From positions 4,686 to 68,685 of the forward strand of contig JBBTSM010000005.1 of assembly GCA_038064675.1 (NCBI GenBank): a stretch of DNA of 64,000 nucleotides, in the 5' to 3' direction. Positions 1-64,000 of the stretch are shown here, in pieces. This DNA is from Patescibacteria group bacterium (lineage in GTDB: Bacteria > Patescibacteriota > Patescibacteriia > UBA9934). Made by a program: the position numbers and the translations under genes. Each line of letters starts with the position of its first letter. Position 1 is the first letter of the stretch. The notes beneath the pieces were generated by a model. That model searched no databases. It was not told the origin of the DNA and saw nothing but the letters and a program-made list of their open reading frames with translations.

Positions 1-183
1 GTTGCCGATCGTGCAGGCTGACTCGGAAATTCTATCGAGATACATCCGCTTAAGCAGCCCCGGACCGTCCTTTTGATACAAACACACGTTCGCCTTACAC
101 GCAGAACAAAAAATCTCCAAGAGCCTCGACGTCCCACCGCGAGCCTTCTTGAACTTGTCAGATTTTAGCAACGGCTTTTTCAT
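1..183 (-). CDS. partial CDS (N-terminal ~61 codons; continues past window start), unknown small Cys-containing protein
   Basis: ATG at 181-183 on reverse strand opens a frame with no stop down to position 1 (MKKPLLKSDKFKKARGGTSRLLEIFCSACKANVCLYQKDGPG...). Not in ORF track because truncated. Confidence 0.2.
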   Translation of the reverse strand, partial: MKKPLLKSDKFKKARGGTSRLLEIFCSACKANVCLYQKDGPGLLKRMYLDRISESACTIGN

Positions 184-373
184 GAAGGGTCATGATAACA
201 CTTCGGCCCCGATCTGAATCTTCTGCATATCCGCAAACCACGGATTGGTCGCGATGAGACTTTCACAATCGTCGTTTACCGGAACAGTGTTTCAATTTCA
301 CTCATATGAAAAACGCACCTTGTTTTTCGTGGTTTATCACGTATGATCATTCCATCAGTCTTTTTCCAAACAT

Positions 374-772
374 ATGCCGAATCGCGTCGGGCACTTTGAA
401 ATTCATGCAGACGAGCCGGAACGGGCAGTGAAATTCTATTCTGAGGTCTTTGGATGGAAAATTACGAAATGGGAAGGCGGACAAATGGAATACTGGATGG
501 TGGAAAATGGTGGACGCAATGAAGCAGGCGGAATCAATGGCGGAATTGTTCGCCGTCCATGCCCAGCACCAGTCGCAAGCCAGGGGCTCAATGCATTTTG
601 CTGCACAATTGTCGTCGATGATTTCGATGAGCTCATGGCAAAGGCCGTCGAAAACGGCGCAACGGTTGCGATGCCGAAATTCGCGCTCACAGGCATGGCG
701 TGGCAGGGATACTTCATCGATACGGAAGGAAACACGGTCGGACTTCACCAAGCAGATGTGAACGCGAAGTAG
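374..772 (+). CDS. glyoxalase/bleomycin-resistance/VOC family protein
   Basis: 132 aa; HFEIHADEPERAVKFYSEVFGW...GYFIDTEGNTVGLHQ typical VOC fold motifs; ATG start. Confidence 0.8.
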   Translation: MPNRVGHFEIHADEPERAVKFYSEVFGWKITKWEGGQMEYWMVENGGRNEAGGINGGIVRRPCPAPVASQGLNAFCCTIVVDDFDELMAKAVENGATVAMPKFALTGMAWQGYFIDTEGNTVGLHQADVNAK

Positions 773-813
773 TGTTGGTATACTTCGTTTAAGATTCCCT
801 CACTTTTTGCATT

Positions 814-1050
814 ATGATGAACGGATTTGGCCTCTTTGGCACAAACATGGGCATCACCATATTTTCCTTTGGGATGATGGCGCTTATTGTATGGTCATTC
901 ATATGGAAGGGCCTCGCACTATGGCATTCGGCAAAGCGAAAGGAACCGTGGTGGTTCATCGCGATCCTTCTCGTCAACACTGCAGGAATCCTCGAGATCA
1001 TTTATCTCTTCGCGGTTGCAAAGATGAAGCGGGATGAACTGTTCAAATAA
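814..1050 (+). CDS. small two-TM membrane protein (PLDc_N-like / DUF-type)
   Basis: 78 aa, two hydrophobic helices separated by WHSAKRKEPWW, C-terminal KMKRDELFK. Confidence 0.5.
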   Translation: MMNGFGLFGTNMGITIFSFGMMALIVWSFIWKGLALWHSAKRKEPWWFIAILLVNTAGILEIIYLFAVAKMKRDELFK

Positions 1051-1068
1051 TCTCCAGATTCGATTCGT

Positions 1069-1389
1069 ATGACGATCTCGCCGCGAAAAACCGTCAGTGA
1101 ATTTGTTGTATTCATCAAAGAGCAGGGCGTTGTTGGCCTTGCTGTGGGATTCCTCATCGGCGGCGCAGTCTCAAAACTTGTCAGCGCATTCATCTTAGAC
1201 ATCGTAACGCCACTGGTCGGCCTTGCATTCGGCGCAGTGGGAAGCCTCAAAGAAGCAACGCTCCAGATTGGCACCGCAACTATCGCGTGGGGCGATTTCG
1301 TAAGCACCGGTATCGACTTCATCGTCATCGCCGCAGTCGTCTACATCGGCATTCGACTCTTCGGCATTGAACACGGAACAAAGAAATAA
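1069..1389 (+). CDS. mscL: large-conductance mechanosensitive channel MscL
   Basis: 106 aa; EFVVFIKEQGVVGLAVGFLIGGAVSKLVSAFILDIVTPLVG matches MscL TM1 signature. Confidence 0.85.
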   Translation: MTISPRKTVSEFVVFIKEQGVVGLAVGFLIGGAVSKLVSAFILDIVTPLVGLAFGAVGSLKEATLQIGTATIAWGDFVSTGIDFIVIAAVVYIGIRLFGIEHGTKK

Positions 1390-1391
1390 AA

Positions 1392-1426
1392 ACATCGCGC
1401 CGGAATTGGCGCGATGTTTTTATTTC
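1392..1426. terminator. bidirectional intrinsic terminator between mscL (+) and pgi (-)
   Basis: catcgcgcc-ggaattg-gcgcgatg hairpin followed by tttttattt. Confidence 0.5.
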
Positions 1427-2484
1427 CCCATTGCCTTCTTAAACGCATCGACGAATGGAATGCCTTCCGGCCTCACGCCGTTCTTCATTGCAAGGTAATA
1501 GCTCACGAAGCTTCCGAATTGGAGCACTTCGCCAACTTCTTCGAGCGGCTCCTTTCCACTTGTCACATAATCAACCACAGCGATCCCCTGTTCTTCAAGC
1601 ATATCGGCCGTCACGTTCACTCGCTTCTGTGTTCGAACATTGTACAAGCTTGACTGAATGAGGAACGCGACCATCTTTGGTGCGAATGTTTTTGGATGCG
1701 TGAGACCTTCGAGCAAATGGTGATTCAATTCTGGAAGCGCGAAGTATGTTGCGAACTGTTTTGCGGTTTCATTAATCGAATTTGCCAACACATGCGCAGT
1801 ACCAACCAGATGCTCTGCGGCAATAATAATCACCGCAGAATCCGCAAGCGAGCGTGCAACCGTTTTTGCGGGATTTTCTTTTGTTGGAACATCCACCGCG
1901 CAAGAGTCGATCACCTCCCCCATTGCAATGCGCATGAGGTCGATTTCTGCGCCGGTGATTTTCAAAAGCCTTGCGCGTTCGAGCATCCCGAGCAATCCCG
2001 CAAGCGAGAATCCCGTTCCAAGACGTGGCTGTTTTGCGAGCTCGCCAGGATCAAACTGATACATTGGCCATTTGTGCTTTGCCGCGCGCTTTGCCAAATC
2101 GCCACCTGCGGCGATCGCAAAGATCATCGCACCGCGTTTCACCGCATCGTCGCCAGCTGCCAGGACTTCCTCTGTTGTTCCCGAAAAACTCGAAAGCACA
2201 ACAAGCGTCTTTTTATCCACGAATCCTGGAAGCGAGTATCCGTTCACGATAGTAACGGGAACTTTCAATCGATCAAAAAATGCTGTCGTCAACATGTGTG
2301 GGCCAAGTGCCGAACCGCCCATCCCAACAATAACCACCGATGTTGCACGCTTGAACGCCTCAGGAAGATCCAAATCTCGTGTCTCCTCCCATCCAATACG
2401 AATCTGCTCCGGGAGGTGCTCAATGCCGAATCGGATGTCCGAAGTATCTAATGTCGCGTACGTCTTATGACTGTCGAGATTCAT
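1420..2484 (-). CDS. bifunctional phosphoglucose/phosphomannose isomerase (SIS-domain PGI/PMI family)
   Basis: ORF 1420..2592; SIS motifs VIVGMGGSALGP, VLSSFSGTTEEVL; start moved to ATG at 2482-2484 (MNLDSHKTY...). Confidence 0.8.
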   Translation of the reverse strand: MNLDSHKTYATLDTSDIRFGIEHLPEQIRIGWEETRDLDLPEAFKRATSVVIVGMGGSALGPHMLTTAFFDRLKVPVTIVNGYSLPGFVDKKTLVVLSSFSGTTEEVLAAGDDAVKRGAMIFAIAAGGDLAKRAAKHKWPMYQFDPGELAKQPRLGTGFSLAGLLGMLERARLLKITGAEIDLMRIAMGEVIDSCAVDVPTKENPAKTVARSLADSAVIIIAAEHLVGTAHVLANSINETAKQFATYFALPELNHHLLEGLTHPKTFAPKMVAFLIQSSLYNVRTQKRVNVTADMLEEQGIAVVDYVTSGKEPLEEVGEVLQFGSFVSYYLAMKNGVRPEGIPFVDAFKKAMGK

Positions 2485-2493
2485 AGTGCTTCC

Positions 2494-2597
2494 GCATTTG
2501 GTCGATTTTGGGCTTGCGTCATCGTAAACTCGCTCAACGTACCGAGAAGTACGCCTCGCGAGATTTACTCGCCGCGCACCCAAACTCGCCACAAATG
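2494..2597 (+). repeat. structured repeat family copy A (conserved core with covarying helices)
   Basis: gcatttggtcgattttggg...cgtaccgagaagtacg...cccaaact...caaatg; shares core with copies at 40799-40919 and 46917-47040; compensatory tttGgg/ccCaaa vs tttCgg/ccGaaa. Confidence 0.5.
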
Positions 2598-2653
2598 AGA
2601 AAGCCCTGTATCAGTCGATAGTATTCCAGTGTTTTCACGAAATAGCGAGAAAC

Positions 2654-3853
2654 TTATTCACGCGCAGAAATCCGTGCAGTTATAGTAGCACGGCCAGAAA
2701 TATCGCCGATAAGAACGGCGCCAACGATCTTTCCTTTGCGATAAAACTCTTCTACCGATGCGGATTCTGTTGCAACGATCTGTTTCACCTCGTCCGCCGC
2801 TTTCCGATCAACGTCGCCGATGAAGACGATGTGCATGTCAAAGAGATGCGTTGCGTAACTTGAAACGAGATTAAACGGCGCACGTTCGCCGCAGATCGTC
2901 TTCGCAACGGCACGACCTTGCGACTGCGCATTCATCCAGTTGCCGTACACCACATGGCGCGCAACATTTGTATCGAAGAATTCGGCGCAATCACCAATCC
3001 CGTACACCGATGGATGTGCAGTCTCGAGATATTCATTGACGACGACACCGCGTTCGATCTCTATTCCACAATCGCGATAAAACGACTGATCGGCATGCAT
3101 ACCAATTCCGATACCAAGAATCGAGCACGGGATCTCGATGCCAGACGAAAGCTTCACGCCGGTCACATCGCGCTCCCCGAGAATTTCTGGCTCAGCCTCG
3201 TTCGCATGCAATACTGTCCCGCCATCAATAGCCTTCTTCGCAAGAACGTCCTGTGAATGTGCAGAAAGAGTCGAAGACCAAAATCCTCGGCCACGCATCA
3301 CGACATCGCAAGAAATGCCGAAATGTTTAAAAATATTAATGTATTCCAATGCGATGAACCCGCTTCCGTACACCACGCCGCGGCGGTCGCTCTCCGATCG
3401 CATGAGCGTTTCCTTCAAGAGGCCAACGAGTTCATCCGCGTCATCGATGCCGCGAAGATAGGAAACGCCACGAGGCTCGCCGCCGATAACATTCAATTCG
3501 CCGCCACCCGCAAGAATCAATACATCAAACGGGAGTTCGCGGCCTTCCGACGTGCGAACAAATCGATTCGGAATATCAATCAACTCCACACGAATACCGG
3601 CCATCATCTCAATGTGATTCTTTTCGTACCACTCCCACGTTTTCAAAAAAACTTTCTCCCGTGGAATCTTTCCCTTCACATAATGCGGCAACAACACTCG
3701 TGAATACAGCGGATGGTGTTCTTGTTCAAGAATCGTAATCGCAACATCGGCATTCTTTTTGCGGATCTCTTCGGCTGCGGTTGTTCCCGCGATTCCACCA
3801 CCAAGAATGAGAACGCCTTCATTTCGCCCATTTTCGGCTTGCTCCCTCAGCAT
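2654..3853 (-). CDS. FAD-dependent pyridine nucleotide-disulfide oxidoreductase (ferredoxin/rubredoxin-reductase or NADH-oxidase-like)
   Basis: GVLILGGGIAGTTAAEE dinucleotide fold, second NAD fold VVYGSGFIALE, GIGDCAE; start moved to ATG at 3853 (MLREQAENG...). Confidence 0.8.
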   Translation of the reverse strand: MLREQAENGRNEGVLILGGGIAGTTAAEEIRKKNADVAITILEQEHHPLYSRVLLPHYVKGKIPREKVFLKTWEWYEKNHIEMMAGIRVELIDIPNRFVRTSEGRELPFDVLILAGGGELNVIGGEPRGVSYLRGIDDADELVGLLKETLMRSESDRRGVVYGSGFIALEYINIFKHFGISCDVVMRGRGFWSSTLSAHSQDVLAKKAIDGGTVLHANEAEPEILGERDVTGVKLSSGIEIPCSILGIGIGMHADQSFYRDCGIEIERGVVVNEYLETAHPSVYGIGDCAEFFDTNVARHVVYGNWMNAQSQGRAVAKTICGERAPFNLVSSYATHLFDMHIVFIGDVDRKAADEVKQIVATESASVEEFYRKGKIVGAVLIGDISGRATITARISARE

Positions 3854-3942
3854 GATCGACGACGTACCAGGAAGTACGTCTTGACGATCCTGCCTCGGTT
3901 GCGCACCGAAACTGGTCTGAAATGAAAGCGTTCTCGTCATAC

Positions 3943-4212
3943 TTATGTTGTTGGATAGAGCTGCGCACCCGTATCCACATCAAAAACCGTAATTGCAAGC
4001 GTTGGGCACGACTGTGCTCCAAGAATGATGTTTTGCATCTCATCTTCCGTCGCCTCCATAATGCGTTCGTACGCTGGAGCGCCTTCGGCAACGCCGTGGT
4101 CGATAACCTCAGCCTTGTTCTCCGTATTCATCACAAAAGTGTCTGGAGCAATCGTTACACAGCTCGCCGCACCAATACACAGGTCTGGATCGACCACGAT
4201 TCGAAGCTTCAT
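3943..4212 (-). CDS. ferredoxin (single [4Fe-4S]/[3Fe-4S] type)
   Basis: MKLRIVVDPDLCIGAASCVTIAPDTF ferredoxin motif; ATG at 4210-4212; adjacent to FAD oxidoreductase. Confidence 0.7.
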   Translation of the reverse strand: MKLRIVVDPDLCIGAASCVTIAPDTFVMNTENKAEVIDHGVAEGAPAYERIMEATEDEMQNIILGAQSCPTLAITVFDVDTGAQLYPTT

Positions 4213-4254
4213 AGATGGCAACAGGATAGCGAAAATCCCCGTGAAGCGCAAAAA

Positions 4255-5400
4255 CTACCGCATCTTCTCCAGAATCTCCCGAACCGCTGAGATTGCTCGA
4301 TCAATATCGGTCGCCGCAGTTGATCGGCCGAGGGAAAATCGGATACTTCCACCGATGCGGTCGGCAAATAATCCAAGCGCAGCAAGAACATGACTCGGCT
4401 CCGATCCTCCTTTACATGCCGATCCGGTAGAGGCAGCAATTCCTGCTGCGTCGAGGCGCAACACAAGCTCTTCACCCTCAATTCCATCGAACGCGACATT
4501 TGCATTGTTTGGCAAACGACGAATGCGATCGCCGTTTAATGACGTCCCACGGATTTCGAGGAGTCCCTCGATCAGCCGCTCACGAAGCGGCAACAATCGA
4601 CTCGACTCGCGATCTCGCATTGCGACAGATTCGGAAAGCGCCGACGCAAATCCAACAGCTCCGGCGATATTCTCGGTACCAGGCCTACGACCAGATTCCT
4701 GCTTTCCGCCACCGAAGACTGAGCCCCACGGCGCATTTCGTCGAATATACAAGGCTCCAGCGCCCCTTGGTCCGTACACTTTCGGGCTTGAGAGCGTCAA
4801 AAAATCAACGTGAAGCGATTCGACATCGATCTCCAGATAGTTCGGCGCCTGACTCGCATCGGAATGAAAGAGCGGATATACCGACCCACGCTTCTTTCGC
4901 CACGCATCAATCGCCTTTCCAATGTGATGAACGTCGTGAACAACACCAATCTCATTATTCGCCATCATCACCGACACCAACACCGTATCATCACGAAGTG
5001 CGGCGACAATCGCATCTGCGTCAACGTGCCCGCGTTCATCGACGGGAATAATTGTCACATCAGCTCCGGCTGCATGAATCGCGCCAAGAACAGCGGCGTG
5101 CTCTGTTGCAATGGTGACGACGTGTTTTCCCCGCATGAATCCAGCCTTCAGCGCTCCAAACACCGCGAGATTGATGGATTCTGTCGCACCGGAAGTCAGA
5201 ACGATCTCATCACCATGCGCAACAATACATTTTGCAATCGATTCGTGGGCGGCGCGAAGAATGCTCGCAGCCTGCACGCCCTCCGTATGTAAACTCGAAG
5301 GGTTTCCCCATACTCCAGTGAGGATTGGTTCCATCGCCATCCACGCCGTGGAAGAAAGTGGCGTTGCGGCAGCGTAATCAAGGTAAATTCGATCAGGCAT
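4255..5400 (-). CDS. iscS: cysteine desulfurase (IscS/NifS family)
   Basis: 381 aa; LTSGATESINLA, SSPKVYGPRGAGALYIRR, C-terminal active-site GSACKGG. Confidence 0.85.
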   Translation of the reverse strand: MPDRIYLDYAAATPLSSTAWMAMEPILTGVWGNPSSLHTEGVQAASILRAAHESIAKCIVAHGDEIVLTSGATESINLAVFGALKAGFMRGKHVVTIATEHAAVLGAIHAAGADVTIIPVDERGHVDADAIVAALRDDTVLVSVMMANNEIGVVHDVHHIGKAIDAWRKKRGSVYPLFHSDASQAPNYLEIDVESLHVDFLTLSSPKVYGPRGAGALYIRRNAPWGSVFGGGKQESGRRPGTENIAGAVGFASALSESVAMRDRESSRLLPLRERLIEGLLEIRGTSLNGDRIRRLPNNANVAFDGIEGEELVLRLDAAGIAASTGSACKGGSEPSHVLAALGLFADRIGGSIRFSLGRSTAATDIDRAISAVREILEKMR

Positions 5401-5402
5401 AC

Positions 5403-6398
5403 TTACGATTTACAGCCCCCAAACGTGAATGCGTACATTTTCAGTCCTGCAGTTTTCACCGAAAGCTTCAATGTTGCCCGATGATAATGATCAGCACGAA
5501 TGATGGCGTACATTCGATGGCTCGTGACATGAATATGCGTATTCCCCGCCTCGTCGATCACAACATCTGCGCCCGCCATCGAAGCCGGAACAGGCTCGCC
5601 GTCGATCGTCACGTCAACAACCGCTTCACGGTCGTCGAGGGCGCCCATGACGAGATTTGTTTCGAATGCCGAGTAACTCATCTGGAGATATTCTGTTGCA
5701 AGCGCCAACGTTCGCGTGTGCTCAAGAAACTCTGGGGCAATTCGCCAATGGCCGTACAGATATGGAACGTCGTCAACATGATCAGCTACGTCATCGAACG
5801 CTTCCTCGGTATCGGGAAGCTTGTCGTGCGCATTGCCGATATGGCCACGAAGATAGCCAAGATATATTTCTGGGGTTGTACGATGACACACGCCCCCACT
5901 CCTAGTACTGTCCGGCGCGATCGCTGGCAACGTTGTAACGCCCGCCGCACGAAGCGCGCCTTGAATTGCCATTTCCGTCTGCGCAGCACCACCTTCACCC
6001 TGATGCTCATACACAATCGTTCCAAGACCATCAATTAAAAAGAGATGGGGCCACACGCGGTTTGCATACGAATTCCAAATTGCAAAATCCGGATCGAGAA
6101 CTACCGGATATTCCACACCAAGCTCAGAGACTGCGCGGCGAACATTCTCTTCCTGTTTTTCGAAATCGAACTCCGGCGAGTGCACGCCAATTACCGTCAG
6201 TCCAAGTTTCGCATACGCTTTGTGCCAGCGCTTCAGGTGCGGCAGCGTCCGCAAACAATTCACACAGGAATACGTCCAAAAATCGATCAGCACTGGCTTG
6301 CCCTTTAACGATTTCATCGTCAACGAATCCGAATTCAACCACACCAAGCCCGTTGGGAATTCCGGTGCACGAGTTTTTCCGAACCCACGGAAGGCCAT
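5403..6398 (-). CDS. thioredoxin-like (redoxin/TlpA-like) protein with C-terminal extension domain
   Basis: 331 aa; KPVLIDFWTYSCVNCLRTLPHLKRW (CxxC), redoxin fold then ~170 aa extension as in DipZ C-terminal proteins. Confidence 0.7.
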   Translation of the reverse strand: MAFRGFGKTRAPEFPTGLVWLNSDSLTMKSLKGKPVLIDFWTYSCVNCLRTLPHLKRWHKAYAKLGLTVIGVHSPEFDFEKQEENVRRAVSELGVEYPVVLDPDFAIWNSYANRVWPHLFLIDGLGTIVYEHQGEGGAAQTEMAIQGALRAAGVTTLPAIAPDSTRSGGVCHRTTPEIYLGYLRGHIGNAHDKLPDTEEAFDDVADHVDDVPYLYGHWRIAPEFLEHTRTLALATEYLQMSYSAFETNLVMGALDDREAVVDVTIDGEPVPASMAGADVVIDEAGNTHIHVTSHRMYAIIRADHYHRATLKLSVKTAGLKMYAFTFGGCKS

Positions 6399-6401
6399 AA
6401 G

Positions 6402-7109
6402 CTACAACGAGATTGGCGCATGAAAAATCATAGGAACAAGCACACCAAGCCCGTAACCGATCGCCGCAGCACTTGTTGAAACAATAAACATTTCAAGTCC
6501 CGACCGCCACAGATTCGTACCGGTGAGCTTCGCCTTCAGTACACCGACGAGAAACAACGCAACAAGCGTCATCCCGATCGTCAACGGAATCGCGATGCTG
6601 AACGGAACAAAGAGGTACGGCGCGAAGGTGAAGAACCCGCCCAGTAAATAAAACCCGCCCATAAACATCGCCGCGATAACCGGCGTCGAACTCGTACTTG
6701 GTGCGTACCGATATTCACATCGAGCGACTTCCTTCAGCCAAACTTTGCGCTCACGGCCGATTGCTTCCACCGCTACATCGACCTCACTCTTTGAAAATCC
6801 TTTTCGATGAAACAGATCGGAAAGTGATTCGAGATCGGAGACTCTTTCATGAAGAACTCGCGCGTGATCCTGTTTTGCGCGCTGATCGTAAAGTTCCTTC
6901 GCAGACTTTGACGACAGGTAGCTTCCCGCAGCCATCGAGACCGCTTCAACGAACACCAGAACAACACCAGTGAGAACAACAAAAAATGTGTTGTGCGTGC
7001 CAACCGCGACACCAGTAATTGTCCCCAACGTCGAAACAAGGCTGTCTTCCAGGCCAAAAACAACGTCTCGCACATTTTCGCGCAAACTCCCCCACACGCC
7101 TCCTGCCAT
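6402..7109 (-). CDS. VIT1/CCC1 family (vacuolar iron transporter-like, DUF125) membrane protein
   Basis: 235 aa; N-terminal GLEDSLVSTLGTITGVAVG, central coiled segment, C-terminal TM bundle typical of VIT family. Confidence 0.7.
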   Translation of the reverse strand: MAGGVWGSLRENVRDVVFGLEDSLVSTLGTITGVAVGTHNTFFVVLTGVVLVFVEAVSMAAGSYLSSKSAKELYDQRAKQDHARVLHERVSDLESLSDLFHRKGFSKSEVDVAVEAIGRERKVWLKEVARCEYRYAPSTSSTPVIAAMFMGGFYLLGGFFTFAPYLFVPFSIAIPLTIGMTLVALFLVGVLKAKLTGTNLWRSGLEMFIVSTSAAAIGYGLGVLVPMIFHAPISL

Positions 7110-7152
7110 ATGCCGTATTTTACCACGAACCCAGTATTATCGACCGAAAAGT

Positions 7153-7554
7153 ATGCTAGAATCCCTTTGTATGGAGTTCTCCACACATTATCCCCCGTTT
7201 GCGGAGAAAACCGTCGTCGTCCTTACCAATACCGAGAAAGCTCGGATTCTTTCTGTTGATGGCCGCGAAGTGACGGAAGTTGAGGAGCTCACAATCAACA
7301 TCCCCGAGATGGCAGACTTCGAAGCACAGAAGACGGCGCAAATTTCGGCACTCGCAAAAAAGGTTTCAAAATCTATCGAAAAACTCCTCGCAAGTTCCTG
7401 CACCGTCGCTATTCTTTGCGTCCCGGAAGTAAACCGCGAACAACTCCTCGCCACAATGAATCCAGACACCGTCGCCAAAATCGCCACCGTCATCCCCAAA
7501 AATCTCTGCGCAATGAAACTTGAGACGGTAATGCGGATTTTGTTGGAGAGTTAG
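7153..7554 (+). CDS. hypothetical protein (133 aa), translationally coupled to downstream Nudix ORF
   Basis: ATG 7153 after end of the VIT-family gene (6402..7109); stop TAG 7552-7554 lies 7 nt before ATG 7562. Confidence 0.45.
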   Translation: MLESLCMEFSTHYPPFAEKTVVVLTNTEKARILSVDGREVTEVEELTINIPEMADFEAQKTAQISALAKKVSKSIEKLLASSCTVAILCVPEVNREQLLATMNPDTVAKIATVIPKNLCAMKLETVMRILLES

Positions 7555-7561
7555 GATACTG

Positions 7562-7590
7562 ATGGGGTCAGGTCTTGAATCTATGCATTT
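7562..7590. repeat. left arm of perfect 29-bp inverted repeat (ATGGGGTCAGGTCTTGAATCTATGCATTT)
   Basis: exact reverse complement present at 8048-8076. Confidence 0.95.
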
Positions 7591-8049
7591 TATGATTCGA
7601 AAGCCGGGAGCGAAAGCAATTGTTGTGTATAAAGATAAACTATGCCTCGTTCTTCGCGATAACAATCCAGCGATTGCCCATCCTAACAAATGGAATACGC
7701 CCGGTGGAGCGATCGAGGAAGGCGAACCCCGAAAGACGCAATAATCCGAGAGCTTAAGGAGGAAATCGATCTCGATGCTACCGAAATCATCGAAACTGGG
7801 ATCACAATGTATGCAGACGGCAGCGTTGTGCATCGGTATTTCGTTCCCGTCACTGATGAGCAATTTGCAAAAATTCGACTCGTTCACGAGGGTCAGCGCC
7901 TGGAATGGTTCACGCTCGACGAAGCACTCAAACTCGTCGACACTCCTCACCTTTCCATCTATCTAGAAACACACGTTAACGATATTCGGACACTAATGAA
8001 AGGCGAGCGGGAATTCGAGCTAAGAAATGAGGAGCTCGAACTTCGCTAA
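7562..8049 (+). pseudogene. Nudix hydrolase gene disrupted by a 1-nt frameshift near 7726 (or sequencing error / programmed shift)
   Basis: ORFs 7562..7744 and 7690..8049 together give MIRKPGAKAIVVYKDKLCLVLR...PGGAIEEGE[T]PKDAIIRELKEEIDL = canonical Nudix box GX5EX7REUXEEXGU only if one base is restored in gaacccc. Confidence 0.6.
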
Positions 8050-8076
8050 ATGCATAGATTCAAGACCTGACCCCAT
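8048..8076. repeat. right arm of perfect 29-bp inverted repeat
   Basis: AAATGCATAGATTCAAGACCTGACCCCAT; begins 1 nt into the TAA stop (8047-8049) of the Nudix ORF. Confidence 0.95.
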
Positions 8077-8078
8077 TA

Positions 8079-9800
8079 TTATTTCTTCGCTGGTTTCTCC
8101 GCATCAACGAGCCACTGAATGATTCGGAGGTCGTCGTAAGAATATTTTCCTTGGAAATGGTCGAAGACTGGGCGGAGGAAGCGGCCGCGGGTTTTGAGTT
8201 CGATAATGATCGGCGCAACCTCGGCGTGAATGTCTTTGACATCGTTCCGCAGCCGATCGAAGACATTGTTCGGTAACTTGTCGAGCGCGCGGACCTCCTC
8301 AAGATGGCCGACAATTGTTCCAACGGTGCGCGATCGCTCCTTTGCAACATCTGCGATCGATTTTCCATCGATGACAAGCGAGAGCGTTTCCGTCCATTTT
8401 GGTTCTTTCGTTTTCTTTGCCGGCTTCGATGGAAAGTATGCCGAAAGCGCGTCGATCGTTTCACGAATCACCGACTCCTTTTTCCCACCACATGCTTTGA
8501 TAAACGCATCAGCATCGGCTTTCCGGTCCTCCTCGCTCCGATTCGAAATCACCGTCTCCGCTGCAAGCGACTGCGCGCGAAATTCCTCGTCTCTTTCAAG
8601 CACCACAGGATCAACTTCAAGAGCACGCGCATTCAATCCGCCAAGGAAGAGCCCCGCCAATGATCGAACACGAGAAAGCGCGACGTAACCCTGGCCGTAC
8701 GCAAATGCAGTACCAAGGTCGATAAACGCGCCGTCGAGCGACATGCCCTGGCTCTTGTGTACGGTCATTGCCCACGCTAATCGCAGCGGAAGCTGACGAA
8801 GTGTCGCAAGCGGAGCGCCACCGTCTCCATCCACACTCCACATTCCCGGCTCCACACAAATCATTCGGCCAGACTTTAATTGGACGACTGGATATTTTGT
8901 TTCAGCATCGAAATCGACAACGTCAGCGATCGATCCGTTCACGTATCCCTCGGCCGGATTGTTTCGCGTAAACATGACGCGAGCACCAATTTTCAAGGTC
9001 AGTTTTTCCGGCGACAAACACCCGCGCTTCATTTGCTCGACCAATTTTGGATTTCCTGACGAGGTCATGGTGTACGTTTTCTCTTTCGCGAGAAGCATCC
9101 GCAGACGATCGGTGTTGATTCGATCGACGTCCGCGTTGTGCGAGTAGAGTTTTGTGATGTCGCGATCGTCGGACATACATCGACGCGCATGAAGGGCTTC
9201 GACGTGATCCGCAGTGAGCGATCCACGACGGAGTGCGGCAAGGATATCGAGAAAGATCGGATCTTCCTGACGATGTTGCTCCGACAAATAACAGACCGTG
9301 AGATTCGCGTCGTCCCAGCTGCGTGCGGCAAATGCGAATCGTGCAGGAGGCTCATCATGACGAGTCACCGGCGGAAGCTGAAAGAAGTCGCCAACGAGCA
9401 CGATCTGAATGCCACCAAATGGCGCATCGGAATCCTTAAGGGTTCGGCAAACGAGATCAACGGAATCCAGCATCGCAGCATCGAGCATTGAGATCTCGTC
9501 GATAATAAGCACCGATGTTTTGTTCATCCGTGCCATGAGCGCACTGTTCGTTTTTAATTCCCGACACTCCCCTCGCGAAATGTGCTTTCGAATTCCCAAT
9601 CCGCTCCAGGAATGAATCGTCATTCCGCCAATGTGCGTTGCAGCGATTCCTGTGCTTGCCGTCATCGCCGGAGCAACACCGCGTGATTGCAAAAATTTGA
9701 TGTACTCGCGAATGGTGTGACTCTTTCCGGCGCCAGGTTCCCCCGTCAAAAAAACGTTTGCGCCAGTCTTTAAAATATCGAGCGCATCCGCTTGGGTCAT
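8079..9800 (-). CDS. ATP-dependent DNA helicase, PIF1/RecD-like (SF1) with C-terminal HTH domain
   Basis: 573 aa; Walker A GEPGAGKSHT, Walker B LIIDEISM, RecD-like motifs QLPPV, TVHKSQG; C-terminal ~120 aa HTH-like. Confidence 0.8.
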   Translation of the reverse strand: MTQADALDILKTGANVFLTGEPGAGKSHTIREYIKFLQSRGVAPAMTASTGIAATHIGGMTIHSWSGLGIRKHISRGECRELKTNSALMARMNKTSVLIIDEISMLDAAMLDSVDLVCRTLKDSDAPFGGIQIVLVGDFFQLPPVTRHDEPPARFAFAARSWDDANLTVCYLSEQHRQEDPIFLDILAALRRGSLTADHVEALHARRCMSDDRDITKLYSHNADVDRINTDRLRMLLAKEKTYTMTSSGNPKLVEQMKRGCLSPEKLTLKIGARVMFTRNNPAEGYVNGSIADVVDFDAETKYPVVQLKSGRMICVEPGMWSVDGDGGAPLATLRQLPLRLAWAMTVHKSQGMSLDGAFIDLGTAFAYGQGYVALSRVRSLAGLFLGGLNARALEVDPVVLERDEEFRAQSLAAETVISNRSEEDRKADADAFIKACGGKKESVIRETIDALSAYFPSKPAKKTKEPKWTETLSLVIDGKSIADVAKERSRTVGTIVGHLEEVRALDKLPNNVFDRLRNDVKDIHAEVAPIIIELKTRGRFLRPVFDHFQGKYSYDDLRIIQWLVDAEKPAKK

Positions 9801-9943
9801 AGTAGGAACATTCTATCGTACATCGCACCTTTCGTAACGCCCAACATCTCATCCCTTTTCCACAATCCTTCCCCCTTTTCAATATCGATAAAGAAGATTG
9901 ATCTCTCCGTATTTTTCTGATACATTCCCATCGTTCAATCTTG

Positions 9944-10019
9944 GCCGTGTGGTGAAGTGGTTAACACAGCGGTCTGCAAAACCGCGATACGCCGGTTCGA
10001 ATCTGGCCACGGCCTCCAA
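9944..10019 (+). tRNA. tRNA-Cys (GCA)
   Basis: cloverleaf: acceptor GGCCGTG/CACGGCC, anticodon arm GCGGT-CTGCAAA-ACCGC, T-loop TTCGAAT, 3' CCA encoded. Confidence 0.85.
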
Positions 10020-10026
10020 AGAAAAT

Positions 10027-10059
10027 ACTCCGTCATTGCGACGGAGTGTTTTCTTTTCT
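10027..10059. terminator. bidirectional intrinsic terminator (tRNA-Cys / lipoprotein gene)
   Basis: actccgtc-attgc-gacggagt followed by gttttcttttct. Confidence 0.5.
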
Positions 10060-10068
10060 ATATAGGTC

Positions 10069-10674
10069 TTATTCGTTCGTCTTCACGTCACTCGCCGTTG
10101 CGGCTGGAACAGTATCAGTGAACGAGGTCACCGGCTTTGCGGAAAGAATCACCGCCTCGGCCACGGAAGCTTCTTGGCCGACCTGCCACACGGTAAACAT
10201 GTACTTTTCACCACTGGATGTTTGAAGGTAGTAGGTCGTTGTACAAGAACCCGGCTTGCAATCGTTCGCGACACCAGCCGCTTTCCAGAAGCCGCTCCCA
10301 AGATCAGTGGCATCCTTTGGGATCGATCGGCGCGAATCAAGCGTATCAACGTCGATCTTTGTGTAATCCGTGGAAACGTAGCCTTCCTTCGAAATGGTAT
10401 CGACCGGAGTTGTCGTTCGTGCGATTGGCTTGTCGGTACTCTGCAGCGAAACCGTTTCCATGGTGTGATTCACATCCTGCGACAACGTTGGAAGGCTTTC
10501 GTTTGGCTGTGCGTATCCCACAACCTCCACCCAGCCGGACGGCAAATCGAATGCAAGCTTCCATTTTCCTTCAACGGCGTTACCTCCGGTGATCGACGAC
10601 ACAATACCCGATGTACACCCAGCACCAGTCAACAACAGCACCGCGGCACTAATGGAAAGAAGAAGTCGTTTCAT
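10069..10674 (-). CDS. lipoprotein, unknown function
   Basis: 201 aa; signal peptide with lipobox MKRLLLSISAAVLLLTGAGC. Confidence 0.6.
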   Translation of the reverse strand: MKRLLLSISAAVLLLTGAGCTSGIVSSITGGNAVEGKWKLAFDLPSGWVEVVGYAQPNESLPTLSQDVNHTMETVSLQSTDKPIARTTTPVDTISKEGYVSTDYTKIDVDTLDSRRSIPKDATDLGSGFWKAAGVANDCKPGSCTTTYYLQTSSGEKYMFTVWQVGQEASVAEAVILSAKPVTSFTDTVPAATASDVKTNE

Positions 10675-10769
10675 ATACTGACAGTGTAAGGGAAATGGAC
10701 GCGTTGGGCAAAATGAACAACAGAAAAGGCTCCCGATATCTCGAGAGCCCTTCTATATTGTATTCTTTC

Positions 10770-11285
10770 TTATTTCGCGCGATAGACTTCGATCGCCACG
10801 GTGCGAACACCGAACTGACGAGCGCCTGGACCTTCCTCCATCCAGATATCGATACGTTTGTCGTACCGCGGGTTCATGCGGTCTTCCACTGTAAAGATCT
10901 GGTCGCCGAAGTACTCTGGAATTTTCACCAAGGTACCCATCGGCAAGAAGTTCGCAGCGATAACACCCATACGAACATGGGTACCGCTGGCCGTAATAAA
11001 CGGCGTATCGTCGGTTTGAGCAGGATCGCTATTATATGCGGTTGCGGTTACCCGCATCGTATACGTCGGATCACGGAGATCTGCCCCAGGAAGCTGACCA
11101 AATGGCATGGTCGCATTCTTCATGGCCGCAACCTCAAGTTCAGTTGCCCGACCCACCGAAAATGCGGTTGCCGTGGCACGAGCCGCGGAAGGGAGAGCAA
11201 AGTATCCGGAAAGAAGAACAAGGGCAGCAAGAGTGGCAACTTCTACCGGCGAACGCTTGAGGATCATTTTGATGCGATTGATCAT
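10770..11285 (-). CDS. 3D (Asp-Asp-Asp) domain protein, MltA/YuiC-like cell-wall binding
   Basis: ATAYNSDPAQTDDTPFITASGTHVRMGVIAANFLPMGTLVKIPEYFGDQIFTVEDRM...IDIWM; N-terminal signal/TM; start uncertain (ORF to 11324). Confidence 0.65.
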   Translation of the reverse strand: MINRIKMILKRSPVEVATLAALVLLSGYFALPSAARATATAFSVGRATELEVAAMKNATMPFGQLPGADLRDPTYTMRVTATAYNSDPAQTDDTPFITASGTHVRMGVIAANFLPMGTLVKIPEYFGDQIFTVEDRMNPRYDKRIDIWMEEGPGARQFGVRTVAIEVYRAK

Positions 11286-11540
11286 AGAATATAAAAAATC
11301 GGCTACTGCTGCCGAATTTTTCATGCGAATAGTATAGCATTTCTACGCCATTTTGTCAACGGTTTTTTGCCATTTATTGGCTAATATTAGCCATGTTATC
11401 CACCGTATTTTTTGCCCTTTTTTTGAGCACAACGTATGATGCAAATACTCCACCAATTTTTTGAACTTTCTATGCAACGATACGGCAAGTACCGGTCCGA
11501 ACTTCACAAAAATCGCCTTGTCGCCGCCGCTCTTCATCGC

Positions 11541-14387
11541 ATGAAGGCGATGACCAAGGGCTCCCTTTTTAAAAATCTCATCCTTGGTGGTGTTGCCCTC
11601 CTTCTTTTAGGCGCACTCTCACTTTTCGTAGGATATCTTTGGATTAAGCAGACCCTACCTACCACCGAGGATATTTTGAATCGCGACGTTGCCCAATCTA
11701 CAAAAATCTACGACAGAACCGACACGCACCTCCTGTACGAAATCGCCGAAAGCGAGAAAAGAACCATCGTTCCCATTGAACAAATGCCCCAAAATCTCTT
11801 GAATGCCACCATTACCGCGGAAGACCGCCAATTCTACAATCATCACGGCATCAACTACCTCAGTATCGCTCGATCAATCTACGAGGACATTAAGTGCGGA
11901 TGCAAGGCACAGGGAGCCTCAACACTCACGCAACAAATGGTCCGTAACGTCATTCTTACGCTTGATAAAACCGTTACGCGCAAGGTGAAGGAGATTCTTT
12001 TGTCGTACGCGGTGGAGGACAAATTTACAAAGGAAGAAATTTTGAGTCTCTACCTCAATCAAATTGGATACGGAGGCGCGAACTACGGCGTGCAATCCGC
12101 AAGCCAGGCGTATTTTGGCAAAGACGTAAAAGACCTCTCTCTTGCAGAGTCCGCAACACTCGCAGCACTTCCAAAGCAGCCGAGTACCTACCTCAAAAAC
12201 GCCGACCGTCTCAAAGAGCGTCGTGATTGGATTTTGGAAAGCATGGAGGAACTTGGATATGCCACGCATGATCAAGTTGTTGCCGCAGAAGCAGAGGAAA
12301 CTCCAGTCGTCGCAAAACTCGGCAACATTACCGCTCCACATTTTGTGCTTTGGGTGAAAGACCAACTCGAAGCAACATACACAGAGCGCGAAGTGGAAAC
12401 CGGCGGACTTCACGTCGTCACCACGCTCGATTACGACAAGCAAATGGCCGCAGAAGCCGCAGTCACCGCAAATGTGGCAGCAAAGAGCGAAGCATACGGA
12501 TTCAACAACGCCGGGCTTCTTGCAATCGACCCAAAGACCGGACAAATTCTCGCAATGGTAGGAAGCGCGGATTATTTTAACGACGAAATTCAAGGTCAGG
12601 TAAACGTTACGGAACAGGCGCTCCAACCAGGAAGCAGCATGAAGCCGCTTATTTACGCCGCGTCGTGGGAAAAAGGCTACACGCCAAACACCATCCTTTG
12701 GGACGTTGATACCGTTATCCCAACAGAAACCGGCCCATACAACCCACACAACTTCGACAACGGCGAGCACGGCTATGTAACCATGCGAAAGGCGCTGCAA
12801 GGTTCCTTAAACATTCCTGCAGTAAAAGCGATGTATCTCGTTGGCGTCGATAGCGCCATTACCTTCCTTCAGCGTATGGGATACACCACGCTTGAGGATC
12901 GATCGCGTTTTGGACTTTCGCTCGTGCTTGGCGGCGGAGAGGTAACGATGATTGACCATCTTCGTGCATACGGCACATTCGCGAACAGCGGCATTCAACA
13001 AACAACCACAGGAATTCTCAAAGTCACCGACTCTACAGGCGCAACGCTCGAGGAGTGGAAGGTTGAAGAACATGCCGGTGCACAAATCGTAGACGCAAAC
13101 ATCGCAAATACCGTGAGTAACGTTCTCTCAGACAACAACGCCCGATCATACGTCTTCGGCGTGAACAGTGCTCTGCAACTCGGATCTCGACCAGTTGCGG
13201 CAAAAACAGGAACAACGAGCGATTTTAACGACGCGTGGACGATGGGATATACCCCGTCACTTACTGCGGGAGTTTGGGTAGGAAACACCGATGGAACAAA
13301 GATGTATAAAAATGCAGAAGCCGTCTTTGTTGCCGCGCCGATATGGAAGGAGTTCATGCAAAAGGCACTCGACGGTACACCGATCGAAGCTTTTCCAACG
13401 CCAACCATCGCGTCTACCGGAAAAGACATGCTCGACGGGAATATTCCAGTTCAGACATACACGATCGATACCAGCACCGGAAAACTTGCAAACGCCCTCA
13501 CGCCGGAACGATTTAAAGAAACGAAAACCTGTGGCGAGTATCACGATATTCTCATGTACGTCAGCAAAGACGATCCTCGCGGACCAATACCGGAAGACCC
13601 ATCCGCCGATCCGCAGTACCAAGTATGGGAAGACGCGGTGCAGGCGTGGATCACCAAACACAATGCAAATCTAAAACCTGGAGAAGTCGCAATCACCACA
13701 TGTAAAGACGTCCCGACCGAGAGCGATGATGTTCACACGTCACAGAATCAGCCGAGCATCAAAATTAGTTCCCCAACAAACGGAACATCCATCGGCCGGA
13801 CCATCACCACAACGCTCAATACATCTGTTCGCCGAACGTTCTCTCGCGTCGAATACACCATCGACGACGCGGTGGTGAATAGTAGTCACAACATGAACGG
13901 CGACATCTTCACGCTTCCAAGTTGGGTTACCAAAGGGAATCACACACTTCGCGCAACAATCTACGATGACGTGGACAATAACGCGAGCGATAGCATCACG
14001 ATCTCTATCAATGAATCAAGCGGTGGAGAGGCGCAGTTTCACATTACCAATCCATTCTCCAATCAAACCATCGACAACACCGGCGTGCCATACACGGTCG
14101 TCGTAGAAGTTCCGAACGTAAATGAAGTGACGTACCTCGAAGTTACTGCAGAAAATCTTTGGACCGGAGAAACAAAAATGATCGGGAGCACGACGCATCC
14201 GTCATCAATCACCAGTATTTCCTGGAACATCAGCGCCGACGCGCGATATCAACTCATTGCTCGGGCCTCAACGCCAACAGGCGGAACGCTCGAATCCAGT
14301 CCAGTGCTTGTTACCGTCACGACACCCGCACCGTTCGCCGGCACACCAATTGATAGCGTCCTTATTACTACGCCCACGACACTATAG
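11541..14387 (+). CDS. class A penicillin-binding protein (PBP1A, transglycosylase+transpeptidase) with long C-terminal Ig-like extension
   Basis: GT51 motifs EDRQFYNHHGIN, GASTLTQQ; TP motifs SSMKP, SLN, KTGTT; N-terminal TM; start set at ATG 11541 (MKAMTKG...), ORF opens 11436. Confidence 0.85.
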   Translation: MKAMTKGSLFKNLILGGVALLLLGALSLFVGYLWIKQTLPTTEDILNRDVAQSTKIYDRTDTHLLYEIAESEKRTIVPIEQMPQNLLNATITAEDRQFYNHHGINYLSIARSIYEDIKCGCKAQGASTLTQQMVRNVILTLDKTVTRKVKEILLSYAVEDKFTKEEILSLYLNQIGYGGANYGVQSASQAYFGKDVKDLSLAESATLAALPKQPSTYLKNADRLKERRDWILESMEELGYATHDQVVAAEAEETPVVAKLGNITAPHFVLWVKDQLEATYTEREVETGGLHVVTTLDYDKQMAAEAAVTANVAAKSEAYGFNNAGLLAIDPKTGQILAMVGSADYFNDEIQGQVNVTEQALQPGSSMKPLIYAASWEKGYTPNTILWDVDTVIPTETGPYNPHNFDNGEHGYVTMRKALQGSLNIPAVKAMYLVGVDSAITFLQRMGYTTLEDRSRFGLSLVLGGGEVTMIDHLRAYGTFANSGIQQTTTGILKVTDSTGATLEEWKVEEHAGAQIVDANIANTVSNVLSDNNARSYVFGVNSALQLGSRPVAAKTGTTSDFNDAWTMGYTPSLTAGVWVGNTDGTKMYKNAEAVFVAAPIWKEFMQKALDGTPIEAFPTPTIASTGKDMLDGNIPVQTYTIDTSTGKLANALTPERFKETKTCGEYHDILMYVSKDDPRGPIPEDPSADPQYQVWEDAVQAWITKHNANLKPGEVAITTCKDVPTESDDVHTSQNQPSIKISSPTNGTSIGRTITTTLNTSVRRTFSRVEYTIDDAVVNSSHNMNGDIFTLPSWVTKGNHTLRATIYDDVDNNASDSITISINESSGGEAQFHITNPFSNQTIDNTGVPYTVVVEVPNVNEVTYLEVTAENLWTGETKMIGSTTHPSSITSISWNISADARYQLIARASTPTGGTLESSPVLVTVTTPAPFAGTPIDSVLITTPTTL

Positions 14388-14407
14388 GTATTTGATCATA
14401 AAAATTT

Positions 14408-14460
14408 CAGCGCCCCGTGAAACCGTTGGAGTCTCACGGGGCGCTGTTCGTCTCTTTTTG
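14408..14460 (+). terminator. intrinsic terminator after PBP gene
   Basis: cagcgccccgtga-(13 nt loop)-tcacggggcgctg then ttcgtctctttttg. Confidence 0.6.
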
Positions 14461-14558
14461 TGAGAACTACATCTTTGCTCTCTTCGGCCGCTGCATCTAT
14501 CCCAAGCAAGCCAGCGACCTCACAGCGGCGGTTGGCGAGACCCCGCGTGTTCTCACGA

Positions 14559-15692
14559 CTACTGCCTGATAGGCATCACGATGTAGAGATATTTCTCATC
14601 GGGAAGATTATGCGGAGTAACGACGCACGGTTGCATGGCATCGATGAACTTGAGAACAATCTTTTCCGACGTCATCGCATTCACGCCATCGAGAAGATAA
14701 CGGAAGTTCAACACAGCTGAGTTTACGTTTCCGGTCATTTCCCCCTCAACCGTGACCGTGTTCTCGCCGCGACCAACGTCGGCCGCAGAAAGCGTGACGG
14801 TTTTTTCGGCCGGGTTCGCCTCGAGACGCACGTCGAACAATCCAGCCTTCGAGAACAGGCTCGTTCGACGAATGGCCTGGGAAAATGCCGTTTTATCAAT
14901 CGTAATCTCTGTTGCCGACGTTTTGGGGATAATCTGTCGATAATCTGGATAAACACCCTCAACCGTACGAGATGACAACTCGACGGTTCCGTAACGGAAC
15001 ACAATCTGACTTTCAGTAAGCTCGACGTCAATATTTTCTGGATTTTCCACGCTGTCGCGAAGCACGCTCAAGATTCGTCGAAGTTCTCCGAGCGTTCGCG
15101 ACGGCACAATTGCCTTCCGCTCGCCTTCCGCAGCTTCGCCAAGTGCGATCGTCTTTTCTCCGAGACGATAGCTGTCTGTCGCGGCAAGGACGAGTTGCTT
15201 ATTGAGCCCGTCAAAGTGCATGAACACACCGGTAAGCGCTTGTCGTGCCTCGTTCGTCGCAACAGCAAAGAGCACTTGGCTGAGCGCCGAATCAAGAGCC
15301 GCGGCAGGAACGACAAATCGAACACCGCCAGTGACCGGTGGGATTAACGGGAATTCGTTTGCGGGAATCCCATTAATCTTCGTCTTTGTTTTTTCGCAGA
15401 CAATCGATACCGCGTGGTCGAGAAGATCGAGATCAACTCTTTCGTTTGGCAAAAGGGCAACGTAATCCGCAAAGAGTTTTGATGGAAGCGTGTATTCTCC
15501 TGGCTGGTCGACCTTCCCTCGGATCGTGCACGTAATCGTCAACTCAAGATTCGTTGCGGTGAGTTTGATTCCTCCAACGTCTGCCCGAAGCAAAACATTG
15601 TTCAGAATAGGAAGGTTCGTATTCTTTCCAGAGATGTGACTCGTAATAGCCAGACCCTGGTATAAATTTTCTCGCGTGCAAGAGAGCTTCAC
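14559..15692 (-). CDS. dnaN: DNA polymerase III beta sliding clamp
   Basis: downstream of dnaA; N-terminus with GTG start gives MKLSCTRENLYQGLAITSHISGKNTNLPILNNVLLRA, the canonical DnaN start; ORF extends to 15869. Confidence 0.85.
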   Translation of the reverse strand: MKLSCTRENLYQGLAITSHISGKNTNLPILNNVLLRADVGGIKLTATNLELTITCTIRGKVDQPGEYTLPSKLFADYVALLPNERVDLDLLDHAVSIVCEKTKTKINGIPANEFPLIPPVTGGVRFVVPAAALDSALSQVLFAVATNEARQALTGVFMHFDGLNKQLVLAATDSYRLGEKTIALGEAAEGERKAIVPSRTLGELRRILSVLRDSVENPENIDVELTESQIVFRYGTVELSSRTVEGVYPDYRQIIPKTSATEITIDKTAFSQAIRRTSLFSKAGLFDVRLEANPAEKTVTLSAADVGRGENTVTVEGEMTGNVNSAVLNFRYLLDGVNAMTSEKIVLKFIDAMQPCVVTPHNLPDEKYLYIVMPIRQ

Positions 15693-15980
15693 AATCAGGA
15701 AATTAATATCTCTATAAGAACCAGTAGTAACAGTAAGGGGTGTGTATGAAGTGGATAACGACGGAATGCTATGAGCAAAGAGCGAATTGAGCGAATTGAG
15801 CGAGGGATAGAACGTGTGGACGACGGTGATGAGCGTGGAGATAACTTCAGCGAATCGTTTGGCTGACATTTCTGTCCCCTTGTTATCCTACCCGTTTCCC
15901 CAGGGAACTCCACCCACTCGTCCACTGCTTTTTGCACCGTTCATCCACAATTCACAGGGAAGTACCCTTCTGTCCCCATG
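15693..15980. promoter_or_regulatory. dnaA-dnaN intergenic region with DnaA-box-like motifs (second oriC module) and 3x tandem 9-mer GAGCGAATT
   Basis: AGTGGATAA (1 mm), TCATCCACA (1 mm), TTATCCTAC, TTATCCCGC; tandem gagcgaattgagcgaattgagcga at ~15779-15805. Confidence 0.45.
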
Positions 15981-17369
15981 TTATCCCGCATAGAGTTTTT
16001 GTTTGATGAGTTCAAGATCTTTCTGGAGCTTTTCGTCGGTTTTTACGAGATCGGAGATCTTTCCATATGCATGCATTGCTGTGGTGTGATCTCGTCCGCC
16101 GAGCTCGTCTCCAATTGCTGGATACGACGTTTTCATTTCCTCTCGCATGAGATACATGATGATTTGTCTTGGGAATGCGAGTTTCTTTTCGCGGGATTTT
16201 CCGAGGATGTCCTCAATGGTGATATCGAAGTATTCGGAGACGATAAGAATCAACTGGCGCGGTGTAACAGTTTTGCGAACGTTTTCCGATTCGAAGCTTG
16301 CGATGATTGGTTTTACCGTTTCAAGCGTTGGAGAGATGTTGCGGAACTGATGGATGGCGATGATTTTATTCAGTGCACCCTCGAGCTCACGGATGTTCGA
16401 GTAGATGTTGCTCGCAACATAGTGAAGAATCTCGCGATCGAGGGAGAACGACTTCTCCATACACTTGCGCTGAAGAATCGCGATGCGTGTTTCGAGGTCT
16501 GGCATCCCGACATCCACAAGCATTCCCCACTCAAGGCGGGACTGTAGACGTTTTTCAAGACTGGTGATGGATTTTGGTGGGCGGTCGGACGAGATGACAA
16601 TCTGACGCTGTTCTTGATGAAGCGCGTTGAAGGTGTGGAAAAATTCTTCCTGCGTTCCTTCTTTACCAGTGATGAATTGAATATCGTCGATGAGGAGGAG
16701 GTCGACATTGCGGTAGCGATCTTTGAATTCCTTTCCTTTACCGGAACGAATGGCATTAATGAAATCGTTCGTGAATCGCTCACAAGTGACATACAGAATG
16801 CGAACATTTGGATTGCGACGACGCATTTCGTTGGCGATGGCGTGAAGAAGATGTGTTTTTCCGAGTCCGACGCCGCCGTAGATAAAGAGAGGGTTGTATG
16901 CCTGTCCTGGTTGTGCAGAGACGGCTTGTGCCGCGGCGTGAGCGAGTTCGTTTTGCTTTCCAACGACAAATGTCTGAAAAGTGTATTGTGGATTGACGGT
17001 GATTGTGCCTGTTCCGCCGGTTTCTGCGCTTCCTGTCGCGACGAATCCGTAATCTTCGGCTCCTTCTTTTGGTGCAACAGGCTTCTTCTCCTCGAGAAGA
17101 AGTGGCTGTGGGGCCTCGGTGCGCGTTGCGACGCGATACGTAAGGCTGCGAACGGCTTGGTTTGTGATTCCCTGGATTGTTTCTAGGATATCTCGGTGAT
17201 GTTTCTTGCTGATCCACTGCTGGGTGATGGTGTTTGGGACGCCAATAACTACTTCGCCGTTGTGGTAGTCGCTCACAAAGGTTTTTCGAAACCATGTTGT
17301 GAAATGGGCTTTGCTCACTTTGAGCTCCATTTCCCCCAAGACTGCCTCCCAAAGCTCGTGTGTATTCAT
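15981..17369 (-). CDS. dnaA: chromosomal replication initiator protein DnaA
   Basis: AAA+ GVGLGKTHLLHAI, LLIDDIQF, C-terminal DnaA box-binding domain; N-terminus MNTHELWEAVLGEM at ATG 17367-17369 (ORF opens with TTG at 17441). Confidence 0.9.
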   Translation of the reverse strand: MNTHELWEAVLGEMELKVSKAHFTTWFRKTFVSDYHNGEVVIGVPNTITQQWISKKHHRDILETIQGITNQAVRSLTYRVATRTEAPQPLLLEEKKPVAPKEGAEDYGFVATGSAETGGTGTITVNPQYTFQTFVVGKQNELAHAAAQAVSAQPGQAYNPLFIYGGVGLGKTHLLHAIANEMRRRNPNVRILYVTCERFTNDFINAIRSGKGKEFKDRYRNVDLLLIDDIQFITGKEGTQEEFFHTFNALHQEQRQIVISSDRPPKSITSLEKRLQSRLEWGMLVDVGMPDLETRIAILQRKCMEKSFSLDREILHYVASNIYSNIRELEGALNKIIAIHQFRNISPTLETVKPIIASFESENVRKTVTPRQLILIVSEYFDITIEDILGKSREKKLAFPRQIIMYLMREEMKTSYPAIGDELGGRDHTTAMHAYGKISDLVKTDEKLQKDLELIKQKLYAG

Positions 17370-17441
17370 AGGTATTGCGGCAGGTGGTGATGGGCTTAGG
17401 GATTCGTTGAGGGGCGTGAACTTCGGAGGCATCATAGTCAA

Positions 17442-17783
17442 TTATCCACAGCTATGAAAGGTTGCGATATTGGCTAAAAGTGGATGACTTTGGGGATAAG
17501 TGCGTAAAAAGTGGGGACAACTGACGATGTTATACACATTTTTCGTGGGAATCTGTAAAAAAAGATTTTGCGACGCCGTGTGGATGGAGAGGAATTGATC
17601 GATCGGCGAGTACGTCTTGAGCGAGCGCTGAGCGCGAGCGAATTGGGTGAGTGAGGGGGCTGCTCTCCTCCGTCGCTCAATTTGCTCAAGGCGGTAATCC
17701 GCCGGTCGCTCGCGCGTAGCGCTCGCTTAAATACTCAAAATCCATTGACATGGTATGCTTGTGGGCGTAAAGTCTTGCCACTT
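17442..17783. promoter_or_regulatory. predicted oriC (dnaA upstream region) plus divergent dnaA and rpmH promoters
   Basis: perfect DnaA box TTATCCACA at 17442-17450; further 1-2 mismatch boxes (TTATCCCCA, TCATCCACT, TTGTCCCCA, TGTGGATGG); AT-rich stretch 17526-17570; conserved rnpA-rpmH|dnaA-dnaN synteny. Confidence 0.6.
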
Positions 17784-17936
17784 ATGCCTAAGCGAACGTA
17801 TCAGCCGAAAAAGCGGCAGCGCGCGAAAGTGCACGGATTTCGGAAGCGCATGAAGTCCAAGGACGGAAAGATCGTTTTAAAACGACGCCGAGCTAAGGGC
17901 CGAAAGCGCCTCACCGTCACCGCACGCCCCCGTTAA
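17784..17936 (+). CDS. rpmH: 50S ribosomal protein L34
   Basis: [45 protein letters not shown]. Confidence 0.9.
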
Positions 17937-17989
17937 AAGGCAGAACCCAAAATCCGGCTTCCAGAGCCGGATTTTGATATCATTCACCT

Positions 17990-18328
17990 ATGCTCGCGAA
18001 AGATTTTCGACTGCGTCATGAGAAAGATATCGCACGAACCTTGAAATCCAAGGCCGGTGCTTTTGATACCGCATGTGGTGTGAAGGTGGTGAAAAATAAT
18101 CTCGCCGCGTCGCGATTCGCGGTTGTTGTTGGCACGAAGGTGAGTAAAAAAGCGGTTGATCGCAATCGTATTCGTCGGCAGTATCGCGAGATTGTACGTT
18201 CGATGATGAAGGAAATTAAACCGGGATTTGATGTCATTCTTCTTACTGCGAAGCCGGCACTCGATCTCGACTATCATCAGAAAGAAACAAAACTCCGGAG
18301 CACACTTCGTCGCGCGAAACTTTTATGA
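17990..18328 (+). CDS. rnpA: ribonuclease P protein component
   Basis: 112 aa basic protein, RNR motif-like RIRRQYRE, immediately after rpmH; hairpin aaatccggc-ttccaga-gccggattt between the two. Confidence 0.85.
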   Translation: MLAKDFRLRHEKDIARTLKSKAGAFDTACGVKVVKNNLAASRFAVVVGTKVSKKAVDRNRIRRQYREIVRSMMKEIKPGFDVILLTAKPALDLDYHQKETKLRSTLRRAKLL

Positions 18329-18573
18329 CCGCGCAAATTGCCCTTCGTCGAATCGCGACAGCGCCGATTGTGCTGTATCAGCGAACGCTTTCCCTCGACC
18401 ACGGCCCCATGAAGGCGATGTATCCTTCGGGCTTTTGTCCGTTCTATCCTTCGTGTTCGGAATATTGCCGTCAGTCGATTCTCAAAAACGGCGTCGCGAT
18501 CGGCGTCACAAAGGGCGCGCTGCGCATACTCCGATGTCATCCATGGACCGATGGCGGCATCGATAAGCCGTAG
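18325..18573 (+). CDS. yidD: membrane protein insertion efficiency factor YidD
   Basis: 82 aa; LYQRTLS...CPFYPSCSEYCRQSILKNG...RILRCHPW signature; overlaps rnpA stop. Confidence 0.8.
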   Translation: MTAQIALRRIATAPIVLYQRTLSLDHGPMKAMYPSGFCPFYPSCSEYCRQSILKNGVAIGVTKGALRILRCHPWTDGGIDKP

Positions 18574-18575
18574 TA

Positions 18576-18806
18576 TTACGAATCGATTCCGAGGATTTCA
18601 ACCAATTTTTTCTTGCCGCTACTTCCCTGTTTGATCACAATCGATTTCTGCGGGACGTGAAAATGTTTCGAAAGCAGTCGAACAAGCTCCTCATTCGCTT
18701 TTCCGTCAACTGGAGCTGATTTCAAGCGGGCGACAAGTGAATTGTCGCCATTCTCCTGGATCTCGGACTTTCCCGAGTTCGGCTTTACGCTGATTGTGAT
18801 TTTCAT
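18576..18806 (-). CDS. DUF167/YggU family protein
   Basis: 76 aa; VKPNSGKSEI...APVDGKANEELVRLLSKHFHVPQKSIVIKQGSSGKKKLVEI. Confidence 0.6.
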   Translation of the reverse strand: MKITISVKPNSGKSEIQENGDNSLVARLKSAPVDGKANEELVRLLSKHFHVPQKSIVIKQGSSGKKKLVEILGIDS

Positions 18807-19246
18807 ATGCGAATCTTCTCAATCGAATCAATAGTAATCCAGGCGGCCATTGCGCCGAATCCTGTCTTGTTGATCGCAAATGGAGTGATCGATTCTGCAC
18901 GATTGAGTTCGATGAGAATCCCGTGCGTTTTTTTCTCCACAAGTGGTCGAAGAACAGAAATATCGAGTCCGATGGGTGGCGCAAGAAGCGGCAATCGAGC
19001 GTCAAGAAAATCTTCATCTATCGATTCAATATATTCCACGGCACCCACGATCGCCTTTGCAGCGATGGGCTCTCCAGCGTATTTGAAATAGACGGTATCG
19101 CCAACGCTCACCTTCTTCCATGGCGCAGAGTGATTCTTGAGCCAACGTGACTCGATCGTCTTCTCGCCGGAAAGAATCTTTTCAATCATTCCTAACTCTT
19201 TGGAACTCGGACGCTTCATTGGATTCATGATCGCGACGTGGTCCAT
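18803..19246 (-). CDS. ASCH-like domain protein
   Basis: 147 aa; IEKILSGEKTIESRW...VGDTVYFK pattern resembling ASCH/PUA-like fold; weak. Confidence 0.4.
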   Translation of the reverse strand: MDHVAIMNPMKRPSSKELGMIEKILSGEKTIESRWLKNHSAPWKKVSVGDTVYFKYAGEPIAAKAIVGAVEYIESIDEDFLDARLPLLAPPIGLDISVLRPLVEKKTHGILIELNRAESITPFAINKTGFGAMAAWITIDSIEKIRI

Positions 19247-19247
19247 A

Positions 19248-20051
19248 TTAGCTCAGGTTACTTGTTGTTGCTCGTGGTGCGCTTTGCCACAGCATTTCAA
19301 AAACGCTTTTCATCATTGTTGCGATGACGTCATCTTCGATCCGGATTGCGAGCAAATTTTCTGGTTGCCAGAAGATCACCTTGTCTGCGAAGAAATGAAA
19401 CGACGCCTTGAACGGGTTGAGTCCGTTGAGAATTCGCGTCTCTCGCATGTTTTCTTTGTCTTCTCCGGCGATTCGGTTTGCGTGTTGTCCGGAAAGCGTA
19501 AGTGTTCGCGATGATAAGCCGCGTCTCACCCTCTCTTTGAGATATTCGGCTTGATCCTCGGGAGCAATGAGATTTAGAAAATCATCAACCGAACCAAAGA
19601 AGTCCAAACTATCCTTTCCCTCATCCAACATCCCAAAGAACGCACCAATGTATTGCCCTCGGCCTTGATACACACGAACGTGGCTTGGTAAATCGCCTCT
19701 TTGATATTTGCTTAGTAAATCTGGAAGTAGCGATGAAAATTCTTGTTTCAATTCACGATCTTTCTTTTGCTTCAGGTCGAGGAGCTCATTCACGATCGTT
19801 GGCGACGCCACACTAAACCGCTTCAACCTCCCCCCTTTTGGCAGTGCCGCGAGCCCGATATTTTCTAGGCTTTTAATGAGTTTATAGATATTTGGCCGTG
19901 AAACACCGAGCTTTTCCGCAATTTGCCCGATCGGATGCGGTCCAATCTCTAGCGACAATACATAGAGTCCAGCCTCCTGTGCCGTCAATCCCAATTGCAA
20001 AAGCGCCGTGTAAAGCGCTGAGCTCTCATTTTTGTTTGATTTTGCGGCCAT
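19248..20051 (-). CDS. TrmB-family HTH transcriptional regulator (paralog 1 of 4)
   Basis: 267 aa; N-terminal wHTH LQLGLTAQEAGLYVLSLEIGPHPIGQIAEKLGVSRPNIYKLIKSLENIGLA, C-terminal TrmB-like domain. Confidence 0.75.
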   Translation of the reverse strand: MAAKSNKNESSALYTALLQLGLTAQEAGLYVLSLEIGPHPIGQIAEKLGVSRPNIYKLIKSLENIGLAALPKGGRLKRFSVASPTIVNELLDLKQKKDRELKQEFSSLLPDLLSKYQRGDLPSHVRVYQGRGQYIGAFFGMLDEGKDSLDFFGSVDDFLNLIAPEDQAEYLKERVRRGLSSRTLTLSGQHANRIAGEDKENMRETRILNGLNPFKASFHFFADKVIFWQPENLLAIRIEDDVIATMMKSVFEMLWQSAPRATTSNLS

Positions 20052-20108
20052 AGAATGTTTTATATGTATAGACTAAGTATACACTAAAACTATATATATA
20101 GTAAAAGA

Positions 20109-20137
20109 TTGATTTAAGTGTAATAATCTGGTATAGT
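20109..20137 (+). promoter_or_regulatory. sigma70-like promoter for 20203 gene
   Basis: TTGATT-17 nt-TATAGT; AGGAGA Shine-Dalgarno at 20190-20195. Confidence 0.45.
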
Positions 20138-20202
20138 ACTTTGTTCGGATGTGAGACGAAAGTCCGCCGAGCGATACAGAAACCCAAGCAGGAGACACTC
20201 TC

Positions 20203-20694
20203 ATGATCTATCTCAACCAAATTCGTGGATCGGCTGTAAAAATCATCAGCGATCTTGCTCGCGACGCGGCTCTCCCAGGAAAGCTTGAAGTCGAAGAAAA
20301 TCGGTTCATGCGATGGGAGGGTTATGGGGAGAAGAATTGGCGCTACAAGGCGGGGAAAAACTATGAGCTTGTTGATACTAAGGTCCCCGTGCTCACTCGA
20401 GACGGATACACCGCGCCTCCAAAAAAATTGACCGCTGGGTGGGACCTGTCGGTTGACGACAATAACTGCGTTTGGGCTCGGCCGGTGTGTGCTGGTTGGG
20501 GTAACGCGTATTTTCGCGATCACGGCCCCGAGCTTGTACGGATTATCGGGAAAATTCCGGAACGCTTGCGCAAATTCTTGTCAGCCGAAGAGAGTCAGTT
20601 CCTCTTCTTCTGTTGCGGACAGTTCGGTGAAGTGTATGCGCTCGAGTCGGAGGTTCTCGTGTTTCGTAATAGGCTGAAGGAAATGTTCGGGTAG
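20203..20694 (+). CDS. hypothetical protein (163 aa), cargo of TrmB-like module 1
   Basis: ATG with strong SD; no recognisable domain. Confidence 0.5.
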   Translation: MIYLNQIRGSAVKIISDLARDAALPGKLEVEENRFMRWEGYGEKNWRYKAGKNYELVDTKVPVLTRDGYTAPPKKLTAGWDLSVDDNNCVWARPVCAGWGNAYFRDHGPELVRIIGKIPERLRKFLSAEESQFLFFCCGQFGEVYALESEVLVFRNRLKEMFG

Positions 20695-20746
20695 TTCGCT
20701 GCGGCTTCAGAAGAAAACAAAACATAATCACCATTCGGAGTTCAAC

Positions 20747-21007
20747 ATGATTCTCTTCCAGAAAGACGGAGCTGTTCTTGTCAACGCGTTCTCAAGTGTC
20801 GAGGAATTCCGTGAGTGGGTGGCGATGGCTGGTGATGAACCGGTGGAGATCGCCTACGAGATGAAAATGCCGGGGACGGCTGCCGGTAATGCATTACTGA
20901 GCTTGTGTCGGATCGGAAATCATGACGCGGACGGGTTCGAGGTTCTTTTGGAGAATCTCCTCAGCGAAGCATTCCAGGCCGGTATTAACTTCGCACAACG
21001 GAAGTGA
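20747..21007 (+). CDS. hypothetical protein (86 aa)
   Basis: co-directional with 20203 gene; ATG start. Confidence 0.4.
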   Translation: MILFQKDGAVLVNAFSSVEEFREWVAMAGDEPVEIAYEMKMPGTAAGNALLSLCRIGNHDADGFEVLLENLLSEAFQAGINFAQRK

Positions 21008-21059
21008 GCAACAGCGACAAAAACGCGCAGCCGCTCCTGGAGGAGCGGCTGTTGTTGTT

Positions 21060-21917
21060 TTACTTCATCGCCTTTCGAAACTTCTTGAGTAGCGCAATGT
21101 CTTCTTCGCGACTTCCCTTTTCTTCTTCCCCATCGAACGGTGTTTCGAGAATGAGATCGATATGCTGGAGTTTTGGATGTTGGACGATGTATTTGAATGC
21201 GTCCGCGCCAATGAAGCCGTGGCCGAGATGCTGGTGACGGTCTTTGTGTCCGTCGAATTCGATTTTTGAATCGTTACAGTGTGATGCGACGAGCTTCTTG
21301 AGGCCGATGATGCGGTCGAAATCCTTAAATGTTTGATCGACGGCTTCTTTTGTTCGTAGATCGTACCCCGAGGCGAATGCGTGTTGCGTGTCGAAACACA
21401 CACCGATTTCTTTTCCACGTTTTGCGCCGTCGATGAATGCCGCGATCTCTTCGAATTCATCGCCCATCACTGCGCCGGCTCCGGCGCTGATCTCAATGAG
21501 GAGCTGACAGCTTCCTTCGTAGCCATCCATGATGCGGTCGAGCCCCTTAATTACGGCCTCGACTCCGGCTTCCTGGCCGACCTCTTTTGCTGACCCTGGA
21601 TGAAACATGATTGCCTTCGCGCCGAGCTGTGTGCCGCGCTCGAGCTCCTCACGAAGAATTTTTACTGATCCGAAGCGCGTCGTGTTTTTTTCGGAAGCGA
21701 GGTTGATGATGTACGGCGCGTGAATGTACACGTCTCTAATGTCGTTCTCCTTCATCGATTCCCGAAACTTTGTCGCGTCCTCGTCACTTATCGGTTTTGC
21801 AGCGAACGCTTGCGGAGAACGAGAAAAGATTTGGATCACTTCACACCCAAGTTTCTTCCCCGCCGGTCCCGACTTCCACAATCCCCCGGCCGCACTCACG
21901 TGAGCTCCAAATTGCAT
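21060..21917 (-). CDS. nfo: endonuclease IV (AP endonuclease, xylose-isomerase-like TIM barrel)
   Basis: 285 aa; AHVSAAGG, IHAPYIINLAS, FHPGS, metal-binding H/D/E pattern LETPFDGE. Confidence 0.85.
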   Translation of the reverse strand: MQFGAHVSAAGGLWKSGPAGKKLGCEVIQIFSRSPQAFAAKPISDEDATKFRESMKENDIRDVYIHAPYIINLASEKNTTRFGSVKILREELERGTQLGAKAIMFHPGSAKEVGQEAGVEAVIKGLDRIMDGYEGSCQLLIEISAGAGAVMGDEFEEIAAFIDGAKRGKEIGVCFDTQHAFASGYDLRTKEAVDQTFKDFDRIIGLKKLVASHCNDSKIEFDGHKDRHQHLGHGFIGADAFKYIVQHPKLQHIDLILETPFDGEEEKGSREEDIALLKKFRKAMK

Positions 21918-21921
21918 AGCA

Positions 21922-22677
21922 TTATGATAATTGTTTCCAAGAAAGCTTAAACATCATTTTCATCACAGAAGCGATGGCCTGGTTCTTAATGAGTGTACCG
22001 AATATCGGCGCATCTGTGGAAATAAGTGCTACCTTGTCGTTCCAAATGAGAATGTCGACAGCGATGTCTTCTGTGCCTTTTGGGAACATTCGCATGTCGT
22101 AGAGTCCTCTGAGTAGCGCGATTGGAGTTTTTGCGCTTGTTTCCGGAGAATCTTGAGTGAGAATGTCATGAAGGACAATTCCTCGCTCTTTCATTTTTGC
22201 AACGTACTTTTTAAAGAAGTCCCAACCGAGCGCATCGTAGAGTTTCTTTGTTGACGCCACGCCATACACGCTTTTTGCCTCAAGCATCTCGTAAAAGATT
22301 TCTTTGACTTGCTCAGCACCTTCGAAATATTTGATAACGGGCTTGTTTGCTTGTGCCGCGTAAAGGCCGCGAAGATCGGGTAATATTTGCCGCATTTCTT
22401 CGGTTCGGTGTTCGAGGACTTGTACAAGGACTGAGGGGTCGATTGTGATGTATGCTTTTCGACTGCCCTTCCGTTGTTCATCGATGAGTCCTCGTTCTCT
22501 GAGTGTTTGTAGGGAGCCGTAGAGATTCGGTCGAGAGATTTTTGTTCCACGCGCGATTTGGGGCGGCGTCGTTGCTCCGTGTTCAAGAACGTAAAGATAG
22601 ACACGAATTTCGTTGTCTCGAAGTCCGGAATTTTTAAGTGTTCTGACAATATGTTCCATATGATATGGAGTGATCAT
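21922..22677 (-). CDS. TrmB-family HTH transcriptional regulator (paralog 2)
   Basis: wHTH RVYLYVLEHGATTPPQIARGTKISRPNLYGSLQTLRERGLI; start ambiguous (ATG 22677 or 22659; ORF opens 22788). Confidence 0.7.
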   Translation of the reverse strand: MITPYHMEHIVRTLKNSGLRDNEIRVYLYVLEHGATTPPQIARGTKISRPNLYGSLQTLRERGLIDEQRKGSRKAYITIDPSVLVQVLEHRTEEMRQILPDLRGLYAAQANKPVIKYFEGAEQVKEIFYEMLEAKSVYGVASTKKLYDALGWDFFKKYVAKMKERGIVLHDILTQDSPETSAKTPIALLRGLYDMRMFPKGTEDIAVDILIWNDKVALISTDAPIFGTLIKNQAIASVMKMMFKLSWKQLS

Positions 22678-22831
22678 ATCATAAGTGTATTGGAAACAAT
22701 AAACGAAATAAAATTGTAGTGATTGGAGAATGTAATGATATGTATCAATTGTGTTTGAGGTGCTATGATCATCGGTTGGCTCGCGCATTTCGCGTGGCCA
22801 AAATGATATTTAAGTAGCACAGGAGAAAAAA

Positions 22832-23267
22832 ATGATCGGTGCTTCGGTCTGGGATCTTGAAAAACTTCTGAGGGAACGAAATCCCTCACTGCGCAAGAAG
22901 GATGAGGTGCTGATTCATCAATCCCCTTCCATTCTGCGAATCGTGACGAGTCTCGTTGATACGGGCGTTGATCGATGGGAGATCCCCGCTCGTCTTTGTG
23001 GGGAATGTGAGCGTACGCGTTTCAGGGAGCACGTCTATCAGTTACGCGCGGACGATGCCGTTTTACCCAGACTCGATCGAGCGTGTCGACGTTTCGCAAC
23101 AGGGCTCTCCTCCCCGAAAGGAATGGAGGATCCGCGGCTTTCTTCACGGAGACTGCGACATCCTCGAGCTTCTATTCGCCGAGTCCCCTGAACGTCCGTT
23201 CTGGGCGGAGTTCGTTGCGATGATTCGTGACGACGGGCGGGGTCGACTGGAAATCGTATCTCGCTAA
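22832..23267 (+). CDS. hypothetical GC-rich ORF(s), probably one gene with internal frameshift (22832..23191 / 22956..23267)
   Basis: SD AGGAGA before ATG 22832; reading frame changes between 22956 and 23191; about 58% GC versus about 48% flank; hairpin + T-run at 23271-23316. Confidence 0.35.
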
Positions 23268-23316
23268 AAAAAATGAACCGAGCCCATGGGGTTACGCCCG
23301 GAAGCTCAGTTTTTGT

Positions 23317-24078
23317 TTAGCTCTCTAGTGATTTCCAAATTCCACTAAATAATTGTCGCAGATTTTCTGCCATCATCGCGTCGTGGATTTCGATGAGAGA
23401 AAATGGATGATGTCTTGTGTTGATCATTACGATGTAATTTCCCATCACCCACGTTGTCGCCGTAAACGCTGCCGCGCCGCTCCAAAAGCGAATGTGACGC
23501 TTTGCATAGCCCTTTGTTTTCATGAGTTCTTCGACATTCGACTCATTACTAAGAAGTCGAACGATTGGCGGGTTCGATTCTTGCCAGTACCATTCAATCC
23601 ATTCTTGAAAATGTTCGACGAGACCCGGATCCTGGAATCCCCAATAATGTGTTTTGGTTTCGATGATACTTTTATTCCAAGCCGGTGTTTGTTTATAGAG
23701 ATGACTTTCGATTTCTTCTTCCGGAATAAAAACGATCTTTGGAATCGAATATTTCGAACTTTGTGCAATTTTCTTGAGCTCACCGATCGCAGACTGCACG
23801 GTCGCTTTTTTGAGGTCGAGCGCTTTTTGCTCGCGGTTCACGAGAATGGCGAGATCTTCGGGTTGCTTTGCGATGAGTGATCGTGACGAACCGCCGAGAT
23901 CTTCGACGACAACACCCTTTTTTACGAGTTCTTTGGATACGCTATACACCGTCGGCCGGCTAATCCGCGTGAGTTTTGCGATTTCCGCTGGTGTCATTGC
24001 CCCGTGCTGAAGCAGAGCGAGATACACCTCGCTTTCCTTGTCGCTGAACCCCAATTTTCCCAGAACTTGCTTTGACAT
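23317..24078 (-). CDS. TrmB-family HTH transcriptional regulator (paralog 3)
   Basis: MSKQVLGKLGFSDKESEVYLALLQHGAMTPAEIAKLTRISRPTVYSVSKELVKKGVV; ATG at 24076-24078. Confidence 0.7.
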   Translation of the reverse strand: MSKQVLGKLGFSDKESEVYLALLQHGAMTPAEIAKLTRISRPTVYSVSKELVKKGVVVEDLGGSSRSLIAKQPEDLAILVNREQKALDLKKATVQSAIGELKKIAQSSKYSIPKIVFIPEEEIESHLYKQTPAWNKSIIETKTHYWGFQDPGLVEHFQEWIEWYWQESNPPIVRLLSNESNVEELMKTKGYAKRHIRFWSGAAAFTATTWVMGNYIVMINTRHHPFSLIEIHDAMMAENLRQLFSGIWKSLES

Positions 24079-24273
24079 CCCCACATTCTATCCCCAATGT
24101 GGACAAGTTGTCAATAACTCATCAACAGTAGGAATAGCTTTATATAATGGGCTTTATATGAATACTAAGCCCACAACTTATGGACAGAAAGGCGGTTTTT
24201 CGATATCGTAACCCGTTCGAGAGTGATCGCCGATCTCCGGCAGGAAACTCGAACGCGCTTTCAAAAGGTGCCC

Positions 24274-24543
24274 ATGCTCACTCTCCTCTCCTCCATCGCC
24301 CTCGCCGATCCCTTCGTCCTCATCGGATCCGAGAATCGGGTCGATCTCGGCGGAAATGTCGTTCCGAAGGCCAAGGCGATCGTCGACATCGGTGTGATCG
24401 ACCATCTCTCATTGACGGCGACGTTCGTGGTGTCGCCGGGATACAGCGAGGTGTACGTTGGCCCCACCTGGTCGCCGACCGCGCACTTCTCCCTCGGCGT
24501 GGCCGGCGCGGCATGGAAACTGCGGACGATCCGTGGCGCGTGA
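24274..24543 (+). CDS. hypothetical GC-rich small protein with signal-like N-terminus
   Basis: MLTLLSSIALADPF...; stop TGA overlaps next ATG (TGATG); about 63% GC. Confidence 0.35.
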   Translation: MLTLLSSIALADPFVLIGSENRVDLGGNVVPKAKAIVDIGVIDHLSLTATFVVSPGYSEVYVGPTWSPTAHFSLGVAGAAWKLRTIRGA

Positions 24544-24806
24544 TGGCCTATTCGACGGCGAACTACAAAAGCCTTCATATCCTCGGAGTGGTGGAGTACG
24601 GCGGAAGCGGGCTCTGGTATAAGGCGGTCGCTTCCTACACGATCGGTCCGGTCTCGATCGGCGCCATGGCACAGCGATTCGATGGCCTCGGCCCGCGCAT
24701 CGCCGTGTCGCGCTGGGATCTCGAGCTCTGGGCGGCGCCGCTGTACGACCCGGAGGCGAAGTCCCCGAGCTTGCTCGTCGGCCTCAGCTGGACGCCGAAG
24801 ACGTGA
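24543..24806 (+). CDS. hypothetical GC-rich small protein (87 aa), coupled to previous ORF
   Basis: MAYSTANYKSLHILGVVEYGG...; beta-strand rich; may be one frameshifted gene with 24274..24543. Confidence 0.35.
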   Translation: MAYSTANYKSLHILGVVEYGGSGLWYKAVASYTIGPVSIGAMAQRFDGLGPRIAVSRWDLELWAAPLYDPEAKSPSLLVGLSWTPKT

Positions 24807-24823
24807 GTGGCGATGAAAACAAC

Positions 24824-24867
24824 GGCCGAGTTCGCGGAGCAATCTGCGGGCTCGGCGCTTTTGTTAT
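24824..24867. terminator. 44-nt hairpin + T-run repeat (copy 1), bidirectional terminator
   Basis: ggccgagttcgcggagcaatctgcgggctcggcgcttttgttat; 39/44 identical to 26480-26523. Confidence 0.5.
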
Positions 24868-25604
24868 TTCTCCTTGGCAAATTCCCACGCCATCGCAAAA
24901 ATGGACTTCTGGGTTTCGTAAATTGCACCATCGTGGATCAAAATCCCCCCGTACGGCGCTTTATGCGACATGATCGCAACCTTCCCATCGTAAATTTTTA
25001 TCTCATTGGGCATCGCGAATGTTTCTGAAACGAGTCGGACATCGCGAAGCTCATCATGACTTGTTTTAAGAAAGCGTTTTCCGACGGTTCCCGCATTTAA
25101 CACGGCACGCGTCCGAACGCCTGCGGCAACGCGCCTGCGAATGTACTCATCATAATATTCCGCAAGATTCGCGACGATCATATCCGCGTCCCCAAACGTC
25201 AAAATAGTTTCTCTGGCCGTCAGTGTATCGTCGAGCACCGTTTTAATCCCCTCAATCCCAGGGAAATACTGTACTCGTGGCTGCTTTGCGCTCGCGCGTC
25301 CATTAAGTGCACGAAAATCTGGTAATGCATTTCTCAATTCTCTCACCGATTGTTCCGCGTGTTTCAAAACCGTTTCCGGATCTTTTGCATAAAAAAGTTG
25401 TGTTCCATTTACATCCGTGGACCCTACGAGTCCCTTTTGCTCCATTGCTTTTAAATACACATATGTCGTGGAGCGATTCATTCTCGTCTTCTTCGCAATT
25501 ACGCTCGCCGGAGCCTCCCCCAGTTCGGTATTTGCCACATACAACGCGGCCTCTTCTTCAGAGAATCCGAGCTTCTGCAAAACGTCTCCAAAAGAAATCG
25601 CCAT
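24864..25604 (-). CDS. TrmB-family HTH transcriptional regulator (paralog 4)
   Basis: MAISFGDVLQKLGFSEEEAALYVANTELGEAPASVIAKKTRMNRSTTYVYLKAMEQKGLV; ATG at 25602-25604. Confidence 0.7.
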   Translation of the reverse strand: MAISFGDVLQKLGFSEEEAALYVANTELGEAPASVIAKKTRMNRSTTYVYLKAMEQKGLVGSTDVNGTQLFYAKDPETVLKHAEQSVRELRNALPDFRALNGRASAKQPRVQYFPGIEGIKTVLDDTLTARETILTFGDADMIVANLAEYYDEYIRRRVAAGVRTRAVLNAGTVGKRFLKTSHDELRDVRLVSETFAMPNEIKIYDGKVAIMSHKAPYGGILIHDGAIYETQKSIFAMAWEFAKEK

Positions 25605-25796
25605 AGTTGTTAGAAATACAAACAGTATAAAATATAATAGATATAATGTAAATAGCACTTATAAACACATTCTATCAATAATATGTTATTGAAACAAACC
25701 AAGAGATATGGTATCGTGTTCTGTTGGGATGACGGAGGGCATCTCGCTCAACGCACCCGATGAACACCACGGGCCGACACGCTCGGCACGGAGTAA

Positions 25797-26459
25797 ATGA
25801 TGAGCAGTTCTATCGCCAGCGACTTCAATAGCCTTCTTGTCTCCTTTCGTGCTGATGCTGAGGCTGGGGTCGCGAAGGCAGCGGCGAAGATCGAGGAGAT
25901 CAAGGCAAAAGCCAAAGCGGAGATCGAGGAAGCCGAGACGAGGGTTTTCGGGGCCAGGAGGCTGGTGGAAACCGTGCCTGATCGCGCGCTGAAATCCTTC
26001 GACATGGTCGGAAGGCTCAATGCTCTCGGCGCCGAACGTGTTGTGCAGGTTGGGAGGGTTGGTGAATACCTCGGGGTTCTCATGTTCGTCGTCGATGAGC
26101 GCGACCATGGAACGCTCCTTGCATTCGGATCGACCTATAACCATTGCGGCTTCTATCGGCCGTGTTGGTGCTGTGTGAATGGAATGAGGATTCTCGAGAT
26201 GTCGCTTGATGTCGCTCGCAGCCTCCGTTCGTGGGACCTTGGCACCAACAACAAGGAACCCGTGATGAGCCGTATTCGTGAGGCGGTTGAGGCGGGAGAA
26301 TGGGCCTGGATTGACGATCCTGGTGCCCCGCGGCTTCAAAAGCTGGCACCCCTACTCAATATCGAACAGAAGGACTCATCAGTGCTGAAGCTCATGGGCA
26401 TCACGCCGAAGGAATGGTGGCCTGGTCACTCGTTCGATCGTTTTCCTGACAGGCGGTAG
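25797..26459 (+). CDS. hypothetical protein (220 aa), GC-rich, N-terminal coiled-coil
   Basis: GGAG SD 6 nt before ATG; AKAAAKIEEIKAKAKAEIEEAE; Cys cluster HCGFYRPCWCC; mirror ORF 25686..26339 on the other strand judged spurious. Confidence 0.45.
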   Translation: MMSSSIASDFNSLLVSFRADAEAGVAKAAAKIEEIKAKAKAEIEEAETRVFGARRLVETVPDRALKSFDMVGRLNALGAERVVQVGRVGEYLGVLMFVVDERDHGTLLAFGSTYNHCGFYRPCWCCVNGMRILEMSLDVARSLRSWDLGTNNKEPVMSRIREAVEAGEWAWIDDPGAPRLQKLAPLLNIEQKDSSVLKLMGITPKEWWPGHSFDRFPDRR

Positions 26460-26479
26460 GTGTGAGTACACGCGCGTAC

Positions 26480-26523
26480 GAGCCGAGTTCGGGGAGCAAT
26501 CCTCGGGCTCGGCGCTTTTGTTA
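26480..26523. terminator. 44-nt hairpin + T-run repeat (copy 2)
   Basis: agccgagttcggggagcaatcctcgggctcggcgcttttgttat. Confidence 0.5.
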
Positions 26524-27021
26524 TGCGGATTCAAAACCGATTTTGTTTTTCTTCGATTCGTCATCAATCGTCTGTCGCAATGCGTCGAACACGATTTTGA
26601 ATTGCTCGTCGTATTGTTTTTCTAGGAAGTCGATGCGCAGGCGGAGATCGGAATGTTCGAGCGCCATGTCTCGAAGATAGACGAAGGCACGAATAATTTG
26701 AATGTTTACCGCAATAGCTTTTTCGCTACTCAAAACACTCGAAAGCATAGCAATGCCGGATTCGGTAAAGGCTCGTGGCGGGTATCGAATCCCTCCCCAA
26801 CTTGAGGTCGCAAATTGCGACCTCAAGTTGAAAAACTCCTTCTCTGTAAGCCGAAATGAGAAATCCTCTGGAAATCTGCGTAAGTTTCTCTGAACGGACT
26901 CGTTGAATCTTTTGGTTTCGATTTTGTATAATTTTGCCAAATCACGATCAAGCATCACTTTTTGTCCTCGAAGAACAAATATTTTGTTTTCGACTATTTC
27001 TATCGGAAGAATCATTGCCAT
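26521..27021 (-). CDS. ORF6N (KilA-N-like) domain DNA-binding protein
   Basis: IFVLRGQKVMLDRDLAKLYKIETKRFNESVQRNLRRFPEDFSFRLTEKEFFNLRSQFATSSWGG matches ORF6N family hallmarks. Confidence 0.75.
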   Translation of the reverse strand: MAMILPIEIVENKIFVLRGQKVMLDRDLAKLYKIETKRFNESVQRNLRRFPEDFSFRLTEKEFFNLRSQFATSSWGGIRYPPRAFTESGIAMLSSVLSSEKAIAVNIQIIRAFVYLRDMALEHSDLRLRIDFLEKQYDEQFKIVFDALRQTIDDESKKNKIGFESA

Positions 27022-27146
27022 AATTATGATGTTTTCATTTGGAGGTGGCGATTTGGCACCTCCATTTTTTTAGGATCACAAATTGTGATTCTAAACTGTG
27101 ATATCCAAAATCCTACCAGTATCGCGGTTACGGCAGATGTGTAAAA

Positions 27147-28109
27147 ATGGATTCAAATGTTCGGAGAAGTGCGAATTCTATGGAGCTTCCAAAACACATC
27201 CACAAACTCTATCGCCACTGGCCTGATCATGTTGTGCGAGTTCATTCCTCAGAGAAACCTGATCTCGCCAACTTGCCGGTCGTAAAAGAGATTTGTAATT
27301 TTGCGCACGAGCGATTATCGATCTGGCAAAAGAAGATATCGAATGAGCCGATACCGTATACGAGAGATCCAATCTTGCAGAAGTATCGTTTCTGTAATGT
27401 CTTTCGTGAATTTGATAAACAAACGATCGCTTTTCACACATTGCTCAATCCTTTGCGGGACGATTTCGCGCTGTGGTTGTTGAACATGCTTTATTGTCGC
27501 ATGGTTGCGCGACCGGAAACGGTTGAGAGCGTTGGTTTGTTGTCGTTCGATCTTGAGGTCAATCGCGAACTCTACGATCGGCTTATGGCTTCATCGCGAC
27601 CTCGATACGGCACACCGTATGTGTTCCCGATCTCGACGATTCAAAAGAGCGCAACGCCGAATCGGGAGCGATTCATCTGTGAATATTTGCCTTCGATTAT
27701 GAAGTCGATCGCGAACGAAATCGAAACGTGGAGATCGATATCCGTAATTGATGGCGTTAAAGAGATTCTGCCGATGTTCGGATTCAACCTCAATTTTCTT
27801 TGGACCGAGGTCCTTATCGATGTTGCCTATCAATACCCCGAACGCATAGATCTCTTTGCCGCGTTCCCCATTGGTCCAGGATCGATCCCGACAATGCGCA
27901 TGGTTAATCGCACCGCGGACCCCGTCGATCTCGCCGTGAGGCTATCGTTGATTCCATTTGATCCGGGAATCACAATCGACGGCGTGCCGCTCCGATTGTC
28001 GGCGGAGAATTGGGAAGGAATTGGTTGCGAATTTCGAAAGTATACGAATTTGAAGAGTGGTCGCGGTCGCAAGCGTATCTATATGATGAAATCAAAAACG
28101 AGATCATGA
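27147..28109 (+). CDS. hypothetical protein (320 aa), no confidently recognised domain
   Basis: ATG start; conserved-looking block PYTRDPILQKYRFCNVFREFDKQTIAFHT; family not identified from sequence alone. Confidence 0.5.
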   Translation: MDSNVRRSANSMELPKHIHKLYRHWPDHVVRVHSSEKPDLANLPVVKEICNFAHERLSIWQKKISNEPIPYTRDPILQKYRFCNVFREFDKQTIAFHTLLNPLRDDFALWLLNMLYCRMVARPETVESVGLLSFDLEVNRELYDRLMASSRPRYGTPYVFPISTIQKSATPNRERFICEYLPSIMKSIANEIETWRSISVIDGVKEILPMFGFNLNFLWTEVLIDVAYQYPERIDLFAAFPIGPGSIPTMRMVNRTADPVDLAVRLSLIPFDPGITIDGVPLRLSAENWEGIGCEFRKYTNLKSGRGRKRIYMMKSKTRS

Positions 28110-28129
28110 CGATCTCGTTTTTGTGTGAA

Positions 28130-29419
28130 CTACTTCACCATTGCTGCCATGATGTGATCAACAACTGCACGATTTCTCATTTGGGATTCTACGAAGTCGC
28201 GGTATTCGGGTTCGTATACACGAGCGCGGTTCTCGTTGTCGTCGCCAAGGCGGTCGGCGATCACATCGAGCTCGGCATCGACGGCCTTTGCGTCAACGTC
28301 GATGTTCTCTTTTTTGCCGATTTCGCGAATGATGAGCGCGACCTTCACGCGGGTTAATGCGGTTGGGGTGAAGTCAAGTTTGGTTTCGGCGATGGTTTTC
28401 CCGATGGACTTGAGATAATCCTTCAGCTCCATGCCATTTTCGCCAACGGAGTGTTCAAGTTCACGAATCATGCGCTCGAGTTCCTGGTTTACGAGAATGT
28501 CGGGAATAACATCAAATTCAGATTTCTGTGCAAGGAGATCGAGACATTCGCGCTCTTGGCGACGACGTTCCTCAACAACGCTTTCTGCGGCGAGATTTTC
28601 TTTAAGCTTTTCCTCAAGCATCGATGCGCTTTCAAATCCGAGACGTTTTGCGAACTCCTCATCGATTTCTGGAGTTTCGATGGTAAAGATTTCGTTCAAA
28701 CGAACAGTGAAATCCACATCGTTATCTGCAAGGTGCTTTTGGTAGTGATCTTTTGGAAACTTCAGCGTGAATGATTTCTCTTCGCCTTCTGCAAGACCAA
28801 GAATCTGCGTGACGAAACCGTCGATGTAGTGCGCTTCGGTGGTGTATACGCCATGGTTCTGGCTTTCGCCGCCCTCAAGAACAACACCATCTTTCTTCAT
28901 TGTCAGGTTCACGACCGCCTTGTCGCCTTGCTCCAGTTTCTTTCCGGCTGTGGCACGGGTCTCCTTTGTTTGCATGCGAGCGAGATCTTTCTTTGCAGTG
29001 TCGATAATTTCCGGCGTTGGTTCCGTTGGCTTCCGTTCAACAGTGAGCTTTGTGTAGTCTGCGAGCTTTTTCACCTTCGGCATGAGCCCAATGTCGGCGC
29101 TGTAGATAAGGTCCTCGCCAGGAATCATCACGTCCATGGTGAAATGCGGTGCGCCAACGATGTCGAGATCTTCTTCGATGAGTGCCGATGCAAGCGATGC
29201 GCGAATGAGCTCCTCGGCGGCTTCTTCAAGGATTTTTATTTCCCCAACGCGCTGTTTCACCACCTCGTAGCTTGCGGCTCCTGGGCGGAATCCTGGGAAG
29301 TTCATCACGCGAGACAGTTCGTCTGCGGCAACGTGCATTGCAGCAAGGACTTTGTCTTTTGGAACAACGACAGTGATTTTGATCTGGTTATCGGCAACGT
29401 GTTCGATGGTGTGCGACAT
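28130..29419 (-). CDS. tig: trigger factor (ribosome-associated chaperone/PPIase)
   Basis: 429 aa; N-terminal ribosome-binding GFRPGAASYEVVKQR-type motif (trigger-factor signature), central FKBP-like, C-terminal arm. Confidence 0.9.
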   Translation of the reverse strand: MSHTIEHVADNQIKITVVVPKDKVLAAMHVAADELSRVMNFPGFRPGAASYEVVKQRVGEIKILEEAAEELIRASLASALIEEDLDIVGAPHFTMDVMIPGEDLIYSADIGLMPKVKKLADYTKLTVERKPTEPTPEIIDTAKKDLARMQTKETRATAGKKLEQGDKAVVNLTMKKDGVVLEGGESQNHGVYTTEAHYIDGFVTQILGLAEGEEKSFTLKFPKDHYQKHLADNDVDFTVRLNEIFTIETPEIDEEFAKRLGFESASMLEEKLKENLAAESVVEERRRQERECLDLLAQKSEFDVIPDILVNQELERMIRELEHSVGENGMELKDYLKSIGKTIAETKLDFTPTALTRVKVALIIREIGKKENIDVDAKAVDAELDVIADRLGDDNENRARVYEPEYRDFVESQMRNRAVVDHIMAAMVK

Positions 29420-29547
29420 AGGGAAAGCAGATGAAGTTTGAGTAGTATATCCGTCGTGGAATTGGCGTCAATAATCCTGCGAAGGTTAGCCAAGAAGTAG
29501 GAGTTTTTATTGTAACAACCCCAGGGAATTGCTATGCTGGGATTGCT

Positions 29548-30933
29548 GTGAGCACCTCTTTTTCTCGTTTTATTGTCCGAGCAGGTCTCGTTGTTGTTCG
29601 CTTGCTTCTTGCGGCGAAGGCGATCCTTTTTCGTTTTGCGCGACTCCTTGTTGTTGCGGCGCGTCCACTAACAAAGGGCATCCTGTCGCTGATTTTCGTT
29701 CCGGTATACCGCGCAGGTTTTGCATCTCGTCGGCATATTGTGCACTGGTATCGGCCAGCAAAGAGCCGGTTTATGTTTTTTGTGACGAATCGCGCCATGA
29801 TGCATGTGGCGATTCTTAGTGTGGTTGGTGGAACGGTTGCAATCAATCTTGGTATGGACGCGGTGCGCGCCGAGACGCTCGATGCGTTCAATAAGAGTTT
29901 GGCGTATGCCGTCATTACCCAGGAGGAATCCCCGGTCGTTGAAGAATACGCCGATATGGACATAGCGGCCCTTCGAAGCGACGCGACGAGCTACCTTTCT
30001 GAAGGCTCACTTTCCCCTGTGCTTGGCGCTTCAGATGGTCAGGACTCCATGTTTGTAAATACAGCGTCGCTTGCGGGTGGCGGCGCGCTTGCGGTGCCGG
30101 TGCTTTCTGGTTCGAGCGCCAGTGTTGCGCCCCGTGATGGCATCGAGACATATGTTGTCGCTGAGGGCGACATGCTTTCGACTGTTGCTGCGCGATTTGG
30201 TATCTCTGTGAATACCGTGCTTTGGGCGAATAATTTAAGCGTGAAGAGCGTGCTGAAACCCGGGCAGTCGTTGACGATACTGCCGGCGTCTGGCGTAGTG
30301 CACACGGTGAAGAGTGGCGACACGCTCATCAAGATTGCGAGCACATACAATAGCGACGCGACGAATATTCTGAGTGTAAACAAGCTTGCCGATTCGAGCG
30401 CAATCACCGTCGGGCAAAAATTGATAATTCCCGGTGGCACGCCGCCAACACCAGCACCCGTGAAGCGCCCAACATCCGTTGCGTCTATTTTTTCTCCAGC
30501 ACCAAACAAGACTGGCACCGCAGTCTCAGGCAGCTCGCGTATGATTTGGCCTTCAGATGGCCATGGTATTGTTCGTGGTTTGAGTTGGTTCCACACCGGT
30601 GTCGACATTGATTGCAATGGACATGCAAACGGAACCTCGACCGATGATAACTATGCTGCGGCCGACGGTATTGTGACGTTTGCTGGGCCGCGCTTTAGTG
30701 GGTATGCCGGTGGCTACGGAAACCTCGTGATCATCGATCATGGCAATGGTCTTTCAACGCGATACGGTCACAACTACTCGATCTACGTGAAGTCTGGGCA
30801 GCAGGTTACCGCAGGGACTCCAATTGCTCGCTGTGGATCGACGGGAAATTCGTCGGGAACGCATTTGCACTTTGAAGTTATTGGCTCAAACGGATCAAAG
30901 GATTACCGCAATCCATTAGAATACATCCGCTAA
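29548..30933 (+). CDS. LysM-domain M23 family metallopeptidase
   Basis: two LysM repeats (YVVAEGDMLSTVAARFGISVNTVLWAN; HTVKSGDTLIKIASTYNSDATNIL) and M23 motifs HTGVDID...IDHGNGLSTRYGH...GTHLHFEV; N-terminus/start uncertain (non-ATG at 29548). Confidence 0.8.
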   Translation: MSTSFSRFIVRAGLVVVRLLLAAKAILFRFARLLVVAARPLTKGILSLIFVPVYRAGFASRRHIVHWYRPAKSRFMFFVTNRAMMHVAILSVVGGTVAINLGMDAVRAETLDAFNKSLAYAVITQEESPVVEEYADMDIAALRSDATSYLSEGSLSPVLGASDGQDSMFVNTASLAGGGALAVPVLSGSSASVAPRDGIETYVVAEGDMLSTVAARFGISVNTVLWANNLSVKSVLKPGQSLTILPASGVVHTVKSGDTLIKIASTYNSDATNILSVNKLADSSAITVGQKLIIPGGTPPTPAPVKRPTSVASIFSPAPNKTGTAVSGSSRMIWPSDGHGIVRGLSWFHTGVDIDCNGHANGTSTDDNYAAADGIVTFAGPRFSGYAGGYGNLVIIDHGNGLSTRYGHNYSIYVKSGQQVTAGTPIARCGSTGNSSGTHLHFEVIGSNGSKDYRNPLEYIR

Positions 30934-32456
30934 GCATTTCGGATGCGATACTGTAGCGCCTCGGCAAGATGTGCGGCGGATATCGTTTCTTCCCGTGCGA
31001 GATCAGCGATCGTGCGTGCAACTTTGAGAATTCGTCCGTATGACCGAGCAGACATATGGAGCCGATCAACTGCGGATTTTAGGAGCGCTACGCCGTCGTT
31101 TGTGAGTGTGCACCATTTTTTCATGAGCGACGGTTTAAGTTCCGCGTTCGTGAATATGCCGAACGATGCATAGCGTTCTTGTGTAAGATTTCGTACAGCA
31201 GTCACTCGTTCGCGGATGGCGGTAGACGATTCGCTCGGCGTGGCAGAAGAGAGATCATCGAAGGCGACGCGTGGGACTTCAACCCGAAGATCGATTCTGT
31301 CCAGGAGCGGCCCGGAGATTTTTTGTTGATACTTGAGAATGTTTCCCGGCGTACACGTGCATGCGATACCCGGATCGCTAATAAATCCACACGGGCAGGG
31401 GTTCATCGACGCAACGAGCATGAATCGTGCGGGGAACGTGACACTTCCAGATGCTCGAGACACGGCGATAGTGCCATCTTCGAGCGGTTGGCGAAGATTT
31501 TCGAGGACCGCTCGTGAAAATTCTGGGAATTCGTCCAGAAAGAGCACGCCACGATGGGCAAGAGAAATTTCTCCAGGCCGCGGTTGCGTGCCACCGCCAA
31601 CGAGCGCAATGCCACTGCTAGTGTGGTGCGGTGCTCGGAACGGGCGAACGGTGATGCGGCGGCCGTGAAGAAGTCCCGCGATGGAATGGATGGACGTGAT
31701 CTCGATCGACTCATCGACTGTTGGTGGCGGGAGAAGCGTCGCGAACGCGCGAGCGAGCATGGTTTTTCCGCTTCCCGGCGGGCCAGAAAGGAGAATATTG
31801 TGTCCGCCGGCTGCAGCGATTTCTAATGCGCGTTTTGCGTGGAGCTGCCCAGCGATGAGCGCGAAATCGTCACCATGATCGGTTGAGGGCGAAGTTGAGG
31901 GTGTTTCGATTTCGGCAGGCGCGAGCAACGGTCGCCACTTCCCTGTTTCAATCTGATCAATGCAGTCTTTTAACGATCGTGCGGACGACACATGAAGCGG
32001 TTCAACGAGCCGTGCCTCGTTGATGTTCTCCTCCGCGACAAGCACGCCGGAATACCCTTCTCGTTTTGCCATGCTCGACGCCAGAAGCACGCCACGAGCA
32101 GGCCGAATGGTTCCATCCAGACTTAGCTCGCCGATGACGACGGTGCGTTCAAGGAGTTTTGAGTCAACAATTGTTCCTTGTGCGCCCAGGATCGCAAGCG
32201 CGATGGCGAGGTCGTAGAGCGGGCCTTGTTTGCGCGTATCTGCTGGTGCGAGGTTGATGGTGACGTTTGTGCGAGGAAACGGGAACCCTGAATTTTTAAT
32301 TGCTGCACGAACACGATCTTTTGCTTCGCTTACTGCGGCATCGGGGAGGCCGACGATTTGGAAACGAGGAAGTCCAGATGAAACATCTGCCTCAACTGTG
32401 ACGGGGGTTGCAGACAAACCGAATAACGCTGCGGAACATACGCGAAATGACGCCAT
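30930..32456 (-). CDS. comM: Mg-chelatase-like AAA+ protein YifB/ComM
   Basis: 508 aa; N-terminal Lon-like domain, Walker A LLSGPPGSGKTM, VLFLDEFPEF, C-terminal Mg_chelatase_C. Confidence 0.85.
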   Translation of the reverse strand: MASFRVCSAALFGLSATPVTVEADVSSGLPRFQIVGLPDAAVSEAKDRVRAAIKNSGFPFPRTNVTINLAPADTRKQGPLYDLAIALAILGAQGTIVDSKLLERTVVIGELSLDGTIRPARGVLLASSMAKREGYSGVLVAEENINEARLVEPLHVSSARSLKDCIDQIETGKWRPLLAPAEIETPSTSPSTDHGDDFALIAGQLHAKRALEIAAAGGHNILLSGPPGSGKTMLARAFATLLPPPTVDESIEITSIHSIAGLLHGRRITVRPFRAPHHTSSGIALVGGGTQPRPGEISLAHRGVLFLDEFPEFSRAVLENLRQPLEDGTIAVSRASGSVTFPARFMLVASMNPCPCGFISDPGIACTCTPGNILKYQQKISGPLLDRIDLRVEVPRVAFDDLSSATPSESSTAIRERVTAVRNLTQERYASFGIFTNAELKPSLMKKWCTLTNDGVALLKSAVDRLHMSARSYGRILKVARTIADLAREETISAAHLAEALQYRIRNA

Positions 32457-32949
32457 ACTTTGGCGGGGACGGCTGAATAAAGTTGCGCAGCGCGTGGGGA
32501 TTGTGTCGAGTGTACCAAAAGATACTCGCGACGCCTAGGACGATAAGCACATCGGATCCGTTAATGATCGATGTGCTGAAGAACATGAGATAGTCCGTTG
32601 TGAATCCGTGGACGATGCGATCGACAAGGTTATTTGTTGCGCCGGCGATGACAGCAATCGCGCTGAGTGTCACGGCGGAATCGGACGAATACGACGCCGA
32701 TGCGCGATCGATGAGAAAGAGAAGAATGCCGACGGTCACGAACGCGACGATGGAGATCGGAACCGGAATATCAAACGTTATTCCGGGATTACGGTGAAGA
32801 AAGAAGTCGACGAATGGGATGATGTGCGTTGAATGACCATCCATGAATCGCTCGATTGCGAATGTCTTCGTCGCCCAATCGATTAGGCTCAAAGCGAGGA
32901 TTCCGATCGTCCCGACGATAAAAATTCCCTTTCGCATAAAACCAAACAT
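32392..32949 (-). CDS. lspA: lipoprotein signal peptidase II
   Basis: four TM helices, conserved FNIAD-like/ NxGxxF motifs (ATNNLVDRIVHGFTTDYLMF); start at ATG 32949; 3' end overlaps comM start by 65 nt. Confidence 0.7.
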   Translation of the reverse strand: MFGFMRKGIFIVGTIGILALSLIDWATKTFAIERFMDGHSTHIIPFVDFFLHRNPGITFDIPVPISIVAFVTVGILLFLIDRASASYSSDSAVTLSAIAVIAGATNNLVDRIVHGFTTDYLMFFSTSIINGSDVLIVLGVASIFWYTRHNPHALRNFIQPSPPKYGVISRMFRSVIRFVCNPRHS

Positions 32950-32972
32950 CGAGCCGAAGCTCGATGTGGATG

Positions 32973-33341
32973 TTACATTTCTTGGGTAAGCGTCTTTTTG
33001 CAGGCAACGCACGATGTGGACGTGGGGCGAACTTGGAGGCGTGCCTCGTCGATAAGCTGTTTGCAATACTTACATGTGCCGTATGTTTCTGCAGCGATTG
33101 CCTTCAATGCGCTGTCGATGTCGCGAAGTGCGGAAGAGAGCTCATTCTCCAGGGAAAGATTGTCGCCAATTTCTGCAGCCTTATCGGCGCTTTCGTCTTC
33201 CTTGTCGCCAAGGGTGTTGTAGTCGGCATCAAAAGCGTCGCCTGCAGCAACATGTGGTGAAACACGAACAAGTTCAGCAACGAGCTTTTCGCGCTCGGCG
33301 CGAAGGCGGGCTTCCATTTCTGCGAGGAATGCTTTTTTCAT
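32973..33341 (-). CDS. DksA/TraR-family C4 zinc-finger protein
   Basis: 122 aa; coiled-coil N-term, C-terminal CKYC...CVAC four-Cys finger; ATG 33339-33341. Confidence 0.65.
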   Translation of the reverse strand: MKKAFLAEMEARLRAEREKLVAELVRVSPHVAAGDAFDADYNTLGDKEDESADKAAEIGDNLSLENELSSALRDIDSALKAIAAETYGTCKYCKQLIDEARLQVRPTSTSCVACKKTLTQEM

Positions 33342-33797
33342 ACAGATATTGGTCAGAGAGCGAAACGTAAGGCTCTCGCTAGGTTTCATTGAGGATAGAG
33401 AAAGAGACGAGAAATAGCAAGAGGGCGTCTTTCGGGCTGTGAACAGTGCGACAAGGCAGAGTTTCGTCCCGGGCGCGCCCTCAAGAGAACGGACCATCGA
33501 GATTCAGCCTACAGTGGGGCATTGGATTCTTGCGGCCACACCAGAAGGTGATCGCTAGAACTCAATACCACACGGACATTATGCGATGGGTGTTCCAATA
33601 TACGAATCTGCTCTACTGGTGTGTGGGCTGGCATGGTTTCAGCGTACATTCCTGTTTCAATCCATGGGCGCCCTAATGCTTTTGCACTCCGTACAGCAGT
33701 GAGGTGTTTTTCGAAACGAGTTTGTGGGGGTTTCGGGAAACGACCTCCCAAGTGGCAAAGGAATTGTAGAAGGAACTATGAAAACTATATCACGAAA

Positions 33798-35033
33798 TTA
33801 TTCATCGATGCAGATACGCGTTGTTGAAAGTGTACTTGCGACTTCGCTTGCGCGCCACAAAAGGTTTGAAAGTGACGATGTTTGATAGAACGTGTTGGAT
33901 TCCATCGACGAGAATAGTTTTTTTGGTTGCGCAAATGCGATTGTGTCAGAAAGGCACGAGGCTTCGCGAGCGTGTGGTGTATTGGTATCTTGAACGTGAT
34001 TGCTTACCGTGAGGAGCGTTGGTATCTGTGTGATGTATATTGTGCCATACGACGATGTTGCGGTGACAAACCGATACGGTGCGTCATCTCGTACCAAAAC
34101 GCTTGCCTCTTCTCGAGACCGAAGCGTGGTTGTTCTGCTCCCGTCGTCCAGGAATGTAGTAATACCATCAATCGTTGGAACCTCCACAAGCTCTTTTGCT
34201 ATGTGTGTTAAAGAATCCTCGTTTGCGAAGAGCTGTGTTTCAGCGGTGAGCGGAAGTGCGAGAGTGTAGGAGGCTATATCGCCATTCAGGCTGATATGCG
34301 CAGAGACGCCATTTTGTGCGGCAAGCAGGAAAAGCGAAGAAAACCCCGGGGTATTTTGCGTAAAGGCTCGCGGTAGAAGTGCGGAAATATCCGCGGCAGG
34401 AATGTCTACAGCAAGAACCGTATTCGCGGTGACGGGTTCATCGATATTTGGCGCAGCAAGGAACGCTGTTCCGCGAAGAGTGATTTTTCCTGGCTCGATC
34501 GATATGTCTGTTCTGCGATCGTTTAGGGTTAGAACGGCAGAATTCCCAGAAAGTAGTGCCGGGAAAATGTTTTGAAAAACGCTTTGGCTAACTGGAGTTG
34601 CGGTGAGCCGGTCCGAAATAATCGTTAGACCGTTTTCTCGAGAGACGCCTGCACCGAACGATGCTATTGCTGTTGCTTCGGAATCGCTGAACTCGCGATC
34701 GAGTATCAGTGTGACACCCCCATCGGGAGCAAACCACACATTCAATGTTCGGTTCGTGCTGTTCAGTGCATCGGCGAGCGAGAGCGGAACGCCGGGGACG
34801 ACGTTCATTCCTTTTGTGAGTGATCGAAGATTGGCGATGGTGCTGTCGTTACGTGGAATACGTATTGCAACGGCATCGGCCGGCGGAATAACCGAGCTGA
34901 ACTCGAATGCAATCCGATGAATCCCAGTAACAATACTCCACGCTCCGAAAATGATCCCAACAACGCGCAACACCCGCCAGAATTTCTGGCGGGTGGGGTT
35001 GGCACTCATGGGAATGTTGAGCGCAAGTTCCAT
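33798..35033 (-). CDS. hypothetical membrane-anchored protein (411 aa)
   Basis: N-terminal TM VLRVVGIIFGAWSIVTGI, rest extracytoplasmic-looking; 4-nt overlap with pnp. Confidence 0.5.
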   Translation of the reverse strand: MELALNIPMSANPTRQKFWRVLRVVGIIFGAWSIVTGIHRIAFEFSSVIPPADAVAIRIPRNDSTIANLRSLTKGMNVVPGVPLSLADALNSTNRTLNVWFAPDGGVTLILDREFSDSEATAIASFGAGVSRENGLTIISDRLTATPVSQSVFQNIFPALLSGNSAVLTLNDRRTDISIEPGKITLRGTAFLAAPNIDEPVTANTVLAVDIPAADISALLPRAFTQNTPGFSSLFLLAAQNGVSAHISLNGDIASYTLALPLTAETQLFANEDSLTHIAKELVEVPTIDGITTFLDDGSRTTTLRSREEASVLVRDDAPYRFVTATSSYGTIYITQIPTLLTVSNHVQDTNTPHAREASCLSDTIAFAQPKKLFSSMESNTFYQTSSLSNLLWRASEVASTLSTTRICIDE

Positions 35034-35035
35034 GA

Positions 35036-37225
35036 CTAGTGGCTACGTGGCTTCGGTGCAGAGGTGGATGCCTTTGCGCGCATTTCGTCAGTATACACGT
35101 TGCCTTCCGCCTTTTTCATGGAGAGGTTGATGCGGCCCTTTTCATCGATTTCATTCACGACGACCTTCACCTTATCGCCAACATTCACAATATCGGTGAC
35201 TTTTTCTACGCGCCACGGCGCAAGTTCGGATACGTGTACCATACCGTCTTTTCCTGGGAGAATTTGGATGAATGCACCGAAGTCCATCAGGCGAACGACT
35301 TCCCCATCGAATGTTTCGCCAACTTTTACTTCGCGAGTGAGGTTTGACACCCAATCAAATGCTGCCTTTCCGCTTTCGCCGTTCACGGCAGTGATCATCA
35401 CAAGGCCGTCGTCTTCAATATCGATTGCGGTAACACCGGTTTTCGCGATAATTTCGTTGATGGTTTTTCCTCCGCTACCAATGACAACGCGGATGAGATC
35501 TGGATTGATACGAAGTTTCAAGATGCGTGGAGCGGTTGGGGAAAGCTCGGCACGCGGAGCGGCGATTGCGCTCTTCATGACATCGAGAATCTGTAATCGT
35601 GCCACACGAGCACCGGTAATCGCTTCAACAACAACTTCGCGTGGAAGCCCGTCGGTTTTCGTGTCGAGCTGAATGGCGGTGATTCCCTTCTCGGTTCCGG
35701 TCACCTTGAAGTCCATGCCACCTTCGCCATCTTCAAGGTCTTGAAGATCAGTAATTACGCGATATCGCTTGCCGTCGCTTGCAAGGCCCATGGCTACGCC
35801 AGCAACTGGTGCAGTAATCGGAACTCCGGCATCCATAAGTGCCAAGCTTGTTCCACACGTTGAGCCCATAGAGCTCGATCCGTTCGATCCGAGGACTTCG
35901 GACACGACGCGAATGGAATATGGAAAGTCTTCAAGCTTTGGAAGAACTGGCTCAATGGCCTTTTCAGCGAGTGCGCCATGACCAATCTCGCGACGACCGG
36001 CGCCACGGAGCGGCTTTGCTTCGCCAACCGAGAACGGTGGGAAGTTGTAGTGATGCATGAAGCTCTTTTCGCCTACCAACTCCATGCCGTCGAGCGTTTG
36101 CTTGTCGCCAGGAGCGCCGAGTGTGGTGATTGAGAGCACCTGTGTTTCACCGCGCATGAAGTGACCACTTCCATGAACACATGGAAGAACGCCAACCTCG
36201 GAAACGATCGTACGCACTTCGTTGATTGCGCGACCGTCCACGCGCTTGCCGTCGTCGAGGATTAATCGGGTAATTTCAGAATCGATAAATGGATATAGTG
36301 CAGACTTCGCGATCGCGATATCGGCATCTTCCATCCCTTCTGCTTTACACGTCTCAACTAAGCGCTTCTTCATCGTATCTTTTGCAACCGCGCGCTCGGT
36401 CTTTGTTGCCTTCGGAGCGTCGAGGAACAGTTCCTGCATCAATGGCTTCATGATGGCATTTACACGAGCAGTGATCTCTGTTTTTCGTGCAACTGCGGCG
36501 CGCTGCTCGTCGTTCTTTGGGGTGAAGAGATCTATCTTTGTCTTTCCAACTTCGGAACGAATCTTTTCGATGAATGCGATAACTGGACCAAGAGACTCCT
36601 GGCCGAATTGAATTGCAGCAAGAACATCTGCTTCTGGCGTTTGCATTGCGTTTGCTTCCATCATGATGAGCTTCTCTGGTGTTCCGGCAACATCGATATC
36701 GAAGTTTGCGGTTTCGCGCTGTGCGTATGTTCCGTTGATGATGAGCTTGCCCTCAACATCGTTTACGCGAGCTGAAGCGATCGGACCGTTCCATGGAATG
36801 TCAGAAATGTGCAGCGCGAGCGAAGCGCCGATGAGCGCTGGAATGTCGGCGTCATTCTCGCCGTCGAATGCGAGGACAGAGAGAATCACCTGAACGTCGT
36901 TCTCAATGCGGGCATCAAACAAGGGGCGAATCGCACGGTCGATGAAGCGCGCAACAAGTACAGCTTCGTCGGTTGGGCGACCTTCGCGTTTGATGAAGCG
37001 CGATCCTTTAATGCGACCGGCGGCGTAGAGCTTCTCTTCAAAGTCCACCATGAGCGGGAAATACCCCATTCCTGGACGAGCTTCTTTGCTCATGACTGCC
37101 GTTGCGAGTACCACGGTGTTTCCGTATTGCACGGTACAGCTTCCGTTTGCAGCCTTTGCGTACTTCCCGACCTGAACCTTGAGTGTCTTTCCTCCAATTT
37201 CCATCTGAAATGTTGGCGTTTCCAT
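35036..37225 (-). CDS. pnp: polynucleotide phosphorylase
   Basis: two RNase PH domains, KH (VIGSGGKTINEI) and S1 (GETFDGEVVRLMDFGAFIQI) domains; start METPTFQMEIGGK at 37225. Confidence 0.9.
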   Translation of the reverse strand: METPTFQMEIGGKTLKVQVGKYAKAANGSCTVQYGNTVVLATAVMSKEARPGMGYFPLMVDFEEKLYAAGRIKGSRFIKREGRPTDEAVLVARFIDRAIRPLFDARIENDVQVILSVLAFDGENDADIPALIGASLALHISDIPWNGPIASARVNDVEGKLIINGTYAQRETANFDIDVAGTPEKLIMMEANAMQTPEADVLAAIQFGQESLGPVIAFIEKIRSEVGKTKIDLFTPKNDEQRAAVARKTEITARVNAIMKPLMQELFLDAPKATKTERAVAKDTMKKRLVETCKAEGMEDADIAIAKSALYPFIDSEITRLILDDGKRVDGRAINEVRTIVSEVGVLPCVHGSGHFMRGETQVLSITTLGAPGDKQTLDGMELVGEKSFMHHYNFPPFSVGEAKPLRGAGRREIGHGALAEKAIEPVLPKLEDFPYSIRVVSEVLGSNGSSSMGSTCGTSLALMDAGVPITAPVAGVAMGLASDGKRYRVITDLQDLEDGEGGMDFKVTGTEKGITAIQLDTKTDGLPREVVVEAITGARVARLQILDVMKSAIAAPRAELSPTAPRILKLRINPDLIRVVIGSGGKTINEIIAKTGVTAIDIEDDGLVMITAVNGESGKAAFDWVSNLTREVKVGETFDGEVVRLMDFGAFIQILPGKDGMVHVSELAPWRVEKVTDIVNVGDKVKVVVNEIDEKGRINLSMKKAEGNVYTDEMRAKASTSAPKPRSH

Positions 37226-37361
37226 AGTGATGATTGTGAGTACAGCACAAGACAAAAGGACTCGATCGCGCCGTGGCGATGAAGTGCTCGATGTCCGATG
37301 CTGAGACTCGATTATGAATGAGTGATGTTTGCGGTCGAGAGGTTTTTCTCGACCGCATCGA

Positions 37362-38165
37362 CTACGCATTCATCGGAAGCTGTGGGACGTTTGGATTTTG
37401 ACGTGGCTTGCGTGGACGACCGCGGCCTTGTGGTTTGTTCTGTGCGGGAGCTTCCGGTTTCTTATTGAAACGGATTGGAGCAATCGGGACTGCTGCGATT
37501 GGTGGGGCGGTGAGGATGTTTGTTTGTTTTGGATTCACGCGTTCAGCCAGTTCTTTTTTTGGTACTTCGATTGCTTTGTTTGCAACCTGCTCGGCGATGA
37601 CATCATCGAAGGTGTCAGTGGACGACGATAGGTGATGCTGTGGTGGTCGGTGACCGTTTGCGCTGCCGATAAGGAACGCTTTCTTGTCTTGCGAAAGATT
37701 TGTGTAGATGTCGGCGACTTCGACGAGTTTGCTTGATGTGGATTCGCGGAAGGATACGACGTGGAAAATACGGCCGCGGCTTTTCACGTAATCAGCAAGC
37801 GCGCAGTAGTCACCGTCGCCAGAAACCATCACCACAACGTCTACCATGTCGAGCATACGAACGACGTCGATTGTGATACCAACGTCCCAGTCTCCCTTTT
37901 TGTGTCCGCTATCGTACTCAAGAAGTTCTTTGGTGTTGAGTTCGATGCCCATTGCCTGAAGGGCTTCGAAGAATGGCCGTTCTTCACCGGTTTTGGTCGA
38001 GATGGTGTACGCAATAGCGCGAATAAGTTTCTGATTGCCAACTGCGGCCTTCACAATGGCACCAAAGTTTACTTTCGCACCGTAAATGTTGCGCGCACTG
38101 TAGTACATGTTCTGAACGTCGATGAAAACGCCGACGCGGCGGGTGGATGTGTCGATAAGAGCCAT
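37362..38165 (-). CDS. NYN-domain (LabA/YacP-like PIN-fold) protein with basic Pro-rich tail
   Basis: MALIDTSTRRVGVFIDVQNMYYSAR...VMVSGDGDYCALADYVKSRG; C-terminal RGRPRKPRQNP tail; sits between rpsO and pnp. Confidence 0.7.
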   Translation of the reverse strand: MALIDTSTRRVGVFIDVQNMYYSARNIYGAKVNFGAIVKAAVGNQKLIRAIAYTISTKTGEERPFFEALQAMGIELNTKELLEYDSGHKKGDWDVGITIDVVRMLDMVDVVVMVSGDGDYCALADYVKSRGRIFHVVSFRESTSSKLVEVADIYTNLSQDKKAFLIGSANGHRPPQHHLSSSTDTFDDVIAEQVANKAIEVPKKELAERVNPKQTNILTAPPIAAVPIAPIRFNKKPEAPAQNKPQGRGRPRKPRQNPNVPQLPMNA

Positions 38166-38257
38166 AGTGATATGCGGCGGAAAAATGGGCCGCGGATAAA
38201 TAGTGAAAATCCCACGCCTCAGCATCGTATCACGATGCGAGAACGTGGGATGTTGTG

Positions 38258-38524
38258 TTACTTCTTCAAACCGAGCGCTTCGATGAGTTCTGCGTACGCT
38301 GTAGCGTTTTCGCGCTCCAAGTACTTCAGCAAACGTCGGCGTTCTGCAACCTTCTTCACCAAACCGCGGCGGGAACTAAAGTCCTTGCGGTGGGTTTTGA
38401 GGTGCTTGGTAAGCTCCTTCACTTCGGCAGACAAAATGGCGATCTGCACCTGTGGGGAACCCGTGTCCGAATCGTGTGTTCGGAACTTTTTAATGAGCTT
38501 TTCCTTGGTGGCCTTGTCCAGCAT
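38258..38524 (-). CDS. rpsO: 30S ribosomal protein S15
   Basis: 88 aa; TGSPQVQIAILSAEVKELTKHLKTHRKDFSSRRGLVKKVAERRRLLKYL. Confidence 0.9.
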   Translation of the reverse strand: MLDKATKEKLIKKFRTHDSDTGSPQVQIAILSAEVKELTKHLKTHRKDFSSRRGLVKKVAERRRLLKYLERENATAYAELIEALGLKK

Positions 38525-38907
38525 AGTCTTGAAAAATTTAGCCGATTATCGGAGTAACGGGAGCTGAACCCCGAAACCACGAAAAACGGAGGATATTAAC
38601 GGGGAGAAGCGTACCTGAAGTAAGGGGAAAAGGCAAGATTTTGATAAAAAGACACGCGCCCGGACTCTTCACAAAGGAAGTGTTCGAGCGCGGCAGCCTT
38701 TCGTGTTCATCCTGTCGCGACCGTGAGACGGCAGGGCGGTCGGAAATTCGACAAACGCCGAATAATCGTGTAACCGACGGAAAATCGTACAGAATTTCAG
38801 AATTCTTGTCCAGTGTTTCATAAAATGAGAAGCGCGTCCGGACCGTGAGGCCCAGGACGGCTTCGAACGGTTCGGACGCGCGCAGAGTGCGTCAAGGAGA
38901 TGAGAAG

Positions 38908-39015
38908 TCACTCGCAATGCAAGAGATGGACGATTCCGTAGGCTGTGAGGACGCCTACGACGGTAGCGAGACCGAGCATGAGTCCGATGATGAGGGCCTC
39001 GATCGTTCTTTTCAT
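38908..39015 (-). CDS. candidate 35-aa hydrophobic small membrane peptide
   Basis: MKRTIEALIIGLMLGLATVVGVLTAYGIVHLLHCE; AAGGAAGG SD 4 nt upstream of ATG (39013-39015); followed by GC hairpin (38833-38880) + T-run on the minus strand. Confidence 0.3.
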   Translation of the reverse strand: MKRTIEALIIGLMLGLATVVGVLTAYGIVHLLHCE

Positions 39016-39160
39016 GTTTCCTTCCTTGATTGCTCTGGTATTTAAGCTCATTTTTCATAATTTGTCCATCATTAACACCATTTAAAATAGTGGTCATCTA
39101 GCGGACCTAGAGAAGTCTCTTGACGTAATGTGTCGCAAAAATTTGGTATGATGGCGAAAT

Positions 39161-40087
39161 ATGGCAAAGGCGCTGAAGGATTTGATGAGGGAATTTTGTG
39201 AGTATCTCGAAATCGAGCGAGGAAGAAGTGATAAAACGACGAAGAATTATGCGTTTTATCTCCATCGGTTTGCGGAATGGGCGAAATGGCCGAATCCGGG
39301 GGAGATTGAGCTGGAAATGGTACGAAAGTATCGTTTGTATTTGAATCGAGAAATTGCGGGGCGCGACGAAGAGTCGTTGCAGAAGAACACGCAAAACTAT
39401 CACCTCATCGCGTTGCGGGCATTTTTGAAATACTTAGCGAAGCGCGATATTAAGACGCTGTCTGCCGATAAGATCGAGCTCGCAAAACAAGGCTCGCGGC
39501 ATGTGACATTCCTTGAACCAGAAGAGCTGACTCGATTTTTAACCGGACCCGATGGCGACGACTCATTGGTGGGGCTTCGCGACAAGGCAATTCTTGAACT
39601 CCTGTTTTCGACCGGACTTCGAGTCTCCGAGTGTGCCGGACTCCGAATCGACCAGGTGAATTTGAAGCGAGAGGAGTTCACGGTGAAGGGAAAAGGGAGC
39701 AAGCATCGTGTAGTTTTTCTCGCCGACGACGCGAAGCGCGCGCTGAAGGCGTATCTCGAACGTCGTCGCGACGTTTCCGATTATCTTTTCGTTCGTCACG
39801 ACCGTGCTCGTCACAACGTCGAATCCCCCGCCCCGCTTACACCGCGCTCCGTTCAGCGCATCGTCGATCGTTACGCCCGTCTCGCCGGCATCACAAAGGC
39901 CGTTACTCCCCACACGCTTCGTCATACATTCGCGACCGATCTTCTTCGCAACGGCGCAGACATCCGATCGGTCCAATCACTCCTCGGGCACGAATCCATC
40001 ACAACGACGCAGGTGTATACGCACATTACTGATAAAGAATTGAAGCGCGTGTATTCAAAGTTTCATGGGAAACAGAACGTGAATTGA
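39161..40087 (+). CDS. tyrosine site-specific recombinase XerC/XerD family
   Basis: 308 aa; N-terminal SAM-like core-binding, catalytic R..HxxR..Y: HTLRHTFATDLL, LLGHESITTTQVYTH. Confidence 0.8.
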   Translation: MAKALKDLMREFCEYLEIERGRSDKTTKNYAFYLHRFAEWAKWPNPGEIELEMVRKYRLYLNREIAGRDEESLQKNTQNYHLIALRAFLKYLAKRDIKTLSADKIELAKQGSRHVTFLEPEELTRFLTGPDGDDSLVGLRDKAILELLFSTGLRVSECAGLRIDQVNLKREEFTVKGKGSKHRVVFLADDAKRALKAYLERRRDVSDYLFVRHDRARHNVESPAPLTPRSVQRIVDRYARLAGITKAVTPHTLRHTFATDLLRNGADIRSVQSLLGHESITTTQVYTHITDKELKRVYSKFHGKQNVN

Positions 40088-40132
40088 CCTTTATTTTGTT
40101 GAGGTTTACTCTCCAGAGGCTAGGGGTTTACG

Positions 40133-40600
40133 ATGACGAATCTGGTTCTGTATCTGATTGTTGCAGCGTGTGTTCTGCTCTGCGCGGCCGTGGCTATGCT
40201 GGTTTGGGCTCTTTTGTGGCTCAATCGTGTCACGCCTGTGGCGCTTGATGTCTGTGGTTCCCTTGGGGATCGGTGTGGAAACCTCCCTCTGAGTGGGGAC
40301 GAATCATCGATCAAGCTCGGGGAGCATTCGGATTCTCCTCGGGGGTGTTTTGGGAACGAGAGTCATCGCGTCCTGTACTGGCGAACCGACTGGAGGGCTT
40401 CCCGTACTGGCGGATCGCTCGTAGAGACGATTTCGGTTGCCGAAAGCGGGCGTGAGGGGAACTTCCGTGTGACTTTCCGGGATGGGCAGATGGTTCAGTG
40501 GAATGAGTCTGGGCTTCCCGGACGGCCGCCGTCGGACACGACGACGGGAGCGTTGTTGGGGATTCTTATTTGCGTTCGACGGGCCGCCGGGTTCCGCTAG
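40133..40600 (+). CDS. hypothetical GC-rich membrane protein (155 aa)
   Basis: ATG start; N-terminal TM LVLYLIVAACVLLCAAVAMLVWALLWL; about 60% GC. Confidence 0.4.
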   Translation: MTNLVLYLIVAACVLLCAAVAMLVWALLWLNRVTPVALDVCGSLGDRCGNLPLSGDESSIKLGEHSDSPRGCFGNESHRVLYWRTDWRASRTGGSLVETISVAESGREGNFRVTFRDGQMVQWNESGLPGRPPSDTTTGALLGILICVRRAAGFR

Positions 40601-40685
40601 ATCCGGTCCCATGACGTGCTGAGCGCGGTCCCTGTGGCCGCGCTCGTGTTGTTTGAAATTGAATCTTATTCATATAGTAGAAAGC

Positions 40686-40714
40686 AAAAAACCTCCCGAA
40701 AGGGAGATTTTTTG
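40686..40714. terminator. bidirectional hairpin terminator
   Basis: aaaaacctccc-gaaa-gggagatttttt. Confidence 0.45.
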
Positions 40715-40715
40715 A

Positions 40716-40790
40716 TGGGGCGACTAGAGGGGATCGAACCCTCGTAGCCGGGACCACAACCCGGTGCTCTACCATTGAGCTATAGCCGCC
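40716..40790 (-). tRNA. tRNA-His (GTG), G-1 encoded, C73 discriminator
   Basis: reverse complement gGCGGCTATAGCTCAATGGTAGAGCACCGGGTTGTGGTCCCGG...GAGGGTTCGATCCCCTCTAGTCGCcCCA; anticodon loop TTGTGGT. Confidence 0.8.
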
Positions 40791-40798
40791 ATGTTTGA

Positions 40799-40919
40799 GA
40801 GCGTCCCCAGTTTGCCCATTTTCGGCTTATGTCATCGTAAACTTGCTCATCGTACCGAGAAGTACGTCTCGCAAGCTTTGCTCGACATGCACCGAAACTG
40901 ATCTAAACTGGGAACGCTC
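40799..40919 (+). repeat. structured repeat family copy B (between tRNA-His and tRNA-Arg)
   Basis: 15-bp closing helix gagcgtccccagttt/aaactgggaacgctc; core attttcgg...cgtaccgagaagtacg...caccgaaact. Confidence 0.5.
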
Positions 40920-40995
40920 TCACTGATAACGCATGCGAGAATACCAGCTTTTTTTCGCTGTTGCAAGACGGGAATGCCGTGTATTCGGCGTAGAT

Positions 40996-41072
40996 TGGTG
41001 CTCCGAGGTGGAATCGAACCACCGACCTTGGGCTTAGAAGTCCCCTGCTCTATCCAACTGAGCTATCGGAGC
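40996..41072 (-). tRNA. tRNA-Arg (TCT), anticodon stem with two purine-purine mismatches
   Basis: GCTCCGATAGCTCAGTTGGATAGAGCAGGGGACTTCTAAGCCCAAGGTCGGTGGTTCGATTCCACCTCGGAGCACCA; perfect acceptor/T arms. Confidence 0.65.
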
Positions 41073-41193
41073 GCAAGCCTACGCAGAACGCGGTGGGATC
41101 TTAGCATTCCTTTGCGCTTTTGGAAAGGAGAATTTGGCTAAGCCTTCATGGTTTTTTGGCGTCTGGTGGAATTTCCGATACACTTTGCGCAAT

Positions 41194-43827
41194 ATGATGA
41201 CGGCTCAAAAGACCTTTCTAATCTTGGACGGAAACGCATTACTTCATCGTGCGTGGCATGCGGTTCCGCCGCTTACAACACAGGACGGCCGCGTGGTGAA
41301 CGCGGTGTACGGCTTTGCGATGGTTATTGAGAAGATGCGTTCCGAGCTGAAGCCAGACTTCATGGCCGTGGCATGGGATTTGCCTGGCGGAACGTTCCGA
41401 CATGAGGAATACGCGGAGTATAAAGCGACGCGAGAGAAGAAGGCGCAGGAGCTGTACGACCAGATTCCGATGATTCAGGAACTGTTGAAGCCGTACGGGA
41501 TTCCTTCGCTTTCCGTTCCTGGATTTGAAGGTGATGACATCTTGGGAACGATTAGCGCGATGAACGAGGCTAATGGCGTGAAGACGCTGATCGTGACTGG
41601 GGATCTCGATGCCTTGCAACTTGTGACGCCGATGACGCACGTGGTCTTTTTTGTGAAAGGATTGTCGCAAACGAAGCTCTACGATAACGCCGCAGTGAAG
41701 GAGCGTTACGGATTGAATCCTTCGCAACTCATCGATTACAAAACATTGGTTGGTGATACGTCGGATAATCTTCCGGGCATTCGCGGAATCGGCGAAAAGG
41801 GCGCGGTTGAACTCATCAATACCTTTAAGACCGTTGATGGGATTTTTGATGCAATGAAGCGCGGAGATCTTCCGGAGAAGTTCGTGAAGAAATTCGAAGA
41901 TCAGGAAACACATGCCGCACAGATGAGGCGAATGGTGACGGTGGTTCGCGACGTTCCACTCAAGGGATTTTCACGCGACGATGCAAAAATTCAGCATCCG
42001 AATCTTGAGGCGCTTCTTCCGATTCTGCGTGATTTCGAATTCAAGACACTGTTGAAGAAGTACGAGGGAAAAGATGAGAAAGCCGATCGTGAAGCCCCGA
42101 TCGCGAAAAACGTCGCTCCATCAAGGGGCTCGTCAAAACGTCACGCTTCTCTTCCTGCCGGATCGCTGGCCGATCTCGAGCTTGATCGGATTGGTGTCGT
42201 TATTCAGCCAAAGGAAAAAGATCTTTTTTGTGGATCAATCGCCGCTATCGCGGTTACCGATGGTCGAAATGTTGTGTCGATGAATGATCCTGTCGCGGAT
42301 GACCTCAAGAAGATCGTTGCAATCATCAGCAAGGCGAAGACGATCATCGCACATGACATTAAGGCCATTCTGCACATCATCGATGATCTCGGAATCAATC
42401 TTGCGGACGTGCTTCGTCGTCCATTTTTCGACACACAGGTTGCGGCATATCTTCTTGCGTCCGGTGATCGCGAATTTGGGTATCGAGAGATCGTTCAATC
42501 CACACTTGGTGCATCGATTTCGGTGGATGCGAGTGCTCAAGAAATGATTGGTGCACTGTTGCCGCTTGCGACTATCCTTGATCGGAGACTTGCTGATGAA
42601 GGAATGAAGAAACTCGCAGACGAGATTGAGATGCCGCTCATCTCTGTACTGTTCGCGATGGAAAAAGATGGATTCGCGGTCGATAGCAAGCATCTCGCAA
42701 CGTTGTCGAAGAAGTTCGATGATCGACTGCAGGAACTCACGAAATCGATTCATATCGATGCTGGCCGTGAATTTAACATCAATTCCCCATCGCAACTCGC
42801 CGATGTCCTATTTATCGATCTCGCGATTCCAACAAAGGGGATCAAAAAGACGAAGAGTGGATTTTCGACTGCTGCGCCAGAACTTGAGAAGATCGTTGAT
42901 GCTCATGCAATTGTGAACAAGATTTCGGAGTACCGAGAACTTGCAAAACTGAAGGGAACGTATGCAGACACATTGCCGAAGTTGGTCAAGGCTGACGGCA
43001 GAATTCATGCGCGATTCAATCAGTGCGTTGCGGCAACGGGGCGATTGTCGGGATCGGATCCAAATTTGCAGAATATTCCGATTCGATCTGACCTTGGACG
43101 CGAAATCCGAAAAGCATTCGTTGCGGCGCCGGGTTGTGTGTTGCTGAGCGCCGATTATTCGCAGATTGAACTTCGATTGGCGGCATCGATCGCAAAGGAC
43201 CGATCGTTTATTGAAGCGTTTACCGACGGCGCAGATATTCATAAACGTACCGCGGCAGAAATGTGGAGCATTGACGAGAATGATGTGACGAAGGAGCAGC
43301 GATATGCGGCGAAGGCGATTAACTTCGGTATTCTGTATGGTATAGGTGCTCGAGCGTTGGCGAAGAGCGCGAACGTTCGTTTTGAAGAGGCGAAGGAATT
43401 CATTGATCGCTATTTCATGGCGCATCCAGGAATTCGATCCTATCTTGATGCAACAAAGCTTCAGGCGCATGCAGATGGTTTTGTGACTTCCTTTTTTGGA
43501 CGTCGACGATACCTGCCTGATGTGAATTCCGGTATGCCGCAACTTGTTGCTGCCGCAGAACGCATGGCAATCAATATGCCAATTCAGGCAACGCAAGCCG
43601 ACATTATTAAGATGGCGATGAACGCAGTTGCGGAATATCTCCGAGCGTCCAAGATTGACGCACGGATGATTGCGCAGGTTCACGATGAGCTTGTCTTCGA
43701 AGTTCAGAAGTCGGACGCCGAAGAGCTTGGAAAGAATATCCGATCAATCATGGCGTCGATCGCGGAATTCGATGTTCCGTTGGTTGTGGATGTCGATACT
43801 GCGAACTCTTGGGGTGACATGGAATAA
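41194..43827 (+). CDS. polA: DNA polymerase I (5'-3' exonuclease + polymerase domains)
   Basis: FLILDGNALLHRAWHA (5' nuclease), pol motifs DYSQIELR, KAINFGILYG, VHDELVFE; ATG 41194 (ORF opens 41134). Confidence 0.9.
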   Translation: MMTAQKTFLILDGNALLHRAWHAVPPLTTQDGRVVNAVYGFAMVIEKMRSELKPDFMAVAWDLPGGTFRHEEYAEYKATREKKAQELYDQIPMIQELLKPYGIPSLSVPGFEGDDILGTISAMNEANGVKTLIVTGDLDALQLVTPMTHVVFFVKGLSQTKLYDNAAVKERYGLNPSQLIDYKTLVGDTSDNLPGIRGIGEKGAVELINTFKTVDGIFDAMKRGDLPEKFVKKFEDQETHAAQMRRMVTVVRDVPLKGFSRDDAKIQHPNLEALLPILRDFEFKTLLKKYEGKDEKADREAPIAKNVAPSRGSSKRHASLPAGSLADLELDRIGVVIQPKEKDLFCGSIAAIAVTDGRNVVSMNDPVADDLKKIVAIISKAKTIIAHDIKAILHIIDDLGINLADVLRRPFFDTQVAAYLLASGDREFGYREIVQSTLGASISVDASAQEMIGALLPLATILDRRLADEGMKKLADEIEMPLISVLFAMEKDGFAVDSKHLATLSKKFDDRLQELTKSIHIDAGREFNINSPSQLADVLFIDLAIPTKGIKKTKSGFSTAAPELEKIVDAHAIVNKISEYRELAKLKGTYADTLPKLVKADGRIHARFNQCVAATGRLSGSDPNLQNIPIRSDLGREIRKAFVAAPGCVLLSADYSQIELRLAASIAKDRSFIEAFTDGADIHKRTAAEMWSIDENDVTKEQRYAAKAINFGILYGIGARALAKSANVRFEEAKEFIDRYFMAHPGIRSYLDATKLQAHADGFVTSFFGRRRYLPDVNSGMPQLVAAAERMAINMPIQATQADIIKMAMNAVAEYLRASKIDARMIAQVHDELVFEVQKSDAEELGKNIRSIMASIAEFDVPLVVDVDTANSWGDME

Positions 43828-43829
43828 GT

Positions 43830-44822
43830 ATGATTTTGCTTGTTTACGGTGACGATGCATTTCGCGTGAAGGAGCGATCGCGAGAGTTTGTTGAGAAGTT
43901 TGCAGAGAAATTCGATCCGACGCGGATGAATATCGACGAGTTTGTGTTTGCGAAGAAGGACGATGTGAGTTTGGCGCGTGTCGCGGAGGCGATTGCGGCC
44001 TCTCCGTTTCTTTCCGCGAAGCGCATGGTTCGTGTTGATGGAATTTTTTCGACCGTTACGACCAAACCGGATGCGGAGCCTTGGGCTGCTATGCTTGAAC
44101 GCGTTCCCGAGTCAACGATTTTGGTGTTGGTTGATGCATCGTCAAAAGAAAAGGTGGAGAAGACTGAGGTATGGAAACGCGTTTCGGTAATGAAAGATGT
44201 TCATAGCTATCCATTACCTGCGTTATCGGGATCGGAACTCCAGACGTGGATCGCGAATCGAGCAAAGACGCATGGCGCGGTCATGGTTCCAGCGGTGAGC
44301 TCGGCGCTCGTCGATCGTGTTGGGAATGATTCGTGGAGGCTAGAAACGGAAATTGGGAAGCTTTCGGCGTATGCTGGTGATGCGCCGATTTCGGAAGAGA
44401 TGATCGCGAAACTTGTTTCGAGCGAGTATCGGGAAGATATCTTTGCGCTGATGGATGCAATGAGTGCGGATCGGGCATCGTTTGCGCTGAAGAAACTGCA
44501 TGAGGAACGGGTTGCTGGAGCTGATGAATTCCCGTTGTTTGGGATGTTGATGCGGCAGATTCGATTGTTGCTCCAAGTTCGATCGCTGTGTGATGAGTCA
44601 CCGACTGTTGGAAAACAGGATGTCGCAAACGCTTTGGGTTTGCACCCATTTGTTGCGCAAAAGGTGCTCGGAGAGGCCCGTCGTCGATCGTTTGATCGAA
44701 TGAAACAGTGGCACGGTTTGGCGTCGGATCTAGATTTTGCGATGAAACGAGGCCTTGCGGCAGATGTGGCGGTAGATCGGTTGGTTGCGGCGATGCTTGA
44801 CGATTCTAGTATACTTCGCTAA
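43830..44822 (+). CDS. holA: DNA polymerase III delta subunit
   Basis: 330 aa; LVYGDDAFRVKERSREFVEKF start typical of HolA; immediately follows polA. Confidence 0.7.
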   Translation: MILLVYGDDAFRVKERSREFVEKFAEKFDPTRMNIDEFVFAKKDDVSLARVAEAIAASPFLSAKRMVRVDGIFSTVTTKPDAEPWAAMLERVPESTILVLVDASSKEKVEKTEVWKRVSVMKDVHSYPLPALSGSELQTWIANRAKTHGAVMVPAVSSALVDRVGNDSWRLETEIGKLSAYAGDAPISEEMIAKLVSSEYREDIFALMDAMSADRASFALKKLHEERVAGADEFPLFGMLMRQIRLLLQVRSLCDESPTVGKQDVANALGLHPFVAQKVLGEARRRSFDRMKQWHGLASDLDFAMKRGLAADVAVDRLVAAMLDDSSILR

Positions 44823-44861
44823 TATTCGCTCATTCTTATTGGGAATTTCTTCACGATATCT

Positions 44862-45164
44862 ATGCCAAATCTTCGAAATGCTAAGAAAGCGTTGAATCAG
44901 AGCCGCGTTCGCGCCGTTCGCAATGCAAACGTGAAGGGTCATATCGATACGATGCGTCGCTCGTTCCGTAAGCTTTTGGAAGCTGGAAAGATCGAAGATG
45001 CACAGAAATTGGTTCGTGAGCTCGACCAGGCAATGGACAAAGCGGTCACAAAGCATGTCTTCAAAGCGAACACCGCAGCTCGTGTAAAGTCCCGCACCAT
45101 GCTCGCCTTGAACAAGGCTGCTGCAGCGCCAAAGAAAGAAGTTGTCGCAAAGAAATCAAAGTAA
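44862..45164 (+). CDS. rpsT: 30S ribosomal protein S20
   Basis: MPNLRNAKKALNQSRVRAVRNANVKGHIDTMRR... Confidence 0.9.
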   Translation: MPNLRNAKKALNQSRVRAVRNANVKGHIDTMRRSFRKLLEAGKIEDAQKLVRELDQAMDKAVTKHVFKANTAARVKSRTMLALNKAAAAPKKEVVAKKSK

Positions 45165-45169
45165 ATTAA

Positions 45170-45203
45170 AATCGCCACGCAAATGCGTGGCGATTTTTTT
45201 ATT
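45170..45203. terminator. bidirectional intrinsic terminator rpsT/rmuC
   Basis: aatcgccacgc-aaat-gcgtggcgatt followed by ttttttt. Confidence 0.7.
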
Positions 45204-46347
45204 CAAGAATCGGCCTTTCGATGCCAGGGGTTTCGATGATGTCTTCAGCTGGTCCGTCGGTAAGCTTCACAACGTCCTTGCTCATCTTCTTGAGTTCATT
45301 GCTTGAGTTGTTGAACTGATTCACCACGGTACTGACGGCATTGCCGAGTTTGCCGTGATATTCTGCGTAGGTCCTGAAATGCTTTCCAAGATCGGCCACT
45401 CGCTTAATGATATCTTGTGCCTTCTCTTCGATTTTCATTGCATGGAGGGCCTGGAGAACAGTTTGAAGATATGCGAGGAACGACGTTGGTGACACGATGA
45501 TGACGTGATATTTGCTTGCGGCGCGTTGGATAAGATTCTCGTTGTCCTCTTGTGTTGAGCCGATTTTGTTTACGAGAAGATCGTAGTAAATGGCTTCATG
45601 TGGAATGAACATGAACGCGAAATCCATCGTTCCCTTTCCTGGTTGAATATATTTTGATGTTTCAAGAATGCGATTTTTTAGATCGTTCACAAATAACTTT
45701 TCAAGTCGTTCCCGTTCTGTAGCGTCATCGGTTTCGGAGATACGGTTGTAGTTTTCAAGTGAAAATTTCGAATCAATCGGGATAATTTTATCCTTAACAA
45801 AGACGACAGCATCCGGGATCAGATCTTTATCTGCCTCATCTTTGCCGAGGCGATACTGCATCGCGTAACTTCCTGGCTCCATTGCGTTTTTCAGGAGCGT
45901 TTCAAGATAATATTCTCCTAGAATTCCTCGATGTTTTGGATTTTTCAGAATGTCTTGGAGGTTTCTGAGCTGTGATGAGAAATCGAGAACCTGCTTATTC
46001 GTTGCATCAAGAGTTGTGAGTTTCTCGGTGACGGCCTGGATGATCTTCGATGTCTCCGCGAATTGCGCGCTAATATTTTTTTGAGCGAGGTCCTGTTGCG
46101 AGAGAAGTGTTTTTTGTGAATCGGCAAGACCTCGATACAGTTGATCGTTCACTCGGTCGAGCTTTATTTGAACTTCTTGGCGTTGTTCGGTTGTGGCACG
46201 CAATAATTCCTCGCGAATACGGGTAATTTCGATAAGAAGATTTTGCGACGCCACAGAATCGCCTGAGTTGCGTTTTTGAAACCAGAAAAGTGCTCCTATC
46301 ACTGCGCCGAAACCGATAATGAGGATGATTGCGGTGGATGTTTCCAT
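45199..46347 (-). CDS. rmuC: DNA recombination protein RmuC
   Basis: 382 aa; N-terminal TM, long coiled coil, C-terminal RmuC nuclease-like domain (GKGTMDFAFMFIPHEAIY). Confidence 0.8.
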   Translation of the reverse strand: METSTAIILIIGFGAVIGALFWFQKRNSGDSVASQNLLIEITRIREELLRATTEQRQEVQIKLDRVNDQLYRGLADSQKTLLSQQDLAQKNISAQFAETSKIIQAVTEKLTTLDATNKQVLDFSSQLRNLQDILKNPKHRGILGEYYLETLLKNAMEPGSYAMQYRLGKDEADKDLIPDAVVFVKDKIIPIDSKFSLENYNRISETDDATERERLEKLFVNDLKNRILETSKYIQPGKGTMDFAFMFIPHEAIYYDLLVNKIGSTQEDNENLIQRAASKYHVIIVSPTSFLAYLQTVLQALHAMKIEEKAQDIIKRVADLGKHFRTYAEYHGKLGNAVSTVVNQFNNSSNELKKMSKDVVKLTDGPAEDIIETPGIERPILE

Positions 46348-46447
46348 AGAATTTTATTGACGCGACGTTGCAGCGATACGTATACTTCTCTCGCGTTCAT
46401 ACAGTATATCATGAATCAATGATATATTTTACGACACATAGAGCCGC

Positions 46448-46524
46448 GACCTCGTAGCTCAACTGGATAGAGCAGGTCCGTCCTAAGGACAAGGTTGCAG
46501 GTTCAACTCCCGCCGAGGTCACCA
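46448..46524 (+). tRNA. tRNA-Arg (CCT), with G27:A43 and A51:C63 non-canonical pairs
   Basis: GACCTCGTAGCTCAACTGGATAGAGCAGGTCCGTCCTAAGGACAAGGTTGCAGGTTCAACTCCCGCCGAGGTCACCA. Confidence 0.6.
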
Positions 46525-46642
46525 TTGGTCATTTAAACAACGAATTGCGTTGTCGCCACTCCGGTGCTCGCGCGCTGTACGTCTATGTGCAGCTTACTTC
46601 GCTCCTCGTGGCTCCTTGTACTTCGCCGTTTAAATGACCAAT
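46525..46642 (+). repeat. long hairpin element directly 3' of tRNA-Arg (possible divergent member of the structured repeat family)
   Basis: perfect 15-bp closing helix attggtcatttaaac/gtttaaatgaccaat enclosing ~88 nt; shares ttggtcattt with copies A/C. Confidence 0.4.
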
Positions 46643-46659
46643 GATATTTAGGGAGTCTA

Positions 46660-46679
46660 ATTGTTTCACGTGAAACAAT
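46660..46679. promoter_or_regulatory. 20-bp perfect palindrome ATTGTTTCACGTGAAACAAT (site 1 of 3)
   Basis: self-complementary; repeated at 47089-47108 and 47221-47240. Confidence 0.4.
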
Positions 46680-46840
46680 CGGAAAACGTTTTAAAAAATT
46701 GAATCGAAATTGATGGAAAACTGGCTAAGTTCGTCATATACAAGGAAGATTTCGAGGACCGACGAGGCGTACTTTATGTGTACGGTGAGGGGGCCTGGAG
46801 AAATCTGACGCAGTAGATGACGAACTTGGGCCGGTTTTCC

Positions 46841-46916
46841 GGGCTTGTAGCTCAGTTGGTAGAGCGCTGCATTCGCATTGCAGAGGCCAGCGGTTCGAAT
46901 CCGCTCAGGTCCACCA
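46841..46916 (+). tRNA. tRNA-Ala (CGC) with G3:U70
   Basis: GGGCTTGTAGCTCAGTTGGTAGAGCGCTGCATTCGCATTGCAGAGGCCAGCGGTTCGAATCCGCTCAGGTCCACCA. Confidence 0.85.
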
Positions 46917-47040
46917 CAAAACACTGTCATTTGGTCTATTTTCGGTTTGTTGCGTCGCACATTCGCCCAACGTACCGTGAAGTACGTTTCGCGAACTGTG
47001 TTCCTAGCACACCGAAACTGGCAGCAAATGACAGTGTTTT
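46917..47040 (+). repeat. structured repeat family copy C (immediately 3' of tRNA-Ala)
   Basis: perfect 17-bp closing helix caaaacactgtcatttg/caaatgacagtgttttg; core attttcgg...cgtaccgtgaagtacg...caccgaaact. Confidence 0.55.
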
Positions 47041-47088
47041 GTATTTTATCCGCTTTTACTAACGAAATTCATGGTTAAACAAGGCCCA

Positions 47089-47108
47089 ATTGTTTCATGT
47101 GAAACAAT
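47089..47108. promoter_or_regulatory. palindrome site 2 (ATTGTTTCATGTGAAACAAT, central mismatch) inside 32-bp extended palindrome 47083-47114
   Basis: ggcccaattgtttca-tg-tgaaacaattgggcc. Confidence 0.4.
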
Positions 47109-47220
47109 TGGGCCTTCTACACATTACTTTACGGGAAAACGTCGCAAAAATCGTTCCGAATCAAGCGACTTCGGCGCTGGAATAGGTGAAGAATCATTTG
47201 CCTTTTTTGTTGAAGTTATG

Positions 47221-47240
47221 GATGTTTCACGTGAAACAAT
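47221..47240. promoter_or_regulatory. palindrome site 3 (TGTTTCACGTGAAACA core)
   Basis: gatgtttcacgtgaaacaat. Confidence 0.4.
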
Positions 47241-47444
47241 TTGCAGGTGTCGGCTTGGGTGTTGATAAGCGACAATATCCGCGCCAGTATTTGTCTACAC
47301 CAGGCTACACGATAGATATAGTTTGTACTTATCACGTTTTATAAACAGGGTTATCCATCTTTTATCCACAGTTTACGAAAGTTAGCCATGTTTTTCGATG
47401 CTTGTTGACGCCTTTTTGTGTTCATCATCGTGTATCATTGTGTT

Positions 47445-48365
47445 ATGGGTATGTGGTTGAAAAAGGTTAGTTTGCTAATATTAGCGCTTTTCTTTGCGCT
47501 TCATTTGAATTTTGCCTCTGCGGCGATGACGTCGACGAACTATCAAATTCAATGGGACGAGCTTTCATCTGGCGGCGGTGACGCATCTTCATCTTCCTAT
47601 AATATTCGCGACAGCACGGCTGGTTCTGCAGCCGGAAGCAGAACAACCTCTTTAAGTTATGGGATCGATCAGGGTTTTCGGGCCGGTGTGTATGATCCGG
47701 TCGTCGACTTTGTTCCCTACGTGCAGGATCGGAGTACACAAGTTGCTGCGACAGCGTTCGCTTCAAATACAGTTACCGTGACGACAGCGGCGGGGTTCTC
47801 TGTAGGTGACTGGATCGTTATTATTCAAGACGAAGGAGCGTCTCAGGTTGCCGCAATGGGTCAGATTTCTGGAATTTCGGGCTCGGATATTACGATCCGT
47901 TCCTCATATTCTGGAAATACTCCCACCATTGATGGAACAAACGATCTTGTGTACCGGATGTCTCCTACAGCGTCGAATGCATTGGGAACACTTTCTTCAT
48001 CTGTTGTTACAACACAAATCGTTGGTTGGGTTGCCTCCGCGGACGTTTCGCAGGGATTTGGAGTATATGCTTTCGTTGATGGCCTTTTGCAGTCGGAATC
48101 AGCCACACTTGCTGGTGTTGTTGATGGTAGCGTTACGGCGGGTAACAGTGAATACGGCGCTCGGTCTTCAGACGCATCGCTCGCAACGTCCACATTTGAT
48201 ACGGAAGACACGGCGTTCTCAACGGAACCGGTACTTGTTGGCAGTACATCGATCTCGTCATTCAACAGCAGCGGCTTTCTTACGTTGAAAGCAGCAATAT
48301 CTGCAACGCAAAACGGTGGAAGCTACGCACAAACACTTACAACGATTTTTGTTGGAGATTACTAG
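47445..48365 (+). CDS. secreted protein with signal peptide, Ser/Thr/Gly-rich (cell-surface cluster gene 1)
   Basis: MGMWLKKVSLLILALFFALHLNFASAA signal; ORF opens 47418 with GTG. Confidence 0.55.
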   Translation: MGMWLKKVSLLILALFFALHLNFASAAMTSTNYQIQWDELSSGGGDASSSSYNIRDSTAGSAAGSRTTSLSYGIDQGFRAGVYDPVVDFVPYVQDRSTQVAATAFASNTVTVTTAAGFSVGDWIVIIQDEGASQVAAMGQISGISGSDITIRSSYSGNTPTIDGTNDLVYRMSPTASNALGTLSSSVVTTQIVGWVASADVSQGFGVYAFVDGLLQSESATLAGVVDGSVTAGNSEYGARSSDASLATSTFDTEDTAFSTEPVLVGSTSISSFNSSGFLTLKAAISATQNGGSYAQTLTTIFVGDY

Positions 48366-48423
48366 GATTCTTTTCGTGTAATGTATTGAAACATTCGATT
48401 CGTATTTCGAGTACACTACCTGT

Positions 48424-49266
48424 ATGGTTGGGAACATACACGGCTCTATTGTTCGATATGCGGCTGGCATTGCGCTCGCGCTGTTTGGCATTCCTTCGCT
48501 GTCTTTTGCTGCGTCGCTTCCTGCGACTCGTGATGTTGTTGTTGCTCCAGGATCAACGGTCGATGTTGAAATTCCGATAACAAATTCTGGACCTGCCGAC
48601 ATCGACTTTTCGTTACTGTTGTTGTCCGCATCGTTTCAGCCAGGAGTTGAACAGCCTCAGCTCGAACAACTTTCTCCTGCGTTTACTTCGTGGATTACAC
48701 TTTCTTCTTCATCTATTTTCGTTCCATCTGGCGCATCGCTTCCCGTAATGCTTGCGGTACATCCGCCGGAAAACGCCTTGTCTCAAACGGTCACTCTCGC
48801 TGTTGTTGCTGCTGAAAAACTTGATGGCGATATTTCGCTGATTCATGGCTCTGCGGCGCTGGTATTCGTGAGCGTTGGCGATGTATCGCCACAGGGTTCT
48901 TGTGAATCGTTCGTTCAAAGTCCTTCCGGCGAAGGGCGTGTCTCTCTATCGAACAGTGGGCGCGGTATACTGTATGACAATGGTGAGATTATTCTTCGCG
49001 GAATGTTTGGTATCCGCTTAGGGAGCACATCGAGTAATCCGCTATTTCATCGGGTTCCGCCAGGACAAACTCGGACGTGGCAGGTTTCTTTGCCAACGAT
49101 TCCGTGGTGGGCGATGGGTTCATTTTCGTACTCCTTGCGCGACGCGCAGCTTAGCGAACATCCCTGTGCCGATATTGATGCTGGCACGCGCTGGTTGCCG
49201 CTGTTTGGTATAGGAATCGCGGCGTTCGGTGTGGTGACGCTGTGTATTCGACGACGTATTTCATGA
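48424..49266 (+). CDS. secreted protein with C-terminal TM anchor (DUF916/chaperone-like topology)
   Basis: signal peptide AAGIALALFGIPSLSFAA; C-terminal WLPLFGIGIAAFGVVTLCIRRRIS; stop overlaps next start (ATGA). Confidence 0.55.
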   Translation: MVGNIHGSIVRYAAGIALALFGIPSLSFAASLPATRDVVVAPGSTVDVEIPITNSGPADIDFSLLLLSASFQPGVEQPQLEQLSPAFTSWITLSSSSIFVPSGASLPVMLAVHPPENALSQTVTLAVVAAEKLDGDISLIHGSAALVFVSVGDVSPQGSCESFVQSPSGEGRVSLSNSGRGILYDNGEIILRGMFGIRLGSTSSNPLFHRVPPGQTRTWQVSLPTIPWWAMGSFSYSLRDAQLSEHPCADIDAGTRWLPLFGIGIAAFGVVTLCIRRRIS

Positions 49267-51743
49267 GGAGAACATTGCAAAAACTTCTGTACACTGTCCT
49301 TGCTGCGTCGGCGATTTTTTTTCCGTTTGCGACGTTTGCTACTACGGTAACCGACGTTACAGATCAGGTCTCTTCGTCACAGATTTCTGTTGGGTCAAAT
49401 CATAAATTTATTCTTACGCTCGCCGATACGTTTTCTGAAGGCGAGACGATGCAATTTGTTTTTCCGACGGGGTTTATTCTATCGTCATTCACAGAAAACG
49501 ATATTGATATCACCGATGACGGCGTTGATTTGCTTACTGATGCCGATTGCAGTGGATCTGATCATGCGTCGATTGGAATTTCGGGCCAGACTGTTACGTT
49601 GACTATTTGTGCCGGAGATGGCGGAGCTGTTGCAAGTGGAAGCGTTGTGACTGTTGAAATGGGAACGAATGCGTCTTCTTCAGGATCCGGCATTCACCAG
49701 ATTACGAATCCGTCGTCTGCTGGTTCCTGGTTTGTAAATCTTACTGGGACGAGCGGAAATTCAGGTTCAGTTATTCTCGCAACGTCAACGAATGGCGGTG
49801 CCGGCGTGAGCGCGACTGTTCCTTCGTCGGACACGCCACCCGAACCGCCAACAGACCCGGGGGGTGATCATTGTTCGTTAAGTCATGGTGATTCATGTAC
49901 GTCATCTGAGAATTCGTGCGGCATGACAAACTCTGGATCGATTTTTTGCGATGGAAGTTGTTCTGCCTCGGCGCCGGGCGACGACGAATGCCCAGAAACG
50001 TGCAGTGCAAGCGAGGGCGATTTTTGTTCTTCCTCGGCAAATTCGTGTGGTATGACGAATAGCGGGACTATTGCATGCGATGGAAGCTGTTTGGTTTCAA
50101 TACCAAGCGAAAGTGAATGTCCAGAAACGTGCAGCGCAAGCGAGGGTTCGAGCTGCACCTCGTCCGCAAACTCTTGTGGTATGACGAACAGTGGAACTAT
50201 CGGATGTAGCGGAGACTGTTCAGCAAACGCCCCTGATAACGATCTTTGTCCAACAACATCGTGTAGTGCCAGCGAAGGAAGTGGCTGTACGAGCTCTTCG
50301 AATTCGTGCGGCATGACGAATACTGGATCGATTGGGTGCAGCGGAAGCTGCTCGGCGAGCGCACCATCGGATTCTCTTTGTTCAGCAGACGGATCCTGCG
50401 TTCTTGATGAAGGCGATTCATGTACGAGCTCTTCGAATTCGTGCGACATGACGAATACCGGAACCGTGGCGTGCAGTGGCGAATGCTCTGCAACGGGCCC
50501 CTCCGACGATTTGTGTAGTTCCATAACGGGATCCTGTGTCGAGGATGAGGGGAATGTGTGCACGACCCTTGCAAACTCGTGCGGCATGACGAATGCGGGA
50601 ACTATTGCGTGTAGCGGTGAGTGTTCCGCTGAAACTCCTTTGGATACGTTGTGCGGTGCGGTACCGGTGTCTTCTGGATCGAACGGAAGTACCACGGCAC
50701 CCTCGAATCCAGGTTCCTCGCCGGAATCGCCCACCACGTCGTCGGGATCTTTTATTGAAATAGTTGCAAACATCTCTACAACTCTTGAAGATATTCGTAT
50801 CGTTCCTGAGGTTCAACGCGCAATCACTATCGCGATTCCTGTTGCGATTGTCGCTTCAATAATAACCGCGATTGGTCTTGCCACATCGTTTGGTCTTTTA
50901 TCCTATCTCCAATTCCTTTTTACCTCTCCATTTTTGTTCTTTGCTCGCAGGAAACGGAAAGCGTACGGAGTTGTGTATAACGCGATGACGAAGGTTTGTG
51001 TCGAACTTGTGACAGTACGGTTATACGACGCCACGTCGAATCGTTTAATGCGTTCAATGGTTACTGACGCACGGGGAAGATACTTTTTTATTGCAAATCC
51101 TGGTCAATATCGAATAGGTGTTGCGGCTCAGCATTTTGCTTTTCCAAGCACATACTTACAGAATGTGAAAGATGATGGTGTGTATCTTGATGTGTACACC
51201 GGGCAAACGATTGAGGTAACGGAAAAAGATGCAACCATTGCGGCGAATATTCCACTTGATCCGCTGGAATTATCGGTATCATTTACACAGAAGATCCTTG
51301 TGCGTCGACGATTCTTGCGACAATTTCAGCTTGTTCTCTCTATTTCTGGCGTTCTCTTGTCGATTCCGGTGTGGTTCCTAAAACCATCGTTGATGACTGC
51401 ACTTCTTGCAATAAGTCAGGGTATTGTATTCCTTCTTTTTTGGCGACTTGCACAACCACGTCGCCCACGCGGTTGGGGCATTGTTTTTGACTCATCAAAT
51501 CATCGGCCTGTGGGCAACGCCGTCGTGCGTCTCTTTGAACCGAAGTATAATAAACTCGTCGAAACAACGCTGACGGATAGTCTCGGTCGGTACAGTTTCT
51601 TTGTTGGCCCGAACGAATATTTTGTTCAAGCAAATAAAGAGGGTTTCGACGAGCATATTGTTCGTCCAATCGACTATCGGCAGAAAACAGAACCCGATGC
51701 CATCGCGATCGATGTTCCGTTGACGCCAACAACACCAGTATGA
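49263..51743 (+). CDS. membrane-anchored surface protein with six tandem 43-aa six-Cys repeats and two carboxypeptidase-regulatory-like domains
   Basis: signal MRRTLQKLLYTVLAASAIFFPFATFA; repeats CSASEGxxCxSSxNSCGMTNxGxIxCxGxCSAxxPxDxxCPxT; TM helices; VRLYDATSNRLMRSMVTDARGRYFF and VVRLFEPKYNKLVETTLTDSLGRYSFFV. Confidence 0.6.
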   Translation: MRRTLQKLLYTVLAASAIFFPFATFATTVTDVTDQVSSSQISVGSNHKFILTLADTFSEGETMQFVFPTGFILSSFTENDIDITDDGVDLLTDADCSGSDHASIGISGQTVTLTICAGDGGAVASGSVVTVEMGTNASSSGSGIHQITNPSSAGSWFVNLTGTSGNSGSVILATSTNGGAGVSATVPSSDTPPEPPTDPGGDHCSLSHGDSCTSSENSCGMTNSGSIFCDGSCSASAPGDDECPETCSASEGDFCSSSANSCGMTNSGTIACDGSCLVSIPSESECPETCSASEGSSCTSSANSCGMTNSGTIGCSGDCSANAPDNDLCPTTSCSASEGSGCTSSSNSCGMTNTGSIGCSGSCSASAPSDSLCSADGSCVLDEGDSCTSSSNSCDMTNTGTVACSGECSATGPSDDLCSSITGSCVEDEGNVCTTLANSCGMTNAGTIACSGECSAETPLDTLCGAVPVSSGSNGSTTAPSNPGSSPESPTTSSGSFIEIVANISTTLEDIRIVPEVQRAITIAIPVAIVASIITAIGLATSFGLLSYLQFLFTSPFLFFARRKRKAYGVVYNAMTKVCVELVTVRLYDATSNRLMRSMVTDARGRYFFIANPGQYRIGVAAQHFAFPSTYLQNVKDDGVYLDVYTGQTIEVTEKDATIAANIPLDPLELSVSFTQKILVRRRFLRQFQLVLSISGVLLSIPVWFLKPSLMTALLAISQGIVFLLFWRLAQPRRPRGWGIVFDSSNHRPVGNAVVRLFEPKYNKLVETTLTDSLGRYSFFVGPNEYFVQANKEGFDEHIVRPIDYRQKTEPDAIAIDVPLTPTTPV
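49872..50658 (+). repeat. in-frame tandem DNA repeat, 6 x ~129 bp, encoding Cys-rich modules
   Basis: repeat units directly visible in nucleotide and protein sequence. Confidence 0.85.
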
Positions 51744-54700
51744 GGAGGGAGGGTCGTTCGGTGAATTCCATCCGTTCACTCGCAAAGCGCTTCTTTGCGA
51801 GCTTTGTGTTTGCGTGCGTGTTGGTTGGAACCGGATATGCTGGACTAGTTCGCGTGCAGGCCGCGGCGACGCCACCGAGGATTGTCATGTACCAGGGGCG
51901 GCTATTGAATAGCAACGGCGTTCCGGTTTCTGATGCAACAGCAAGTATTTCATTTGCACTTTACGATGCGGCGAGCGCCGGAACATGTTTATGGTCGAAT
52001 AATTCTCCTACATGCGCATCGGTTGTTGCGCGAACGGTTACGCTTACGTCCGGTCTTTTTTCAGAGGCGCTTGGCGATACTGCCGCGGCTACTCCGTATT
52101 CTGCAATTGCTTCGACAGTTTTTTCAAATAATGCCTCCGTATATCTTGAAGTCATCGTGAATGGCGAGACACTTGTGCCACGAAAGGCAATGCTTTCTGC
52201 GCCATATGCGATGAATTCAGATTCAGTTGACGGATACGATACCTCGCTTGTTGGTGCAACATCTTCCGTGGTTCCAATCACGGACACTAACGGAAATCTT
52301 GTCATTACTGGTTCGCCGCAAGGAACCGGTGTGAGCCAGGCGTCGTTATATATCAATCCCGCTACTGGTGTTGTCGCGGCAAACGAAATCCTTCTTGGTG
52401 TTGCAGTAAGCGACGCCTCTCGATTCTCTATAGACGCTGAAGGTGACAGTGTACTTTTGGGTAATCTTGCCGTGAATGGTGGAGGAATCTCTTCGTCATC
52501 GGCACTCGCAATCACTTCCAGTGGTGGCGACATTAGCTTCGGTCCAAATGGAACCGGCTTGGTCTATGTTACTGCCGGGGACGACTTTGCCGTTGGGGGC
52601 ACGTCTCTTGTGTCCCCTTTTTCCATCGATGAAAGTGCAAATACACTCCGTATCGGTGATGGCACAAGTGACGCGAACGATCCAACTATTACATTTTACG
52701 CTTCAGATGCGACTGACAGTGGTTCGTTGAGCTATAGCGATAGTGATACATTTTCCTTTACTGGTGGAAACTTCTCGCATGTTGGTCTTGGAACCATGCC
52801 AACAGCTCCGTTGAGTGCTCGCGCAGACCACGATATTTTTTCAACATTTAGCGGAACTTCGCCTGACGGATACGTGCTGAATCAGCTGTACACCCTGCGT
52901 GCCAGAACGACGTACACAGGAATGAATGGATCGTCTTCGAGCAATCTTGTGGGGGGATCGTCGTCCTTTTTAACCATTGACGGCGAGACAACGACGCTTG
53001 CGGATGGAATTGGGTTTTTCTCTCAAGTAACAAACACCGCGTCTACCGCGTCCCTTCTTGATCTTGGCGGCTTTCTTGCGGGTATTGATTCTAGTGTTTT
53101 GCAATCCGGAGGACAGACAATCGCGACCGGTTACGGAATTTACGGTCATATTGGGAGTTCTGGGGGTACATTTACTAATGGCATTGCGGTGTATGGGGTG
53201 GTTACTTCTGGAGCAGGAAGTTTTACAACGGGTTACGGAGGTAAATTTGTGGATACAACGGAGGGAACGACTCGGTATGGTGTTTACGGTGACGCTTCCG
53301 GTGGAACAAACAATTATTCCGGATATTTTACGGGTGCGGCGCTGCAGGTTGATGATGACTCCACACCAGATGCTGCTGGATTCGCAACGGCGGCCGGCGA
53401 CATTTACGCCGTGGGAACCATTGAAGCAGATGGGAGTGCATACTTCGGTGACTCAACCGGAACCGACACGTTTACTTTTACATCCGCACAAACAACGGGA
53501 ACATCGATGACCGTTACATCTCCTGCTTTAACAACTGGAGTCGGAATGAAAATTGTAAGAGCCTCTGGCGGCGCTGATTACGATGGAAGTCTTTTACAGG
53601 TATTGCAACAAAACACTTCTGCAACGAGCGATGCTGTGGCGGTGAGTATTGTGAATTCGGCCGCAGGAAGTTCAACAGCAATGTGGATTTCCCAGGATTC
53701 AACTGGAGCTCATGTGCCAAATCAGATCGTACACGCAATCATCGGCATTGACACAAATGAAACTGGAAGTAGTGACGACGCAATTGTGTTCCGTTCGGAT
53801 GCAGACGGCACGCCGGATACAGAATTCCGTGTTACGACCGCTGGTGATGCATTCGTCGACGGTGCATTTACTGGCGCGGGTGCTGACTTTGCGGAATTTT
53901 TCCCCACGGCGGATACTGCGCTTGGGGACCAGGATATTGTGTGTTTGGACGGTGCTCTTGCAAAGAACGTAAAGCGTTGCGACGCCGGTGAGACAAATAT
54001 TGTTGGCGTCGTCTCGACGAATCCAGCATTTATTGGAAACAATATTGGCGATGGTACAGAGGATTATCGAGGAAACTCTCGTTATCGATTGGTTGGTTTA
54101 ATCGGACAGATCGATACAAAGGTAAGTACAGCAAACGGTCCAATTGCGGTTGGAGATCCTATTTCAACATCGTCATCACTTGCGGGATATGGATCGAAAG
54201 CGCATGGTCCGGTGCGTATTGTGGGTTTCGCTCTGCAGTCGCTTTCAAGTGGTACGGGCGTGATTCGCGTGTTGGTAAGTCCGCAATGGTATGGTGGAGA
54301 CGTGTTGACGGCGACGGGATCCGCAACGCAGGTTGCGGGAAGTCTGGCGATTGCTGCGACGACTGCCGCAACGGCAACAACGACCGTGGTCGATTCCGGA
54401 ACGCTTTCTCTTCGAGGCTCTGCATGGGCTGGAGGGTCGGCACAAATCATTGGGATGTCGTTGAAGACCGCGGTAAGCGCAGTGAATGATTATCGACTGT
54501 CTGTTGCGAATAGTATTGGTACAGAGGTTGCGTCAGTGAACCAGTCTGGAGACCTTGCTATTGCCGGTCGTCTCTATCCGTCTGATCGTGGCGCATCGCA
54601 GAAGAGTAAGTATATTTATTACGACGGATCGTCGGGATCTGGCGGAGACTTCATGCGTACAAATTCTGCGGGTTGGGCAACGGGTTCGTACGATTTTGCG

Positions 54701-55942
54701 GAAATGTTCCCATCGCCTGATGTGCTAATGCCAGGAGAAATTGTGGTCTTTGGTGATGCGAGCCAGCAAGTAAAACGTTCAACGGGCAAGGCCTATAGTC
54801 AAACCATTGCCGGAATCGTTTCAACGCGCCCAGGATTTTTGGCTGGTGAAAATCGCTCGGGCAACTATCCGATCGCTCTTGCTGGTCGTGTTCCAACATT
54901 GGTTTCTACCGAGAATGGCGCGATCAATATCGGCGATCCTCTTACGACGTCGACGCATCCTGGCTATGCCATGAAAGCAACAGAGGCCGGGCCCATTCTT
55001 GGATATGCCGCTGAATCGTTTTCTGGATCCATGGGCAGCGTTGTTGTGTATGTGAATGTTTCGTATTACAGCGGCGCGCCTGTAACCGAAGGCCCAGCAG
55101 CGGATAATTTTATTTCTCAGCTCACGCAGGATATCGAGAACTTTGATACCGCGGGAACGCTCAACTTTAACGGCGGACAGCTCCTCGCGATTGGATCGAT
55201 GACGAGTGCGAATGGAACATGGCGCTTGGAAAGCGATGGCGATCTTGTAACGTCTGGTCGGTTGGTTGAGCTTGTCCGTTCTGCGCAAGGAACCGATGTT
55301 GAAACATACGCCGCAACGTCGCGACAAATGACGGTGCAACTTTCCGGAACGGTGACGTTGGTGAACGGTCATGCCGATGTCCATTTTGTGGATGTTGACC
55401 CTTCATTTGTTGACGTTGTTGATACGAACCCGACCTATCGAGCATTGGTCACTCCATACGGAGCAACCGGCGCACTCTATGTGACGAATCGAACAGTTCA
55501 TGGATTCTCTATTACGGAATCTGGCGCGGCATCGAATGGAGTTTCTGTGGACTGGTTGGTGATTGCAACACGCCGTGATTACGCTCCAACGGCTATTCCA
55601 ACCATTCCTATTGTTTCATCGACTCCAACATCGGCCATCGATCTCAGTCCAGACTCCGATGCTGCGGTGTCTTCCGACGCGCTGGCACCATTGAGCGAAT
55701 CCGGATCGGAAACGAGCGATATTGTTTCGGTGGTTGATTCGATTGTTCCAGATACGACATCGGATGGAATTGTGGATGCAGCAATCGCTCCAGACGCGGG
55801 ATCTGATACTGTTGTTTCTGATGCGCCAGCCGTAGAAGCATCGACTCCTGCGGAAGCACCGAGTATCCCGGATGTGCTCGCTTCTGAGCCTTCGGCTCCA
55901 GCACCAAGCGCAGATTCCTCAGGCGGTGAGGTGTCCCCATAA
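51740..55942 (+). CDS. giant (1400 aa) Gly/Ser/Thr-rich surface/fibre-like protein with N-terminal membrane anchor
   Basis: ATG overlaps upstream stop (ATGA); N-terminal TM FFASFVFACVLVGTGYAGLV; low-complexity acidic C-terminus. Confidence 0.6.
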   Translation: MRREGRSVNSIRSLAKRFFASFVFACVLVGTGYAGLVRVQAAATPPRIVMYQGRLLNSNGVPVSDATASISFALYDAASAGTCLWSNNSPTCASVVARTVTLTSGLFSEALGDTAAATPYSAIASTVFSNNASVYLEVIVNGETLVPRKAMLSAPYAMNSDSVDGYDTSLVGATSSVVPITDTNGNLVITGSPQGTGVSQASLYINPATGVVAANEILLGVAVSDASRFSIDAEGDSVLLGNLAVNGGGISSSSALAITSSGGDISFGPNGTGLVYVTAGDDFAVGGTSLVSPFSIDESANTLRIGDGTSDANDPTITFYASDATDSGSLSYSDSDTFSFTGGNFSHVGLGTMPTAPLSARADHDIFSTFSGTSPDGYVLNQLYTLRARTTYTGMNGSSSSNLVGGSSSFLTIDGETTTLADGIGFFSQVTNTASTASLLDLGGFLAGIDSSVLQSGGQTIATGYGIYGHIGSSGGTFTNGIAVYGVVTSGAGSFTTGYGGKFVDTTEGTTRYGVYGDASGGTNNYSGYFTGAALQVDDDSTPDAAGFATAAGDIYAVGTIEADGSAYFGDSTGTDTFTFTSAQTTGTSMTVTSPALTTGVGMKIVRASGGADYDGSLLQVLQQNTSATSDAVAVSIVNSAAGSSTAMWISQDSTGAHVPNQIVHAIIGIDTNETGSSDDAIVFRSDADGTPDTEFRVTTAGDAFVDGAFTGAGADFAEFFPTADTALGDQDIVCLDGALAKNVKRCDAGETNIVGVVSTNPAFIGNNIGDGTEDYRGNSRYRLVGLIGQIDTKVSTANGPIAVGDPISTSSSLAGYGSKAHGPVRIVGFALQSLSSGTGVIRVLVSPQWYGGDVLTATGSATQVAGSLAIAATTAATATTTVVDSGTLSLRGSAWAGGSAQIIGMSLKTAVSAVNDYRLSVANSIGTEVASVNQSGDLAIAGRLYPSDRGASQKSKYIYYDGSSGSGGDFMRTNSAGWATGSYDFAEMFPSPDVLMPGEIVVFGDASQQVKRSTGKAYSQTIAGIVSTRPGFLAGENRSGNYPIALAGRVPTLVSTENGAINIGDPLTTSTHPGYAMKATEAGPILGYAAESFSGSMGSVVVYVNVSYYSGAPVTEGPAADNFISQLTQDIENFDTAGTLNFNGGQLLAIGSMTSANGTWRLESDGDLVTSGRLVELVRSAQGTDVETYAATSRQMTVQLSGTVTLVNGHADVHFVDVDPSFVDVVDTNPTYRALVTPYGATGALYVTNRTVHGFSITESGAASNGVSVDWLVIATRRDYAPTAIPTIPIVSSTPTSAIDLSPDSDAAVSSDALAPLSESGSETSDIVSVVDSIVPDTTSDGIVDAAIAPDAGSDTVVSDAPAVEASTPAEAPSIPDVLASEPSAPAPSADSSGGEVSP

Positions 55943-55953
55943 CATTCCTTCGT

Positions 55954-58293
55954 ATGGTTTTTGATGCAGAGCGAATGCTCCGAGCACTTGTTCGGAAGTC
56001 TTTCGAGGCACTCGTACTCGTCACGCCGATCCTTGCGCTTCCATGGACGGTGGATCCGCTCGATGTGAATAAGCAAACATTCTTTTTCATTATTGTTGCG
56101 GTCATGTGCGTTGCGTGGCTTGGTGAGGCGCTGTATTCACGACGCATCGTGTTGCGTGCCGACATTCTTTGGCTCCCTTTTCTCGTGTGCATCCTTTGCA
56201 TTGCAGTATCTGCCGGGATATCGCACGAGGCCTACACAAGTCTTTTTGGGCAGGCAAATCAGGAATATACCAGCGCCGTTACCTTCGCATTGATGCTTGG
56301 AATGGCCGGTGTTGGCGCGCATGTTCTCGATAATCGAGGACAGCATCGCGTGCTCTTGTTCTCGTTGATTGGCTCGTCAATTGTGGGCCTCTGTGCGATG
56401 GCCGCATTTTTCGGTGTAACGTTTGGTCGACTTCCAACGAACGTTGTTGGCACGCCAAATGCACTTATTGTGTACCTGCTCGCAATGACGATTCTTGGGT
56501 GCGGCGCGTTGATTGTCTCTGATGCATCGCACAAGCGATCAGAGCGTATGGTACTGAACATCGCAACGGTTGTGACAACCATTACTACAGTTGTATCGCT
56601 TCTTGCTATTGATTACAGCGTACTTTGGGGACTTGCATTGTTTGGAAGCGTTTCGCTTTTCGCGCTAGCCGCAGTGCGTTCGGAACTTCTTATCAGACCG
56701 GGTCGATATATTTTACCGATGTTGCTTTGTGTATCGTCACTGTTTTTCTTGGTTCTTCCGAGTGTGATCGCAAGTCCATTTCCAACAGAAGTGTCTTTGA
56801 GTACGAAAAGCACGTGGGACGTGACGACTGCAGCGTGGAGCAACGGAGCGTGGGCTTTTGGAACTGGCCCGGGAACATTTGCGATGACCTTTGCACGATA
56901 TCATTCAGCGGATTTGAATTCTTCAGGATTTTGGGATACACGGTTCGATCGTGGATCATCTGCGGTGCTGACGATGTTTTCTACACTGGGAATCCTCGGT
57001 ACGCTCGCACTTATCGCGTCACTCTTTTTTCTTGGGTTCCGCATGCTTCGAGCGTACGCAAAGAATGTTCCATCGGAAATGCTTCCTATTGCTGCAGCAT
57101 GGATGGTGTTGGTTGCTGCGCTATTCGTGTATCCTCAAAATTTCACTCTCATGACGATGCTGTGGGTGCTTACGGCACTTGTGCTCCGTTCTGCGCTTTC
57201 TTCCGGGAAGACTTTGGCATTTGAACGTTCGCCACGTGCAGGTTTTGGTGCGGCATTTGCTTTTGTTCTGTGTGCGGTGTTCGTTTTGACAGTGGCATTC
57301 TCTACCATTTCTCGATATCGAGCCGAAGTTGCGTTTGCACAGGCCGTCACGATTGATCATCAGGGCGGTGATATCGACGATGTTATCGCGAGGCTTGATA
57401 CTGCAGCAACCGCGAATCGCTGGAGCGATCTGTATTACCGAAACCTTGGAAGCGCGTTGCTGCATAAGGTTATTACCGTTGCCCAGGGTGCTCATGCAGA
57501 TCCGGAACTCGTAAAGTCATTCATTGGTGCGGCGGTGAATGCTGGCGTGCGTGCAACCGACCTTGGCCCAACGAATGTCACGAACTGGGAGCTACGCGGG
57601 GACATCTATCGTGAAGTTTCGCCATTGATCACCGATGCGGCCCAGTTCGCTATCGCGTCGTACGATCAAGCTATTGCACTCGCGCCGAATAATCCGCGAT
57701 ATCGGGTAGATTCTTCTCGTGGATATTTGGCGCTTGCCGATTTACTCGCGCCAATGGTGAAGGGTGACGACGTTGATGTGGCAAAACAGGCAAAGACTGC
57801 GCAAGATATTGCATTGCAGAGCGCGAATGATTCTTTGATGAAAGCGATTGAGCTCAAGTCAGATTACGCTGAGGCTCGCTATTACCTTGCGTTCGTTCAG
57901 GAACGACAAGGGAAGCTTGCAGAGGCAGTCGCGAGTATGGAGATTGTTCGCGGCTCTGCGCCAAGCGATGTCGGGGTCGGCCTACAGCTTGCATTGCTCT
58001 ACTTACGCCAGGGAAAGAATGACGTTGCAAAACAGGAACTTGAGCGCATCATCGCCATTTCGCCAAACTTCGCCAACGCACATTGGTACCTTGCATCGGT
58101 TCTCGAACAAGAAAAAAATATCGACGGCGCAATTATCGAACTGGAAACGATCGCGAAGCTTGATCCAGCGAATGAAACCGTTCAGAAAAAGATTGATGAG
58201 TTGAAAGCAGGAAAGAAAGCGGCAACACCAATTCCAGATCCATTGCCCACGGAAGAATCTTCAACACTTCCGGACGCGCCAGTAACACCATAA
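55954..58293 (+). CDS. O-antigen-ligase-like (Wzy_C) polytopic membrane protein fused to C-terminal TPR repeats
   Basis: ~11 TM helices over first ~470 aa, then TPR-like repeats (AEARYYLAFVQERQGKLAEA, GVGLQLALLYLRQGKNDVAKQEL, ANAHWYLASVLEQEKNIDGAI). Confidence 0.7.
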   Translation: MVFDAERMLRALVRKSFEALVLVTPILALPWTVDPLDVNKQTFFFIIVAVMCVAWLGEALYSRRIVLRADILWLPFLVCILCIAVSAGISHEAYTSLFGQANQEYTSAVTFALMLGMAGVGAHVLDNRGQHRVLLFSLIGSSIVGLCAMAAFFGVTFGRLPTNVVGTPNALIVYLLAMTILGCGALIVSDASHKRSERMVLNIATVVTTITTVVSLLAIDYSVLWGLALFGSVSLFALAAVRSELLIRPGRYILPMLLCVSSLFFLVLPSVIASPFPTEVSLSTKSTWDVTTAAWSNGAWAFGTGPGTFAMTFARYHSADLNSSGFWDTRFDRGSSAVLTMFSTLGILGTLALIASLFFLGFRMLRAYAKNVPSEMLPIAAAWMVLVAALFVYPQNFTLMTMLWVLTALVLRSALSSGKTLAFERSPRAGFGAAFAFVLCAVFVLTVAFSTISRYRAEVAFAQAVTIDHQGGDIDDVIARLDTAATANRWSDLYYRNLGSALLHKVITVAQGAHADPELVKSFIGAAVNAGVRATDLGPTNVTNWELRGDIYREVSPLITDAAQFAIASYDQAIALAPNNPRYRVDSSRGYLALADLLAPMVKGDDVDVAKQAKTAQDIALQSANDSLMKAIELKSDYAEARYYLAFVQERQGKLAEAVASMEIVRGSAPSDVGVGLQLALLYLRQGKNDVAKQELERIIAISPNFANAHWYLASVLEQEKNIDGAIIELETIAKLDPANETVQKKIDELKAGKKAATPIPDPLPTEESSTLPDAPVTP

Positions 58294-58301
58294 AGAGTGT
58301 A

Positions 58302-59783
58302 TTGCTTGAAATATTAGCGAAAATATGCTACCTTCAAGGAGCGAGGTGCTCCTTGTTTCTGTTCATCATTTCTTCCTGTACGTCGGTTTCCGACGCGTCC
58401 TTCGGCCACATCACTGACACTGTGGTCGACTCCGCCATTGACAGTTACGCCCAGGATTCCGGAATCCCCGCGGATTCGGAAACCGGGTCCGAAGCGGCTG
58501 AAACCGGAGAGACCGGTAGCGGCGATCTGATCGAGCTCGGCCCCGATGTGTTCGCGGGCCGGAACGTCGTCGTCATCAGCGTCGATACCCTCGGTGCCAA
58601 CTGGGTGGGAACGGGCTACACGCTCAACCTGGATGGAATCCTCGAGGAATCCGTCCAGCTCCAGAACCACAACTGCAGCACCGCCTGGACTCCGCCCTGC
58701 ATGGCATCGCTCGTCGCCGGAAGTCAGGCGACGGACCTCGGAACCGACATCCTGGGATTCGGGAGTGGCGTCGGGTTCAATGTCGTTCCGGATTCCCGAA
58801 CGCTCTTCCCCGAAATTCTGCAGGAAAGCGGGTACAGCACGTACCTGCTGACCGAGAACTCGCTGTTCGGCGGGGGAACGAACACGGGCCAGGGATTCCA
58901 GACGTACGTCAATTCCGACGTCACCTCTGGGAAGGGAGCGCTCACCGCGGACGTCACGGCGTTCGCCGCCCAGGTGGTCACACTCAATGCTACAGGTACC
59001 CCGTTCCTGGCGTGGTTCCATCCGATTGCGCCACATACGCCGTATATCGATGCCGACCAGGACGCCGCGCTCTACGCGGCGTGCACGGACGGCAAGGATG
59101 AACTCCCGGACGACGTGTCGCTCTACGACGACAAGATGAGTGAGGTGGTGGCGGACGCGTGGGATTCCTACGACGACGACACCAAGAGCAACATCGTAGA
59201 CCAGGTCACCTGCGCCTACGGCGCCCAGGTGGCGTGGACGGACGAAGTGGTGTTCAAGAATCTCTGGGAAGAGCTCCTCTCTTCCGGAGCCTTCGACAAC
59301 ACCGTGGTCGTGCTCGTCTCCGACCACGGCGAGGAGTTGAACGACCACGAGGGCGAGTGGGGACACAATCGGCACGCGTACGGCGTGCTCAACCACGTGC
59401 TCGGTGCCTTCTGGGCGCCGGACATCGCCCCGCAGACTGTCACGATCCCCACGAACATGGGAGACGTGGCGCCGACGCTCCTTGGGGCGCTCGGCCTGGA
59501 AGTGTCGCCGGACATGACCGGGAGCGCGGTCTGGGAAATTCCCAGCGATCGGATCCAGGACTTCTACGCGTGTGACATGAGTGGCAAGACCCACTACGCC
59601 GCACTCAACATGGAAGGAGTGAAACAACATCGGACGCCTCAGGGGAACGTAGAGACGTACGACATCTTCACGGATCCTGAGGAGACTGGCACCGCGAGCA
59701 CCGTCACGGACGCTGATCTCCAGTCCGCGATCGACACCCTGCGCATCACGGCGCAGGACGAAGAATGGTGCGGCGGAAATTAG
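58302..59783 (+). CDS. sulfatase/alkaline-phosphatase-superfamily protein (LTA-synthase/arylsulfatase-like), GC-rich
   Basis: VVISVDTLGANW, VVLVSDHGEELNDHEGEWGHNRH; about 65% GC; start uncertain (TTG 58302 or 58353). Confidence 0.6.
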   Translation: MLEILAKICYLQGARCSLFLFIISSCTSVSDASFGHITDTVVDSAIDSYAQDSGIPADSETGSEAAETGETGSGDLIELGPDVFAGRNVVVISVDTLGANWVGTGYTLNLDGILEESVQLQNHNCSTAWTPPCMASLVAGSQATDLGTDILGFGSGVGFNVVPDSRTLFPEILQESGYSTYLLTENSLFGGGTNTGQGFQTYVNSDVTSGKGALTADVTAFAAQVVTLNATGTPFLAWFHPIAPHTPYIDADQDAALYAACTDGKDELPDDVSLYDDKMSEVVADAWDSYDDDTKSNIVDQVTCAYGAQVAWTDEVVFKNLWEELLSSGAFDNTVVVLVSDHGEELNDHEGEWGHNRHAYGVLNHVLGAFWAPDIAPQTVTIPTNMGDVAPTLLGALGLEVSPDMTGSAVWEIPSDRIQDFYACDMSGKTHYAALNMEGVKQHRTPQGNVETYDIFTDPEETGTASTVTDADLQSAIDTLRITAQDEEWCGGN

Positions 59784-59920
59784 CCGCACACAACAACGAC
59801 GCAATCGCGCCCCGCAACGGGCGCGATTGTTCTCTTTTCTTTAAAACCAATCGCGACCCGAATCTCCGAGGAGATCCGGGTCGCTTTCGTCGTGGCGTTG
59901 TCACCGTCAGGTCACCGGAA

Positions 59921-61111
59921 CTAGAACGTTCCGCCGATCCTCACCCCGTTGCCGGTTGGGACCACCGTGGCCGTGTGGCCGTGGCCGTTGTCGATCAGGG
60001 TGATCGTCCCCAGCGTGATGCCCGCGAGTCCGAGGACTCCGGTCGCCACCGAGCCGATGAGACCGTTGCGGTAGCCACCCACTGCGTCATCGAGCTGCGC
60101 CTGCGTCTCCCCACCGTTGGTGTTGTAGCCAACGAGGAGATCGTAGTTGTGACCCGACGTCGCGCCGAGCGCGATGGACGCCACGCTGAACGCTGCGCCG
60201 CCGCCGACCTCGATCCACCCGATCGGCGCCTTGCCCTTGGGCTTGGTGAGCGCCGTGGTGGGGAGGGTGGCGACGATGACGGGCTTCTTGATGCCGCCGC
60301 CGGGGAACATCTGGCGGCCGGTGTTGTCGGTCCACTGGTCGTTCGGGTCCACGCCCGTTGAGAACGCGATCTCCAGGAGCGGAGCATTCGTGCGGAGCCC
60401 GAGTACCAGGTCTCCCATGCTCATCGTTCCGCCCTTGCTGGCCGCGACGGTCTTGGCGAAGGCTGTGAGGAGTCCACCTGCGCTGTACTTGCCCTCCGGG
60501 CCCGCGCTGATCGCGAACCCATCCGACATTTCCGCATCGCGCCAATCGTTGGCCGTGAAGCCGAACGTCGGGCCCAGGTCGCTGGTGGACTTGGACACGT
60601 CGTGCGACGCGTCCAGCACACCGATCGCCACGTCGCTGAGGGTCTTCATGCGGGTCGTGATGTCCGACCATGGGATGCCACCGCCCGGGCACATCGCAAC
60701 CTCGTCGTTCATGTCGCCGCCTTTGGCGAGGCCGGCGTACAGGAAGCCGAGCTTCGCGTAGCGCCCGTCCTCGCCGAGTTCGGCGTGGAGGACATCCATG
60801 GTGGCGTCGAATTCCGTAGGCGTGGGGTTGAACAGTCGAACGACGCGGGTGTCGTTGCGTGTGCTGAGCGCGTCCGCGGCGGCGTGGGCATCGATCGCGA
60901 AGTCCTGCACAGCCGTGGTGTACTTGAGCTGGTTCTGAGTGTCCGTAGGCCAGCACTCCATCACCACGGCGAGTACCGTGTTCTCCGCCTTGCCCCCGAA
61001 TGGGGCAATCTCGACGAGGTGTTCCTCGGCAAGAGCTGGGGTTGGTGCGGCGGGAGCGGGGGTGGCTGCGAAGGCCGGGAGAGTGGAGAGGAGAAGGAGC
61101 AGGCTGGTCAT
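59921..61111 (-). CDS. secreted hypothetical protein (396 aa), GC-rich
   Basis: signal peptide MTSLLLLLSTLPAFAATPAPA; Gly-rich C-terminal half; mirror-strand ORFs in this region judged spurious. Confidence 0.5.
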   Translation of the reverse strand: MTSLLLLLSTLPAFAATPAPAAPTPALAEEHLVEIAPFGGKAENTVLAVVMECWPTDTQNQLKYTTAVQDFAIDAHAAADALSTRNDTRVVRLFNPTPTEFDATMDVLHAELGEDGRYAKLGFLYAGLAKGGDMNDEVAMCPGGGIPWSDITTRMKTLSDVAIGVLDASHDVSKSTSDLGPTFGFTANDWRDAEMSDGFAISAGPEGKYSAGGLLTAFAKTVAASKGGTMSMGDLVLGLRTNAPLLEIAFSTGVDPNDQWTDNTGRQMFPGGGIKKPVIVATLPTTALTKPKGKAPIGWIEVGGGAAFSVASIALGATSGHNYDLLVGYNTNGGETQAQLDDAVGGYRNGLIGSVATGVLGLAGITLGTITLIDNGHGHTATVVPTGNGVRIGGTF

Positions 61112-61230
61112 GGCTTTAAGCCTCCGGAAAGGAGCGAGTTGTCGTTGAACCCCCGAAAGGGAGGGCTAATCGTAGCCGAAAATTGCGAAAAGGTCAATTT
61201 GAGAGTAGGCTACGGGTAATTTTTCTTTCT

Positions 61231-62307
61231 ATGCTAAACGTTGGAATTGTTGGGCTGCCAAATGTCGGAAAATCGACTCTTTTCACCGCGCTCACCAAGA
61301 AGCAAGTGGACTGCGCAAATTTCCCATTTTGTACGATTGAACCAAATGTTGGAACGGTTTCGGTTCCTGACGAGCGCATCGCAAAGCTTGCGGCAATTTC
61401 GGGCACCACAAAATTGATTCCAACTGCTATCGAATTCGTCGATATCGCTGGTCTCGTTAAGGGAGCACATAAGGGCGAGGGGCTTGGTAATAAATTTCTT
61501 GCGAACATTCGCGAAACTGACATGATTGTTCACGTGGTTCGGGCGTTTCCGGATCCAAATGTGGTTCACGTGGATGGATCGATCGATCCGAAGCGCGATG
61601 TTGAAGTTATCGAGCTTGAACTTGCGATGGCGGATCTTTCAACGGTCGAGAAAATGCTGAGCACCGTAACGGGGAAGATGAAGGCGGGGAAGAATGCCGA
61701 TCTCGTCGCACAGGCGTCGGCGCTTGAGAAACTTCAGATCGCATTGTTGAAAGGCGAACTCGCACGGGGCGTCGAGTTTACCGATGACGAAGCGATGTTC
61801 ATGAAGACGATGTCGTTGCTTACTGCGAAACCAATTTTGTACGTCGTCAACGTGGACGAAGCTGATGCAACACGTGCAGATTGGGTGTCGCCACTTGGGC
61901 CAACGCGTATGGCGATTCCAATTTCGGTGAAGATTGAAGCAGAGATCGCCGGCCTTTCTGCTGAAGATGCCAAAATGTTTTTGGCAGATATCGGATTAAA
62001 AGAATCCGGACTCGATCGCGTGATTCGCGAGTGCTACAAATTGTTGAATCTCATCACGTACTTTACAACTGGAGTACAAGAAACGCGTGCATGGACAATT
62101 TTGGTTGGCACAAAGGCACCGCAAGCCGCTGCGGTCATTCACACCGACTTCGAAAAGAACTTTATTCGCGCTGAAGTCATTTCCTATATGGATTTCATCG
62201 CCTGCAATGGTGAGGCTGGTGCTCGCGATACTGGTAAACTACGGATTGAGGGAAAGGAATATACTATGCAGGACGGTGATGTTTGTCACTTTAGAGTGAA
62301 TGTCTAA
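61231..62307 (+). CDS. ychF: ribosome-binding ATPase YchF (Obg-like GTPase family)
   Basis: MLNVGIVGLPNVGKSTLFTALT, DIAGLVKGA, C-terminal TGS domain. Confidence 0.9.
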   Translation: MLNVGIVGLPNVGKSTLFTALTKKQVDCANFPFCTIEPNVGTVSVPDERIAKLAAISGTTKLIPTAIEFVDIAGLVKGAHKGEGLGNKFLANIRETDMIVHVVRAFPDPNVVHVDGSIDPKRDVEVIELELAMADLSTVEKMLSTVTGKMKAGKNADLVAQASALEKLQIALLKGELARGVEFTDDEAMFMKTMSLLTAKPILYVVNVDEADATRADWVSPLGPTRMAIPISVKIEAEIAGLSAEDAKMFLADIGLKESGLDRVIRECYKLLNLITYFTTGVQETRAWTILVGTKAPQAAAVIHTDFEKNFIRAEVISYMDFIACNGEAGARDTGKLRIEGKEYTMQDGDVCHFRVNV

Positions 62308-62319
62308 ATTGAATCGACT

Positions 62320-62664
62320 ATGGCCAATTCTGTTGTCATGCGATCGGAGCGCAAGGCGTTTGATCGACTCAAATCAGGAAAGACGGTTTGGGAAGTCCGC
62401 TTGAACGATGATAAGCGCAAATGCATCGGAGTCGGTGACGAAATTGTTTTCATGCGCCGACCCGAGCTTGAAGATCGATTACCAATGATCGTTGAGGAGA
62501 AAGTTCCATTTACGAACGTGCAACGACTTCTTGATAAGATCGATCTTGCCGATATCGGTGACTACGGCAACGAGCTTGAGTTTATACAACAGTTGATGAC
62601 GCACTACACGCCGGGGGAGATGAATGAGAAAGGATTGGTCGCATTCAAAATGCGCCTCGCGTAA
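62320..62664 (+). CDS. ASCH-domain protein
   Basis: 114 aa; AFDRLKSGKTVWEVRLNDDKRKCIGVGDEIVFMRR typical ASCH/YqfB-like pattern. Confidence 0.55.
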   Translation: MANSVVMRSERKAFDRLKSGKTVWEVRLNDDKRKCIGVGDEIVFMRRPELEDRLPMIVEEKVPFTNVQRLLDKIDLADIGDYGNELEFIQQLMTHYTPGEMNEKGLVAFKMRLA

Positions 62665-62690
62665 GGTGTGACACAACATTTGCATCAAAA

Positions 62691-62712
62691 ACGAGCCGAT
62701 TAGGCTCGTCTT
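62691..62712. terminator. bidirectional hairpin terminator
   Basis: aaaacgagcc-gatta-ggctcgtcttt between convergent genes. Confidence 0.4.
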
Positions 62713-62722
62713 TGATGATTGA

Positions 62723-63904
62723 TTAGTTTTTAGTGAACCGCCACATGCGACGGCCGACGAGCTGGCCATCGTGGCGGTAGATGACGGGTTCGTACGGAAG
62801 CGGGGAATGCGTGTAGCCGAGGGGTTCAAGAATGGTGCGGGCATCGAACGCGATGTCTTTGCCCTCGAACGTGTGCACTGGGGCGGCGATGAGGAGCATT
62901 GCTCCCGATCGGAGACTCGGCGCGATCGCAGTGAACGCTTCGCGGTAGAGGTTTGCAACGTAAGAAATGGCGTCGTCTACTTCGCGATGCGTCTCTGTGC
63001 CTTTTCGTGGACGACCGAGATAGGTTTCGGTGACGATGGCGTCGATTGATCCTGGTTTGAGATTTAGGCTGACGGTTTGTGCGGAGTTTGGATACAGCTT
63101 GTATGGCGGCATTGGCATTCCTTGGTTGCGCATCCACTCCAAGTTTTCCTTGGTGTCAGCTGTCGCCTCCGCATTGATGTCGCTTCCAACAAGGGACTGC
63201 GCACCGAGGAGCGCGGCTTCCATGAGAATGGTTCCAGATCCGCAGAATGGATCCATGACTGTCGATGAGGAAACGTCGGCGCCGGAGAGATTTACCATCA
63301 TGCGGGCGAGTTTTGGCGGAAGCATGCCTTGTTTTGCATTGCGACGAGGGCGGCCGAAGTCGCGACCAGCCCAAGCATCCACGTCCTGTACGCCAACCGT
63401 CTTGCCGATGAGAATTTCTGTTGTGCTCACAAAGAAACAATATTCTGCACCGCGTTCGAGGAGATGGTTCTTTGTGATGACCACCGATGAAAGTGTTGGG
63501 GAAGAAGAGATGACGTAGCGCGCTGGATGATCGGCTTTCTGAAGCTCGGACTTGATTTCCATGCCAAGCTTGGATGCATTACGTCGTGCGTTCTCGGTCC
63601 CGCTGTTGTTGCCGAGATTGTACACGCTGGTTCCAAAATGAATTTTGCCTTCAGCAGATTCGGAAAGGAGATCATTCACAAGGAACTCGGCAAGATCGGC
63701 ATGGTTCCAGGTTGGGACGGATCCAATGATGACGCCGATCTTTTGAATGCCGCCAAGCTTGGCGTTGAGCGTTTCAAGGTTCTCGCTCATGTCGTCGAAG
63801 ATCGCAACGTCGCCAACGGTTTGTGTTGGTTTCTGGCCCGTGATGACGGCGAGCTCGGCAAGCGAAAGAGTCGGGTGGCTTCCAAGGATGGCAAAGGTTT
63901 GCAT
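62723..63904 (-). CDS. class I SAM-dependent RNA methyltransferase with N-terminal THUMP-like region (Trm11/RlmL-like)
   Basis: 393 aa; SAM motif I VMDPFCGSGTILMEAALLGA; DPPY-like region LIAAPVHTF. Confidence 0.7.
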   Translation of the reverse strand: MQTFAILGSHPTLSLAELAVITGQKPTQTVGDVAIFDDMSENLETLNAKLGGIQKIGVIIGSVPTWNHADLAEFLVNDLLSESAEGKIHFGTSVYNLGNNSGTENARRNASKLGMEIKSELQKADHPARYVISSSPTLSSVVITKNHLLERGAEYCFFVSTTEILIGKTVGVQDVDAWAGRDFGRPRRNAKQGMLPPKLARMMVNLSGADVSSSTVMDPFCGSGTILMEAALLGAQSLVGSDINAEATADTKENLEWMRNQGMPMPPYKLYPNSAQTVSLNLKPGSIDAIVTETYLGRPRKGTETHREVDDAISYVANLYREAFTAIAPSLRSGAMLLIAAPVHTFEGKDIAFDARTILEPLGYTHSPLPYEPVIYRHDGQLVGRRMWRFTKN

Positions 63905-64000
63905 ATTGCGCGAAGTGTAGAGAAAATTAAGGAAAGTTGAAAGTATTTGAAGAGAAGAATTGTTTTATTTTAGACCAATTTCTGCGCGCATCGAGCAAAT

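Follow-up and report, generated by a model that had tools for sequence, protein, structure and literature searches.

The repeat-bearing gene g3 lies in a five-gene operon (g1 to g5, Table 1) within the window, the whole 64,000-nucleotide stretch of DNA that was analysed. The source organism is Candidatus Uhrbacteria of the Parcubacteria group and not a Saccharibacterium. The operon is conserved, with synteny holding over 81 loci and gene junctions overlapping as ATGA, and g3 is translationally coupled within it. The likely ATG of g3 overlaps the g2 stop as ATGA, and its stop TGA overlaps the ATG of g4. Residues of g3 are numbered from the GTG at 49242.

Table 1. Features of the g3 locus, in positions of the window
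Feature	Position	Strand	g3 residues	Remarks
g1	47418..48365	+		315 aa, secreted; distant relative of Pam pilus pilins (NCBIfam)
g2	48424..49266	+		280 aa; signal peptide, Ig-like domains, C-terminal TM helix
g3, open reading frame	49242..51743	+		833 aa from GTG 49242; repeat-bearing gene
g3, likely start ATG 49263	49263..51743	+		826 aa; stop TGA 51741-51743
Putative signal peptide MRRTLQKLLYTVLAASAIFFPFATFAT	49263..49343	+	8-34	hydropathy and N-terminal helix in model
N-terminal beta-rich ectodomain	49344..49826	+	35-195	conserved
Replaceable putative stalk cassette	49827..50733	+		Cys array plus short Ser/Thr/Pro linkers; limits from DNA homology to L003, L004 and L009
Cys6 unit 1	49872..50000	+	211-253
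Cys6 unit 2	50001..50129	+	254-296
Cys6 unit 3	50130..50261	+	297-340
Cys6 unit 4	50262..50396	+	341-385
Cys6 unit 5	50397..50534	+	386-431
Cys6 unit 6	50535..50663	+	432-474	last Cys is aa 471
First hydrophobic region	50805..50924	+	522-561	TM helix and interfacial helix, then invariant RRKRK
Beta-sandwich 1	50967..51257	+	576-672	transthyretin-like/CarboxypepD_reg/SdrD_B (Pfam, model, Foldseek)
TM helical hairpin	51288..51452	+	683-737	RRR and RRPR clusters on its flanks
Beta-sandwich 2	51480..51716	+	747-825	CarboxypepD_reg (Pfam, model, Foldseek)
g4	51740..55942	+		1400 aa, fibre-like; weak Bdello_MAT_N and Peptidase_G2 IMC matches
g5	55954..58293	+		conserved in the operon; polytopic in the membrane (at least 10 TM helices), with TPR repeats at the C-terminus

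Conservation of the g3 protein extends to at least 108 species. Its N-terminal head contains the invariant residues N53, H54, D87, D89, C103, C123, N156 and P157, and the domain with these residues is kept across at least 70 species. It matched no known family, and searches against NCBIfam and PDB gave 0 matches. A Pam-type pilin domain was considered for the head and rejected, as hhalign paired the signal peptides only and no NCBIfam or PDB match was found. The C-terminal module consists of three TM helices and two transthyretin-like sandwiches, and is also conserved with invariant residues. PF13620 (CarboxypepD_reg) matches g3 with 49.2 bits (cut-off 32.3) in the stretches aa 585-651 and 746-812, a match above the gathering score that concerns the C-terminal module only and not the repeats. 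Foldseek matched the sandwiches to the transthyretin-like domain of carboxypeptidase D and to SdrD B/CnaB domains. Hydropathy, the structural model and Pfam thus agree with the architecture annotated initially, in which a secreted N-terminal domain precedes the array and a region with TM helices and two CarboxypepD_reg-like sandwiches follows it. The sandwiches had also been counted with the surface region; because of the positive-inside rule, both are probably placed on the cytoplasmic side.

Six tandem units with six cysteines each run in phase through aa 211-474 (nt 49872-50663), as had been claimed. Their length is 43-46 aa and not a uniform 43 aa. The cysteine spacing of each unit is C-x7-C-x6-C-x9-C-x3-C-x9-C, around the core CTSxxNSCGMTNxGTIxCxGxCSAxxP. 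On the opposite strand, a long ORF (49883..50773) runs open across the array as well. The high nucleotide identity attributed to the repeats of about 129 bp was not observed. Pairwise identity between units is 49-70% for amino acids and 49-64% for nucleotides, the longest exact DNA repeat within the array is 25 nt, and Tandem Repeats Finder returned only 1.8 copies at 75% matches. Units as divergent as these are expected neither to collapse in assembly nor to slip easily in copy number. Since nucleotide identity between units is not above amino-acid identity, the units are more likely to be old duplications under purifying selection.

That the array could be an assembly or annotation artefact, whether through collapse or expansion of a repeat or as non-coding sequence, was raised because it is a tandem repeat in metagenome-derived sequence, and the open antisense frame would fit as well. 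This can practically be set aside. All six units differ, at nucleotide identities that do not exceed those of the protein, and an independent assembly (L083, Logan SRR34292212) is 100% identical over window positions 50235-51764, which include units 3-6. Moreover, orthologues from unrelated samples keep 6-7 in-frame units and conserved flanks. The assembly collapse named beforehand as a possible refutation is therefore argued against by both the divergent units and the second assembly.

The Cys-rich module is a real family, previously unnamed and undescribed. Consistent with the initial statement that the module was not a recognisable one, hmmscan with Pfam-A and NCBIfam, run on the whole protein and on the array alone, assigned no family to aa 205-480 at E<=1. 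Curated Cys-rich repeat families (EGF, TSP1, the MopE motif, the Myxococcus Cys-rich repeat and others) did not match over the repeat, and other repeat-rich proteins were likewise without a Pfam model over the module. The PDB sequence-profile search with the repeat gave 0 matches at E<=10, and Foldseek of the repeat against PDB and BFVD gave no match (best E 0.8). Foldseek of the whole g3 model returned only transthyretin/CnaB-like matches, which came from the C-terminal sandwiches. No description of the repeat was found in a literature search. On the other hand, the suggested profile search with the repeat matched 636 cluster representatives among 1.84 billion at E<=1e-3, 76 of them at E<=1e-30, and the unrelated protein P0021 carries the same module at E 3e-62. 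The repeat is therefore not a product of chance.

Most family members have a 36-aa core with four cysteines, and the named members are from Paceibacterota/Parcubacteria. The family core, C-x-S-x2-N-x-C-G-x4-G-x3-C-x-G-x-C-x-A-x2-P in tandem, is present in the array of the window, whose variant adds two bracketing cysteines (C1 and C6). The extra C1 tends to lie at the array start and the extra C6 at the array end. C10, N15, C17, G23, C27 and C31 are invariant in 67 units, and the non-Cys residues S12, N15, G18, G23, A33 and P36 are nearly invariant across very distant proteins. Arrays of 1-21 tandem units are flanked by extracellular domains such as PKD, Big_9, CBM96, TSP1/TSP3 and dockerin. 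Outside the repeats, MopE-type Cu-binding motifs are found in some of the proteins that carry the module.

Structure prediction, which had also been suggested, gave confident units with undefined relative orientation. For units 1-3, AlphaFold reached a mean pLDDT of 88.7 and a pTM of 0.34, with the angle between units undefined, and the full-length g3 model showed the same pattern of confident beads. The six cysteines of each unit would presumably pair as disulfides. Alternatively, they might bind metal (Zn, Cu or Fe-S) instead, and the array would then be a metal-binding or redox-active surface element for anoxic habitats. Uhrbacteria come mostly from anoxic groundwater and sediment according to record titles, and the MopE-type motifs mentioned above would be compatible with such a role. 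Neither a DsbA-like gene nor a thioredoxin CxxC motif was found within the 64-kb window, a small sample that is uninformative, although the lack of a Dsb-like gene there would also suit metal binding. However, the spacing x7, x6, x9, x3, x9 contains no CxxC/CxxH knuckles, no His is conserved, and the unit is folded confidently by AlphaFold without metal. The even Cys counts (4 or 6) and the tendency of C1 and C6 to the two array ends fit disulfides, and in another contig of Patescibacteria (L082) a DsbA-like gene lies close to one that encodes a repeat protein. Metal binding by the cysteines is thus highly improbable. Matches of repeat proteins to the SPRTN zinc domain were discarded as 11-residue noise and lend it no support.

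The segment between the head and the C-terminal module is hypervariable, ranging from 135 to 736 aa among about 76 orthologues. Cys arrays, of 6 or 7 units, are limited to four relatives; among the orthologues they occur only in the window, L001, L002 and L025, in addition to the fragment L005 and P0002-P0009. At the same position, low-complexity linkers of Thr/Pro/Glu are seen in the closest relatives and FN3 arrays in deeper lineages. In L003, RmuC is 96% identical, yet a Thr/Pro/Glu linker stands in place of the Cys array. DNA homology to L003, L004 and L009 ends at about 49826 and restarts at about 50734. Eleven orthologues with 52-61% stalk identity carry six units each, or seven in L025, which indicates that the unit number is stable rather than variable. 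Together with the shortness of the exact repeats, this contradicts the expectation that the array is prone to copy-number variation. When units of the window were paired with those of orthologues, all pairs were 42-74% identical and no diagonal was seen, a pattern that would fit concerted evolution as well as ancient fixed units. In Cys-type orthologues the stalk identity of 52-61% compares with 53-68% for the flanking domains. The stalk is thus no more similar than the flanks, which speaks against a recent horizontal import of the Cys cassette and makes replacement by linkers in sister lineages the simpler reading.

These results suggest that the six units are disulfide-braced mini-domains which form the extracellular stalk or spacer of a conserved Uhrbacteria envelope protein (probability about 0.6). 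The stalk role that had been considered initially is the best-supported reading, since it is precisely this segment that gives way to Thr/Pro/Glu linkers or FN3 arrays in orthologues. Each unit would be a small, independently folded bead, and the array with its short Ser/Thr/Pro linkers would keep the conserved head away from the membrane. The three TM helices would anchor the protein and bear the two sandwiches, probably in the cytoplasm. The stalk would act as a swappable cassette, with linkers or FN3 arrays taking its position in other Uhrbacteria, and because it is replaceable its job would be distance and robustness rather than specific recognition.

The repeats could instead be adhesive themselves, as lectin-like, peptidoglycan-binding or host-binding modules arranged in tandem for avidity. 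The strong conservation of non-Cys positions across distant proteins fits this idea, and is a counterpoint to the spacer reading in that the near-invariant residues could reflect a binding site and not only turns. The unit number of 1 to 21 in other proteins also resembles that of carbohydrate-binding modules, and extracellular proteins combine the module with CBM96, PKD and TSP1. But mini-domains typically use Gly, Asn, Ser, Pro and Ala, the residues conserved here, for turns and packing, and neither an aromatic platform nor an acidic cluster is conserved. Above all, close orthologues swap the array for disordered Thr/Pro/Glu linkers or FN3 and keep the head and the anchor, so any binding by the array would be dispensable for the core role of g3. 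An adhesive function of the repeats is therefore unlikely, and the module most likely acts as a spacer rather than as an adhesin.

The neighbouring genes point to an appendage system. In the g1 family, 39 of 41 members match NF058579 PamT (best E 5e-17) and 23 of 41 match NF058581 CPR_Pam_pilin_C (best E 1e-10), all below the curated cut-offs. The g1 protein of the window scores 29 bits against a Pam cut-off of 240, which makes it a distant relative and not an equivalog of the Pam-type pilins with their truncated Ig domain. A WxL domain in the g1 family was also considered and rejected after a negative Pfam scan (PF13731 in none of the 41 members at E<=0.05, nor in g3 or g4). The g2 family profile matches Enterococcus faecium WxLIP1 (PDB 9i25/9i1y) at E 2.6e-9, below the curated family cut-offs, and no NCBIfam Pam model matched g2. 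WxLIP may be equivalent to PamC/PamD, the membrane-anchored PapD/FimC-like chaperones of the Pam system. A PamR-type anchor would insert a donor strand into the last pilin; for g3, no sequence similarity to any Pam model was found. Since no resemblance of its head to Pam pilins or PamR could be detected, it is the gene order that suggests g3 as the membrane base or anchor of a surface appendage system, which would comprise the Pam-type pilin relative, the WxLIP/PamC/D-like Ig protein and the giant fibre-like protein. The host-attachment role put forward for g3 in the initial annotation is doubtful, because the distal head is conserved with invariant residues in at least 70 species, unlike a host-range determinant. 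The fibre-like g4, whose orthologues vary from 1010 to 2613 aa, is a better adhesin candidate. A bolder reading is speculative and rather unlikely as a whole. In it, the repeat would represent a disulfide-rich fold that is new and mostly limited to Patescibacteria, and g3 the transmembrane base of an unrecognised Pam/WxL-related appendage universal in Uhrbacteria, with the head docking the pilin or fibre, the swappable stalk setting the reach across the envelope, and the two cytoplasmic transthyretin-like domains connecting the appendage with the inside of the cell.

A life attached to other cells is assumed for Patescibacteria. To our knowledge, almost nothing is known of their surface machinery outside the Saccharibacteria. 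The un-annotated module could be registered as a domain family, which would improve the annotation of several hundred 'hypothetical' surface proteins of Patescibacteria. If the cysteines are paired as proposed, the module further implies that oxidative folding of proteins takes place in the Patescibacteria envelope. Through the five-gene operon, which is conserved among Uhrbacteria, the Pam pilins, described only recently, are connected with WxLIP-like proteins of Firmicutes. One protein with three unrelated stalk designs is a natural experiment that could be used to test how the envelope-spanning distance is set.

Four known systems resemble parts of this locus. PamR, which has two FN3 domains and one C-terminal TM helix, has been proposed as an RbmA-like membrane anchor of the CPR Pam pilus, and the Pam system was described chiefly from Saccharimonadia and Microgenomatia (Troman et al. 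2026, bioRxiv 10.64898/2026.03.03.709456). Like g3, PamR is membrane-anchored with a beta-sandwich ectodomain, and both stand in operons with a Pam-type pilin (in g3 a relative) and a membrane-anchored Ig-fold chaperone-like protein, with a tail-fibre-like gene co-localised. In contrast, no homology is detectable between the two. The head of g3 is novel and is followed by a stalk of Cys repeats and by a module with three TM helices and two transthyretin-like domains, and the lineage of g3 is Uhrbacteria. In the WxL/Csc clusters of Firmicutes, WxLIP consists of DUF916, DUF3324 and a TM segment (Hassan et al. 2023, PMC10599100). These clusters are also operons of secreted surface proteins, and g2 has the WxLIP N-terminal Ig domain and C-terminal TM anchor, but the g1 family showed no WxL domain and WxL clusters have no counterpart of g3. 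With EGF-like and thrombospondin type 1 repeats and their bacterial copies, the Cys6 units share a size of about 40 aa, 4-6 cysteines and an extracellular beads-on-a-string arrangement as rigid spacers, and bona fide TSP1 domains adjoin the Cys repeat in the Patescibacteria proteins P0026, P0077 and P0101. However, the Cys spacing and the NSCGxTNxGT core of the g3 repeat are distinct, in line with the negative Pfam, NCBIfam, PDB and Foldseek searches. The Gram-positive wall-spanning spacers, such as Pro/Thr-rich regions and SdrD B repeats, likewise set the length between an anchor and a distal domain and are interchangeable with low-complexity linkers, as among the g3 orthologues. The spacer of g3 differs from them in being an array of putatively disulfide-rich mini-domains, and its SdrD_B/CnaB-like folds are located in the C-terminal membrane module rather than in the stalk.

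The gene g3 encodes a conserved N-terminal ectodomain (head), an array of six cysteine-rich units with its linkers and a C-terminal membrane module (anchor). Each unit contains six cysteines at fixed spacing, with the core C-T-S-x-x-N-S-C-G-M-T-N-x-G-T-I-x-C-x-G-x-C-S-A-x-x-P, and the unit consensus and coordinates of the initial annotation match the six units seen in translation. Its description of the units as highly identical in nucleotide sequence and prone to copy-number variation did not hold up. Pairwise identity among the six units is only 49–64% for nucleotides, which is not above that for amino acids (49–70%), Tandem Repeats Finder returned just 1.8 copies with 75% matches, and exact repeats within the array reach at most 25 nt. 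The units are old duplications whose similarity has been maintained at the protein level, and the array DNA is a poor substrate for slippage or assembly collapse. A short, independently assembled contig from SRR34292212 is 100% identical to window 50235–51764, and it is extremely unlikely that the array is an artefact. An antisense ORF crosses the array and is repetitive in step with the sense units; most likely it is a side effect of the repeat and not a gene.

Coordinates of g3, its parts and neighbouring features
Feature	Window (nt)	Strand	Protein (aa)	Description
g1	47418-48365		315	distant match to CPR Pam pilus models
g2	48424-49266		280	signal peptide + C-terminal TM helix
g3 ORF	49242..51743	+		contains whole Cys repeat array
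Cys6 units	49872-50663	+	211-253, 254-296, 297-340, 341-385, 386-431, 432-474	six adjoining units (translation)
g3 membrane module	50805-51716		522-825	
TM helix, then short helix			~522-549	g3; hydropathy and structure model
Helical hairpin			683-713, 717-737	g3; hydropathy and structure model
g4	51740-55942		1400	giant fibre-like protein
g5			779	polytopic membrane protein with TPR repeats
Antisense ORF	49883-50773	-	296	crosses array
PF00884 gene	58302-59783			sulfatase/LTA-synthase-like
tRNA-Arg(CCT)	46448-46524			upstream of operon
tRNA-Ala(CGC)	46841-46916			upstream of operon
Tyrosine recombinase	39161-40087			XerC/D-type

The module had not been recognised at first, and this was borne out: Pfam-A and NCBIfam gave nothing on the array at E≤1, a 67-unit profile (alignment A1; invariant C10, N15, C17, G23, C27 and C31) had zero matches among PDB sequences at E≤10, and a literature search found no paper describing it. 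Against 1.84 billion proteins, the same profile matched 636 cluster representatives at E≤1e-3 (331 at E≤1e-10, 76 at E≤1e-30), and single proteins contained as many as 21 units. The repeat is a real, un-named family. Its usual form is a 36-aa, four-cysteine core, with P-x-x-(Y/L)-G linkers between units, and the window units are a six-cysteine variant with one additional cysteine at either end. In other carriers the extra N-terminal cysteine is found preferentially in the opening unit of an array and the C-terminal one in the closing unit, and single units often have both, a placement that would fit a bracketing disulfide. Metal binding by the array is improbable. The repeat occurs in multidomain secreted proteins that also contain PKD, Big_9, CBM96, TSP1/TSP3, dockerin or CARDB domains, and no Pfam model covered the repeat itself in those scanned. 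Where the source names the organism, 6 of 7 records are Candidatus Paceibacterota, Parcubacteria or "Patescibacteria group". Not far from another repeat-rich protein (P0023, on contig L082), at a distance of a few kb, are a DsbA/thioredoxin-like gene (12034–12753) and a gene for a PMT-family glycosyltransferase, which would agree with such Patescibacteria proteins being folded oxidatively and glycosylated.

Relatives of g3 were found in 108 species (one genome scanned per species), nearly all labelled Candidatus Uhrbacteria or Patescibacteria/Parcubacteria, which shows that the window organism is an Uhrbacterium and not a Saccharibacterium. The Uhrbacteria-specific operon is also present, in full synteny, in many TPA MAG records under the title "uncultured Gammaproteobacteria bacterium" and in one under "Methylococcaceae"; these records, including L002, L005 and L011–L013, look like taxonomic or pipeline mislabels or mis-binned contigs. 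The family has a conserved ectodomain (invariants include N53, H54, D87, D89, C103, C123, N156 and P157), a hypervariable middle of 135–736 aa and a conserved C-terminal module. Cys arrays occur only in the window, L001, L002, L025, the fragment L005 and the metagenomic orthologues P0002–P0009, with six units each and seven in L025. The closest relatives by flanking genes (L003, L004, L009 and L008; RmuC 88–96% identical) have at this site about 155–190 aa of low-complexity Thr/Pro/Glu or Asp/Thr/Pro sequence. Window and L003 DNA are collinear to 49826 and from 50734 on, with no homology between. In deeper lineages the site holds two or three FN3 domains, another type of Cys repeat and an extra sandwich. 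This other repeat, CG(D/N)GxC-x3-E-x4-SCPxDC, lies beside FN3 domains as part of the stalk (L036, L059, L037 and other deep Uhrbacteria loci) and is a second Cys-rich spacer solution within the family.

The window head and anchor are 70–81% and 66–74% identical to those of linker-type proteins, nearer than to other Cys-type proteins (53–68% and 57–68%), to whose stalks its own is 52–61% identical. These values fit the loss of an ancestral Cys stalk by replacement in the sister lineages better than its recent import. Under either history, the segment behaves as an exchangeable spacer cassette.

Taken together, the six units probably (about 0.6) form a protease-resistant stalk, braced by disulfides, that determines how far the conserved head stands from the membrane anchor. 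This reading is based on the position of the array, the beads-on-a-string model, the many other extracellular proteins in which the repeat serves as a linker of variable unit number and, most of all, the unrelated spacers that take its place in orthologues. Of the originally proposed "stalk or adhesin module", the stalk part is thus favoured. Specific binding by the units is doubtful but keeps some weight, given the near-invariance of several non-Cys residues; any such role would be dispensable for the core function of the protein.

The C-terminal layout was described correctly from the outset, with TM helices and two CarboxypepD_reg/SdrD_B (transthyretin-like) sandwiches, one past the first TM helix and one past the hairpin. 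Invariant K/R clusters flank both (RRKRK 569–573, RRR 690–692, RRPR 741–744), and by the positive-inside rule both sandwiches would be cytoplasmic. This location is unusual for the fold, which is normally extracytoplasmic.

The order g1 to g5, downstream of holA and RmuC, is kept in most of 81 related loci. ATGA start/stop overlaps at g2/g3 (49263–49266) and g3/g4 (51740–51743) indicate translational coupling of the three genes. The operon is closely preceded by two tRNA genes, with a recombinase gene about 7 kb upstream; no sign of a mobile element was seen for the operon, since RmuC and holA synteny is conserved. The PF00884 gene directly past the operon has a counterpart in 0 of 81 loci and is a lineage-specific insertion. 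g4 matches weakly the N-domain of Bdellovibrio mosaic adhesive trimer fibres (Bdello_MAT_N) and the Peptidase_G2 intramolecular chaperone domain. Between species its orthologues vary in length from 1010 to 2613 aa, and in the middle of the gene (about 52412–54104) the DNA is no longer homologous to that of close relatives. Host attachment, originally proposed for g3, would fit this hypervariable protein better than the conserved g3 head, making g4 the better candidate for a host-specific adhesin.

Tandem Cys-rich spacers are well known from extracellular proteins; the sequence family and predicted fold of this repeat are without a curated or solved counterpart, and g3 and its operon are undescribed in Uhrbacteria. 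The g3 head showed no similarity to g1, any Pam model or PDB sequences. The g1 family matches NCBIfam PamT (39 of 41 members, best E 5e-17) and the Pam pilin C-domain (23 of 41, best E 1e-10), all well under the equivalog cut-offs. With the g2 family profile, the sequence of the Enterococcus faecium WxLIP1 crystal structure (PDB 9i25) is matched at E 2.6e-9, and Pfam WxLIP_PGBD touches 8 of 39 members. The signal peptide and C-terminal TM helix of g2 resemble the membrane-anchored layout reported for the Pam chaperones PamC and PamD (bioRxiv 10.64898/2026.03.03.709456) and for WxLIP (PMC10599100), and a tail-fibre-like gene is reported to be co-localised with Pam (bioRxiv 10.64898/2026.03.03.709456). 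From gene order and coupling, we infer that g3 may form the base, in the membrane, of an appendage related to Pam and WxL. The g1 and g2 matches suggest a relationship between Pam "chaperones" and the WxLIP proteins of Firmicutes, and that Uhrbacteria may have a minimal Pam-like system, outside the lineages reported for Pam.
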